From contig JADGGV010000002.1 in the NCBI GenBank assembly GCA_019689775.1, positions 1-46,973 of the forward strand: a DNA stretch of 46,973 nucleotides. The letters run 5' to 3'. Of the stretch, positions 1 to 46,973 are shown in pieces. The position numbers were made by a program, and so were the translations under genes. Positions within the stretch are counted from its first letter, which is position 1; each line of letters opens with the position of its first letter. The stretch is from Gemmatimonadota bacterium (lineage in GTDB: Bacteria; Gemmatimonadota; Gemmatimonadetes; Longimicrobiales; RSA9). The notes below the pieces were generated by a model. That model saw only the letters and a program-made list of their open reading frames with translations. It did no database searches and was not told the DNA's origin.

Positions 1-7
1 GCAACGT

Positions 8-68
8 CCGGCCGCGGGGCGGCCCGGGGGGGGGGGGGCGGGCCGCCCGGGGCCCCCCGGGCCCCGCG
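8..68. repeat. G/C-only imperfect palindrome with a G13 homopolymer (terminator-like hairpin 3' of the CDS ending at 91)
   Basis: 61 nt with no A or T. Arms 13-20/61-68 (cgcggggc/gccccgcg), 24-31/53-60 (ccgggggg/ccccccgg) and 36-41/43-48 (gggcgg/ccgccc) are perfectly complementary. G run spans 26-38. Confidence 0.6.
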
Positions 69-90
69 TTGCATTTGGCGGCGGCGCGGC

Positions 91-1239
91 TCAGCGGAAG
101 AGGTCGAGGGTCGTGAGCGCGGGCGGCTGGGCGGGCGCGCCGGCGGGCGGTGTGCGGGCGCCGTCCGCGGTGGAGCGGGCGGCCCGGCGCCGCGGCGTCG
201 CGGCGCGGGCGGCGGCGTTCACGACCTCGGCCATGTCGGGGCGGTAGTGGCGCAGGAACTCGCGGCCCAGGCTGCGGTCGTAGGCGCTCCACCCCTCGTC
301 GACGGTGGCGATGAGGCGGACGGCGTGGTTCATCTTGGCGTCGAGGTCGTCGCAGTAGTGGAGCACGACGGCCTCGAGGGTGAGCGGCTCGCGCGGGCTC
401 TGCCACTCGAAGCGCCCCTGATGCGCCGCGATCAGGTGCTGGAGCAGGAGCAGCCGGTCCGGCGCGAGCTCCGGGACATCGCGCGCGGCATCCGCGACCA
501 TCTGGAGACCGAGCAGGATGTGGCCGAGGAGCTTCCCCTCGTCGGTGTACGGGAAGCCGGCGCGCGGTCCGAGCTCGCGGATCTTGCCGAGGTCGTGGAG
601 GAGCGCGCCGGTGACGAGGAGGTCGCGGTCGATCGCGGGCCAGTAGTGCTCGGCCATCCGGTCGCACGCGCCGGCGACGGACAGCGAGTGCTCGAGGAGC
701 CCGCCGACGTAGGCGTGGTGGTTGTGCTTGGCGGCGGGCGCCTTGCGGAACGCGCGGCCGGTCTCGACGTCGGGACCGAGCAGCCGCTCGAGGAGCGCGC
801 GGAACGGCGCGTCGGCGATGCTGGCGATGCACGCGGCGAGTTCCTCCTCCATCTCGGCCGCACCGCGCGGCGAGCGGGGGAGGAACAGCTCGAGATCGTC
901 GGGCTCGACGCTCACGGGCGCGATCTCGGAGACCTTGAGCTGGCGCACGTCCTTGTAGCTCTCGACGCTGCCGCGCACGCCGACGAACGCGCCGACCGTG
1001 ATGCGGTCCATCACGTCGGCGACGGGGTCCCACACGCGCGCCTCTACCGATCCGTGGCGGTCGGAGAGCTGGAGCTTGTAGTAGACCTTGCCGTCCCGCT
1101 TGCGGTCCTTCGCGATCCCGCACACGCAGTAGCAGGCGACGACGACGGCGCCGGCCTCGAGCGCGTCGAAGGCCGGCCACGGGAACTCGGCGCCCTCGAC
1201 CCACTCGCGCGGCCGGAGCGGGCGCGCGGCCTCACGCAT
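91..1239 (-). CDS. OB-fold + HD-domain phosphohydrolase, YhaM-like 3'-5' exoribonuclease family
   Basis: N-terminal OB-like segment (KVYYKLQLSDRHGSVEARVWDP). HD-domain motifs HHAYVGGLLEHSL and LLHDLGK. ATG start overlaps the pyrC stop by 8 nt. Confidence 0.8.
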   Translation of the reverse strand: MREAARPLRPREWVEGAEFPWPAFDALEAGAVVVACYCVCGIAKDRKRDGKVYYKLQLSDRHGSVEARVWDPVADVMDRITVGAFVGVRGSVESYKDVRQLKVSEIAPVSVEPDDLELFLPRSPRGAAEMEEELAACIASIADAPFRALLERLLGPDVETGRAFRKAPAAKHNHHAYVGGLLEHSLSVAGACDRMAEHYWPAIDRDLLVTGALLHDLGKIRELGPRAGFPYTDEGKLLGHILLGLQMVADAARDVPELAPDRLLLLQHLIAAHQGRFEWQSPREPLTLEAVVLHYCDDLDAKMNHAVRLIATVDEGWSAYDRSLGREFLRHYRPDMAEVVNAAARAATPRRRAARSTADGARTPPAGAPAQPPALTTLDLFR

Positions 1240-2560
1240 GGCGCCGCTCCAGCGCGGGCTGCCGGGGCGGCGGCGCCGCCACGTCGTAGACGACGACGCC
1301 GCCGACGATGGTGAGCGCCGCGCGGCCGCGCAGCTTCCGGCCGGCGAACGGCGTGTTCCGGCTCTTGGAGTAGAAGCGCGCCGGGTCGACGGTCCAGGCG
1401 GCGGACGGGTCGAGGACGCTCACGTCGGCGATGGTGCCCTCCGCCAGCGTGCCGCCCGGGAGCCCGAAGGCGCGCGCCGGGTTCGTGCTCATGCGGCGGA
1501 TCAGCTCGGGGAGCGTGAGCACGCCCTTCTCCACGAGCTCGGTCATGCAAAGGCCGAACGCGGTCTCCAGGCCGACGATGCCGAAGGGCGCATCGTCGAA
1601 CGCCTGCTCCTTCTCGTCGTAGTGGTGCGGCGCGTGGTCGGTGGCGAGCACGTCGAGCGTGCCGTCGGCGAAGCCGGCGCGCACCGCCTCGACGTCGGCC
1701 GCCGTGCGCAGCGGCGGGTTCATCTTGGCGTTCGTGTCGTAGCCGTCGACCGCCTCGTCGGTCAGCGTGAGGTGGTGCGGCGTGGCCTCGGCGGTCACGG
1801 CGACCCCCCGCGCGCGCGCCTCGCGGATCATGGCCACGCCGCGCGCGGTCGACACGTGCTGCACGTGCAGCCGCCCGCCGGTCAGCTCGGCCAGGATCAG
1901 GTCGCGGGCGATCATGACGTCCTCGGCCGCGTTCGGGATCCCGGTCAGCCCGAGGCGCGTCGAGACGATCCCCTCGTTCATCGAGCCGCCGCGCGAGAGC
2001 GCCTTCTCCTCGCAGTGGCTGGCGACGGGGATGCCGAACGTCCGGCTATACTCGAGCGCCAGGCGCATCAGCCCGGCGTCGGAGACCGGGCGGCCGTCGT
2101 CCGTGATGGCGACGGCGCCGGCCGCGACCATCTCGCCGATCTCCGCGAGGCGCTCGCCGGCCTGGCCGATCGAGACGGCGCCGGTCGGGTACACCCGGGC
2201 GCCCCCCGCGCGCGCCCCCGCGGCGCGCACGAAGCCCACCGCCGCCGGATCGTCGACCGGCGGGTCCGTGTTCGGCATGGCGCACACGGCGGTGAAGCCG
2301 CCGGCCGCCGCCGCGCGCGCTCCCGTCGCGATCGTCTCCTTGTGCTCGCCGCCCGGCTCGCGCAGGTGCACATGCACGTCGATCAGTCCCGGTGCGACGA
2401 CGAGGCCGCCGGCGTCGCGCACGTCCGCGCCCTCCGGCGCCTCGAGGTCCCGCCCGATGCGGGCGACGACGCCGTCGGCGAGCAGCACGTCCAGCACCTC
2501 GTCGAGGCCGCGCCCGGGATCGATCACCCGGCCGCCTCGCAGCAGGAGCGGCCGGGTCAC
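1232..2560 (-). CDS. pyrC: dihydroorotase
   Basis: Amidohydrolase metal motif DVHVHLREPG plus ATDHAPH. GTG start preceded by GGAGG. Lies downstream of pyrB. Confidence 0.92.
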   Translation of the reverse strand: MTRPLLLRGGRVIDPGRGLDEVLDVLLADGVVARIGRDLEAPEGADVRDAGGLVVAPGLIDVHVHLREPGGEHKETIATGARAAAAGGFTAVCAMPNTDPPVDDPAAVGFVRAAGARAGGARVYPTGAVSIGQAGERLAEIGEMVAAGAVAITDDGRPVSDAGLMRLALEYSRTFGIPVASHCEEKALSRGGSMNEGIVSTRLGLTGIPNAAEDVMIARDLILAELTGGRLHVQHVSTARGVAMIREARARGVAVTAEATPHHLTLTDEAVDGYDTNAKMNPPLRTAADVEAVRAGFADGTLDVLATDHAPHHYDEKEQAFDDAPFGIVGLETAFGLCMTELVEKGVLTLPELIRRMSTNPARAFGLPGGTLAEGTIADVSVLDPSAAWTVDPARFYSKSRNTPFAGRKLRGRAALTIVGGVVVYDVAAPPPRQPALERRHA

Positions 2561-2596
2561 GGACGCCTCCGGGCCGCGCCCGCCGCGCTCGCCGCG

Positions 2597-3562
2597 CTAC
2601 TCCACGCCATGCTTCGCCACCTCCGCCTTGTCCGGGGCTCCGCCCGCCAGCAGGTACAGCACCGCCATGCGCACCGCCACGCCATTCGTCACCTGGTCCA
2701 GGATCACGGAGTGCTCGCCGTCGGCGACGTCGCTGTCGATCTCGACGCCGCGGTTCATCGGCCCCGGGTGCAGGATCAGCAGATCCCGAGGCGCCCGCTC
2801 GACCCGCTCGCGCGTGATGCCGAAGACGCGGTTGTACTCGCGCAGGCTCGGGATGTAGCCGGCGTGCATGCGCTCGAGCTGGAGCCGCAGCACGTTCAGC
2901 ACCTCCGCCCACTCGATGGCCTCCTCGACGCGCGTGAAGACCCGCACCCCCAGCTCCTCGACGCCGGCCGGGAGCAGCGTCGGCGGGCCGCACACGGCCA
3001 CCTCCGCGCCGAGCTTCGTCAGCCCCCAGATGTTCGAGCGCGCCACGCGGCTGTGGAGCACGTCGCCCACGATGCACACGCGGACGCCCTCGAGCCGGCC
3101 GAGGTGGTCGCGGATCGTCAGCATGTCGAGCAGCGCCTGCGTCGGGTGCTCGTGCCGACCGTCGCCGGCGTTGATCACGTTGGAGGGGATCCGCTCGCCC
3201 AGGAAGCGGGCCGCGCCCGACGAGCCGTGCCGGATCACGACCATGTCGATGCGCATCGCCTCCAGGTTGCGCGCCGTGTCGACCAGCGTCTCGCCCTTCT
3301 GCACGCTCGAGCCGCTCGCGGCCACGTTGACCGTGTCGGCCGAGAGGCGCTTCTCCGCGAACTCGAACGAGATGCGCGTGCGCGTCGAGGGCTCGAAGAA
3401 GAGGTTGACGATGGTCTTGCCGCGCAGGACCGGCACCTTCTTGATGGCCCGCTCGCTGATCTCCTTGAACGGCTCCGCGGTGTCCAGGATGCCGCGGATC
3501 TGGTCGGCGTCGAGCTCCTCCAGCCCGACCAGGTCCTTGCCGAGGTAGGGCGCCGACGGCAT
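2597..3562 (-). CDS. pyrB: aspartate carbamoyltransferase catalytic subunit
   Basis: Carbamoyl-phosphate site FFEPSTRTR, plus HPTQALLD and HPGP motifs. The ATG at 3562 shares 1 nt with the pyrR stop (TGATG); a TTG one codon upstream is the alternative start. Confidence 0.94.
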
Positions 3563-4122
3563 CAAGCCGCCTCCGGTTCCGCGCCACCGACCAGCTCGAC
3601 CGCGAGGCGCCCGTCGAGCTCCGGGACGAGCACCTCGACCCGTTGGTTGGGCGCGGTCTCGATCCGGCGGCCCACGATGTCCGCATGGATCGGCAGCTCC
3701 CGGCCGCCGCGGTCCACGAGCACGCAGAGGTAGATCCGTGACGGCCGCCCGAAGTCCGCCAGCTCGTCCAGCGCCGCGCGTACGGTCCGCCCGGTGTAGA
3801 GGACGTCGTCCACGATCACCACCTTCCGGCCGTTGATCCCGCCCTCCGGGAGCCGCGTCTCGCCGACGACGGGCCGCGGCCCGATCGCCATGAGGTCGTC
3901 CCGGTAGAGCGTGATGTCGAGCGAGCCGACCGGCGGCCGGACCTCCTCGGCCCGCTCGATCTCGTCCGCGAGCCGGTCGGCGAGCTGAACCCCGCGCCGG
4001 TGGATCCCCACCAGCGAGAGTCCTTCCACGCCCTGTCCGCGCTCGACCAGCTCGCGGGCCATCCGCGCCAGCGCGCGCTCGACCGCGCGCTGGTCCATCA
4101 GCAAAGATCGTCTTTCAGGCAT
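3562..4122 (-). CDS. pyrR: bifunctional pyrimidine operon regulator / uracil phosphoribosyltransferase PyrR
   Basis: PRTase PRPP-binding loop [13 protein letters not shown]. PyrR-like N-terminus and length (186 aa). First gene of the pyr cluster. Confidence 0.9.
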
Positions 4123-4162
4123 TCGGCGACGCCAGGCAGCGGGTGAGGGGCGGGTCGCGGGT

Positions 4163-4192
4163 AGGTTAGCCGGGGGGTGCGGCGGGTGTCAA
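4163..4192 (-). promoter_or_regulatory. candidate sigma70-type promoter for pyrR operon
   Basis: The minus strand reads TTGACA, an 18-nt spacer, then TAACCT, about 40 nt upstream of the pyrR ATG. Confidence 0.35.
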
Positions 4193-4344
4193 TGCGGCGC
4201 CGCGCCAACCCGCAGGCGACGCCGGCCACGCCGGTCGCGCGCCCAGTCCACCGCCCGGTGCGGCTTTACACGGCCCGCACGCCCCATGTAGTTTCGGCGA
4301 GACCGGGCCATCCGCACAACGTAACCACCGACGGGGGAGACTTC

Positions 4345-5874
4345 GTGGCGCGACAACTCTTCCAGCGCAAACCGATCGGCGAGCTGCTCGCGGACGAGGG
4401 CAACCCGAACGCGTTGAAGCGCGAGCTGGGGGCCGGCGATCTGGTCCTGCTGGCCATCGGCGCCGTCATCGGCGCGGGGATCTTCTCCTCGATCGGCACG
4501 GCGGCCGCGGGCGAGGTGCTGCCGACCGGCGAGGTCGTGCGCTACGGCGCCGGCCCGGCGCTGGTGCTCTCGTTCCTCCTCCTCGGCGCCGTGTGCGGCC
4601 TGGCGGCGCTCTGCTACGCCGAGCTGGCCTCCATGATCCCGCAGGCCGGGAGCGCCTACGCCTACTCCTACGCCACGCTCGGCGAGCTCGTCGCCTGGAT
4701 CATCGGCTGGGACCTGATCCTCGAGTACGCGGTCGGCAACATCGCCGTCGCCATCGCCTGGGGCGGCTACTTCAACTCGTTGCTCAGCGGCTTCGGCATA
4801 CACCTACCCGACTTCCTGACCCACGGCTACCGCGCCGTCATCAAGAGCTCGGATCCCGCCGTCCAGGCGCTGCTCACCACCGCGCCGCACATCGGCGGGA
4901 TCCCGATCCTGATCAACCTGCCCGCCTGCCTCATCGTCCTCGCCGTCACCTGGGTGCTCATGCTCGGGGTACGCGAGAGCGCGACCGCCAACAACATCAT
5001 GGTCGGCGTCAAGCTGCTGGTGCTCACGCTCTTCGTCGTGGTCGGCGCCATGCACATCGACCCGGCCAACTACAAGCCGTTCGCGCCGAACGGCTGGCGC
5101 GGCATCCACCAGGGCGCGGCCATCGTCTTCTTCGCCTACATCGGCTTCGACGCCATCTCGACCGCGGCGGAGGAGACGAAGAACCCGCAACGGAACCTGC
5201 CGATCGGGATCCTTGGCGGGCTCGCCGTCTGCACCATCATCTACATGATCGTCGGCGCCGTCGCGACCGGCCTCGTCCCGTTCCAGGAGCTCCGCGCCGC
5301 GGACCCGCTCGCCAAGGCGCTGTCGGCCGCGAACCTGACCACCGTGAGCTGGCTCGTCTCGCTCGGCGCCGTCGTCTCCATGACCGCCGTGCTCCTCGTC
5401 TTCCAGTACGGCCAGCCGCGGATCTTCTACGCCATGGCGCGCGACGGGCTGCTGCCGCGCTGGGCGGCCAAGGTCCACGGCAAGTACCACACGCCCTACA
5501 TCACGACGCTGCTGACCGGCCTCGTCGTCGCCGCCGGCGCGCTCTTCTTCGACGAGAACGAGATCTACGACCTCACGAACATCGGCACGCTGTCCGCCTT
5601 CGCGCTCGTGTGCATCGGCGTGCTCGTGCTCCGCTACGTCGATCCCGACCGGCCGCGCCCGTTCAAGGTGCCGTTCGTCTGGCCGGTGGCGCTCGTCGGC
5701 GCAGCGGCGTGCATCTACACGATGGTCGGGCTCCCCGTGCACGCCTGGGAGCGCTTCGCGATCTGGCTCGTGATCGGCCTGCTGATCTACTTCTTCTACG
5801 GCTTCCGCAACAGCGCGCTACGGCGGGCGCGCCGCCCGGTTCCGGCACGGGAGGACGTCGGGGCGGGGGTCTGA
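4345..5874 (+). CDS. APC-superfamily amino acid permease (cationic amino acid transporter-like)
   Basis: Multi-TM protein with the typical APC N-terminal motif (GAGDLVLLAIGAVIGAGIFS) and FAYIGFDAISTAAEE. I prefer the GTG start at 4345, which has GGGGGAGA 5 nt upstream. The track ORF begins at 4177, but that extension is Arg/Pro-rich. Confidence 0.85.
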   Translation: MARQLFQRKPIGELLADEGNPNALKRELGAGDLVLLAIGAVIGAGIFSSIGTAAAGEVLPTGEVVRYGAGPALVLSFLLLGAVCGLAALCYAELASMIPQAGSAYAYSYATLGELVAWIIGWDLILEYAVGNIAVAIAWGGYFNSLLSGFGIHLPDFLTHGYRAVIKSSDPAVQALLTTAPHIGGIPILINLPACLIVLAVTWVLMLGVRESATANNIMVGVKLLVLTLFVVVGAMHIDPANYKPFAPNGWRGIHQGAAIVFFAYIGFDAISTAAEETKNPQRNLPIGILGGLAVCTIIYMIVGAVATGLVPFQELRAADPLAKALSAANLTTVSWLVSLGAVVSMTAVLLVFQYGQPRIFYAMARDGLLPRWAAKVHGKYHTPYITTLLTGLVVAAGALFFDENEIYDLTNIGTLSAFALVCIGVLVLRYVDPDRPRPFKVPFVWPVALVGAAACIYTMVGLPVHAWERFAIWLVIGLLIYFFYGFRNSALRRARRPVPAREDVGAGV

Positions 5875-5893
5875 GGCGGCCCGGCTCGTTTTT

Positions 5894-5915
5894 CCCGCTC
5901 CCGCTCCCGCTCCCG
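5894..5915. repeat. tandem hexamer (CCCGCT) x3.7 in the convergent intergenic region
   Basis: cccgct occurs at 5894, 5900 and 5906, followed by cccg. It can pair imperfectly with 5933-5947 (gcgagagcggaacgg). Confidence 0.6.
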
Positions 5916-5964
5916 AGCGGCCAGGCGCGGAAGCGAGAGCGGAACGGCGCGGGCGGGCGTCGGA

Positions 5965-6180
5965 TCAGTGGTGGTTGGCGGTGATGCGGCGGCGGACCCA
6001 GAAGCCGAGCGGGATCGCGGCGACAGCGCCCAGCCCGAGCGCGATGCGCCCGGGCGAGAGCGCATCCCGCACGTCGTGGCGCACCTTCATGATGCGAGCC
6101 GCCCGGAACGGGTGCCGGAGGATGAAGCCCGCCCGCGGCGCCTTCCGGTAGCTTGCCAGGTTCACGATCGTTCCGAGCAT
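5965..6180 (-). CDS. small basic tail-anchored membrane protein (hypothetical, 71 aa)
   Basis: ATG at 6180 preceded by AGGAGG with a 6-nt spacer. One C-terminal hydrophobic helix (IALGLGAVAAIPLGFWV). No family recognised. Confidence 0.5.
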   Translation of the reverse strand: MLGTIVNLASYRKAPRAGFILRHPFRAARIMKVRHDVRDALSPGRIALGLGAVAAIPLGFWVRRRITANHH

Positions 6181-6261
6181 CGGTGTCCTCCTGTCCTGCG
6201 GGTTCGGCACGTCGACCGTCGCCGCGCGCTCGTGCAAGGGCCGTGCGCGGCGCCGGCCGGC

Positions 6262-6678
6262 TCAGAACCCCCAGGTCCCCCGCGTGATCAGCTCGATGCT
6301 GTTGCCGTCCGGATCGCGGAAGTACAAGGAGCGCCCGCCGCTTGGCCATTCAATCTCGCGCTCGATGACGACGCCGGCCGCACCAAGATGTCCCCGCCAG
6401 CGCTCGAGCGCGTCGCGATCAGGCACATCGAACGCGACGTGGCTGGCGCCGACGGCGCCGTGCGGCGGCACGCGCGCGCCGGCGCCGCCCGCCAGCGTCG
6501 TGCGCGGGTCGAAGACGAGCAGCGTGTCGACACCCACGCGGAAGACCACGTGGCGCCCCTCCCGGCGCGTGACGAGGGGGAAGCCGAGCCGGCGCCAGAA
6601 CCGCTCCGCGCGGGCGAGGTCGGTGACGTACAGCGCGGCCTCGTGGATGCCGCCGATCGGTGGGGTCGGATCCGCCAT
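6262..6678 (-). CDS. VOC / glyoxalase-bleomycin resistance family protein
   Basis: 138 aa with the typical pattern IHEAALYVTDLARAERFW ... HVAFDV ... GGRSLYFRDPDGNSIEL. Confidence 0.85.
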   Translation of the reverse strand: MADPTPPIGGIHEAALYVTDLARAERFWRRLGFPLVTRREGRHVVFRVGVDTLLVFDPRTTLAGGAGARVPPHGAVGASHVAFDVPDRDALERWRGHLGAAGVVIEREIEWPSGGRSLYFRDPDGNSIELITRGTWGF

Positions 6679-6720
6679 GGCGCCTCCGGCGTCCGGACGT
6701 GAGTCGCGCCCGGTCGGGCG

Positions 6721-7194
6721 TCAGCGCCGGGCGCGAAAGAACGAGCGGAGCAGTTCCGCGGCCGGCGCGGCGAGCACGCCCGCCGTGATGTCGACGCGGT
6801 GGTTCAGCCGCCGGTCCTGGACGATGCAGCCCAGCGAGCCGCACATCCCGGTCTTCGGATCGGCCGCGGCGTAGACCAGCCGCCGGATCCGCGCCAGCAC
6901 CATCGCGCCGGCGCACATCGCGCACGGCTCGAGGGTGACGTAGAGCGTGGCGTCGAGGAGACGCCAGCCGCCGAGCCGCGCCGCCGCCGCGCGCAGCGCG
7001 ACGACCTCGGCGTGGGCCGTCGGGTCGGCCCAGGTGCGCGTGCGGTTGTGCGCCTCGGCGACGAGGCGCCCGCCCGAAACGAGAACGGCCCCGACGGGGA
7101 CCTCGGCAAGGGTGGCCGCCGCCCGGGCCTGCTCGAGCGCCCGCGACATCCAGAGCGCGTCTTCGGGGCGGGCGGGCCCGAAGTCGCAGGTCAC
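6721..7194 (-). CDS. tadA: tRNA-specific adenosine deaminase
   Basis: CDA zinc motifs HAEVVAL and LEPCAMCAGAM. 157 aa. GTG start 5 nt after the lexA-like stop. Confidence 0.9.
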   Translation of the reverse strand: MTCDFGPARPEDALWMSRALEQARAAATLAEVPVGAVLVSGGRLVAEAHNRTRTWADPTAHAEVVALRAAAARLGGWRLLDATLYVTLEPCAMCAGAMVLARIRRLVYAAADPKTGMCGSLGCIVQDRRLNHRVDITAGVLAAPAAELLRSFFRARR

Positions 7195-7198
7195 CGCG

Positions 7199-7840
7199 TC
7201 AGGAGGCGCCGCCGGCCGCGGCGGCCGCCGGCTGCGCGGCAGCGAGCGGTGCCCGCAGCCGCCGGATGACGCTGACGACGCGGCCGATCAGGACGACGTC
7301 GCCACCGGCGCGCAGCAGCGCCGGCGGGTAGTCCGGGCTGGACGGCTCGAGGACCGCCTCGCCCCCCCGCAGGAAGTACCGCTTGACCGCCAGCTCGCCG
7401 CGCACGCGGACGACGACGATGTCGCCATCCTCGAGCTCGTCCGCCATGGCCGGCTCCGCCAGCAGCAGGTCGCCGTCGTGGACGCCGACGTCCGCCATCC
7501 CGTTCCCGTTCATGACCACGGAGAACGCGCCGCTGCCGCCCACGAGCTTGCGGTCGAGCTCGAGGTCGCCCAGCTCCGCCGCATCCTCGAAGCAGGGCAC
7601 GCTCACCGTCTGCGGGTGCAGGTCGAGGCCGAGCAGCCGCACGCCGCGGGAACGGGAGGGATCGCGCTCGATCCACCCCTTGTCGGCCAGCGACTGGAGG
7701 TACTCGGAGACCGTCTTCGTGCTCTTGATGTCGAAGCGGCGGCCGATCTCGCGAATCGAGGGCTGATACGTGTTCCGCCGCAGGTAGTCGACGAGATAGT
7801 CGAGGATCCGGCGCTCCAACTTGGTCAGCGGCTCGGGCAT
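7199..7840 (-). CDS. lexA: LexA-like repressor (winged-helix + S24 peptidase-like domain, catalytic Ser replaced)
   Basis: N-terminus LTKLERRILDYL...PSIREIG...YLQSLADKGWIERDPSRSRGVRLL matches the LexA DNA-binding domain. The C-terminal domain has VHDGDLLL and AVKRY. ATG at 7840 is preceded by GGAGG. The track ORF extension to 7999 is rejected. Confidence 0.85.
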   Translation of the reverse strand: MPEPLTKLERRILDYLVDYLRRNTYQPSIREIGRRFDIKSTKTVSEYLQSLADKGWIERDPSRSRGVRLLGLDLHPQTVSVPCFEDAAELGDLELDRKLVGGSGAFSVVMNGNGMADVGVHDGDLLLAEPAMADELEDGDIVVVRVRGELAVKRYFLRGGEAVLEPSSPDYPPALLRAGGDVVLIGRVVSVIRRLRAPLAAAQPAAAAAGGAS

Positions 7841-8162
7841 CGTCGCCTCCGAGAGGCCGAAATGGCTGGAATCGATGGTTCGCGGAATCGGGGAGCCCAG
7901 CGACGCGGCGGGCGCACGCTCCGCCCCGGAGGCGCACCACTCCTCACGGACACGGGCCCGGCCTCTCCTCATCGAGAGAAACGCGAAACGTGGCTGCACC
8001 TGGGAGCGCGGGAACGCGAGGAACGCTACGACGCCCCGGCCACGGTGTCAAGGAGATCTGTTTCGGCGGCCGGCCCCGCCGGCGATCTGCCGTGCCTCGG
8101 CCGCGGCGGCGGCGCGGCGCGCGGCGCCCCGGCGGGTCCGCGCTACGGCCCGCCGGCGCGCC

Positions 8163-8444
8163 TCACGTCCGCGGCCGTTGCGGCGGCTTCGCGCGCCGCA
8201 TCCGCAAGAGCGCCTCGCGCAGCCGACGAACGAGTAGCTCCTCCCGCTCGTGCTGCGCGATGAGCGCCTCGACCCGGCTCTCGTGGCCGCCGGCCTGCGC
8301 CTCGGCGATGAGAGCCCGGTAGCGCGAGCAGGCGTCGAGCCGGTGCGCCAGCTCGCGCTCGAGCGGGTGCTCGTCGGATGCGTCGATGTCGGCCTGCTCC
8401 CAGAAGAAGTCCAGCCCCGGGGATGTCGCGTGGTCTCGGGTCAT
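8163..8444 (-). CDS. hypothetical protein (93 aa, acidic N-terminus, helical Arg/Glu-rich C-terminus)
   Basis: Ordinary amino-acid composition and high GC3 from [17 protein letters not shown] onward. Divergent from fhs. An ATG at 8456 is an alternative start. No family recognised. Confidence 0.4.
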
Positions 8445-8595
8445 GGGCCGCCCCATCGGGGTCCATTCGACCGGTTGCGGGGGACGCGACGGCCGCGACC
8501 GCGAGCGCGGGGCGTGGCCGTGCATACGGGCATGGGCGAGGCTGCAAGCGGCGTTCCGCTCGGCGGATGCGTCGCGCGGGCGCGCGGCGGCCCGC

Positions 8596-8624
8596 TTGCC
8601 GGGGCGTGACGCACCCCCGATAAT
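8596..8624 (+). promoter_or_regulatory. candidate sigma70-type promoter for fhs
   Basis: TTGCCG (8596-8601), 17-nt spacer, GATAAT (8619-8624), about 60 nt upstream of the fhs ATG. Confidence 0.4.
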
Positions 8625-8682
8625 GACGGCCTGCCCCCGGGCCGCGTCACGGCCCACCCCGCAACCTGGGTCGAAGGCACTC

Positions 8683-10350
8683 ATGCTCACGGACATTCAG
8701 ATCGCGCAGGCGGCACGACTCAAGCCGATCACGGACGTCGCGGCGGAACTCGGGCTCGGGGCGGACGACATCGAGACGTACGGCCGCTACAAGGCGAAGG
8801 TGCGGCTGGAGGCGATCCGCGCGCGCGAGCCGGGGCGCGGCCGGCTCGTCCTGGTGACCGGGACGAACCCGACGGCGGCCGGCGAGGGGAAATCGACGGT
8901 CTCGGTCGGGCTGGCGGATGGGCTGCGGCGCGTCGGCCGCCGGACCGTCCTCTGCCTGCGCCAGCCGAGCCTCGGCCCGGTCTTCGGCGTCAAGGGCGGC
9001 GCCACGGGCGGCGGCTACGCGCAGGTGGTGCCCATGGAGGACATCAACCTCCACTTCACCGGGGACTTCCACGCGATCACGACGGCGCACGCGCTCCTGT
9101 CCGCGCTGCTCGACAACCACCTGCACCAGGGGAACGCGCTCGGGCTGGACGTGCGCCGGATTACGTGGAAGCGCGCCGTCGACATGAACGACCGCGCGCT
9201 GCGCAGCCTGGTCGTCGGGCTGGGCGGCGCGGCGAACGGCGTCCCGCGCCAGGACGGCTTCATGATCACGGCCGCCTCCGAGGTCATGGCGATCCTGGCG
9301 CTCGCGCTCGATCGCGAGGACCTGGAGCGCCGCCTCGGCGCGATCATCGTCGGCTACACGGCCGACGGCGCGCCGGTCCGCGCGGCGCAGCTCGGCGCGC
9401 CGGGCGCGATGACGCTGCTGCTGAAGGACGCGATCCTGCCGAACCTCGTGCAGACGCTGGAGGGGACGCCGGCCTTCATCCACGCGGGGCCGTTCGGCAA
9501 CATCGCCCACGGCTGCAACTCGCTGATCGCGACGCGCGCCGGGCTCGCGCTCGGCGAGGTGGTCGTCACCGAAGCCGGCTTCGGCGCCGATCTCGGCGCC
9601 GAGAAATTCTTCGACATCAAGTGCCGCGCGGGCGGCCTCGAGCCGGGCGCCGCCGTCGTGGTGACGACGATCCGCGCGCTCAAGATGAACGGCGGCGCGC
9701 AGAAGAACGCGCTCGCGCAGGAGGACGTGACCGCGCTGCGGCGCGGGCTCCCGAACCTGGAGAAGCACGTCGAGAACGTCCGCAAGTTCGGCGTCCCGCC
9801 CGTCGTCGCGCTGAACCGTTTCGCCACCGACACGCCGGCCGAGATCGAGACGCTGCTGGAGGCGTGCCGGGAGGCGGACGTTCCCGTGGCGGTGGCCGAC
9901 GTGCATGCCCGGGGCGGCGCCGGCGCCATCAAGTTGGCCGAGCTGGTGCTCGACACGCTCGACCGCGGCGAGGCGCGCTTCACGCCGCTCTACCCGCTCG
10001 AGCTGCCGCTCACGGCGAAGATCGAGACGATCGCCCGCGAGATCTACGGCGCCGACGGCGTCGACTACTCCCCGGCCGCCGAGCGCGAGCTGCGTCGCCT
10101 CGAGGCGATCGGCCTCGGCGGCGTCCCCGTCTGCATGGCGAAGACGCAGTACTCGCTCTCCGACAACCCGGCGCTCCTCGGCCGGCCGACCGGCTTCCGC
10201 ATCACGGTGCGTGAGGTGACCGCGTCGGCCGGCGCCGGCTTCGTCGTCGCGCAGACCGGCGAGATCATGACCATGCCCGGGCTCCCGAAGTACCCGGCGG
10301 CCGAGAAGATGCGGCTCGCGCCGGACGGCACGATCGAGGGGCTGTTCTAG
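8683..10350 (+). CDS. fhs: formate--tetrahydrofolate ligase
   Basis: Conserved N-terminus [16 protein letters not shown]-loop-like [11 protein letters not shown], and full-length FTHFS similarity (555 aa). The upstream 99 codons of the track ORF are Arg/Gly/Ala-rich and are rejected. Confidence 0.95.
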
Positions 10351-10370
10351 GCACGGGCGCGCTCCGCCGC

Positions 10371-10850
10371 CTAGGGCAGCGTCTCCGGCTCCTCCGCCTC
10401 GTCCTCCGGCAGCGGCGCGCCCGCCGGCGCCGGCTGGCGCGTCCAGCGCCGGGCGGCCACGAACAGCCCGGCGCCGCCGCCCACGACGAGCAGGACGGGG
10501 AGCACGTAGACCATGAGGTTCGCGCCGCGCGGCGCGGGCTCGAGGAGGATCCACTCGGAGTACTTGCTGACGAAGTACGCCTTGACCTCCTCGGGCGTCT
10601 TCCCGGCCTCGAGCTGGTCGCGGATGACCTGGCGCATCTGCTGGGCGAGCTCGGACGGCGAGTCCTGGAGCGAGAGCCCCTGACAGACCGGGCAGCGCAG
10701 CTCCGAGGCGATCTGCCGGACCTGCTCGCCGATGATGCTGTCGCGGGCCGTGGTCGCGCCGGCGACGGGCGGCGCGCCCTGCGCCGGGGCGCCGGCCTGG
10801 ACGGGCGCAACGGCCGCGACGAGCGCCAACAGCGCGGCGGCGAGGCTCAT
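10371..10850 (-). CDS. ccmH: cytochrome c-type biogenesis protein CcmH
   Basis: Signal peptide, then the LRCPVCQG (CXXC) motif and a C-terminal TM helix. The start overlaps the ccmG stop (ATGA). Confidence 0.85.
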   Translation of the reverse strand: MSLAAALLALVAAVAPVQAGAPAQGAPPVAGATTARDSIIGEQVRQIASELRCPVCQGLSLQDSPSELAQQMRQVIRDQLEAGKTPEEVKAYFVSKYSEWILLEPAPRGANLMVYVLPVLLVVGGGAGLFVAARRWTRQPAPAGAPLPEDEAEEPETLP

Positions 10851-11389
10851 CGCGCGGCCTCCCGCTTCCCGAGGAGCGGGTCCACGTACCGCGTGAACGT
10901 CTCCGGCGTCACGGGCCCGACCTGCTTGTACACCACCCGCCCGTCCGGCCCGATGATGAACGTCTCCGGCACGCCGTAGAGCCCGTAGTCGATCGCGGTG
11001 CGCGTCTGCGGGTCGAGCAGCGTCGGGTAGCTCTGCCCGCCCATCTCGGCGATGTAGGCGGCGCCGTTCTCGGGCGTGTCGTTGTAGAGCACGCCGTAGA
11101 AGCGGACGCCGCGCGGGCCGTAGCGGGCCGCGGCCTCGCGCAGCACCTCGTGCTCGCTGCGGCACGCCAAGCACCACGACGCCCAGAAGTTCAGCACCAC
11201 GACCTGGCCCTTCAGGTCCGCCAGCCGGACCGTGTCCGCCGTGCCCATGGCGTTCAGCGCGAACGGCGGCGCCGGCCGGCCCGGCAGCGGCGACGGGATC
11301 GCCTTCGGGTCCTGCCCCATCCCGTAGTAGAAGAGCCCCACGACCGGCACCACGGCCGCCGCGGCGACCAGCGAGCGCTTCCAGTTCAT
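10847..11389 (-). CDS. ccmG: thiol:disulfide interchange protein CcmG/DsbE
   Basis: N-terminal anchor. Thioredoxin-fold motif NFWASWCLACRSEH and GVPETFIIGPDG. The start overlaps the ccmF stop. Confidence 0.88.
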   Translation of the reverse strand: MNWKRSLVAAAAVVPVVGLFYYGMGQDPKAIPSPLPGRPAPPFALNAMGTADTVRLADLKGQVVVLNFWASWCLACRSEHEVLREAAARYGPRGVRFYGVLYNDTPENGAAYIAEMGGQSYPTLLDPQTRTAIDYGLYGVPETFIIGPDGRVVYKQVGPVTPETFTRYVDPLLGKREAAR

Positions 11390-13362
11390 ACGCGGACCAC
11401 CTTCCTGCTGCGAACGCGCGCGCCGGTCGGGATCGTGCCGATGGCGGCGCCGAGCGCCACGATCAGGCCGCCGATCCAGATCCAGGCGACGAGCGGCTCG
11501 ACGATCACGTGCACGGTGGCGGAGGAGCCGTCGCGCTCGAACGCGAGGAGGTTGATGTAGAGGTCGTCGTCGAGCCGCGTGCGCACGGCCGGCGTCGTGA
11601 TCGGCTCGCCGCCGTTGCGGTAGAAGTTCAGCCGCGGCGTCAGCGTGCGATACGGCCGGCCGCGGGCGTCGAGGGCGGCGATGTCGGCGCCGACGACGAA
11701 GCGCTGCGGCTCGTCCTTCGCCCAGAGCCCGTCGAAGCGGACCGTGTACCCCCGCACGGTCACCGTCTGCCCCGGCTTGAGCGTGACCTCGCGCTCGAAG
11801 CGGTACGCGGCGGAGGCCGCGATCCCCGTGGCGACGGCGAGCACGCCGAGGTGCGCGATATAGCCGCCGTAGCGGCGCCGGTTGGCGCCGATCAGCCGCA
11901 GCAGCGCCCGCGGCGCGCTCTCGCCGTGGGCGCGCATCCGCGCCCGCGCGCCGGTGACGAACTCCTGCACGTTCGAGACGAGCGCGAACGCCGCGAACGC
12001 GAACGCGAGCACCGCGTAGAACGACGGCACGCGCAGCGCGAGCGCGAGCGCGGCGACGACGCCGGCCGCGACGGCCGCCGGCAGCAGCCGCCGCCCGAGC
12101 ACGTCGGCGCCCGCGCCGCGCCACGGCAGCGCCGGGCCGACGCCGAGCAGGAACAGCAGCGTGACGATGATCGGCAGCGACATGCGGTTGAAGAACGGCC
12201 CGCCGACGCTGACCTTCACGCCGCGCACCGCCTCGGCGACGAGCGGGAAGAGCGTGCCGAGCAGCACGGTGAAGCAGAACGCGCTGAGCAGGAGGTTGTT
12301 GATCAGGAACGTGAACTCGCGCGAGGCGAGGCGGTCCAGGTGCCCCGCCGTCTTCAGCTCGGCGCTGCGCCCCGCCAGCAGCACGAGCGACACGAGGAGC
12401 ACGAGCGCGATGAAGCCGAGGAAGTAGTAGCCGATCGGGCCGTTCGCGAAGGCGTGCACCGACGAGAGGATGCCGCTGCGCGTCAGGAACGTGCCGAGGA
12501 TCGTCAGCAAGAACGTGGCGATGATGAGCGTGAGGTTCCACACCCGCAGCATGCCGCGCCGCTCCTGCACCATCACCGAGTGGAGGAACGCGGTGGCCGT
12601 GAGCCACGGCATGAACGACGCGTTCTCGACCGGGTCCCACGCCCAGTAGCCGCCCCAGCCGAGGACCTCGTACGACCACCACATCCCGGCGACGATCGCG
12701 AGCGACAGGAAGATCCACGCGGTCATCGTCCAGCGCCGCGTCGCCTTCAGCCAGACGTCGTCGAGGCGGCCGGAGATGAGCGCGCCGATCGCGAAGGCGA
12801 ACGGCACTGTCATGCCGACGTACCCGACGTAGAGGAACGGCGGGTGGACGGCCATGAGCGGATGGTTCTGGAGGAGCGGGTTCGGCCCCGGCCCGTCCGC
12901 CGGCACCGGGAAGACGGCGCCGAACGGGTTCGCGACGCCCGTCAGCAAGAGGTAGAAGAAGATCCCGACGGCGTGCAGCGTCGCGAGCGCGTAGCTGCCG
13001 AGCGAGCCCAGGCGGCCGCGCGTAAAGTAGACGACGCTCGCCGTGTAGACCGAGAGGACGAAGCCCCAGAACAGGATCGACCCCTCGAGCGCGCTCCACA
13101 GCGAGATGATCGTGAAGAACGTCGGCGTGGCGCGGCTGCCCACCTGCGCGACGTACGAGATGCTGAAGTCGTGCGTCAGCAGCGCGTACACCATGGCGAG
13201 CGTGGCCAGCGTCAGCAGCCCGCAGTTGGCGTACGCCGCCGCCTGCGAGCTGCGGATCAGCGCGCCGTCGCGCCGCCGCACCCCGACCACGGCGGCGACG
13301 GCGCCGTAGACCGCGAGCGCGAGCGCGACCACGATGGCGGTCGAGCCGAGGATGCGTGTCAC
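11386..13362 (-). CDS. ccmF: cytochrome c heme lyase subunit CcmF
   Basis: 658-aa polytopic protein with the WWD-type tryptophan-rich motif WGGYWAWDPVENASFMPWL. GTG start overlaps the ccmE stop (GTGA). Confidence 0.95.
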   Translation of the reverse strand: MTRILGSTAIVVALALAVYGAVAAVVGVRRRDGALIRSSQAAAYANCGLLTLATLAMVYALLTHDFSISYVAQVGSRATPTFFTIISLWSALEGSILFWGFVLSVYTASVVYFTRGRLGSLGSYALATLHAVGIFFYLLLTGVANPFGAVFPVPADGPGPNPLLQNHPLMAVHPPFLYVGYVGMTVPFAFAIGALISGRLDDVWLKATRRWTMTAWIFLSLAIVAGMWWSYEVLGWGGYWAWDPVENASFMPWLTATAFLHSVMVQERRGMLRVWNLTLIIATFLLTILGTFLTRSGILSSVHAFANGPIGYYFLGFIALVLLVSLVLLAGRSAELKTAGHLDRLASREFTFLINNLLLSAFCFTVLLGTLFPLVAEAVRGVKVSVGGPFFNRMSLPIIVTLLFLLGVGPALPWRGAGADVLGRRLLPAAVAAGVVAALALALRVPSFYAVLAFAFAAFALVSNVQEFVTGARARMRAHGESAPRALLRLIGANRRRYGGYIAHLGVLAVATGIAASAAYRFEREVTLKPGQTVTVRGYTVRFDGLWAKDEPQRFVVGADIAALDARGRPYRTLTPRLNFYRNGGEPITTPAVRTRLDDDLYINLLAFERDGSSATVHVIVEPLVAWIWIGGLIVALGAAIGTIPTGARVRSRKVVRV

Positions 13363-13808
13363 GAGGTCCCCGCTTCCTTCACCAGGCTCCGGTACATCTC
13401 CTGCGGCACGTGGCCCGGCGCCGGCGGCCGGTACTCATTCGAGTGCTTGACCATGAGGTTGCTCGCGTCGAAGATGCCGGCGCGCGTCAGCTTCCCCTCG
13501 ACCACGACGCCCTGGCCGTCGCGGAACATCTGCGGCGGGGCCTTGCGGGCGTGCACCTCGATCGTCCCCTTCCCATCCGTCATGCGGAACCGCAGGTCGA
13601 TCGCCTCCGCGTTCCACGTCACGGAGCCGGGGACGACCATGCCGCCGAGCCGGACCGGCGAGTCGATCGCGGCCGCGCCCTTGGCCTTCAGCTCCGACGG
13701 CGTCAGGAAGTACACCAGGTTGTTGCCGATCCCGCCGTAGACCAGGTAGCCGAACCCGGCCAGGACGAGCACCGCCCCGACGAGGAGGACCAGCCGCTTC
13801 GCGTTCAT
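13359..13808 (-). CDS. ccmE: cytochrome c maturation heme chaperone CcmE
   Basis: N-terminal anchor, OB-fold body and a heme-binding region (LMVKHSNEYRPP). Confidence 0.92.
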   Translation of the reverse strand: MNAKRLVLLVGAVLVLAGFGYLVYGGIGNNLVYFLTPSELKAKGAAAIDSPVRLGGMVVPGSVTWNAEAIDLRFRMTDGKGTIEVHARKAPPQMFRDGQGVVVEGKLTRAGIFDASNLMVKHSNEYRPPAPGHVPQEMYRSLVKEAGTS

Positions 13809-13939
13809 CGCGCGCCGCCCTCCTTCCGCGCGAGTGCGGCGGCCTCGCGGCGCCGCGCGCCCAGGTAGAGCCGGAACGCCCCTAGCACGACCCAGACGGC
13901 GCCGTAGGCCAGGGCGACGAACTCCCAGTTCTCAGACAT
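13805..13939 (-). CDS. ccmD: heme exporter protein CcmD (44 aa, not in the supplied ORF track)
   Basis: Manual translation gives MSENWEFVALAYGAVWVVLGAFRLYLGARRREAAALARKEGGAR, a single TM helix followed by a basic tail. Its ATG overlaps the ccmC stop by 8 nt and its TGA overlaps the ccmE ATG (ATGA). The position between ccmC and ccmE is canonical. Confidence 0.7.
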   Translation of the reverse strand: MSENWEFVALAYGAVWVVLGAFRLYLGARRREAAALARKEGGAR

Positions 13940-14663
13940 GGACCCCCTCCGTTTGCGGCCGCAGCGCGCGCTCCTCGACGCTTTCCTCGATATCCCGCGT
14001 CAGTCGAGCGACACGGTAGCGCGAGGCGGCGAACCAGATCAGGATGAAGAGGAACGCGAACGCGTTCAGCCGGAGAAAGAGGACGTATTGTGGATCGACC
14101 GTCGACGGGCTCGACTGGATCTGATGCAGCGTGCGCCACCAGCGGACGGACATGTAAACGATGTAGGTGTTCAGAAAGCCGAGCGCCGCGATGGCGGCGC
14201 TCCAGCGGGCGCGGCGCATCTCGTCATCGGTCATGGCGCGCAGCGCCAGGTAGCCGGCATACATGATGAACAACACGGCCTCGCTGGTGAGGCGGGCGTC
14301 CCACGTCCACCAGATCCCCCACGTCGGCCGCCCCCAGATGCTGCCGGTCAACAGCGCGAGGCCGGTGAAGACGATGCCGGCCTCGGCCGTCGCAGCGGCC
14401 ATCAGGTCCCACTTCAGGTCGCGCTTCCAGAGGAACATGACGCCGAAGCCGAAGACGATCGCGTAGGCGAGCAGGCTCATCCACGCCGACGGCACGTGCA
14501 CGTACATGATCTTCTGGAGGTGCCCCATGTCGCGGTCGGGCGGCGTCAGGAGCAGCCCGCCGGCCTGGCTCGCGAGGAAGAAGAGGAGCGCGAACCAACC
14601 GAAGAACTGCAATCCTCGCGGCCGCAGCACCCGCGCGGCGTCGAATCCCGTGCCCATGCTCAT
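13932..14663 (-). CDS. ccmC: heme exporter protein CcmC
   Basis: Polytopic protein with the tryptophan-rich motif GSIWGRPTWGIWWTWDARLT. Only the last 243 codons of track ORF 13932..15701 are real. Confidence 0.92.
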   Translation of the reverse strand: MSMGTGFDAARVLRPRGLQFFGWFALLFFLASQAGGLLLTPPDRDMGHLQKIMYVHVPSAWMSLLAYAIVFGFGVMFLWKRDLKWDLMAAATAEAGIVFTGLALLTGSIWGRPTWGIWWTWDARLTSEAVLFIMYAGYLALRAMTDDEMRRARWSAAIAALGFLNTYIVYMSVRWWRTLHQIQSSPSTVDPQYVLFLRLNAFAFLFILIWFAASRYRVARLTRDIEESVEERALRPQTEGVHV

Positions 14664-15346
14664 TCCTCGATGACGTACTCGAAGGCGAAGAAGGAAGCCA
14701 CCAGGAAGATCACGTCGAACACAACCAGCAGGCGGATCCAGGAGCCCGCATCTCCCATGAGGTCGCGCGCGAGCAGCGCCTTGGTGGCCTCGACGGCGGC
14801 GAGCAGCAGCGGCACGAGCATCGGGAAGAGGAGGAGCGGGAGCAGGACCTCCCGGGCGCGCGCGCGGCTGGCCATCGCGGCGTAGAACGTGCCGAGCGTC
14901 ACGAAGCCGAGCGTCCCGAGGATGATCACGCCGAAGAGGCCGGGCCCGGGACGGAAGAGCGGGAGGTCGTAGAGCACCGCGGCGAGTGGGACGAGCACCA
15001 GCTCGACGAGCAGCAGGAACGCCAGGTTCGCGAGCAGCTTGCCGAGGAAGAGCGCGCGGCGGTCGCCGGGGTAGAGCAGGAGCGCCTCCAGCGCGCCGCC
15101 CTCCAGCTCCATCTCGTACGAGCGGTTGAAGGAGAGCACGCCGCCGAAGAGCACGGTCAGCCAGAGCACGCCGGCGGCCGCGCCGCGCAGCGCATCGTTG
15201 TCGGGCCCCAGCGCGAAGCCGAAGAGGAGCAGCACGAGCGCGGCGAAGAACAGCACCGCGTTGAAGTTCGCCTTCGTGCGCCGCTCCGCGGTCAGGTCCT
15301 TCCACGCGATCGCGCGGGCGCGAGCGAGTTCGCTGGCCACGCTCAT
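14660..15346 (-). CDS. ccmB: heme exporter permease CcmB
   Basis: 228-aa six-TM-like hydrophobic protein lying between ccmA and ccmC, with overlapping start and stop codons. Confidence 0.9.
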   Translation of the reverse strand: MSVASELARARAIAWKDLTAERRTKANFNAVLFFAALVLLLFGFALGPDNDALRGAAAGVLWLTVLFGGVLSFNRSYEMELEGGALEALLLYPGDRRALFLGKLLANLAFLLLVELVLVPLAAVLYDLPLFRPGPGLFGVIILGTLGFVTLGTFYAAMASRARAREVLLPLLLFPMLVPLLLAAVEATKALLARDLMGDAGSWIRLLVVFDVIFLVASFFAFEYVIEE

Positions 15347-16095
15347 CGGGCGCCTCCGGCGGCGGAGTGGACCGCCTCCTCGGCGACGTCGCCGCCGGCG
15401 CGCTCGATGCGCAGGTCCAGATCGGCGGGCGCGCCCTCGTAGAGCTGGCCGTCGAGGATGTGGACGACGCGGTCGGCGACGGGGAGCGCGCGCTCCAGGT
15501 CGTGCGTCGAGATGATCGCGGCGCCGCCGGCCGCGGTGACCTGGCGCACGAAGTCGTTGACCTTGCGGATCCCGTCCACGTCGAAGGCGGCGTACGGCTC
15601 GTCGAGCAGGAGCAGTCGGGGCGGGCGCAGCACCAGCCGCGCGAGCGCGAGGCGGCGGCGCATCCCGGCCGAGTAGGTGCGGACGCGCTCGTCGCCCGCA
15701 TCGGCGAGGCCGACCTCGGCGAGCGCGTCCTCGATGGCTGCGCGGTCGGGTCTCCTGCCGCACATCCGGAGCGCGAACTTCAGGTTCTCGACGCCCGTCA
15801 GGTCCTCGTAGAGCCCGGCGGCGTGGCCGAGGACGCCGACCAGCTCGCGCACCCGCGCGCCGGCGCGGCGGAGGTCGTGCCCGAAGACACGACCCGCGCC
15901 CCGCGTCGGCGACAGCGCGGTCGAGACGATGCGCAGCAGCGTCGTTTTGCCGCTGCCGTTCCGCCCCATGAGCGCCACGGTTTCGCCCGGCTCGACCCGC
16001 AGCGAGACTCCGCGCAGGACCCAGCGGCGCCCGAACCTGCGGGCGATCCCCTGGAGGTCCGCGGCGGGGTCCGCCGCGCCCGTCGAAGTCTGCAC
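15343..16095 (-). CDS. ccmA: heme ABC exporter ATPase CcmA
   Basis: Walker A GRNGSGKTTLL, ABC signature YSAGMRRRL, Walker B LLLLDEP. GTG start at 16095 is preceded by GAAGGAG. Confidence 0.9.
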   Translation of the reverse strand: MQTSTGAADPAADLQGIARRFGRRWVLRGVSLRVEPGETVALMGRNGSGKTTLLRIVSTALSPTRGAGRVFGHDLRRAGARVRELVGVLGHAAGLYEDLTGVENLKFALRMCGRRPDRAAIEDALAEVGLADAGDERVRTYSAGMRRRLALARLVLRPPRLLLLDEPYAAFDVDGIRKVNDFVRQVTAAGGAAIISTHDLERALPVADRVVHILDGQLYEGAPADLDLRIERAGGDVAEEAVHSAAGGAR

Positions 16096-16386
16096 GTCAG
16101 CTCCTTCGTCGTAAGTCCAGCGTCGGGCGAGATTTCGTGCCGGGATTATACCCATGACCCCCGCCGCGTTCAACCTGCGCCGCCCGAGCGCCCCCCACGC
16201 CATCCTCGCTGCCCAATGCTAGACCCGGAACCCGCACGATTCTGTCGGGGATCGTGCCGAACGTCGCCGGGCACCTCCCACCGTGGCGGGCTGCGGGTCG
16301 TGGGGGATTTCCCGACAGCCGCCGGCCGGCTGAGCGCGCGTCGGGAATCCGCCACCGGGCGCGGCGCCGCGGCCCGCCGACCCCCC

Positions 16387-16420
16387 GAAAACACGAAACC
16401 CCCGGCCGGCGCCGGGGGGG
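16387..16420 (-). terminator. rho-independent terminator after pntB
   Basis: Perfect 8-bp GC stem (16399-16406 / 16411-18) with a 4-nt loop. On the minus strand it is followed by UUUCGUGUUUUC. It lies 37 nt past the pntB stop. Confidence 0.65.
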
Positions 16421-16456
16421 CCGCGTCACGTCGGGCGAGCGCCGGGGGCGCGGCGC

Positions 16457-17884
16457 TCACACCATCGCCATGGACTTCACCGACTGGAGCACCTCCTCCA
16501 GCCGCTTGCGGGCGTCGCCGAACAGCATCTTCGTCTTCGGGTGGTAGAACAGCTCGTTGTCCACGCCGGCGAAGCCCGGGTTCATGCTGCGCTTGAGCAC
16601 GATGACGTTCGCGGCCGCATCCGCGTCGATGATCGGCATGCCGAAGAGCGGGCTGCTGCGGTCGTGGCGCGCCGCGGGGTTGACGGTGTCGTTGGCGCCG
16701 ACGACCAGGGCGATGTCCGCGGAGCGTAGGAACGAGTTGGCGTCCTCCAGCTCGAGCTGCGCGTCGTAGCTGACGTTCGACTCGGCGAGCACGACCGACA
16801 TGTGCCCCGGCATGCGGCCCGCCACCGGGTGGATCGCGAAGCGCACGGCGACGCCGCGCTTCTCGAGCTCGTCGGCCAGCTCGCGCACGACGTGCTGCGC
16901 CTGCGCGACCGCGAGCCCGTACCCCGGAATGATGACGACGCTGCGCGCGAATGCCAGCGCGACCGCCAGGTCCTCGGCGCTCGTCTCCTTGACGACCGCC
17001 GGCGCGCCGCCCGGCCCGCGCCCGTTCGCCGAGGCGACGGCGGCGCCGCCGCCGAACGCGCCGAACAGCACGTTCGAGATCGGCCGGTTCATCGCCCGGC
17101 TCATGAGGAGCGTGAGCAGCGTGCCGGAGGCGCCGACGAGGGCGCCGGCCACGATCAGGATCTGGTTGTCGACGACGAAGCCCGTCAACGCCGCGGCCAT
17201 CCCGGTGAACGAGTTCAGCAGCGAGATGACGACCGGCATGTCGGCGCCGCCGATCGGCAGCACGGCCGTCGCGCCGACGAGGAGCGCGAGGGCCAGCACG
17301 CCCCAGAGCGCCGCGGTCCCGCCCGCGCCAAGCACGACGAGCACGCCGAGCCCGAGGATCCCGACCGCCACCAGCAGGTTGAGCTGCATCTGGAACGGCC
17401 AGCGCAGCGGCTTGTCCGTCATCAGCTCCTGGAGCTTCAGGAACGCGACGATGCTGCCGCTGAACGAGATCGCGCCGATGGCGGTGCCGAGCACGATGGA
17501 GGCGAGCTCGCCGGCGCCGCCGCTCCCGCCGCCCGTCCCCGCGGCCAACCGGAGGAACTCCGCGAGGCTGACGAGCGCGGCCGTCGCGCCGCCCATCCCG
17601 TTGAACAGCGCCACCATCTGCGGCATGGCCGTCATCTTCACGGTCCGCCCGAAGTAGATGCCGATGGCGGCGCCGACGATCGTGCCGACGATGATGGACG
17701 TGAAGGAGACGATCTGGCGGTCGAGGAGCGTGACGGCGAGGGCGATCGTCATGCCGATCGCGGCGAGCTGGTTCCCGCTCCGCGCCGTGGTCGGCGAGCT
17801 GAGGCGCTTGAGCCCGAAGATGAAGAGGATGGCCGAGACGAAGTAGCTGAGGCCGATCAGGCTGGCACGCAGGTCGTAGATCAC
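16457..17884 (-). CDS. pntB: NAD(P) transhydrogenase subunit beta
   Basis: N-terminal polytopic domain plus a C-terminal NADP(H)-binding domain III (VIIPGYGLAVAQAQH, GANDTVNP). GTG start overlaps the upstream stop (GTGA). Confidence 0.95.
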   Translation of the reverse strand: MIYDLRASLIGLSYFVSAILFIFGLKRLSSPTTARSGNQLAAIGMTIALAVTLLDRQIVSFTSIIVGTIVGAAIGIYFGRTVKMTAMPQMVALFNGMGGATAALVSLAEFLRLAAGTGGGSGGAGELASIVLGTAIGAISFSGSIVAFLKLQELMTDKPLRWPFQMQLNLLVAVGILGLGVLVVLGAGGTAALWGVLALALLVGATAVLPIGGADMPVVISLLNSFTGMAAALTGFVVDNQILIVAGALVGASGTLLTLLMSRAMNRPISNVLFGAFGGGAAVASANGRGPGGAPAVVKETSAEDLAVALAFARSVVIIPGYGLAVAQAQHVVRELADELEKRGVAVRFAIHPVAGRMPGHMSVVLAESNVSYDAQLELEDANSFLRSADIALVVGANDTVNPAARHDRSSPLFGMPIIDADAAANVIVLKRSMNPGFAGVDNELFYHPKTKMLFGDARKRLEEVLQSVKSMAMV

Positions 17885-18192
17885 GGCTGCCTCTCCCGCG
17901 TCCCGGGCTGCGGTTTCTTGCGGAACATCTCGAGCATCCGGTCGGTGACGACGAAGCCGCCGAAGACGTTGGCGGCGCCGAGGACGACGGCCAGGAAGCC
18001 GAGCGCGTGCAGCAGCGGCGTGTCGGCGCTCCCGGCCACGAGCATCGCGCCGAGCAGCACGATGCCGTGGATCGCGTTCGTGCCGCTCATGAGCGGCGTG
18101 TGCAGGATGGACGGCACCCGCGCGATGACCTCGAAGCCGACGAAGATCGCCAGCACGAAGACATACGCACCCAACAGGATCTCGGGACTCAC
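17881..18192 (-). CDS. pntAB: NAD(P) transhydrogenase subunit alpha part 2 (membrane)
   Basis: 103-aa protein of about three TM helices between pntAA and pntB, in the typical split-alpha arrangement. Confidence 0.9.
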   Translation of the reverse strand: MSPEILLGAYVFVLAIFVGFEVIARVPSILHTPLMSGTNAIHGIVLLGAMLVAGSADTPLLHALGFLAVVLGAANVFGGFVVTDRMLEMFRKKPQPGTRERQP

Positions 18193-19349
18193 GCGGTGAC
18201 CTCCTTCTCCAGCAGCGCCCGGGTGGGCGCGTGCACGATCTCGCCCTGGTAGGTCACGCAGCAGCCGCCGGTGATCTCGTCCTCCAGGTCGATCTTCGCC
18301 TCACCGCCCGGCGCCAGATACTCCAGCAGCGCCGCGATGTTGCGCGCGAACATCTGGCTCGCGTGGTACGGCATCTGGCTCGGCAGGTTCAGCGGCGCCA
18401 GCACGGTGACGCTGCCGTGCACGACGGTCTCGCCGGGGCGCGTCACCTCGCAGTTGCCGCCCATCTCGGCGGCCAGGTCCACGATCACCGAGCCGGGCGC
18501 CATCGCCTCGACGGTCGACGTCGGAAGCAGGATCGGCGCGCGCCGCCCCGGCACCAGCGCCGTCGTGATCACGACGTCCGCCTTGGCCGCGTGCGCCCGG
18601 ATGATCTCCTGCTCCCGGGCCAGGTGCTCCTCCGCCAGCGCCTTGGCGTAGCCGCCCGCGTCCTGCGCCTCCTCGTGCGAGACGTCCAGCGAGATGAAGC
18701 TCGCGCCCAGGCTCTCGACCTGCTCCTTCGTCGCCGGCCGCGTGTCGGCCGCTTCCACCACCGCGCCCAGCCGCCGCGCCGTCGCGATCGCCTGGAGCCC
18801 CGCCACGCCGGCGCCCAGCACCAGCACCCGCGCCGGCGCCACCGTCCCGGCCGCGGTCATCAGCATCGGGAAGAACTTCCCCGTCGCGTTCGCCGCCAGC
18901 AGCGTCGCCTTGTACCCCGCAACGGTGCTCTGGCTGCTCAGCGCATCCATCTTCTGCGCCCGCGTGATCCGCGGCACCAGCTCCAACCCGAACGCCGAGA
19001 CGCCGCGCTCCGCCAGGCGCGCCATCGCCGGCGGACACGTCTGCGGGTAGAGGAACGAGATCAGGATCGCGCCCGGGCGCAGCAGCTCGGTCTCGTCCGG
19101 CCCCGAGCCCTCCCGCACCGCCGGCCGCTGGACCTTCAGCACGCAATCGGCGCCGAAGACCGCCTCCGGGTCCGCCACGACCTCCGCGCCCGCCGCGACG
19201 TAGGCCGCGTCCGGGAAGCCCGCCCGCTCCCCCGCGCCACGCTCGACCACGACGCCGAAGCCCGCCTGCACCAGCCGGCGCACCACCTCGGGCACCAGCG
19301 CCACCCGGCGCTCCCCCGCCACGACCTCCAGTGGAACGGCGACTCTCAT
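18189..19349 (-). CDS. pntAA: NAD(P) transhydrogenase subunit alpha part 1 (domain I)
   Basis: Alanine-dehydrogenase/PNT fold with the Rossmann motif VLVLGAGVAGLQAI. The ATG at 19349 (MRVAVPLE) is preceded by GGAG. The longer track ORF is rejected. Confidence 0.92.
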   Translation of the reverse strand: MRVAVPLEVVAGERRVALVPEVVRRLVQAGFGVVVERGAGERAGFPDAAYVAAGAEVVADPEAVFGADCVLKVQRPAVREGSGPDETELLRPGAILISFLYPQTCPPAMARLAERGVSAFGLELVPRITRAQKMDALSSQSTVAGYKATLLAANATGKFFPMLMTAAGTVAPARVLVLGAGVAGLQAIATARRLGAVVEAADTRPATKEQVESLGASFISLDVSHEEAQDAGGYAKALAEEHLAREQEIIRAHAAKADVVITTALVPGRRAPILLPTSTVEAMAPGSVIVDLAAEMGGNCEVTRPGETVVHGSVTVLAPLNLPSQMPYHASQMFARNIAALLEYLAPGGEAKIDLEDEITGGCCVTYQGEIVHAPTRALLEKEVTA

Positions 19350-19533
19350 CCGTCGATCTCCGATCTGCTGATCACGAGGGGATACCGAGGACGGCCCGCG
19401 ACGGGCACCCGACCGGCTCGCGGCGCACGCCGGCACCGCCGGTCTCGCCGCCTCCCGCCGATCCCGCCTCGGCGCGTGGGAGAGAATGCGCGCATGTCGT
19501 ACGATACCCGGCAGGCGTGCGCGTGTCGAGGCC

Positions 19534-20526
19534 TCATATGTCGCCGGAGCGGCCGAGCTGGCGCAAAATCCAGGTCGCCGCGCCGATCGAGCCGGCATGC
19601 GCGCCGAGCTTCGGCGGCACGATGCGCAGCTCGTCGGCGGCGGCGCGGAGCGCGCGCCGGCGCATGACCTCGTCGACGATCGGCAGGAGCTGCGGCATGC
19701 CGTCCACGACGCCGCCGCCGAGGACGAGGAGGCAGGGGTTGAAGCCGTTGACGATCGCGGCGGCGCCGGCGCCGAGGGCCTCGCCGGTCTCGAGGACGAG
19801 GCGGCGGGCGAGGGGGTCGCCGGCCTCGGCGGCCCGCGCGACGGTGTGGGCGGCGATGCGGTCGATGTCGCCGTCCTCGCGCGCGAGGAGCGTGGCGCCG
19901 AGCGCCGGGTCGGCCCGGACCGCGGCGCGGGCCCGCTCCGCGATCGCCCAGCCGCCGGCGTACGCCTCGACGCAGCCGCGGTTGCCGCATCGGCAGACCG
20001 GCCCGTGCAGGTCGACGGTGATGTGGCCGACCTCGCCGGCGCTGCCGCCAGCGCCGCGCACCAGCTCGCCGTTCGCGATGACGCCGCCGCCGACGCCGGT
20101 GCCGACGAACATGCAGACGAGGTCGTCGACGCCGTGGCCGGCGCCGTGCACCCATTCGCCGTAGGTGGCGGCCTGGACGTCGTTCAGGACGGCGACGGGG
20201 AGGTGGACCGAGTCCTCGAGCTGCGCCTTGAGCGGGAAGTCGGTCCAGTGGAGGTTCGGCGCGTGGCGGACGGCGCCCGTGTCGGGATCGACCTGCCCGG
20301 CGACGCCGACGCCGATGCCGACGACCTCGCGGTCACCGGCGGCGTCGCAGAGGGTGCGGGCGGCCTCCGCGATGGCGAGCACGATCTGCTCGCCGCCCCG
20401 CGCCGGCTCCGAGGGGCGACGGACATCGCACAGGACCTGCCCGTCCTCGGTCACCAGGGCGGCGGCGAGCTTCGTTCCGCCGAGGTCGACGCCGATCGTG
20501 AGCGGCGCATCTTTCCGCGAGGTCAT
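19534..20526 (-). CDS. ROK-family sugar kinase (glucokinase-like)
   Basis: N-terminal ATP motif IGVDLGGTK. ROK zinc motif GHITVDLHGPVCRCGNRGCVEAY. Confidence 0.88.
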   Translation of the reverse strand: MTSRKDAPLTIGVDLGGTKLAAALVTEDGQVLCDVRRPSEPARGGEQIVLAIAEAARTLCDAAGDREVVGIGVGVAGQVDPDTGAVRHAPNLHWTDFPLKAQLEDSVHLPVAVLNDVQAATYGEWVHGAGHGVDDLVCMFVGTGVGGGVIANGELVRGAGGSAGEVGHITVDLHGPVCRCGNRGCVEAYAGGWAIAERARAAVRADPALGATLLAREDGDIDRIAAHTVARAAEAGDPLARRLVLETGEALGAGAAAIVNGFNPCLLVLGGGVVDGMPQLLPIVDEVMRRRALRAAADELRIVPPKLGAHAGSIGAATWILRQLGRSGDI

Positions 20527-20629
20527 CCGCTGCGCAGATCGAGGGATGAGGCGTGCCGGCGGCCGGTCCACGTCGGCCGACGCTGCATCTTACGGCGCCG
20601 GAGCGCGATCGGCCAGCGCCGGCGGCGGC

Positions 20630-21184
20630 TCAGCGACGCGCCGGCCGCAGCAGGCGCGCCCCGGCGCCGAGGCAGGCGAGCGTGACGAGCGCGATGACGG
20701 CCCATTCGCCGGGCCCGGCGTGGACCGGCAGCGCCATCGGCTGCGCGGTCGCGTGCGGCGCGGCGACGGCGGGAGCGTGCGCCGCGTGCTCCGCGGCGAC
20801 GGCTGCGGGCGCGCCGGCCGCCGGCGCCCCGGCGGGCGGCTCGGCGGCGGTCAGCGCGAGGTCGGCTCGGGCGGAGACGTCGCCGTCCGGCGCGAGGAGC
20901 ACGACCGTGTACGCGCCGGCGCGCGCCTCGGCCGGCAGGCGGAGCGTGGACTGGAACGCGCCGGCGCGGTCGGTCGTCACCTCGCCGAGCGGGTAGCTGG
21001 CGAGCGGGCCGCGCAGGACGACGCGGAACGTCGTCGCCTTGGAGAGCTTCTCACCGCGCAGCGCGAGCGAGTCACCGGGCGCCGCCTGGCTGGCGCCGAG
21101 GTAGATGCGGCCGTGCTCATGGGCGATGGCCGGGGCGGCGGCGAGCGCGACGAGGAGGAGCGCGGCGAGCCAGCGTCGGGTCAT
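20630..21184 (-). CDS. secreted, C-terminally anchored His-rich protein (possible CopC-like beta-sandwich)
   Basis: Signal peptide MTRRWLAALLLVALAAAPAIA, then a predicted mature N-terminus HEHG. Beta-rich body (AGAYTVVLLAPDGDV), a His/Ala/Pro linker and a terminal TM helix. Starts 5 nt after the cytochrome b stop. Confidence 0.6.
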   Translation of the reverse strand: MTRRWLAALLLVALAAAPAIAHEHGRIYLGASQAAPGDSLALRGEKLSKATTFRVVLRGPLASYPLGEVTTDRAGAFQSTLRLPAEARAGAYTVVLLAPDGDVSARADLALTAAEPPAGAPAAGAPAAVAAEHAAHAPAVAAPHATAQPMALPVHAGPGEWAVIALVTLACLGAGARLLRPARR

Positions 21185-21189
21185 GGCGA

Positions 21190-22344
21190 TCACATCCCGA
21201 GATGGGCCATCTGCGGCGCGATGGCGCCGTAGAGCAGCGTTCCGAGGAACAGCAGGAGGAAGGCGACGCCGGCGGCGACGACCCAGCGCGGGCGGCCGCC
21301 GGCCGCATCGTCCCGCCGGTCGACGAGCGGCACGACGGCGAGCGCCCCGAACACGACGAGCGGGGCGACGATCATCCCGACCATGCCGAGCGAGTTCTCG
21401 AACGTGTAGATCCAGAGGAACGGCCAGAACGGCTTCGTGACCTCGACGCCCTCGACCGCCGGGTAGCCCAGGTGCGGCGGCGCGACCGCGGCGAGGATGG
21501 CGAGCGCGCCGTAGAGGAGGAGCGCGGTGCCGCCGAGCCGGCGCAGGTGCTGCGCGAACGTGGATGTCCGCGCCTCGGCCGTGTGGATGCCGAGCCAGCG
21601 GACGAGCCAGAAGTGGAGCGCGACGAGCGCGACGAGGAGGAGCGGCAGCAGCCCGACGTGCGCGTTGTGGACCCGCGCGAGCAGCGAGGTCGAGGGCGCG
21701 AAGTCGGGCGAGGCCGGCGCGCCGAGCGGCCCGAGGAGCGTGCCGCCCGCCACGGCGTGGGCGAGCGCTTCCCCGCCCTCCTGGTCGCCGCGCAGCACGG
21801 TGCCGGTGAACGCGAATGCGAACAGGAGCAGGAGCAGCAGGACGCCGCTCCACCACTGCACCTCGCGCGGCGGCCGGTAGCTGCGCCGGGCGAAGACCCA
21901 GCACAGGTGGAGGAAGACGGTCACGAGCACGATGCTCGCGCCCCAGTAATGCAGCGCGCGCAGCCACCAGCCGAGCGGCACGCGCGTCACGATGTAGACG
22001 ACGCTGTCGTGCGCGCCGAGCGGCGCCGGGTTGTAGAACTGGTCGAGCAGGACGCCGGTGACGATGAGCAGGAGGATGCCGAAGAACGTGAGGCCGCCGA
22101 GCATGTACGGCACCCGGTTGGCGGTGGGCGCCACCGGGTAATGGAGCGCGTCGAGCGCGAAGCGGGCGCGCCAGGACCGGGCCGACGAGGTCGGCGGAGC
22201 GGCGTCGGGTGCGGCTTCGCGGGTCTGATCGAGCGTGGCCAAAGGACTCGACGGGTGTGGGTGGCTCGTTCTCCGGCCCGGCTCGGGGGCTCGGCCGGCG
22301 CGGCGGCCGGGTGCGGCACGCCTTGTGGGGTATGAGCCGGGCAT
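21190..22344 (-). CDS. fused cytochrome b (b6 N-terminal domain + subunit IV-like C-terminal domain)
   Basis: Heme-ligand contexts RALHYWGAS, VFLHLCW, HNAHVG and ALHFWLV, plus the C-terminal motif KPFWPFLWIY. The start is uncertain: ATG 22344 was chosen, and no clear SD is present. Confidence 0.78.
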   Translation of the reverse strand: MPGSYPTRRAAPGRRAGRAPEPGRRTSHPHPSSPLATLDQTREAAPDAAPPTSSARSWRARFALDALHYPVAPTANRVPYMLGGLTFFGILLLIVTGVLLDQFYNPAPLGAHDSVVYIVTRVPLGWWLRALHYWGASIVLVTVFLHLCWVFARRSYRPPREVQWWSGVLLLLLLFAFAFTGTVLRGDQEGGEALAHAVAGGTLLGPLGAPASPDFAPSTSLLARVHNAHVGLLPLLLVALVALHFWLVRWLGIHTAEARTSTFAQHLRRLGGTALLLYGALAILAAVAPPHLGYPAVEGVEVTKPFWPFLWIYTFENSLGMVGMIVAPLVVFGALAVVPLVDRRDDAAGGRPRWVVAAGVAFLLLFLGTLLYGAIAPQMAHLGM

Positions 22345-22571
22345 GGTAAGGGCGTCCCGGCGGGTGCGCAAGCCGACCGGCCGGTTGCCCGCCCCCCATG
22401 TGCGGCCCATTCTTCCCGCGCGCCGCGGGGCGGGAGCGCGGCGCGTGGCAGCCGCGACCGCGATGGGCGCCCCACCCCCGTCCGAGACCGGCACCGGCCC
22501 GGGGGACCGCCGCCGATCCCGCGGGCCCGCATGGATGGCGAGGCGGCAGAACGTTGGACGGTTCATCGATC

Positions 22572-25124
22572 GTGTCGAGGCTGCGGAAGGTGGCGGGCCC
22601 GCTCGCCGGGCTGGTCGTCTTTCTCGTCGCGGTGTGGGTGCTGCACTCCGCGCTGCGGCGCTACCACTACCGCGACATCGTCCATGCGCTCCATGCGCTG
22701 CCGGACGCGCGCATCCTCCTCGCGCTCCTGCTGACGGCGGCCAACTACCTCGTGCTTACCGGGTACGACGCGCTCGGGCTGCGCTACATCCGCAAGCCGC
22801 TGGCGTACCCCCGCATCGCGTTCGCCTCCTTCATCGCCTACGCGTTCAGCCACAATCTCGGCTTCCCGCTGCTGACGGGCGCGCCGCTGCGCTTCCGCCT
22901 GTACTCGGCGTGGGGCCTCTCCGCCGTCGAGGTGACGAACGTCATCGCGTTCAACAGCCTGACGTTCTTCCTCGGCCTGTTCACGGTCGGCGGCCTCGTC
23001 TTCGCGCTCTCGCCGCTCGAGATCCCGCACGTCCTGCACGTCCCGTTCGCCTCCGTGCGCCCCGTCGGCGCGATCTTCCTCGCGATCGCGGCGCTGTACC
23101 TGTTCTGGGGGCGGCTCGAGCGCCAGCCGCTCCGCATCCGCGGCTGGGAGTTCGCGTTCCCCACCACGCGCCTCTCGCTGCTCCAGATGCTCGTCTCGGC
23201 CACCGATTGGGCGCTGGCGGGCGGCATCTTCTGGGCGGTCCTCCCACCCTCGGCGCATGTCTCGTACTCCGGTGCGCTGACCATCTACCTGCTCGCCCAG
23301 ACGGCCGGGCTGGTCACGAACATCCCCGGCGGGCTCGGCGTCTTCGAGGCCGTCGTGCTCGTGCTCCTCGAGGAGCGGGCGCCGCCGGACGCGATCCTCG
23401 GCTCGCTGCTGGCGTATCGCGGCATCTACTACCTGCTCCCGCTCGTCACCGCGTCGGTGCTGCTCGCCGGGCACGAGGCGCGGCAGCGGACGGAGGACGT
23501 GCGGCGCGTGGCGCGCGTCGTCGGTCGCTGGGCGCCCGTCGTCGCCCCGCAGCTCCTGGCGTTCACGACGTTCCTCGCCGGCGCCATCCTGCTCTTCTCC
23601 GGGGCGACGCCGGCGATCCACTCGCGCCTGCGCTTCCTGAACGACTTCCTCCCGCTCGGGGTCATCGAGGCCTCGCATTTCCTGGCCAGCCTCGCCGGCG
23701 CCGGGCTCCTCCTCCTGGCGCGCGGCATCCAGCGGCGCATCGACGCCGCGTTCGGCCTGACCGTCGCGCTGCTGCTCGCCGGGATCGCGCTCTCGCTCCT
23801 CAAGGGCGCCGACTACGAGGAGGCGATCGCGCTCGGCGTGATGCTCCTCGCGCTCCTCCCCGCGCGCCGCTACTTCTACCGCCGCGCCTCGCTCACCGGC
23901 GAGCCGTTCACGATCGGCTGGATCGTCGCCATCGCGATCGTGCTCGCCGGCTCGATCTGGCTCGGCTTCTTCTCCTACAAGCACGTCGAGTACTCGAGCG
24001 AGCTGTTCTGGCGCTTCGCGCTCCGCGGCGATGCGCCGCGGTTCCTGCGCGCCTCCGTCGGCGCGGTCGGGCTGGTCATGCTGGTCGCCGCGTCGCGCCT
24101 GCTGCGGCCAGCGCCGCCGGAGCCGACGCTGGCGACGCCGGCGGAGCTGGCGCGCGCGAGAGAGATCATCGCGCGCTCGCCCGACACGAGCGCGAACCTC
24201 GCGCTGCTCGGCGACAAGGCGCTCCTCTTCAGCGAGAGCGGGCGCGCGTTCATCATGTACGCGGTCGAGGGCCGCACCTGGGTCGCGCTCGGCGACCCGG
24301 TCGGCCCGGAGGAGGAGTGGCCCGAGCTGATCTGGCGCTTCCGCGAGCTGGTCGATCGGCACGGCGGCTGGACGGTCTTCTACCAGGTCAAGACGGCCGG
24401 GCTCCCGCTCTTCCTCGACCTCGGGCTGACCCTGCTCAAGCTCGGCGAGGAGGCGCGCGTGCCGCTCGCGGACTTCTCCCTCGAGGGCGGGGCGCGGAAG
24501 GGGATGCGCCGCGTGCACCACCGACTGGCCAAGGAGGGGTGCACCTTCGCCATCGTGCCGGTCGAGGAGGTGCCGGCGCTGCTCCCCGAGCTGCGCCGGA
24601 TCTCCGACGCCTGGCTGGCCGCGAAGCGGACCCGCGAGAAGGGCTTCTCGCTCGGCGCGTTCGACGAGCGCTACATCGCGAACTTCCCGGTCGCCGTCGT
24701 GCGCTGCGGCGGGCGCATCGTCGCGTTCGCGAACCTCTGGCTCGGCGCGGACCGCGAGGAGCTGTCCGTCGACATCATGCGCTACGCCGCGGACGCGCCC
24801 GAGGACGTGATGGAGTACCTCTTCATCGAGCTGATGCTCTGGGGGAAAGCGCAGGGATACCGCTGGTTCAGCCTGGGGATGGCGCCGCTGTCCGGGCTCG
24901 AGAACCGCACCCTGGCGCCGCTCTGGAACCGGCTCGGCGCGCTCGTCTTCCGCTACGGCGAGAACTTCTACTCCTTCCAGGGCCTGCGGCAGTACAAGGA
25001 GAAGTTCGCGCCGGTGTGGGAGCCGAAGTACCTCGCCTCGCCCGGCGGGCTCAACCTGCCGCGGATCCTGACCAGCGTGGCCGCGCTCATCTCCGGCGGC
25101 CTCAAGGGCGTCGTCAGCCGCTAG
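22572..25124 (+). CDS. mprF: bifunctional lysyl-phosphatidylglycerol flippase/synthetase MprF-like
   Basis: About 500 aa of polytopic N-terminal domain, plus a C-terminal aminoacyl-PG synthase domain (EKGFSLGAF, FRYGENFYSFQGLRQYKEKF). The GTG start at 22572 is tentative. Confidence 0.87.
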   Translation: MSRLRKVAGPLAGLVVFLVAVWVLHSALRRYHYRDIVHALHALPDARILLALLLTAANYLVLTGYDALGLRYIRKPLAYPRIAFASFIAYAFSHNLGFPLLTGAPLRFRLYSAWGLSAVEVTNVIAFNSLTFFLGLFTVGGLVFALSPLEIPHVLHVPFASVRPVGAIFLAIAALYLFWGRLERQPLRIRGWEFAFPTTRLSLLQMLVSATDWALAGGIFWAVLPPSAHVSYSGALTIYLLAQTAGLVTNIPGGLGVFEAVVLVLLEERAPPDAILGSLLAYRGIYYLLPLVTASVLLAGHEARQRTEDVRRVARVVGRWAPVVAPQLLAFTTFLAGAILLFSGATPAIHSRLRFLNDFLPLGVIEASHFLASLAGAGLLLLARGIQRRIDAAFGLTVALLLAGIALSLLKGADYEEAIALGVMLLALLPARRYFYRRASLTGEPFTIGWIVAIAIVLAGSIWLGFFSYKHVEYSSELFWRFALRGDAPRFLRASVGAVGLVMLVAASRLLRPAPPEPTLATPAELARAREIIARSPDTSANLALLGDKALLFSESGRAFIMYAVEGRTWVALGDPVGPEEEWPELIWRFRELVDRHGGWTVFYQVKTAGLPLFLDLGLTLLKLGEEARVPLADFSLEGGARKGMRRVHHRLAKEGCTFAIVPVEEVPALLPELRRISDAWLAAKRTREKGFSLGAFDERYIANFPVAVVRCGGRIVAFANLWLGADREELSVDIMRYAADAPEDVMEYLFIELMLWGKAQGYRWFSLGMAPLSGLENRTLAPLWNRLGALVFRYGENFYSFQGLRQYKEKFAPVWEPKYLASPGGLNLPRILTSVAALISGGLKGVVSR

Positions 25125-27147
25125 TCGTGCGGAGCAGCGCGCGGAGCGTTTCGGCGACGCTCCAGGCCTGCGCGACGCAGCCGCGCGAGGTGTAGGGCGG
25201 CTCGGCGTCGAAGATCTCCGAGATCGTGCCGATGCAGTCGTGGCCGAGCGAGTCGATCAGGCCGTCGAGCCAGCCGTGCGCGGTCTGCACGTCGCCCGGG
25301 TGCACGCGGAGCCACGCATCGACGAACGGGCCGATGAGCCAGGGCCAGACGGTGCCCTGGTGGTAAGCGGCGTCGCGCGCGCGGCGGTCGCCGAAGTAGG
25401 TGGGCTTGTAATCGGGGTCGCCGGGGGCCAGCGACCGAAGGCCGACCGGCGTGAGGAGCTTCTCGCGCACCATGCGCAGCACGTCGACCCAGCGAGCGGG
25501 GTCGAGCACGGGGTGCTCCAGCGAGATGGCGAGCACCTGGTTCGGCCGGCACTTCGGGTCGTCGCCCTCCGGCCCGTCCACGACGTCGTAGAGGTAGCCG
25601 CCTTCGTCGTACCAGAAGCGGCGGTTGAACGAGAGCCGGCAGCGCTCGGCGAGCTCGCGGGCGCCGTCGGCCTCCTCGTCGCCGCGCTCGCGGAGCCACC
25701 CCTCCATCAGCCGCAGGGCGTTGTACCAGAGCGCGTTGATCTCGACGGACTTCCCGCGGCGTGGCGTGACGACCCAGTCGTCGACCTTCGCGTCCATCCA
25801 CGTGAGCTGGTACCCCTCCGCCCCCTGGATCACGAGGCCGTCGGCCGGATCGAGGCGGATGCCGAAGTCCGTCCCGGCGATGTGTCGGTTCAGGATGTCC
25901 TTCAGGCGCGGCAGGAGCAGCTCGAGCGTGTAGTGGTCGCCGGTGGCGCGGACGTAGCGGTCGATCGCGTGGAAGAACCAGAGCGTCGCGTCCGCGGTGT
26001 TGTAGAGCCCGGCGGACTGCCCCTCGGGGAACAGGTTCGGGATCAGCCCGTTGCGGATGTAGTGGGCGAAGGTGCGCAGGATGTAGCCCGCCTCGATCGC
26101 GCGGCCGGTGCAGAGCGCGAGCCCCTCGAGGCCGATCATCGTGTCGCGGCCCCAATCGGTGAACCAGGGGTAGCCGGCGATGATGGTGCGGACCTCGTCG
26201 CCGACGGCCTCGATGCGCGGCGTCTCGAGGCGGCGTCCGACCGGGCGGATCACGAACTGGTCGGCGGCAAGGACCAGCTCGGCGGCGGGCCCGGTCTGCG
26301 CGGCCGACGCGGCGAGCGCGACGAGCCGGCGGCGGCGCTCGCGCTCGGCGTCGATCGCCTCGTCGGGCGTCAACGCCTCGGCGATGCCCCAGTCCTCGGA
26401 GGACGCGAGAAAGCAGAGCGTGGTGTAGGGCGTCAGCTCCGCCGAGAAGACGCCCGGCGACCAGAGCGGCCCCACCGACGGGTAGCCGCGCAGCTCCTCG
26501 AGCCGATAGTGGACGTCCTCGACGACGCGGGCGTCGGCGATGAACGCGGGCGGCGCGCCGAGGATCTCGAGGCGGAGCGGTGGGTAGTCGGCGGCGGACG
26601 CGATCTCGTGCCGCGCCTCGACGGTGGTGTGGCGATAGGGCGCGTGCAGCGCGCTCGAGACCTCCGCGTCGTGGGAGCGGAGGTGGACCCACGGCCGGGC
26701 GCGCAGGCGCAGCGTGCGGCCGGAGAGCAGGCGGTAGAGGAGGAGCGTCGTGTTCTGGCGCGCGGGCATGACGATCCGGCGCTCGACGACGCGCCCGCCG
26801 AGCGCGTAGACCCACACGGGTAGACCCGTCTCGAGCCGGAACTCCCGTAGGCTGGCGGCGGCGGGCGCGGGGTCGGCGGTCTCACCCCGGTCGAGCGCCG
26901 TCAGCGCCATGGCGCCCCCGTCCCACTCGATGCGCTCGTCCACGTGCGCGAGCATCACCGTCCGCCCGAACCGCCCGCCGAGCGCGGCGACGAGGAGCGC
27001 GTGGTACCGCCGAGTCGGCACGCCGGCCAACGTGCACGCGGCGTAGCCGCCGAGCCCGTTCGTGACCAGCCATTCGTCCTGAAGAAGGCGCGCCGGATCG
27101 GGCGGATCGCCGGGCGGCCAGCTCAGGCGGCGGATCGGATCATCCAT
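25114..27147 (-). CDS. glycogen debranching enzyme (amylo-alpha-1,6-glucosidase, GDE_N + GDE_C type)
   Basis: N-terminus EWLVTNGLGGYAACTLAGVPTRRYHALL. (alpha/alpha)6 domain motifs GYPWFTDWGRDTMI and AQAWSVAE. The ATG at 27147 overlaps the treZ stop by 8 nt. Confidence 0.9.
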   Translation of the reverse strand: MDDPIRRLSWPPGDPPDPARLLQDEWLVTNGLGGYAACTLAGVPTRRYHALLVAALGGRFGRTVMLAHVDERIEWDGGAMALTALDRGETADPAPAAASLREFRLETGLPVWVYALGGRVVERRIVMPARQNTTLLLYRLLSGRTLRLRARPWVHLRSHDAEVSSALHAPYRHTTVEARHEIASAADYPPLRLEILGAPPAFIADARVVEDVHYRLEELRGYPSVGPLWSPGVFSAELTPYTTLCFLASSEDWGIAEALTPDEAIDAERERRRRLVALAASAAQTGPAAELVLAADQFVIRPVGRRLETPRIEAVGDEVRTIIAGYPWFTDWGRDTMIGLEGLALCTGRAIEAGYILRTFAHYIRNGLIPNLFPEGQSAGLYNTADATLWFFHAIDRYVRATGDHYTLELLLPRLKDILNRHIAGTDFGIRLDPADGLVIQGAEGYQLTWMDAKVDDWVVTPRRGKSVEINALWYNALRLMEGWLRERGDEEADGARELAERCRLSFNRRFWYDEGGYLYDVVDGPEGDDPKCRPNQVLAISLEHPVLDPARWVDVLRMVREKLLTPVGLRSLAPGDPDYKPTYFGDRRARDAAYHQGTVWPWLIGPFVDAWLRVHPGDVQTAHGWLDGLIDSLGHDCIGTISEIFDAEPPYTSRGCVAQAWSVAETLRALLRTTSG

Positions 27148-29056
27148 GCGGTGCCGGCTCCCCGCCGATCGCGTCCCCGGCCGCCGCGCGGTGCGGGCGC
27201 GGCCGCAGCAGGACCGCGGCGTGCGCGCCGATCCACCACCCGGTCTCTCGCTCGGGCGGGGGCGCGCCGGCGCCGCCGTACCGAGGGTCCTCGCTCGCCC
27301 ACATCGGCTCCCAGCGCGTGCCGGCCGGCGGCGCGAGGAGTGGCTCGGCGATCGACCCGCGCACGATGTCGGCACCGAGATTGACGAGGAGCAGGCGGTC
27401 GTCCTCGTCCGGCCCGAACCAGCGCAGCGCGAGCGCGCGCCGGCCCAGCACGGCGCCATCGACGGGCCCCGCGGCCGCGATCGTGCGATCCTGCTGCCGC
27501 AGCCGCACGAGGTCGCGGTGGAGCGCCGTGATCTCCGCGTGGGCGCGCCGCTCCGCGGGGTCGAGCTTGCACGCCTCGAACGTGGTGGCCGCGTCCGGAT
27601 CCGGGATGAGCCGCTCCGCGCCCGGTGCACGCAGCCCGGGGAACTGCCGCAGGAACTCGACCCGCCCCGCGCGCACCTTCACGGCCAGCTCGGGGACGTG
27701 ATCCGCGAAGTACAGGAACGGCGTCGACGCGGCGTACTCCTGTCCCTGAAACAGCATCGGCGTCTGCGGCGCCAGCAGCAGCAGCGCGGTCAGCGCGCGG
27801 AACCGCCCCGGATCGGTCAACCGGTGCAGGCGCCGTCCGCCCGGGGTGTTCGCCACCTGGTCGTGGTTCTGGAGGAAGTTCACGAACGCGGCCGGCGGCA
27901 GCCCGCGCGTCGGGCTCCCGCGCCGCTTCCGCTGCCAGGCGTAGCGCTGCCCCTGGTAGAGGAAGCCCCGCTTCACCGCGGAGAGCAGCTCCTGCGCCGT
28001 GCCGGTGTAATCGCGAAAGTACGCGCCCCGCTGCCCGGTCGCCGCGACGCGGGCGCTGTGGTGGAAGTCGTCGTTCCAGACCGCGTCCAGGCCGTAGCCC
28101 CCCGCCTCCAGCGGCCGCACCAGCCGCGCGTCCTGAGGCTCGTTCTCGTTCACGACGTACGTGCGCCGGCCGCGCGCCGCCTCCCGCACGCGTCGCCCGA
28201 TCTCGACCAGGATGTGCGTGGGCGAGGAGTCGAAGATCTGCTGCGTCGCGTCCAGCCGCAGGCCGTCCAGGTGGTACTCGTCGATCCAGTAGCCCGCGTT
28301 CGCGACGAAGAACTCGCGCACCGGCCCCGCGTCCTCGCCGTCGAAGTTAATCGCGGCGCCCCATTCGTTCGCGTACCGGTCCGTGAAGTACGCCGGCGAG
28401 TACGCGCCCAGGTAGTTGCCGTCCGGGCCGAGATGGTTGTAGACGACGTCCAGGATGACCGCCAGCCCGAGGAGGTGCGCCTCGTCCACGAACCGCCGGA
28501 AGTCGTCCGGCGCGCCGTAGAGCCGCGTCGGCGCGAACAGGTTCACGCCGTCGTACCCCCAGCCGAAGCGGCCGGGGAAGTCCGCGACCGGCATCACCTC
28601 CAGCATCGAGACGCCCAGGTCGGCCAGCTCCGGGAGCAGCCGCGCGGCGGCCGCCCACGTCCCTTCCGGCGTGAACGTGCCGATGTGCATCTCGTAGATG
28701 ACCTGCCCCTCGGGCGCCGGACCACGCCACTGCGCGTCGCGCCACGCGTACGCGTCCGGATCCACGACCTGCGACGGGCCGTGCGGCCCCTCCGGCTGGA
28801 AGCGTGATGCCGGGTCCGGGTACAGCCTCGCATCGTCGTCCAGCCGGAACCGGTACAGCGTCAGCGGCCGCGCCTGCCCGACCGCCCCCGAGAAGTAGCC
28901 AGCCGGCTCCGCATTCATCGGCACCTCGACCCCGGCCGGCGCGCCTTCCAGGACGACGCTCACGCGCCGCCGCCCCGGCGCCCAGACGCGGAACTCCACA
29001 CCGCCGCCGGCCCGCACCTCCGCACCGACGGCGAGGCGTCGGCGCGGCTCGCTCAT
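27140..29056 (-). CDS. treZ: malto-oligosyltrehalose trehalohydrolase (GH13)
   Basis: CBM48-like N-terminus (VEFRVWAP) and GH13 regions DVVYNH, GLRLDA, NENEPQ and FLQNHDQ. An ATG at 29068 is an alternative start. Confidence 0.9.
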   Translation of the reverse strand: MSEPRRRLAVGAEVRAGGGVEFRVWAPGRRRVSVVLEGAPAGVEVPMNAEPAGYFSGAVGQARPLTLYRFRLDDDARLYPDPASRFQPEGPHGPSQVVDPDAYAWRDAQWRGPAPEGQVIYEMHIGTFTPEGTWAAAARLLPELADLGVSMLEVMPVADFPGRFGWGYDGVNLFAPTRLYGAPDDFRRFVDEAHLLGLAVILDVVYNHLGPDGNYLGAYSPAYFTDRYANEWGAAINFDGEDAGPVREFFVANAGYWIDEYHLDGLRLDATQQIFDSSPTHILVEIGRRVREAARGRRTYVVNENEPQDARLVRPLEAGGYGLDAVWNDDFHHSARVAATGQRGAYFRDYTGTAQELLSAVKRGFLYQGQRYAWQRKRRGSPTRGLPPAAFVNFLQNHDQVANTPGGRRLHRLTDPGRFRALTALLLLAPQTPMLFQGQEYAASTPFLYFADHVPELAVKVRAGRVEFLRQFPGLRAPGAERLIPDPDAATTFEACKLDPAERRAHAEITALHRDLVRLRQQDRTIAAAGPVDGAVLGRRALALRWFGPDEDDRLLLVNLGADIVRGSIAEPLLAPPAGTRWEPMWASEDPRYGGAGAPPPERETGWWIGAHAAVLLRPRPHRAAAGDAIGGEPAPHG

Positions 29057-29316
29057 GGATCGCTGCATGCGCGCCGCCCGCCGCACGGTCCGTGCCCGGC
29101 GGTGGGCCGCGCCGCCGGGCACGCCGCGAACCCGCCGCGCGGGGCCAACTCCGCGAGGCCGGTCCGCCTGGTCCGCCGCGGCCGTTGCTCCGCCCGCGCG
29201 CCGCGGGAATCTTTCTCCGATGCGGGCGTGGCCCCGGGCCTCAGGGATGCACGGACCCGCGTTCCACGCGGTAGTGGCGGGCGGACCGGCGGCCAGCACG
29301 CCTCGAGCGCCGCCCG

Positions 29317-29562
29317 ATGCGGCGGATGAGCGACGAGCTGAACGAGGTCGTGCGCAACGCGCTGACGGAAGGACCGTTCAATACGCGCATCCTGGCGGAG
29401 GAAAGCGGCCTGAGCTACGACCTGCTCCGCTCGTGGCGGACCGGCCGCCGGCGACCGAGCCCCGAGAGCGCGCGCCGGCTCGCCGCGGCGCTGGACGCGC
29501 GGGGCCGCCGGCTCCAGCGGATCGCGCAGGACCTCGCGCGCCGCACGCGCCGCCGCACGTAG
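29317..29562 (+). CDS. small XRE-like helix-turn-helix protein (hypothetical)
   Basis: ILAEESGLSYDLLRSWRTGRRRPSPESARRLAAAL resembles a Cro/C1-type HTH. An alternative ATG lies at 29326. The SD is weak. Confidence 0.45.
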   Translation: MRRMSDELNEVVRNALTEGPFNTRILAEESGLSYDLLRSWRTGRRRPSPESARRLAAALDARGRRLQRIAQDLARRTRRRT

Positions 29563-29857
29563 GCCCCGACCGCGCTCCCGAACCGCCACCTCGTCCGCGT
29601 CCCCGCGCCGCAGTCCGCCTCGCGCACCGCGCCCTGCCCGGCGCCCGTCCCGCGCCCCGCGACGCCAGCCGGCCTCGCCATCGCGACCCCTTGGGCGCTC
29701 GCCGCCACCACGATCTTCGAGCGCTGGCGCGGATCTCCGCTCGCCACCGCACCTTGAGGGCGTTCCACGCCCCGGTTAGATTGCCCGGTACCTTCCTCGA
29801 CGAAGTCCTCGACCTGTCCCCGGACCGAGGAGCGGCGCCTCGCGGCGCCGGAGGCGA

Positions 29858-29977
29858 CGCGGCGCGGGGGGCCGCCCGCCGCGGGCGGCCGCCCCCGCGG
29901 CGCCCGCGGGGCGGGGGGCGGGCGGCGGCGCGGCGCGCGGCCGGCCGGGCGGCGGGCGCCGCCGCGGCGGCCGCCGG
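29858..29977. repeat. 120-nt uninterrupted G/C-only tract made of nested palindromes, immediately 5' of the GGDEF-EAL gene
   Basis: No A or T from 29858 to 29977. It contains a 21-nt palindrome at 29870-29890, an 8-bp stem with 3-nt loop at 29893-29911, and a 12-nt palindrome ccgccgcggcgg at 29959-29970. Confidence 0.85.
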
Positions 29978-29982
29978 ATCGG

Positions 29983-32172
29983 GTGCGAATGGAGCCGAAA
30001 GAGGGGGCCGCGCACGCGGAGGCACCGCCCCGCGGCGACGACCAGAGGCATGCGATAGACGCGCGGGAACGGGAGACGGCAGGCTCGCCGGCCGTGGACC
30101 GCGCGCGGCTCCTCGCGCTGGAGGAGTCCCGCGCACGCGCGGAGGCGGCGCACCGCGAGATCGTCGCCGTGCTGGATCGCATCACGGACGGCTTCTTCGC
30201 GCTCGACCGCGACTGGCGCGTCACGTACGCGAACCGGCGCGCCGAGGAGCTGCTCGCGCTGGCGCCGGGGACCTTGCTCGGGCAACACCTCTGGACGCGC
30301 TTCCCGGACTCGTACGACTCCGTCTTCGGTCGCGAGTACCGGCGCGCGATGGCGGACATGGCGCCGGCGAACTTCGAGGCGCGCTCGGTGGTCGTGGACC
30401 GCTGGTTCTCCGTCCACGCCTACCCCTCGCCCGAGGGGCTGTCCGTCTACTTCCAGGACGTGACCGAGAAGCGCCGCGCCGAAGAGGCGTTGCGCGAGAG
30501 CGAACGCCGGTACCGCTCGCTCTTCCACGACGCGCGCGACGCCATCTACATCACGTCCAGCTCCGGCCGGTTCCTGGACGTGAACGCGTCGATGGAGGCG
30601 CTCGTCGGCTACAGCCGGGCGGAGCTGCTCCAGATGAGCGCGGTCTCGCTCTACGCCCGGCCGGCGGACCTGGAGCGCTTCCGCCGGGAAATCGAGGCCC
30701 ACGGCAGCGTGCACGGCTTCGAGGTGCGGCTGCGGCGCAGCGACGGCAGCGAGATCGACTGCCTGCTCAACTCGGTCGTGCGCCTGGACGCCGACGGCCG
30801 CGTGGCCGGCTACCAGGGGATCATCCACGACATCACGGACCGGAAGCGCGCCGAGGAGAGCCTCCGCCGCGACGCGCTGCACGACCCGCTGACCGGGCTG
30901 CCGAACCGCGCGCTGTTCATGCGCCGCCTCGAGCGGGCGCTGGAGCGGGCGGCGCGCGACCCGGCGTACCACTTCGCGGTCCTGTTCCTGGACCTCGACC
31001 GCTTCAAGGTGATCAACGACTCGCTCGGCCACCTGGCGGGCGACGAGCTGCTCGTCGGGGTGGCGCGCCGGCTGGAGGCGTCCGTCCGCCCGGGCGACAC
31101 CGTGGCGCGGCTCGGCGGGGACGAGTTCGCGATCCTCCTGTTCGAGATCGAGGAGGTGGAGGACGCGGATCGGATCGCGGAGCGGATCCACGAGCGGTTG
31201 AAGGAACCGCACGCGCTGGCAGGACAGACGGTCTTCACGACGGCGAGCGTCGGGGTGGCGCTCGGCTCCGCCGAGTACGAGCGCCCGGAGGAGCTGTTGC
31301 GGGATGCCGACACGGCCATGTACCGCGCCAAGCAGCTCGGCGGCGTGCAGCACCAGGTCTTCGACCACACGATGCACGCCGAAGCGATGGCGCTCCTGCG
31401 CCTCGAGACGGACCTGCGCCGCGCCGTCGAGGAGGAGGAATTCGACGTCTTCTACCAGCCGATCGTCTCGCTGGACACCGGCGCGCTCGTCGGACTGGAG
31501 GCGCTGGCGCGCTGGCGCCACCCGACGCGCGGCCTGGTGATGCCGGCGGAGTTCATCCCCCTTGCCGAGGAGACGGGGCTGATCGTGCCGCTGGGCCGCT
31601 GGGTGCTCGACGCCGCGTGCCGGCGCATGGCCGACTGGCGGGCGCGCTACCCGCAGGCGCGCACGCTCACGCTCAGCGTCAACGTCGCGGCCAAGCAGCT
31701 CGCGCAGCGGGATCTCGTCGAGCACATCGAGGAGCTGGTCCGGACGCTCGGCCTCGCCGGCATCCTGCGCCTGGAGATGACCGAGAGCGCGCTCGTGGCG
31801 AACCCCGAGGGCGCCATCGCCGCGTTCCGGCGCCTGCGGCAGGCCGGCGTCGAGCTGTGCATCGACGACTTCGGCACCGGCTACTCCTCGCTCAGCCACC
31901 TGCACCGGTTCCCGGTCGACATGCTGAAGATCGACCGGTCCTTCGTGGAGCGCCTCGGGCGCGACGAGTCGAACCGCCAGATCGTCGGCGCCATCGTGGC
32001 GCTGGCCGGCGCGCTCGGCATCGAGGCGATCGCCGAGGGCGTGGAGACGCCGCAGCAGCGCGACGAGCTCCGCGCCCTCGGCTCCCGCACCGCCCAGGGG
32101 TTCCTCTTCTCGCCACCGCTGGCCGCCACGGCGTTGGAGGCGCTCCTCCGCGAGTCGCGCCCGACCGCCTAG
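29983..32172 (+). CDS. PAS/PAS-GGDEF-EAL signalling protein (diguanylate cyclase/phosphodiesterase)
   Basis: Two PAS-like segments. Intact GGDEF (RLGGDEFAILL). EAL-domain motifs (EALARWRHP, EMTES, DDFGTGYSSL). Start is GTG 29983 or ATG 29989. Confidence 0.92.
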   Translation: MRMEPKEGAAHAEAPPRGDDQRHAIDARERETAGSPAVDRARLLALEESRARAEAAHREIVAVLDRITDGFFALDRDWRVTYANRRAEELLALAPGTLLGQHLWTRFPDSYDSVFGREYRRAMADMAPANFEARSVVVDRWFSVHAYPSPEGLSVYFQDVTEKRRAEEALRESERRYRSLFHDARDAIYITSSSGRFLDVNASMEALVGYSRAELLQMSAVSLYARPADLERFRREIEAHGSVHGFEVRLRRSDGSEIDCLLNSVVRLDADGRVAGYQGIIHDITDRKRAEESLRRDALHDPLTGLPNRALFMRRLERALERAARDPAYHFAVLFLDLDRFKVINDSLGHLAGDELLVGVARRLEASVRPGDTVARLGGDEFAILLFEIEEVEDADRIAERIHERLKEPHALAGQTVFTTASVGVALGSAEYERPEELLRDADTAMYRAKQLGGVQHQVFDHTMHAEAMALLRLETDLRRAVEEEEFDVFYQPIVSLDTGALVGLEALARWRHPTRGLVMPAEFIPLAEETGLIVPLGRWVLDAACRRMADWRARYPQARTLTLSVNVAAKQLAQRDLVEHIEELVRTLGLAGILRLEMTESALVANPEGAIAAFRRLRQAGVELCIDDFGTGYSSLSHLHRFPVDMLKIDRSFVERLGRDESNRQIVGAIVALAGALGIEAIAEGVETPQQRDELRALGSRTAQGFLFSPPLAATALEALLRESRPTA

Positions 32173-32319
32173 CCGCGCGAACGGCCGGGCGGAGGAGTGG
32201 GAGGGTGGCGACCGCGACGTCGCCCATTCCACCGCTGCGTCGTCTGGCGTCGAACGTGCAAGCGGCCCGTCGCGCTGGTGCGCCGGGTCGATCCGACCGG
32301 ACTTCGACACCCGAACGAG

Positions 32320-33165
32320 ATGGCCGCTGACCGGCTACGATCGAGGATCCTGCGCGTGGCGCGGGAGGCGGGGGCGGCCGCCGTCGCCGTCGCATACCAC
32401 GACTGGGAGACGCGGACCGAGTGGAGCCTGCACGGCGACGTCTGGTTCCACGCCGCCAGCACGATCAAGCTCGCGGTCATGCTGGGCGTCTACGGCGTCA
32501 TCGCCGACGGGGCGCTCAGCACGGACTCGCGCGTGCACGTGCGGAATCGGTTCCGCAGCGTCGCGGACGGCGAGCCGTTCCGCGTGGAGGCGAGCCGGGA
32601 CGCGAACTCCGACGTCCAGGCGGCGATCGGCCGGACCATGAGGGTCGAGGATCTGGCCCGCCACATGATCGTCACGAGCAGCAATCTTGCAACGAACTTG
32701 CTGCTCGATCTGGTCGGGGTGGAGGAGGTCCAGGCGAAGCTCGCCTCGCTGAGCCTGCACGGCGTGCGGTTGGAGCGCGGCGTCGAGGACGAGCGCGCCT
32801 TCGAGCGGGGGATCAACAACCGCGTCACCGCGAAGGGGCTGCTCGAGGTGCTCCGGGTGCTTCAGGAGCGCCGGGCGTTCTCGGTGGAGCTCTCCGAGCA
32901 GATGCTCGAGATCCTGCACGGTCAGGAGTTCAACGCGGGGATCCCCGCGGGGCTGCCGGCCGGCGCCCGCGTCGCGCACAAGACGGGCGAGATCTCGACC
33001 GTCGCGCACGACGCGGGGCTGGTCTACCTCCAGGGCCGTGACCCCTACGCGCTCGTCGTCCTGACGGAGTGGCCCGCCGACGTGTACGGCGCGCGCAACG
33101 AGACGATCGCCGGGATCTCGCGGCTCGTCTACGAGCACCTCTGCACCGAGGGCGACGATGCCTGA
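32320..33165 (+). CDS. class-A beta-lactamase-fold serine hydrolase, no signal peptide
   Basis: SxxK (ASTIK), SxN (SSN) and KTG (HKTGE) motifs in the correct order and spacing. The N-terminus aligns directly with mature class A enzymes, and the upstream ORF extension has no hydrophobic leader. Confidence 0.85.
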   Translation: MAADRLRSRILRVAREAGAAAVAVAYHDWETRTEWSLHGDVWFHAASTIKLAVMLGVYGVIADGALSTDSRVHVRNRFRSVADGEPFRVEASRDANSDVQAAIGRTMRVEDLARHMIVTSSNLATNLLLDLVGVEEVQAKLASLSLHGVRLERGVEDERAFERGINNRVTAKGLLEVLRVLQERRAFSVELSEQMLEILHGQEFNAGIPAGLPAGARVAHKTGEISTVAHDAGLVYLQGRDPYALVVLTEWPADVYGARNETIAGISRLVYEHLCTEGDDA

Positions 33166-33820
33166 GGCCGGCGGCGTGCCGCTGCGGCTGGTCGATGGCC
33201 TCGAGCTGCCCCCGGAGTACCGGGACGTGCTGCGCCCCGGCGAGCTGGTCGCGGATCGCAGCGGCCGGCTACGCCGCTTGCCGCGGTTCTTCTACGCGGT
33301 CGAGTCGTGGCGGCAGGCGCGCGACGTGCGGCTGGCGCCGCACTTCGTGCTCGCGGAGTTCCTGGACGTCGACGTGCGCGAGGCGGAGCCGCTGCGCCGC
33401 TTCCCGCGCTACGTCCCCTGCGCGATCACGCTGCTCGCCACGCACCTCGAGATGCTGCGCCAGGCGGTGGGCACCTTCGTCTTCATCTCGGCGAACGGCG
33501 GCTACCGCTCCCCGTCGCACCGACTCCTCCGCTACGCGACGCCGCACTGCTGGGGCACTGCGGCGGACCTGTACCGGATCGGAGACACGTACCTGCACGA
33601 CCGCGAGATGATCGAGAAGTACGGTCGCCTGGCGGTGGAAGTGAGCCCGGCGTTCCACACGCTGCCGTTCGGTCATGGCGTCGGCGAGGTGGACGACCAC
33701 GTGCACCTGGATCTGGGGTTCGTCGTCCAGGTGCCGGAGGATGCGCCGTCGGAGGCGGACGCGGAGCAGCGAGACACTCCCGGCGAGCCCCTCGGCGGAC
33801 CCGGAGGCGGCGTGGAATGA
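33158..33820 (+). CDS. M15-family (LAS fold, Peptidase_M15_3/DUF882-like) zinc peptidase, no signal peptide
   Basis: Motifs HFVLAEF, GGYRSPSH, HCWGTAAD (H-x6-D) and HVHLD (HxH). The ATG overlaps the upstream stop by 8 nt (ATGCCTGA), and GAGGG precedes it. Confidence 0.8.
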   Translation: MPEAGGVPLRLVDGLELPPEYRDVLRPGELVADRSGRLRRLPRFFYAVESWRQARDVRLAPHFVLAEFLDVDVREAEPLRRFPRYVPCAITLLATHLEMLRQAVGTFVFISANGGYRSPSHRLLRYATPHCWGTAADLYRIGDTYLHDREMIEKYGRLAVEVSPAFHTLPFGHGVGEVDDHVHLDLGFVVQVPEDAPSEADAEQRDTPGEPLGGPGGGVE

Positions 33821-35046
33821 GCTCGACGGAGAAGCAGCGCGGGAAATGGGCGGCGACGCCGGCGGCCCCGGAGCGGTTGCAGCTCGCGGCCATGGGGCTG
33901 GAATCCGAGTTCGGGTTACTGGTCGACGACCGGCCGACGCGGCCCGAGGCGGTCTTCGAGGACCCGCGCTCCTTCATCCGGGGCGAGCTGATGCACCGCA
34001 TCGGTACGTCGTACCACGTCCCGACCGGCGGCGCGGTCTACTTCGACACGGGCGTGATCGAGGTGGCCACACCGGTGATCGAGATCGAGCGCGGCGCGCC
34101 CGCGCGGGCCGTCCGCTCGCTGTGGGAGTCGATCCGCTTCGTGCGCGAGGAGCTCGACGACTGGGAGCGCCGGGCCGGGCGGCGGGCGCGGCTGACCGGC
34201 TTCAGCGCGCACTACAACGTCTCGTTCGAGCGCTCGGGCGGGCGCCCGCGCGCCCGCCGCTCCATCGAGCGGCTCGCCCTTCTGCTCTCCTACATCCTGC
34301 CCGTGCCGGTCCTGCTCCTGGCCGCCAACCGGCGGTCGACCGGCGTCGGCGTGCGGCCGCGCGGCGACCGCATCGAGGTGACCGTCGACTTCACGCCGAG
34401 CCCGGCGCTCATGGTCGCCACCGCGACGATCATCGTCGGCATCGTGCGCGCGATCATGCGCTGGCCATCCTACGACCTCCACGTGCTGGACCGGACGGAC
34501 CTGCCGGTGCTCGCGGCGTTCGCGCCGGTCCGCCACACCACCCGCCACGGGTGGCTCGCGCGCTACAGTTGCTTCGCGGCCAACCCCTTCGCCTGCGACA
34601 TCGATGCGCCCCTCTGGCGCACGCGCGACGGGCGCCGCCTCAGCCTCCGCACCATCGCCGGACTGACGGCGCGCCATTTCTGGCGCGAGATCCGCCGCAT
34701 CTCCGACCCGTTCACGTTCCGGCTGATCGGCTCCGTGCTCCACGGCCGCGCCCCCTCGCTCCTCGAGCTGCCGGACCGCCCGCCGGAGTACGAGGACGTG
34801 GGCCACCTCGTCAGTTGGGACGACCTCTTCACCGAGCGGCAGCTCAGCCGCTCGCGCTACGAGCGCGTGATCGTGCGCGCCATCCAGGGGCGACGCCTCT
34901 TCCTCAACGGCGAGACGCTGACGCCGACCGGGATGCGCGGCTGGTCGCAGGTCGTCTTCCGCCGCGAACGCGACGCCGCGTGCATCGTGCTCCCGATCGA
35001 CTTCCTGGTCGAGCACCTGCCGAACTGGGAGCGCACGCCCCGCTAG
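33817..35046 (+). CDS. divergent carboxylate-amine ligase-like protein (GCS2/YbdK or amidoligase, glutamine-synthetase fold) with long unique C-terminal region
   Basis: Ordered motifs GLESEFGLLV, DTGVIEVATP, FSAHYNVSF and VRPRGDRIEVTVDF resemble YbdK TLGIELEM / ESMLELAT / HVHVG / IRPSPHFGTVEVRVMD (recalled from memory). The ATG overlaps the upstream TGA (ATGA), with GGAGG 9 nt upstream. Coding status is confident; the function is not. Confidence 0.65.
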   Translation: MSSTEKQRGKWAATPAAPERLQLAAMGLESEFGLLVDDRPTRPEAVFEDPRSFIRGELMHRIGTSYHVPTGGAVYFDTGVIEVATPVIEIERGAPARAVRSLWESIRFVREELDDWERRAGRRARLTGFSAHYNVSFERSGGRPRARRSIERLALLLSYILPVPVLLLAANRRSTGVGVRPRGDRIEVTVDFTPSPALMVATATIIVGIVRAIMRWPSYDLHVLDRTDLPVLAAFAPVRHTTRHGWLARYSCFAANPFACDIDAPLWRTRDGRRLSLRTIAGLTARHFWREIRRISDPFTFRLIGSVLHGRAPSLLELPDRPPEYEDVGHLVSWDDLFTERQLSRSRYERVIVRAIQGRRLFLNGETLTPTGMRGWSQVVFRRERDAACIVLPIDFLVEHLPNWERTPR

Positions 35047-35108
35047 CGGGTACTGAAACCCCGTGCGCGGCACCGGCGTACGGTCCGGCAACCAGGAGGA
35101 GGGATCCC

Positions 35109-35387
35109 ATGATCGGTCTCATCGTCGCCATCGGCGCACTCGGTGCCGCGATCGCCGGCCATCTCGGCGCCCGCGACTTCGTCCGCCGCCGCCTCCGCTT
35201 CGTGGATGCCGTGCAGCGCGCCCGGGCGCCGTGGATCGCGGGCGCCGGCGCGGTGCTCGCCGCGGCGCCCGTCGTCTGGCTGCTCCCCTTCTTCGGCGCC
35301 GGCACGGCGATCGTGTTCGGCGTCGGCGTCGGCTCCGGCGTGGCTGCGGGCGCACGCGACATCCGCCGCCTGCCGGGCGGCGGCTGA
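35109..35387 (+). CDS. small membrane protein (92 aa, 2-3 TM, hypothetical)
   Basis: ATG preceded by AGGAGGAGGG. Hydrophobic Gly/Ala-rich segments (MIGLIVAIGALGAAIAG, VVWLLPFFGAGTAIVFGVGVG). Confidence 0.55.
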   Translation: MIGLIVAIGALGAAIAGHLGARDFVRRRLRFVDAVQRARAPWIAGAGAVLAAAPVVWLLPFFGAGTAIVFGVGVGSGVAAGARDIRRLPGGG

Positions 35388-35486
35388 CGCCGCGCGCCCG
35401 CCGGCCCGCCGCGGGCGCAGCACCTCGACGCGTCGACGCAGGACGAGCCGGCGCCGAACGCGCACCGCGAACCACGCGGAGCACCG

Positions 35487-36812
35487 ATGGACGGACTCAC
35501 GGCGGCCCGGGCGCAGATGGAGGTCTCGCTCGGATTCCACATGATCTTCGCGGCGCTCGGCATCGGGCTGCCGCTGCTCATGGTGCTCGCCGAGGGGCTG
35601 GCGCTCCGCACGGGGCGGGACCACTACCGGGCGCTGGCCCGGACCTGGGCCAAGGCCACCGCGCTCACGTTCGCGGTCGGCGCGGTCTCCGGGACCGCAC
35701 TCTCCTTCGAGCTGGGGCTCCTCTGGCCCCGCTTCATGGCGTTCTCCGGCGCGGTGATCGGGTCCGCCTTCGCACTCGAGGGCTACGCCTTCTTCATCGA
35801 GGCGATCTTCATCGGCCTCTACCTCTACGGCTGGGACCGGCTGTCGCCGTTCCGCCACTGGCTCACCGGGATCCCCATCGCCGTCAGCGGCCTCCTGTCC
35901 GGCGTGCTCGTCGTAGCCGCCAACGCCTGGATGCAGGTGCCCGGCGGGATCCGCGAGGCCGGCGGCACGCTCGCGGCCGTCGATCCGCTCGGGCCGTTCC
36001 GCACGCCGGCCTGGATCCACATGGCGGTACACTCCTCCCTCTCCTGCTACATCGCGACCGGCTTCGGCGTGGCGGGCGTCTACGCGCTGGGACTCCTGAA
36101 GGGGCGACGCGATGCCTACCACCGCTCCGGGCTCGGCGTCGCGCTCGCCGTCGGCGCGGTCGCGGCGCTCCTCCAGCCGCTCAGCGGCGACTATACGGCG
36201 CGCCAGACCGCGCGCCACCAGCCCGCGAAGCTCGCCGCGATGGAGGCGCATTTCCGCACCCAGGCCCGCGCCCCGCTCCTCGTCGGCGGGCTGCCGGACG
36301 AGCGGACGGGCGAGGTCCGCGGCGCGATCCGGATCCCGGCCGGGCTGAGCCTCCTCGTCGCCCGCACGCCGGACGCGGTCGTCCCGGGCCTGGACGCCGT
36401 GCCGCCGGACCGGCGCCCGCCCGTCGCCGTCACGCACCTCGCATTCGACCTGATGGTCGGGAGCGCGTTCCTCCTCCTCGGCGCCGGCGCCCTCTACTGG
36501 TTCCTGCGCTGGCGACGCCGCGGCGCGCACCCCCCGTGGCTGCTCCGCCTCCTCGTCGCCGTCTCGCCGCTCGGCTTCCTCGCGCTCGAGGCCGGGTGGG
36601 TCGTCGCCGAGGCCGGGCGCCAGCCGTGGGTCGTCTACGGCGTGATGCGGACCGCGGACGCCGTGACCCCGGTTCCGCACGTCGGGCCGACGTTCCTCAT
36701 GTTCACGCTGCTCTACCTCTTCCTCGGCGGCACGCTGGCGCTGCTGCTGCGCCGGCTCGCGGGCGCGAGCGCCGCGCAGCCCGAGGGCTCGGAGGCGGTT
36801 CGTGCCGCTTGA
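35487..36812 (+). CDS. cydA: cytochrome bd ubiquinol oxidase subunit I
   Basis: N-terminus LTAARAQMEVSLGFHMIFAALGIGLP, and GWVVAEAGRQPWVVYG near the C-terminus. 441 aa (short Q-loop type). Confidence 0.95.
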   Translation: MDGLTAARAQMEVSLGFHMIFAALGIGLPLLMVLAEGLALRTGRDHYRALARTWAKATALTFAVGAVSGTALSFELGLLWPRFMAFSGAVIGSAFALEGYAFFIEAIFIGLYLYGWDRLSPFRHWLTGIPIAVSGLLSGVLVVAANAWMQVPGGIREAGGTLAAVDPLGPFRTPAWIHMAVHSSLSCYIATGFGVAGVYALGLLKGRRDAYHRSGLGVALAVGAVAALLQPLSGDYTARQTARHQPAKLAAMEAHFRTQARAPLLVGGLPDERTGEVRGAIRIPAGLSLLVARTPDAVVPGLDAVPPDRRPPVAVTHLAFDLMVGSAFLLLGAGALYWFLRWRRRGAHPPWLLRLLVAVSPLGFLALEAGWVVAEAGRQPWVVYGVMRTADAVTPVPHVGPTFLMFTLLYLFLGGTLALLLRRLAGASAAQPEGSEAVRAA

Positions 36813-37827
36813 GGGGTGGGTCGCCGCGCTCGGCGTCCTCGGCGTCGTCGCCTACGCGGCGCTCGGCGGGGCCGACTTCGGCGGCGGCATCTGGGACGCG
36901 TTCGCGCACGGGCCGCGCAAGGCGGCGCAGCGCGAGGCGATCGCCCACGCGATGGGGCCGGTGTGGGAAGCCAACCACGTCTGGCTCATCTTCGTCATCG
37001 TGCTGGTCTTCACCGCGTTCCCGCCGGCGTACGCCGCGCTCAGCGTCGGGCTCTACATCCCGTTCCACCTCGTGCTCTTCGGGATCATCCTGCGCGGCGC
37101 GGCGTTCGTCTTCCGCGCCTACTCGCCGCAGAGCGCCCGCTCGACCGGGCCGGCGCCGGGCGCCCGCCGCTGGGGCGCCGTCTTCGGTGCGGCCAGCGTG
37201 ATCACGCCCGCGCTCCTGGGCATGTGCCTCGGCGCGATCTCGTCCGGCGCCCTGCGCATCGCCGACGGGCAGGTGCTCGCCGGCGCCCCGCCCGCCTGGC
37301 TTACGCCGACCTCGATCGCCATCGGCGCGCTCGCGCTCGCGATCTGCGCCTACCTCGCTGCCGTCTACCTGGCCAACGAGACCGACGGCGCGCTGCGCGA
37401 CGACTTCCGGCGGGAGGCCCTGCTCGCCGGAACGTTCGTCGTCGCGCTCTCCGTGCTCGTGCTGCCGCTCCTGCGCAGCGGCGCGCCGCACCTCTGGAAC
37501 GGGCTGCTCGGCGGGCGCGCCGCGCCCGTCGTCGGCATCGGCGTCCTGGCCGCGCTCGCGTCCGGCTGGCTGCTGCTCCGGCGGCGCTACCGCCTCGCGC
37601 GCATCGCCGCCGTCGCGCAGGTCGGTTGCCTTCTCGTCGGCTGGGCACTCGCGCAGTATCCCTACCTGATCTATCCCGACCTGCCGCTCCACCTCGCCGC
37701 CGCGCGCGCGCCAACGCTGCGCTTCGTTCTCTACGCGCTCCCCGTCGGCATGGCCGTCCTCATCCCGTCGCTCTGGCTCCTGTTCCGCGTCTTCAAGCGG
37801 GAGTCCCTCACGCTCGAGGAGCCGTGA
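36802..37827 (+). CDS. cydB: cytochrome bd ubiquinol oxidase subunit II
   Basis: GTG start after GGAGG, overlapping the cydA end by 11 nt. Polytopic, with a typical CydB N-terminus (YAALGGADFGGGIWD). Confidence 0.93.
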   Translation: MPLEGWVAALGVLGVVAYAALGGADFGGGIWDAFAHGPRKAAQREAIAHAMGPVWEANHVWLIFVIVLVFTAFPPAYAALSVGLYIPFHLVLFGIILRGAAFVFRAYSPQSARSTGPAPGARRWGAVFGAASVITPALLGMCLGAISSGALRIADGQVLAGAPPAWLTPTSIAIGALALAICAYLAAVYLANETDGALRDDFRREALLAGTFVVALSVLVLPLLRSGAPHLWNGLLGGRAAPVVGIGVLAALASGWLLLRRRYRLARIAAVAQVGCLLVGWALAQYPYLIYPDLPLHLAAARAPTLRFVLYALPVGMAVLIPSLWLLFRVFKRESLTLEEP

Positions 37828-37846
37828 ACGGCCCCCGAACGCGACG

Positions 37847-37890
37847 GCGCCCGCACCCGCCGGTGACGGCACGGCGTCGGGTGCGGGCGC
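37847..37890. terminator. 13-bp perfect GC hairpin between convergent cydB and the HEAT-repeat gene (bidirectional terminator candidate, no U-tract)
   Basis: gcgcccgcacccg (37847-37859) pairs with cgggtgcgggcgc (37878-37890), with an 18-nt loop. Confidence 0.45.
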
Positions 37891-37919
37891 GGGGCGCGCG
37901 CTCGGATCCGAGTCCCGAG

Positions 37920-38690
37920 CTACCGCTTGACGAGCAGCTCCTCGAACAGCGCCAGCGCGCGCGGGTCGCCGCTCTGGCCGAGCCAGACCAGCGCCTGGCG
38001 GCGCAGCCGCGGATCGCCGTTCCGCCGGGCGATCTCGATCAGCGCGGGCACGCCCTCGTCGCGCGGCCGCTGCGACAGCGCGAAGATCGCCTGCTTGCGG
38101 ATCTCCACGTCGACGTCGTCGTCGCGGGCCAGCTCGTCGAGGCCGCGCGTGGCGGCGGCCGCGGCTTCCTGCCCGAGCCAGAACGTGGCCTGCTTGCGCA
38201 CCGCCTGTGGCCGCGACGCGTCGCGCGCGATCGCCAGCAGGTCGGGCCAGACCGTCACGCTGTCCGCCAGCGTCGCCGCGAAGATCGCCCGCCGGGCGAC
38301 GACGTCGTCGGAGCGCGCCAGCGAGAGCAGATAGCCGGCCGCGTCCGCCGCCCGCACGCTCCCCAGGTCCGTCACGCCGGCGCCGCCCGGGCGCCAGTGG
38401 CCGCCGACGTACGTCCGCATGGCGGCGACCCGGTGGTCCCGCACGTCCAGCGCGATCCGCGCCGGCCCCTCCTCGCAGTCGCTCTCCCACTCCGAGGAGC
38501 GACCGCTCCACCGGCTGATGCCGTTCTCGCCGTTGCCGCAGATGCCCGGCCGCGTCGCGAAGCTGAACCGGACCGTGCCGTCGGGGGCCGCGGCCACCCG
38601 GGACGCCAGCGACTGGGCCGTCGCCGCCGGTGCGCCGGCCAGCAGGGCGGCAGCAACGAGCGACGAGGCGCGGGGAATACGCGTGCTCAT
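37920..38690 (-). CDS. secreted HEAT-repeat protein (256 aa)
   Basis: Signal peptide MSTRIPRASSLVAAALLAGAPAATAQS. C-terminal repeats RKQATFWLGQ, RKQAIFALSQ and RRQALVWLGQSGDPRA. The ATG overlaps the upstream stop (ATGA). Confidence 0.8.
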   Translation of the reverse strand: MSTRIPRASSLVAAALLAGAPAATAQSLASRVAAAPDGTVRFSFATRPGICGNGENGISRWSGRSSEWESDCEEGPARIALDVRDHRVAAMRTYVGGHWRPGGAGVTDLGSVRAADAAGYLLSLARSDDVVARRAIFAATLADSVTVWPDLLAIARDASRPQAVRKQATFWLGQEAAAAATRGLDELARDDDVDVEIRKQAIFALSQRPRDEGVPALIEIARRNGDPRLRRQALVWLGQSGDPRALALFEELLVKR

Positions 38691-40339
38691 CGGTTGATGA
38701 TCTCCTGGAGCACCTCTACGGCGCGCGGGTCCTTGGACTGCGACAGCCAGAAGATCGCCCGCTTGCGCAGCTCCACGTCCTTCTCGTGGCGGGCGATGTC
38801 GATCAGCTTGTCGACGAACGCCGGGTCGCGGCGCTGCGAGTAGGCGAAGATGAGCTGCTCCTTGATCTCGCGGTCGCCGCTGCGGTCGTAGAGCGCGACC
38901 AGGTCCGCGGCCGGCGCGCCGCCCTGCGCCGCCCAGAACAGCGCCTTCTTGCGGATCTCGATCGGCTGGTCGCTCCCCATGGCGACGTCCATCAGCCATC
39001 GGCCGTTCATCTCCCGTCCCATCTGCGAGAGCGAGAACAGGATCCGCTCCTTCAGCTCGGCGTCCCGCGTGCGGGTGAAGAGGTCGCGCAGGAACTGCGC
39101 GTTCTGCGGCGAGCGGCTCTGGCCGATCCAGAACACGGCCTTCGCGCGCAGCTCGGGCGAGGCGGCGTCCGAGAGGGCGTAGGCGCGCAGCGCGTTCGCG
39201 GCCTTCGCGCCGCGGTGCTGCGATAGCGCGAAGAGCGCCTTCTCCTTGACCTCCGCGTCCGTCGCCGTGCGCAGCACGTCCTGTAGCGCGTCCACGGCCT
39301 CGTCGCCCTGCACCTGCGACAGCCAGAAGACCGCCTGGCCGCGCACCTCCGGGTCCGGATCCTCGCGCGCCGCCTTCAGCAGGATCGCGGCCGTCTCCGG
39401 CGTGCGCTTCTGCGAGACCAGGAACACCGCGCGCCGGCGCAGCGTGGCCGAGCACGCGTCGCGGCGCGCCAGCACCTGCCGCAGGATCGGCATCGCCTGC
39501 TCCGTCCCCATCTGTAGCAGCGCGTTCAGCGCCGCCACGCGCATGTCGTTCTCATCGTCCTCGGTCGGGCACCCCTGCTGCGGCGCCCGCGTCACGGCGT
39601 CGGCGCGCCGGGCCACGCGCCGCGCGGCCTGCTCGTCGCCGCGCCGCGCCAGCTCGCCGTTGATTCGCGTCGCCAGCGTCTCGGCGTCGCCGCGCGTGCT
39701 CGCCTGGGGGTAGCGCGTCCCCTGCACCTCGAGCGCGGCGAGCGCGGCGCGCAGCTCGCCGGAGCCGCCGCTGCGGTACAGCGCGAACGCCTGCCAGTAG
39801 AGCGCGTCCGCCGCGTACGCGGAGCGCGGGTAGCGCGACGCGACCTCCGCGAACAACTGCGCCGCCCGCCGGTAGTCGCCGTCGTTGAGCGCCTGCCGCG
39901 CGCTCCGATAGAGCGAGTCGGCGGGATCGCCCTGGCGCCACGGCGGCGGCGGAACCGTCGCCATTCGCCGCCCGCCGCCCCACACCGCCGCGGCCGCCGC
40001 CGCCCGGGCCGCCGGCGCCGCGGCGGCCGCATCGGCGAGTTGCGCGCCGGCTCGGGCGGCCTCGGCCGCCGCCGCGTCCAGTGCCGGCACCGCGGCCAGC
40101 GCCACGCCCGCGGCCTCGGCCGCCGCCCCGTGCACCGCCGGCGTCGCGGCCAGCACCGCGCGCGCGGCCTGCGCCTCGGCCAGCGCCGTCTGCACCACCG
40201 CGGCGGCCTCGCTCGCACCCGTGGCGGCCGCGGCGCGAGCCATGGACGCGCCGCCAACCGGCCTCTGCGCCCACCGGGCCGCGTCCGCCGTGGAGGCCCC
40301 CAGCGCCACCGCCAGGATGACCAGGATCTGCGTGCGCAT
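38687..40339 (-). CDS. secreted TPR-like + HEAT-repeat protein (550 aa)
   Basis: Signal peptide MRTQILVILAVALGASTADA and an Ala-rich linker. YbgF/BamD-like TPR segment (YRSARQALNDGDYRRAAQLF...YAADALYWQA). At least 8 repeats of [RK]xxA[IVL]F[WAS]L[SG]Q. The ATG at 40339 follows GGAG. Confidence 0.8.
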   Translation of the reverse strand: MRTQILVILAVALGASTADAARWAQRPVGGASMARAAAATGASEAAAVVQTALAEAQAARAVLAATPAVHGAAAEAAGVALAAVPALDAAAAEAARAGAQLADAAAAAPAARAAAAAAVWGGGRRMATVPPPPWRQGDPADSLYRSARQALNDGDYRRAAQLFAEVASRYPRSAYAADALYWQAFALYRSGGSGELRAALAALEVQGTRYPQASTRGDAETLATRINGELARRGDEQAARRVARRADAVTRAPQQGCPTEDDENDMRVAALNALLQMGTEQAMPILRQVLARRDACSATLRRRAVFLVSQKRTPETAAILLKAAREDPDPEVRGQAVFWLSQVQGDEAVDALQDVLRTATDAEVKEKALFALSQHRGAKAANALRAYALSDAASPELRAKAVFWIGQSRSPQNAQFLRDLFTRTRDAELKERILFSLSQMGREMNGRWLMDVAMGSDQPIEIRKKALFWAAQGGAPAADLVALYDRSGDREIKEQLIFAYSQRRDPAFVDKLIDIARHEKDVELRKRAIFWLSQSKDPRAVEVLQEIINR

Positions 40340-40350
40340 GATCGTCTCCT

Positions 40351-41253
40351 TCAAGTTCCTGCGGACACCGGGCCGGCGGGCACCACCGCCCGGAGCCTCG
40401 GCAGGACGTCGTGTTGTTTGAGTGCGTGCTCGATCAGCTCCACGTCCTCCGCGCGCGCACCGCCGGCCCGGAGCTGGACGATCTGGGCGAGGACCAGCTC
40501 GAGGTCCTCGAGGAGCCCCCGGATCTTCGGGTCGCTGGCCGCCGGCGAATCCAGCAGGAGGCGCGTGCTCGACAGGACGTCACGGGCCCAGGCGGCGAGC
40601 TGCGGGTCCACCTCCGCCTGTCGCCGCGCCTCCGACCGGAACGACGTGAGCAGCAGCTCGGCCTGGTTCAGCGTCTGGACGGCGGCGAAGCGGTACAGGG
40701 TTAGGTTCCGCCCGTCCTCCGCCGGCTCGCCAGGAGCGGCGGGCCCCGGCCGCTCGGCTGGCTCCGCGCTGGCGCCGTCCGGCGCCGCGTGCGCCGGGCT
40801 CGCCGTCCTCCCCCGCCCTGCCGGCGACCCGGACCGCGCGACCTCGCCTGCGGTCGTCGCACTCCTCGGCGCGGCGCCGCCCGCCTCCACCCCGCCCGCC
40901 GGGCCGGTCGCCGCCGGACCCGCCGCCGGAGCGCGGCCGCCGGCCGGCGCCTCCGCGACCCGGGTTCCCGCGGGCCGCTCCAGCCGGGTCAGCCGGCCGA
41001 GCGCGACGCCGAGCGCCAGCATCGCCGCGAGCGGCAGCCCCCGGAGCGTCCACCAGCGGGCGCCGCGCGGCGGTCGAGTCGGCCGGGAGTCGACGCGGAG
41101 CGACGGCGCTGTCGCGGCGTCGTCGCCCTGTGCCGTGTGGGCCTGGGCCGCGCGGATCCGCTCCCATATGGCGTCCCGCGGCGTCGCCGGCGGCGGATGG
41201 TAGAGTTCCCGCGCCGCGCTCCGGAGGAAGTCCTCGAACCGATCCTCGCTCAT
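40351..41253 (-). CDS. anti-sigma factor (single-pass, non-zinc type)
   Basis: Its ATG overlaps the ECF sigma stop (ATGA). Short cytoplasmic N-terminus, a TM helix (LRGLPLAAMLALGVALG), a Pro/Ala/Gly-rich linker and a helical C-terminal domain. Confidence 0.7.
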   Translation of the reverse strand: MSEDRFEDFLRSAARELYHPPPATPRDAIWERIRAAQAHTAQGDDAATAPSLRVDSRPTRPPRGARWWTLRGLPLAAMLALGVALGRLTRLERPAGTRVAEAPAGGRAPAAGPAATGPAGGVEAGGAAPRSATTAGEVARSGSPAGRGRTASPAHAAPDGASAEPAERPGPAAPGEPAEDGRNLTLYRFAAVQTLNQAELLLTSFRSEARRQAEVDPQLAAWARDVLSSTRLLLDSPAASDPKIRGLLEDLELVLAQIVQLRAGGARAEDVELIEHALKQHDVLPRLRAVVPAGPVSAGT

Positions 41254-41792
41254 GTCGCCCATTCTCCCGCAAAGTCGGCCAGCTTCTCGCGCAACGCCGC
41301 GCGCGCCCGGAACAGCCGCGCCTTCGACGTGCCTTCCGGGATGTCCAGCACCTGGCCGATCTCCTCGTGCGTGAAGCCCTCCACGTCGTGCATCACGAAG
41401 ACGAGCCGATGGTGCTCCGCGAGCCCGTCGACCGCTCGCCTCAGCCGGTCCTTCAGGTCTGGCTCCGCCGCGCCCGGCACGACGCCGACGCCGGCGGCAT
41501 CGTCCAGGTCCGTCTCGCGCTCCCGCAGCCGCTTCACCTTCCGCAGGCCGTTCAGGATGACCGACACCGCCACCGTGTGCAGCCACGTCGAGAAGGCCGA
41601 GTCCCCGCGGAACTCCTTCAGTCGGGCGAACGCGCGGATGAAGGTGTCCTGGGTGAAGTCCTGAGCCAGGTCCTCGTCCCCGCTCATCCGGTAGGCGAGC
41701 CGGTAGACGCGGTCGACGTGCGCGTCGTACAGCGCGCGCTGCGCCTGATCGTCTCCGCCGACCGCTCGAGCGATCAACTGCCGTTCGTCCAC
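41250..41792 (-). CDS. ECF (group 4) RNA polymerase sigma factor
   Basis: Region 2 (DRVYRLAYRMSGDEDLAQDFTQDTFIRAF) and region 4 HTH (FTHEEIGQVLDIPEGTSKARLFRAR). GTG start. Confidence 0.93.
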   Translation of the reverse strand: MDERQLIARAVGGDDQAQRALYDAHVDRVYRLAYRMSGDEDLAQDFTQDTFIRAFARLKEFRGDSAFSTWLHTVAVSVILNGLRKVKRLRERETDLDDAAGVGVVPGAAEPDLKDRLRRAVDGLAEHHRLVFVMHDVEGFTHEEIGQVLDIPEGTSKARLFRARAALREKLADFAGEWAT

Positions 41793-41834
41793 CCGGGCAC
41801 CGTGAGCGTGAGTCCGTGGGGCTTCCGTCGCTTA

Positions 41835-41861
41835 GGACACGATAGCGGGGAAAAGCGTTTC
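41835..41861 (-). promoter_or_regulatory. candidate ECF-type autoregulated promoter
   Basis: The minus strand reads TGAAAC, 15 nt, then CGTGTC (an AAC ... CGT pattern), about 43 nt upstream of the sigma GTG. Confidence 0.35.
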
Positions 41862-41904
41862 AGGGATGTCGCGCGCCGGCGCAGGCGCATGCCCGGAGGA
41901 GACC

Positions 41905-42240
41905 GCAAGAGGGCCGCTGGCAGCGGGGCGGGTGGGACTCGAGCTGGCGCAGGCGTTCGTCGGCCTCGGCTCCGCCGTCACGGTCGTCGGGTCCGCGCCG
42001 CGCGTGCTCCCGGGGCGAGGGCGCAGAGATCTCGCTCATCGTCCCGCCGGCGATCAAGGCGGCTGGCATCGCGGTCCTGGTCGGCCACGAGGCGCCCGCC
42101 GCGACGCGGACCGCTGCCGGCATCGCGCTCGACGTGGCCGGCCCGCTGAACCGCCGCGGCGCGATGGCCGCGGACCGGCCGTGGATGCAGAATGGGCCCG
42201 GCGCGCGCTGGACCCGTCGTCGCTCAAGGCAGCTTGCGCG
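41905..42240 (+). pseudogene. internal fragment of a pyridine nucleotide-disulfide oxidoreductase (MerA/Lpd-like NAD-binding domain), frameshifted
   Basis: One frame reads GRVGLELAQAFVGLGSAVTVVGSAPRVLPG. After a shift it continues EGAEISLIVPPAIKAAGIAVLVGHEAPAATRTAAGIALDV, matching the pattern ...ELAQAFARLGSKVTV...PEI...EGIEVL... There is no room for the FAD-binding N-terminus or the dimerisation C-terminus. Confidence 0.4.
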
Positions 42241-42242
42241 CG

Positions 42243-42815
42243 TCACCCGTGCAGCGGACGTCCGCCGCCGCCCGCCGCGCGGAGCCGCGCGTCCAGCCCC
42301 GCGCCGTGGCGGGCGGCGGCCGCGGCCAGCTCCTCCAGCAGCCGTGCCACCCGCGGCGGCACCGGCACCGGCGCGGCGGCCCGCCACACCTCGTCCAGCC
42401 GCGCCAACTGGCGCCGCAGCGCCGCCAGGACCTCGCCGTCGCCGCCCGGGACCGCACCCGCCAGCCGCTCCCGCACCGCCCGCCGCACGATGCGGTTCAG
42501 CTCGCACGGCGCGCCGCCCAGCGAGGACACGATCGCGACGAGCACGCGCGACTGTGCGTCCCGCGCCGCCGACTCCTCGCGCAGCACGCGCGCGAGGGCG
42601 TCGTCGCACACCTGCTCCGCCGCCGAGCGGCACGCGTACGCCGCGGTCCTCGCCTGCTGGAGCAGGCTCCGTAGCCAGTCCAGGAGCGCCGGGTCGCTCC
42701 CCTGGACCGGCAGCAGCGGCAGCGGCTCCGACGGGGCTTCCGGGACGCCGCCCGGCACCGCGAGGCGCCCCGCGTCCGGCTGGCCCGGCGGTACTGGACC
42801 GATGGTCCCGGCCAT
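42243..42815 (-). CDS. hypothetical protein (190 aa, helical, Ala/Arg/Leu-rich)
   Basis: ATG at 42815. Only the last 190 codons of track ORF 42243..43364 are plausible, because the rest runs through the tRNA. No family recognised. Confidence 0.4.
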   Translation of the reverse strand: MAGTIGPVPPGQPDAGRLAVPGGVPEAPSEPLPLLPVQGSDPALLDWLRSLLQQARTAAYACRSAAEQVCDDALARVLREESAARDAQSRVLVAIVSSLGGAPCELNRIVRRAVRERLAGAVPGGDGEVLAALRRQLARLDEVWRAAAPVPVPPRVARLLEELAAAAARHGAGLDARLRAAGGGGRPLHG

Positions 42816-43202
42816 CAGGCCCTCGCTTCCAACGTCGGCACGTCTACGACTCCCGACTGGACCACGATTCGACTTCCGGCGACACGGCACGGCCCGCGTA
42901 CTTCCGGCCGCGCGGAAGCGCAAAACGCGGACCGCACGGGGCAGCCTGACGGCCGGCGGCCGCGCGGCGGGACGCGTGCTCAGCCCTGCGGCGCGCCGGC
43001 CGACTGGCCCGCCGGTCGCGCGGCGGCGGCGATCCCACCGATCTCGCGCGCCCCGGCCGCGATGGGCTCTCACGACACCGACCGGATCAAGGTCGCCATG
43101 GCGATCCTGACCGTCGCCGGCGGCGCGCTCCCCGACCCGCGGGCCGGCCGCGGGCCGCTCGGCACGCCACGCCCGATCCGGCGCCCCGCCGCCGGCACGC
43201 GA

Positions 43203-43238
43203 CGAAAATGCCCCCGACCGTCGATCCGGGTCGGGGGC
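43203..43238 (-). terminator. rho-independent terminator after tRNA-Ser
   Basis: Perfect 10-bp stem gcccccgacc / ggtcgggggc (43210-43219 / 43229-43238). On the minus strand it is followed by AUUUUC. It lies 28 nt past the tRNA 3' end. Confidence 0.7.
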
Positions 43239-43265
43239 CTGTCCACCGGCAAGGAGCCGGTCGAG

Positions 43266-43348
43266 CGGAGGGCCGGGGATTCGAACCCCGATGGGCTTGC
43301 GCCCGGCGGTTTTCAAGACCGCTGCCTTACCGTTAGGACTAGCCCTCC
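43266..43348 (-). tRNA. tRNA-Ser (anticodon UGA), type II with long variable arm, no encoded CCA
   Basis: 7-bp acceptor GGAGGGC/GCCCTCC. Anticodon stem GCGGT/ACCGC with loop CUUGAAA. Variable arm GGGC-GCAA-GCCC. T arm CGGGG-TTCGAAT-CCCCG. Discriminator G. Confidence 0.9.
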
Positions 43349-43854
43349 TAAACACCTTCGTCACACAAATTTATCGCGCTAGCTGGCTCCTGACCAGCCC
43401 GCGCGTCGAACCGGCCCGGTGCAAAATCCGGTGCAACGACGCTCCACACCTTTCTACGCCCAGGCGCGGTCAGACGCGCCAAATCTGATCCCGTTTCGGC
43501 CTGAGGTCTACCCCCGGGCCTCGTGCGTAGCGGCAGGTCGCCACGAGCTTCTTTGGCGACAGGCCGGTCGCGTAGGGTAAGGCGTTGGCACCGCAATCGC
43601 GCAACGACGCGTCGCCCCCGCAGTGCCCCCCACACCCGGACGTCGTCATCTACAAGACGGTCGGGCGGCTCAGCCCCACCGCGCACCTGGCGCTCTGACG
43701 TGCCGCTCTGGATGGCGACGCCCTCCTCGTCGCGCCGGAGCCGGGCCCGCCGGCGGCTGGCTCTCGCCCATTCAGCACAGGTCAGTGAACGAGGCGTAGT
43801 CTGGACAGGATTGGACTTGCCCCGGTTCGGTGGACGGGTTTCCGCGAGAGCGTG

Positions 43855-44473
43855 CTATGGACCCGCAGCGGCATAGAGCCGAGCGAGCATGAGACAGGCG
43901 AAGGCGACGAAGCGAAGCCCGGCCAACGGGGCGGGAAGCCGCTCGTAATCGCGAGCCAGGCGGCGGAAGCACGCCATCCAGGCGAAGCGTCGCTAGCCCC
44001 CCCACCTGCGGGGCAGAAGCACGAAGCCGTGCTTCGCCTCCGGCAACTTGACGACCTCGAGTTGGATTCCATGCCTCTGGGCCGCCTCGGCGGGCTCCTC
44101 TCCCGTCTAGCCCTGGTCCACCTGGGCCAGCTCCACGCTCACACCCGTGGCGTCCTGCGCGCGCTTCGGCCGCGCGCCCGACGTCCAGCCGCAGCAGCAC
44201 GCGCAGGTCCTGCACGATCTGCTCGAACACGTCTGCGGCCAGCCAGCGCGGGGTCTGCTGGTAGACGGCTTCCCACGGCGGGAAGTTGGTCGGCAGCATG
44301 CGCCAGGGCGCGCCGGCGCGCACGATCCAGCGCAACGCGTTGAACACCTCCCGCAACTCGTGCGTGCGTTGCGCGGCATCTTTTCGAATCAGCGCGAGGT
44401 AGGGAGCGACGAACGCCCACTCCTCGGCCGTGACATCCGTTGGGTAAGGCTTACGGCCAGACTGTTCCTGCAT
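43855..44473 (-). mobile_element. degraded IS5/IS4-family transposase remnant (DUF4096-type N-terminus + C-terminal tail; catalytic core deleted; pseudogene)
   Basis: The N-terminal 95 aa are typical of this family (YPTDVTAEEWAFVAPYL...FNALRWIVRAGAPWRMLPTNFPPWEAVYQQ). After frame loss the 3' part reads [44 protein letters not shown], with an in-frame TAG. About 620 nt remain, where an intact gene needs about 800-900. No terminal inverted repeats were found. Confidence 0.75.
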
Positions 44474-44796
44474 GCAACCAGTCTACCCAGCCCCCTCCCG
44501 ACGGTTGGTGACACGCTCTAGAGACTGGCGCGCGGCGCGCACTCGATAGAATTTACGTCCGGCGCCCCGCCACCGGTACCCTGCCGCCGACCGCCGACGG
44601 CTCGCGGACGCGGGTGCACGGCGGCGCGGCGCCAAGCGGGCGTCGCCCCCCCGCGGCACGCCGCGGCACCGACGTCGCCTCCAGGGGGTACACCCCCGCA
44701 GCCCCTTCGGCGCCCGCCGCCGAGCCCCACGACGCCGCGCCCCGTGCTCCGCCCGCCGGGCGGCGCCCGCCGGCCGACCGACCGGAGGAACACCCG

Positions 44797-45192
44797 ATGA
44801 GACTGCGACTCCCCTTGTACCTGGCGGTCGTGGCCGCGCTGGCGGTCGCGGGCTGCGTGCACCGCTCGCCGGGCGAGAACGAAGAGATCGGCGTCAGCCA
44901 GGCGGATCGCACGATCTACGTCGAGAACCACTCGGACAACGTACTTCGCGTCTTCGCGCTGAACGGCAGCCTGAGCACCTGGATCGGCAACGTCGGCGCC
45001 ATGCGGAGCCGCGACATCCCGCTCCCCGATCCGCTCCCCGGCGGCTCCAACCTGCTCCAGATCCGCGTGCAGTCGACCGGCGGCGGCGTCTTCGATACGC
45101 CGAAGGTCGTGCTGCCGAGCCGGTCCTTCCTGCGCCTCGAGGTCTGGTCGGACATCGGCAGCACGACGTGGGAGGTGCGCCAGCGGTCGTAG
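44797..45192 (+). CDS. lipoprotein (131 aa, hypothetical)
   Basis: Lipobox LAVAGC at residues 15-20 of MRLRLPLYLAVVAALAVAGC. GGAGG lies 8 nt upstream of the ATG. Followed by a strong terminator. Confidence 0.7.
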   Translation: MRLRLPLYLAVVAALAVAGCVHRSPGENEEIGVSQADRTIYVENHSDNVLRVFALNGSLSTWIGNVGAMRSRDIPLPDPLPGGSNLLQIRVQSTGGGVFDTPKVVLPSRSFLRLEVWSDIGSTTWEVRQRS

Positions 45193-45228
45193 CCGCAGCC
45201 CCGACCGCGCCCTCGCCGGAACGCGACT

Positions 45229-45272
45229 CGGCGCCGCCACGCCCGCGGACGTGGCGGCGCCGCCGTCTTTCG
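45229..45272 (+). terminator. rho-independent terminator after the lipoprotein gene
   Basis: 13-bp perfect stem (45229-45241 / 45250-45262), 8-nt loop, then GCCGUCUUUC. Confidence 0.65.
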
Positions 45273-45310
45273 GGCGCCGGCGCCATCCGGCGCCGTAGGC
45301 CCGCCGCCGC

Positions 45311-46870
45311 TCAGTGCCGGAACACGCGCCGCCCCGTGAACACCATTGCCAGCCCGTGCTCGTCCGCCGCGGCGATCACCTCCTCGTCGCGCACCGAGCC
45401 GCCGGGTTGGATGACGGCCCGCACCCCGGCGGCCGCGGCGGTGTCGACGCCGTCGCGGAACGGGAAGTATGCGTCGGAGGCGAGCACGGCGTCGGCCAGC
45501 TCGAGCCCCTGGTCGTTCGCCTTCATCACCGCGACCCGGGCGGAGTCGACGCGGCTCGTCTGGCCCGCGCCGATGCCGAGCGTCATGCCGTCGCGCGCGA
45601 GCACGATCGCGTTCGACTTCACGGACGCGACGACGCGCCAGGCGAAGCGCAGATCGCGCCACTGGCTCTCGGTCGGCTCGCGCTTCGTCACCACGCGCCA
45701 GTCGGTCTCGGGGAACGCGAGCCGCAGGCGGTCCTGGACCAGCATCCCGCCACGCACGCGCTTGTAGTCCAGCTCGCCCTCCCGCCCGAGCTGGAGCGGC
45801 AGCTCGATCAGGCGCAGGTTCTTCTTGCGCCGCAGCACCTCCAGCGCGTCCTCCGTGAAGCCCGGCGCGACCACGATCTCCAGGAACGTGTTCGCCATCG
45901 CCTCGGCCGCACCGCCGTCCACCGGCACGTTGTAGGCGACGATGCCGCCGAACGCCGACACGGGGTCCGCCTGGAGCGCCCGCGTGTACGCGTCGGACGC
46001 CGCGCCGGCGAGCGCGACGCCGCACGGCGTGTTGTGCTTCACGATGACGCAGGCGGCACCCTGCTCCGCCGGCCACGCCGCGACCGCCCACGTCGCCGCC
46101 TCGATGTCCAGCAGGTTGTTGAACGACAGCTCCTTGCCGTGGAGCTGCCGCAGCGACGGCAGCGCGTCCGGCGCCGCGCCGTCCTCGGCGTAGAACGCCG
46201 CCGACTGGCCCGGGTTCTCGCCGTACCGCAGGTCCTGCACCTTGCGCAGCCGCAGTGTGATCTCGCCGGGCAGCCCCGATCCACCGCCGGCGCCCTCGAG
46301 GCCGCCGAGGTAGCCGGCCACGGCCGCGTCGTACGCCGAGGTGTGCGCGAACACCTTCCGGGCCAGCTCCGCCCGGAGGCCCTCCGGCTCACCGCTCCGC
46401 AGCGCCTCGAGCACGCGCGGATAATCCGCGGGATCCACCACCGGGAGCACGAAGCGGTGGTTCTTCGCCGCGGCGCGCAGCATCGTCGGCCCGCCGATGT
46501 CCACCTGCTCCATCGCCTCGTCCAGCGGCGTCGTCGCGCTGACCGTGCGCGTGAACGGGTACAGGTTGACCGCGACCAGCTCGATCGTCGGGTAGCCGTG
46601 TGCCGCCAACGCCCGCAGGTCGTCCGGCACGTCGCGCCGGGCGAGGATCCCGGCGTGGATCGCCGGGTGCAGCGTCTTGACCCGCCCCTCCATCATCTCC
46701 GGGTGGCCGGTCAGCTCGCTCACGTCGCGCACCGCGATCCCCGCCTGCCGCAACGCCTTCGCCGTGCCGCCCGTCGACACCAGCTCCCACCCGAGCTGCG
46801 CCAGCCCCCGGGCGAAGTCCACGATGCCCGTCTTGTCGGAAACGCTCAGGATCGCCCTGGCCATGCCCAT
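45311..46870 (-). CDS. purH: bifunctional AICAR transformylase / IMP cyclohydrolase
   Basis: MGS-like N-terminus ILSVSDKTGIVDFA...STGGTAK...GRVKTLHP and the AICARFT domain to the C-terminal FRH. An ATG at 46864 is an alternative start. Confidence 0.95.
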   Translation of the reverse strand: MGMARAILSVSDKTGIVDFARGLAQLGWELVSTGGTAKALRQAGIAVRDVSELTGHPEMMEGRVKTLHPAIHAGILARRDVPDDLRALAAHGYPTIELVAVNLYPFTRTVSATTPLDEAMEQVDIGGPTMLRAAAKNHRFVLPVVDPADYPRVLEALRSGEPEGLRAELARKVFAHTSAYDAAVAGYLGGLEGAGGGSGLPGEITLRLRKVQDLRYGENPGQSAAFYAEDGAAPDALPSLRQLHGKELSFNNLLDIEAATWAVAAWPAEQGAACVIVKHNTPCGVALAGAASDAYTRALQADPVSAFGGIVAYNVPVDGGAAEAMANTFLEIVVAPGFTEDALEVLRRKKNLRLIELPLQLGREGELDYKRVRGGMLVQDRLRLAFPETDWRVVTKREPTESQWRDLRFAWRVVASVKSNAIVLARDGMTLGIGAGQTSRVDSARVAVMKANDQGLELADAVLASDAYFPFRDGVDTAAAAGVRAVIQPGGSVRDEEVIAAADEHGLAMVFTGRRVFRH

Positions 46871-46973
46871 TCCTTTTCCGGCTCCAAGCCCAACGCGCGG
46901 CGGATCGCGGCCACGTCCGGCGCCGCCGCGGCGCCGAACGCCTCCACCCCCGCGCCCCCGATCTCCTCCGGCC
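46846..46973 (-). CDS. possible 3' end of an upstream gene truncated by the window edge
   Basis: Open frame with high GC3 reading PEEIGGAGVEAFGAAAAPDVAAIRRALGLEPEKEWAWPGRS*. It overlaps the purH start by about 20 nt. Not identifiable. Confidence 0.25.
   Translation of the reverse strand, partial: PEEIGGAGVEAFGAAAAPDVAAIRRALGLEPEKEWAWPGRS

Follow-up and report, generated by a model that had tools for sequence, protein, structure and literature searches.

What would a bacterium do with a beta-lactamase-fold hydrolase, a peptidase of the LAS fold and a carboxylate-amine ligase that depends on ATP, encoded by three overlapping genes and all apparently retained in the cytoplasm? The question is raised by a locus in the window analysed here, a 46,973-nt stretch of a Gemmatimonadota contig. 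An earlier note, made from the sequence alone, placed this combination in no recognised characterised pathway, and our searches agree: neither the literature nor the family databases yielded a paper, characterised pathway or family model describing the trio.

A leaderless, coupled gene trio

The coordinates proposed in that note, and both start-stop overlaps, were exact (Table 1). Codon-position GC, scored for g1 and g2, places both in coding frames (GC3 0.91-0.92). The g3 reading frame is open upstream. No export signal was found in g1, g2 or g3, and no hydrophobic N-terminal segment in g1, from either possible start, or in g2. Nothing signal-like is gained by including the upstream open frames, and homologues start at the same positions as the window genes; the proposal that g1 and g2 lack signal peptides stood when alternative upstream starts were examined. 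On sequence evidence, the trio is a self-contained operon for three enzymes, cytoplasmic and translationally coupled. The further claim that both hydrolase families normally act in the periplasm or on the cell wall is too broad for M15, as VanX and DdpX are M15 enzymes of the cytoplasm. ElsL also offers a precedent for the leaderless type: it belongs to a secreted cell-wall enzyme family, carries no leader and serves cytoplasmic recycling (PMC8649774), which shows that non-orthologous replacement by a "periplasmic-type" family does happen.

Table 1. Positions of the trio, its junctions and the adjacent gene in the window
Feature	Coordinates	Strand	Length	Description
g1	32320..33165	+	281 aa	leaderless serine hydrolase, class A beta-lactamase / PBP-A fold (predicted)
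g1/g2 start-stop overlap	33158..33165	+		ATGCCTGA, g2 start over g1 stop
g2	33158..33820	+	220 aa	leaderless divergent M15A/LAS-fold metallopeptidase-like protein (predicted)
g2/g3 start-stop overlap	33817..33820	+		ATGA, g3 start over g2 stop
g3	33817..35046	+	409 aa	Dop/PafA-like GS-fold ATP-dependent carboxylate-amine ligase homologue (predicted)
g4	35109..35387	+	92 aa	two-TM protein, 62 nt 3' of g3

Three enzyme families

The beta-lactamase fold suggested for g1 is confirmed by its match to Pfam Beta-lactamase2 (E=2.2e-46), and among solved structures it lies closest to 4hes, the PBP-A protein Tll2115 (2j7v) and 4ewf. The STIK, SSN and KTG motifs recognised earlier (S47xxK50, S120-S-N122 and K221-T-G) are invariant across 77 related loci, as is the omega-loop Glu, E156. 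With the fold and all four catalytic motifs of PBP-A (Tll2115) and class A beta-lactamases, g1 is, to judge by its residues, a catalytically intact PBP-A / class-A-like serine hydrolase. Unlike those proteins, it has no signal peptide and is always coupled to g2 and g3. Its score also lies far under curated beta-lactamase cut-offs: NCBIfam bla_class_A gives 104 bits where 200 are required, which rules out a bona fide beta-lactamase.

The window copy of g2 has no match in Pfam or NCBIfam. Its proposed M15/LAS-type identity is supported by a match to the PHROG endolysin family phrog_894 (E=1.4e-5), by weak Peptidase_M15_3 matches for 15 of 26 homologues (best E 0.007), and by its AF2 model (pLDDT 80), which resembles M15/M15A peptidases of phages (BFVD; E 6e-5 to 1e-2, rmsd 3.5-4.4 A); Foldseek against the PDB returned LAS matches only, none of them significant. 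Both its fold core and its motifs GGYRSxxH, HxWGxAx(D/N) and DHxHxD recur in M15A (Peptidase_M15_3) enzymes of phages and bacteria and in other LAS peptidases (MepA, LdcB, VanY). Unlike them, g2 falls under Pfam thresholds, lacks an export signal and carries an extra conserved N-terminal region of ~55 aa. Model and motifs together point to a divergent M15A/LAS-fold peptidase. The LAS/M15 zinc triad that the earlier note assigned to g2 (H130-x6-D137, H181-x-H183) is complete in the window copy but not in most homologues. Among 121 of these, H130, D180, H183 and D185 are invariant, and H121 and R117 are fully or almost fully conserved, whereas position 137 carries Asn in 112 and Asp in just 9, one of which is the window copy. 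Since Asn takes the place of the canonical zinc-ligand Asp of M15A/LAS peptidases in most members, g2 may bind metal differently, or may be a binding subunit instead of a hydrolase.

For g3, no sequence match was found in Pfam (the GCS2 and Pup_ligase models included), NCBIfam, PADLOC or PDB. Its assignment as a carboxylate-amine ligase is upheld by structure: the AF2 model (pLDDT 81.6, pTM 0.82) matches Dop/PafA best in a Foldseek search of the PDB (E 3.6e-9, TM ~0.5 over the whole length), followed by YbdK (7e-5) and glutamine synthetase. The superfamily motifs, as defined in PMC2588565, are invariant (G27-x-E29-x-E31, D77, E82, H132-Y-N134, R173, R180/R182, E187...D191). Homologues at ~65% identity number more than 4390, every one named "hypothetical", and PafA/Dop were not reached when 1.84 billion proteins were searched with a profile. 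We place g3 in a new, tightly conserved clade of the GS-fold carboxylate-amine ligase superfamily, one with no existing family model.

Like PafA/Dop (Pup_ligase PF03136), g3 has the beta-sheet cradle of the GS fold, and their GhExE, acidic residues of strands 2 and 3, [HQ]x[NH] and active-site arginines all have counterparts in it, but it is ~60-90 residues shorter. In an alignment to a PafA sequence, the N-terminal motifs correspond and the beta1-beta2 connection has the PafA length, with no insert the size of the Dop-loop (defined in PMC8599861), which tentatively favours a ligase over a Dop-like enzyme. It is conceivable, though we consider it very unlikely, that g3 puts a tag (a peptide or an amino acid) on proteins or takes it off, with g1 and g2 processing the tag. 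The structural proximity to Dop and PafA and the shared N-terminal motifs are consistent with this, as is the Gly-Gly end of 78 of 120 g3 homologues (RGG in 66), although the window copy has no GG tail. A Gly-Gly end is also the form of a ubiquitin-like C-terminus. In genuine Pup systems, however, Pup invariably adjoins the PafA gene (PMC2588565), while here no Pup-like small ORF was found in or beside the trio, whose junctions are overlaps or tiny gaps; no proteasome genes were found nearby, the partners are two peptidases, and neither the Pup_ligase model nor an HMM search of g3 bridges to that family.

With YbdK/GCS2 and other non-Pup GS-fold ligases (Iyer, Burroughs, Aravind 2008), which are of similar size, g3 would share the superfamily chemistry, in which ATP converts a Glu gamma-carboxylate to an acyl-phosphate and an amide is formed, although it does not match the GCS2 model. 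The non-Pup families of PMC2588565 are associated with transglutaminase, GATase-like or Aig2 proteins, whereas the partners of g3 are a hydrolase of the beta-lactamase fold and a LAS peptidase.

Conservation and transfer as one block

Short overlaps are frequent in high-GC genomes, and on this ground, but on no other, the trio might be read as unrelated neighbours with incidental overlaps. Against this, gene order is kept in ~77 of 80 related genome loci, across phyla and despite variable flanks. The g1/g2 overlap is retained in 69 of 77 loci, usually in the same 8-nt form, and the g2/g3 junction is an overlap in 39 of the 77 and an overlap or a gap of <=30 nt in 57. A species-representative genome collection contains 506 matching stretches, mostly in Gemmatimonadota but also in Ramlibacter, Acidobacteriota/Blastocatellia and one Bacteroidota MAG; more divergent copies (44-49% identity) are intact too, and outside Gemmatimonadota the flanks show no conservation. 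In Ramlibacter, g1, g2 and g3 all find their nearest relatives in one set of Longimicrobiales loci, and the identity, 72-76%, exceeds that between Gemmatimonadota clades. As this pattern is common to all three genes, the block moved whole, and the trio has been both inherited and horizontally transferred as one block. The incidental-neighbour reading, to which we give a negligible probability, is effectively refuted, and the single coupled unit proposed earlier is borne out by co-conservation. Conservation of the overlaps points to synthesis of the three proteins in a fixed ratio, and perhaps to a complex among them.

Whether g4 belonged to the unit had been left undecided. It does not: g4 stands behind g3 in only 4 of 80 loci (L001, L012, L026 and one more) and is an adjacent, lineage-specific neighbour. 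Its hydrophobic segments begin at residues 1 and 43, and family searches gave no match to any family. The cydAB genes likewise lie outside the trio unit. Two divergent relatives of g3 (36% and 43% identity) occur without g1 and g2; behind each lies the gene of a leaderless LAS/M74-like peptidase, convergent and the same in both cases. DndB/QueC or MqsA/ParA-like genes surround these variants in what look like defence islands, a setting that hints at some function outside housekeeping recycling.

Neighbouring genes and the likely substrate

In 31 of 80 loci the trio has an mpl gene (TIGR01081, 447 bits against a cut-off of 388.7) beside it or nearby, and the arrangement varies: in 8 loci mpl is upstream and divergent, 70-131 nt away, and in 23 it is downstream and convergent, 12-4849 nt away, with varying genes between. 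It is present in 18 of the 33 Gemmatimonadota loci with at least 3 kb on both flanks and missing from the window and from every locus outside Gemmatimonadota; inherited synteny within one phylum could account for part of the linkage. At 14 Gemmatimonadaceae loci, g1 follows a BPD_transp_1 permease gene that ends ~50 nt 5' of it on the same strand and is itself preceded by an SBP_bac_5 gene in the 11 loci whose contigs are long enough; these peptide ABC genes adjoin the trio in this one clade only, with a single permease seen. In Agrobacterium, a transporter of this Dpp/Opp-type imports muropeptides (PMC9790009). The earlier note had found no correspondence to Ldc/Mpl recycling, Van clusters or Pup systems; its first part is weakened by the proximity of mpl.

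We suggest, tentatively and at somewhat short of an even chance, that the operon acts on a D-amino-acid/gamma-Glu peptide, most likely a peptidoglycan stem peptide. We make this link because the nearest solved structures to g1 include a PBP-A protein, g2 has the fold of cell-wall peptidases, mpl and importer genes lie nearby in some loci, the divergent g3 relatives are paired with a LAS peptidase of another kind, and ElsL provides a precedent. The substrate would be L-Ala-gamma-D-Glu-mDAP-D-Ala-D-Ala and its fragments, imported into or released in the cytoplasm. There g1 would act on the D-Ala-D-Ala end, taking it off or cleaving at it, and the target of g2 would be an L,D or D,L bond, for example mDAP-D-Ala or L-Ala-D-Glu. 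The ligase, g3, would join an ATP-phosphorylated carboxylate (the Glu gamma-carboxylate is typical of the superfamily) to an amine; the obvious candidate bond would be a gamma-D-Glu amide, its Dop-like breakage being the less likely direction. The product might be fed to, or kept out of, the Mpl salvage ligase. Known peptidoglycan-peptide recycling (LdcA/ElsL to Mpl; MpaA; Opp/MppA or YejBEF-YepA) likewise employs leaderless D-peptide-family enzymes in the cytoplasm, and its components have counterparts in the mpl near many Gemmatimonadota trios and the family-5 peptide ABC upstream in one clade. However, g1, g2 and g3 have no homologue among its known enzymes (S66 LdcA, YkuD-type ElsL, M14 MpaA), and it contains no GS-fold ligase. 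As the known Ldc-to-Mpl route does without a third activity, that of a further ligase, precedent leaves the role of g3 unexplained. The restriction of mpl to Gemmatimonadota and of the importer, with its single permease, to one clade, the Asn of g2, the lack of significance of its PDB matches and the defence-like islands also count against murein-peptide processing.

It is also possible, if unlikely, that the trio builds and trims a small peptide or cofactor outside peptidoglycan, such as a gamma-glutamyl or D-amino-acid di- or tripeptide, with g3 as synthetase and g1 and g2 as maturation or turnover hydrolases. This was the main proposal of the earlier reader. All ligase motifs are kept in g3, the trio is self-sufficient in genomes without conserved neighbours, and for other non-Pup GS-fold ligases, from their operonic peptidases and the absence of a Pup-like ORF, glutathione-like peptides or peptide metabolites rather than protein tags are the predicted products (PMC2588565). 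The conserved unit, however, includes no racemases, transporters or tailoring enzymes, two hydrolases per ligase is an odd ratio for biosynthesis, and the mpl and importer neighbours favour salvage of an existing peptide.

Remodelling of a cell-wall precursor in the cytoplasm, with an effect on wall chemotype or antibiotic susceptibility, seems to us distinctly unlikely. In this reading the hydrolases would strip the normal D-Ala-D-Ala terminus or dipeptide and the ligase would install or amidate an alternative group on UDP-MurNAc-peptide. Such a logic would be that of the Van systems, where VanA is a ligase, VanX a cytoplasmic M15 dipeptidase and VanY a DD-carboxypeptidase. The functional triad is the same, g1 and g2 come from D-Ala-specific enzyme families, and carboxylate amidation is also possible for GS-fold enzymes (PMC2588565). 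Yet the families differ (GS-fold against ATP-grasp ligase, M15A against M15D/B, serine against zinc DD-peptidase), VanH, VanR and VanS were not found in the window or the loci, and the trio lies in housekeeping genomic context, not on plasmids or phages.

Processing of murein peptides therefore remains the reading we prefer. The trio is a real, widespread and hitherto undescribed operon, kept as a unit by hundreds of soil bacteria, which probably use it to process peptidoglycan-type peptides inside the cell.

The three-gene cassette and its distribution

The gene anatomy put forward in the earlier note is right: the coordinates of its three ORFs, here called g1 (a beta-lactamase/PBP-A-like serine hydrolase gene), g2 (an M15A/LAS-fold peptidase-like gene, LAS being the peptidase fold group that includes M15) and g3 (a Dop/PafA-like GS-fold ligase gene), are exact, as are those of the two overlaps that chain them (table below). 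The genes of the window, whose GC content is about 73%, are ordinary chromosomal ones: those for pyrimidine synthesis, formate-THF ligase, ccmF, pntAB and purH, besides an MprF-like gene and the genes of glycogen and trehalose metabolism; cydAB lies just 3' of the trio and a PAS-GGDEF-EAL protein is encoded just 5' of it. Rfam yielded no RNA element near the operon, its sole match in the window being a single tRNA gene, and a promoter and terminator scan around the operon returned nothing informative. The closest public locus, L001, comes from a Longimicrobiales MAG and shares 86-90% protein identity across the region, which places the window in Gemmatimonadota. It also has the PAS-PAS-GGDEF-EAL gene 5' of the trio, as do, at 42-55% identity, five further Gemmatimonadota loci (L031, L046, L051, L061 and L073). 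The MprF-like gene, another envelope-modifying gene in the region, was not seen in related loci, whose flanks of at most 6 kb would not reach it.

Features of the window and of related loci (window coordinates unless a locus is named)
Feature	Position	Strand	Remarks
MprF-like lysyl-phosphatidylglycerol synthase	22398-25124		LPG_synthase_C and TM domains; ~7 kb 5' of the trio
PAS-PAS-GGDEF-EAL signalling protein	29983-32172	same as g1	147 nt before g1
g1	32320-33165	+	ORF
g1/g2 overlap ATGCCTGA	33158-33165	+	start-stop junction
g2	33158-33820	+	ORF
g2 codon 137	33566-33568		LAS 'H-x6-D' zinc-ligand position
g2/g3 overlap ATGA	33817-33820	+	start-stop junction
g3	33817-35046	+	ORF
g3 C-terminus	35020-35046
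g4, 92-aa ORF	35109-35387		3' of g3
Two adjacent HEAT-repeat proteins	37920-40354	minus	each with predicted signal/lipoprotein-like N-terminus; 3' of cydAB
ECF-type sigma factor	41250-41792
tRNA gene	43266-43348	minus	the window's only tRNA
SBP_bac_5, one BPD_transp_1, g1-g2-g3, DUF1697, convergent mpl	L054 1883-9380		Gemmatimonadaceae arrangement; 13 similar loci
Divergent g3 relative	L081 6001-9410
Divergent g3 relative	L087 7001-9164

In a scan that took one genome per species, 506 stretches encode a relative of g3. Among the best 80 of these 506 loci the order g1-g2-g3 is kept in about 77, wherever the contig is long enough, at 52-68% identity, and the hosts include Longimicrobiales, Gemmatimonadales, Ramlibacter (five genomes, two from strains in culture), Acidobacteriota, Blastocatellia among them, and one Bacteroidota MAG. 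In 69 of 77 loci g1 and g2 still overlap, and the g2/g3 junction is an overlap or a gap of at most 30 nt in 57 of 77; more divergent copies, at 44-49% identity, still bear the trio. For g1, g2 and g3 alike, the Ramlibacter copies have their nearest relatives (72-76%) in one and the same small group of Longimicrobiales loci, which shows that the cassette was transferred as a block. The proposal that the trio forms one unit is thus borne out by gene order, overlaps and joint transfer, and mere chance adjacency of the three genes is effectively refuted. Outside Gemmatimonadota we found no conserved flanking genes, and no copy of the trio on plasmids or phages in the collections searched.

The unit ends with g3. 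The small two-TM membrane protein g4, which the earlier note had left as a possible member, follows g3 in only four of the best 80 loci, and cydAB in none of them; both are excluded because they are not conserved. Two apparent fusion proteins, P0254 and P0357, were set aside as probable products of frameshifts in the trio and not real fusions.

The three proteins

The g1 product covers the whole of the Pfam model Beta-lactamase2 (PF13354), well above its gathering score (158.3 bits, cut-off 22, E=2.2e-46). The class-A motifs STIK, SSN and KTG that had been read from its sequence are present and, as S47-T-I-K50, S120-S-N122 and K221-T-G223, invariant in 77 loci, along with E156, which is equated with Glu166 by alignment position only; this invariance argues for a predicted active serine hydrolase, not a relic. 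The NCBIfam model bla_class_A (NF033103) gives 104 bits, about half its curated equivalog cut-off of 200, and g1 belongs to PF13354 but is not a beta-lactamase. Among solved structures it comes closest to two 'class A-like' proteins from structural genomics and to Thermosynechococcus Tll2115, which is PBP-A, a DD-peptidase. No signal peptide is found in g1 with either start codon, and a hydrophobic segment at the N-terminus is missing from both g1 and g2, in agreement with the initial claim that both lack an export signal. A role for the trio in beta-lactam resistance was rejected, since g1 is cytoplasmic and scores under beta-lactamase cut-offs.

The assignment of g2 to the LAS/M15 group stands by fold but not by sequence score. 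The window protein has no match in Pfam or NCBIfam, and the suggested model, Peptidase_M15_3 (PF08291), falls short of its gathering score, with nothing at E<=10; it is nevertheless the only Pfam family seen among g2 homologues, weakly in 15 of 26 (best E 0.007). Neither PADLOC nor the PDB sequences had a usable match for g2, and PHROGs gave an endolysin match (E=1.4e-5). In BFVD, the viral structure library from which all its significant M15A matches came, the AF2 model of g2 (pLDDT 80) resembles M15/M15A peptidases of phages, with E values of 6e-5 to 1e-2, probability 1.0 and an rmsd of 3.5-4.4 A over about 135 columns. Foldseek against PDB gave no significant match, the weak ones being MepA, LdcB and VanY. 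The model shows a LAS fold core in g2, which is preceded by a further conserved region about 55 residues long. The g2 family exceeds 2700 clusters. The motifs GGYRSPxH, HxWGxAx(D/N) and DHxHxD are conserved. Of the zinc triad claimed for this protein, the window copy does hold the H-x6-D element (H130-x6-D137, with D180 and H183), but 112 of 121 homologues have Asn at position 137, where the zinc-ligand Asp is expected, and only nine, the window copy included, have Asp. Judged from these sequences, metal binding in the family may be unusual, or there may be none at all. We therefore describe g2 as having an M15A fold, scores below the family thresholds and an atypical predicted metal site.

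For g3, neither Pfam, NCBIfam, PADLOC nor PDB sequences gave a usable match, and the three families named as candidates, Pup_ligase (PF03136), GCS2/YbdK (PF04107) and Amidoligase_2 (PF12224), all failed to match at E<=1; a PHROGs tail-tube match (E 0.25) is at chance level, and a profile of 26 homologues found nothing in PDB. Its homologues form more than 4390 clusters at about 65% identity, every one named 'hypothetical'. The ligase-type assignment made from motifs was nonetheless upheld by structure: the AF2 model (pLDDT 81.6, pTM 0.82) retrieves Dop and PafA first in PDB by Foldseek (E 3.6e-9), then YbdK/GCS2, a likeness that is structural only (7e-5), then glutamine synthetases, and all significant matches belong to these groups. 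The features by which Iyer et al. 2008 (PMC2588565) define the carboxylate-amine ligase superfamily can be placed on predicted strands of the model, and the corresponding residues are invariant in 26 diverse homologues: GhExE as G27-L/M-E29-x-E31 on the first strand, the acidic residues of strands 2 and 3 as D77 and E82, [HQD]x[NH] on strand 4 as H132-Y-N134, the arginines of the loop before strand 5 and of strand 5 itself as R173 and R180/R182, and the acidic motif of strand 6, the last, as E187...D191, spaced Ex3D and not Ex[RK]x2D. Mean column identity in the g3 alignment is 76%, and the two hydrophobic stretches of the protein form helices packed on the beta-sheet in the model.

When 1.84 billion representative proteins were searched with a profile, no bridge to PafA/Dop, GCS2 or any named family emerged; the search returned 471 clusters, mostly fragments and all of the g3 family, so that g3 is a compact, separate branch of the PafA/Dop/GCS2 superfamily. 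It would work like the PafA/GCS2-type ligases. Dop-loops comprise 40-65 conserved residues before strand beta2 (PMC8599861). An hhalign comparison of the g3 profile with a PafA sequence gave a low-probability N-terminal alignment only, in which the beta1-beta2 connection shows gaps of 1-3 residues only and no Dop-loop-sized insert before strand 2; this tentatively suggests that g3 is more ligase-like than Dop-like.

We note some features of g3 homologues that stand apart from these comparisons. The C-terminus is Gly-Gly in 78 of 120 homologues and Arg-Gly-Gly in 66 of 120 (P0003-P0120 set), following a variable spacer of 3-4 residues after a conserved DWER; the window g3 (...ERTPR), its closest relative and one translated Ramlibacter copy (L039, ...WERP) lack this tail. 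Such an enzyme terminus is ubiquitin-like or may mimic D-Ala-D-Ala. In three homologues of 517-574 aa (P0243, P0244 and P0251) about 85-165 inserted residues separate the catalytic domain from the final 65 or so.

Genomic context and proposed function

We show, at the level of sequence, three predicted cytoplasmic enzymes with two intact hydrolase sites and one intact ATP/carboxylate-activating site, in a coupled and co-transferred unit. Within Gemmatimonadota the commonest neighbour of the trio is a Mur-ligase gene that scores as mpl, the murein-peptide recycling ligase gene (TIGR01081, 447 bits against a cut-off of 388.7; the murC model gives 318 bits, below its own cut-off). Of the 80 loci, 31 have it, as do 18 of the 33 from Gemmatimonadota with at least 3 kb on both flanks; it lies either upstream and divergent at 70-131 nt (8 loci) or downstream and convergent at 12-4849 nt with varying genes between (23 loci), and is absent from the window and from loci outside Gemmatimonadota. 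On the strand of g1, and ending some 50 nt short of it, 14 loci from Gemmatimonadaceae have a gene for a Dpp/Opp-type permease, preceded in 11, all those whose contigs reach that far, by a family-5 solute-binding protein gene; no second permease or ATPase genes were seen beside SBP_bac_5 in L054 and the 13 similar loci. This peptide ABC importer is confined to Gemmatimonadota, and there is none in the window.

Opp is reported to import murein peptides or muropeptides in E. coli (PMC10622912), and a transporter of the Dpp/Opp type does so in Agrobacterium (PMC9790009); Acinetobacter ElsL, which has no leader and comes from a family of cell-wall enzymes that are normally secreted, is the cytoplasmic recycling LD-carboxypeptidase (PMC8649774). 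With this context the balance tips towards murein-peptide metabolism. That the trio makes and trims an unrelated small peptide we consider unlikely. Our preferred reading, which we hold at slightly less than an even chance, is that the trio acts on a D-residue, gamma-glutamyl-linked peptide, most plausibly a peptidoglycan stem peptide, and that its output is linked to Mpl. In this scheme g1 would act at D-Ala-D-Ala, g2 would cut an L,D or D,L bond, and g3 would use ATP to form an amide bond at the gamma-carboxyl, or, less probably, break one, with the operon's output connected to Mpl.

Neither g1 nor g2 accompanies two divergent relatives of g3 (36% and 43% identity), and both relatives are followed by the same convergent, leaderless LAS/M74-like peptidase, with an NlpC/P60-like protein as well in L081; the pairing of a g3-type ligase with a LAS peptidase therefore recurs independently. 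The islands around these two relatives hold MqsA-like, ParA/CbiA-like, DndB, QueC/PTPS/TGT (7-deazaguanine-type) and NRPS genes, and the ligase gene of L087 has a 42-aa ORF immediately 5' of it. A bolder and rather unlikely proposal is that the trio constitutes a new cytoplasmic pathway, in which a Pup-independent PafA/Dop relative makes or reverses a D-peptide amide bond without a Mur-type or ATP-grasp ligase, with the hydrolases as partners in a complex of fixed stoichiometry; the ligase-LAS pair would then be a peptide-editing module of a new class, some forms of which were recruited into defence islands. For example, a GS fold would form the gamma-D-Glu-mDAP bond, rebuilding or editing murein peptides from fragments before Mpl.

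Known systems and significance

The claim that the trio fits no characterised pathway has held: it is covered by no name, family model or paper, literature searches for the combination brought up no description of it, and RefSeq names the Ramlibacter g1, g2 and g3 proteins 'serine hydrolase', 'hypothetical' and 'hypothetical'. In Ramlibacter alkalitolerans the three are WP_201687384, WP_201687385 and WP_201687386. The GS-fold ligase neighbourhoods surveyed by Iyer et al. 2008 (PMC2588565) have other partners, not of the g1 or g2 type, and PADLOC anti-phage defence models find nothing in g1-g4 at E<=1. As to LdcA/Mpl recycling, from which the earlier note had set the trio apart, LdcA (S66), ElsL (YkuD), MpaA (M14) and Mpl (Mur ligase) are indeed not homologous to g1-g3 by Pfam and NCBIfam, but the proximity of mpl in some Gemmatimonadota loci weakens the separation. 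A Van-like remodelling of a cell-wall precursor is distinctly unlikely, for neither g1-g3 nor the neighbouring genes include Van-type parts (ATP-grasp D-Ala-D-X ligase, M15D VanX, VanH, VanRS), in line with the original exclusion of Van clusters. A Pup gene invariably adjoins the ligase in Pup systems (PMC2588565). Here g3 has no Pup_ligase match, no small ORF that could be a Pup gene fits between or beside the trio genes, and both the window and the annotated loci lack proteasome genes; for these reasons g3 lies outside the Pup system, as had been claimed, and Pup-like protein tagging is very unlikely.

We place the cassette with amidoligase-peptidase operons and with D-peptide processing in the cytoplasm, and see in it no categorically new principle; it is genuine, occurs widely and is so far undescribed. 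The g2 and g3 families are large and have no Pfam or NCBIfam model or name, and g3, as a new Pup-free branch, could show what superfamily chemistry looked like before, or beside, protein tagging. The presence of the operon in cultured Ramlibacter strains makes the idea directly testable. Gemmatimonadota are an abundant, poorly studied soil phylum. If the murein-peptide link is true, the trio would stand in for the LdcA step of their cell-wall recycling as a non-orthologous, more elaborate system, and would add to that recycling an unexpected ATP-dependent ligation step.
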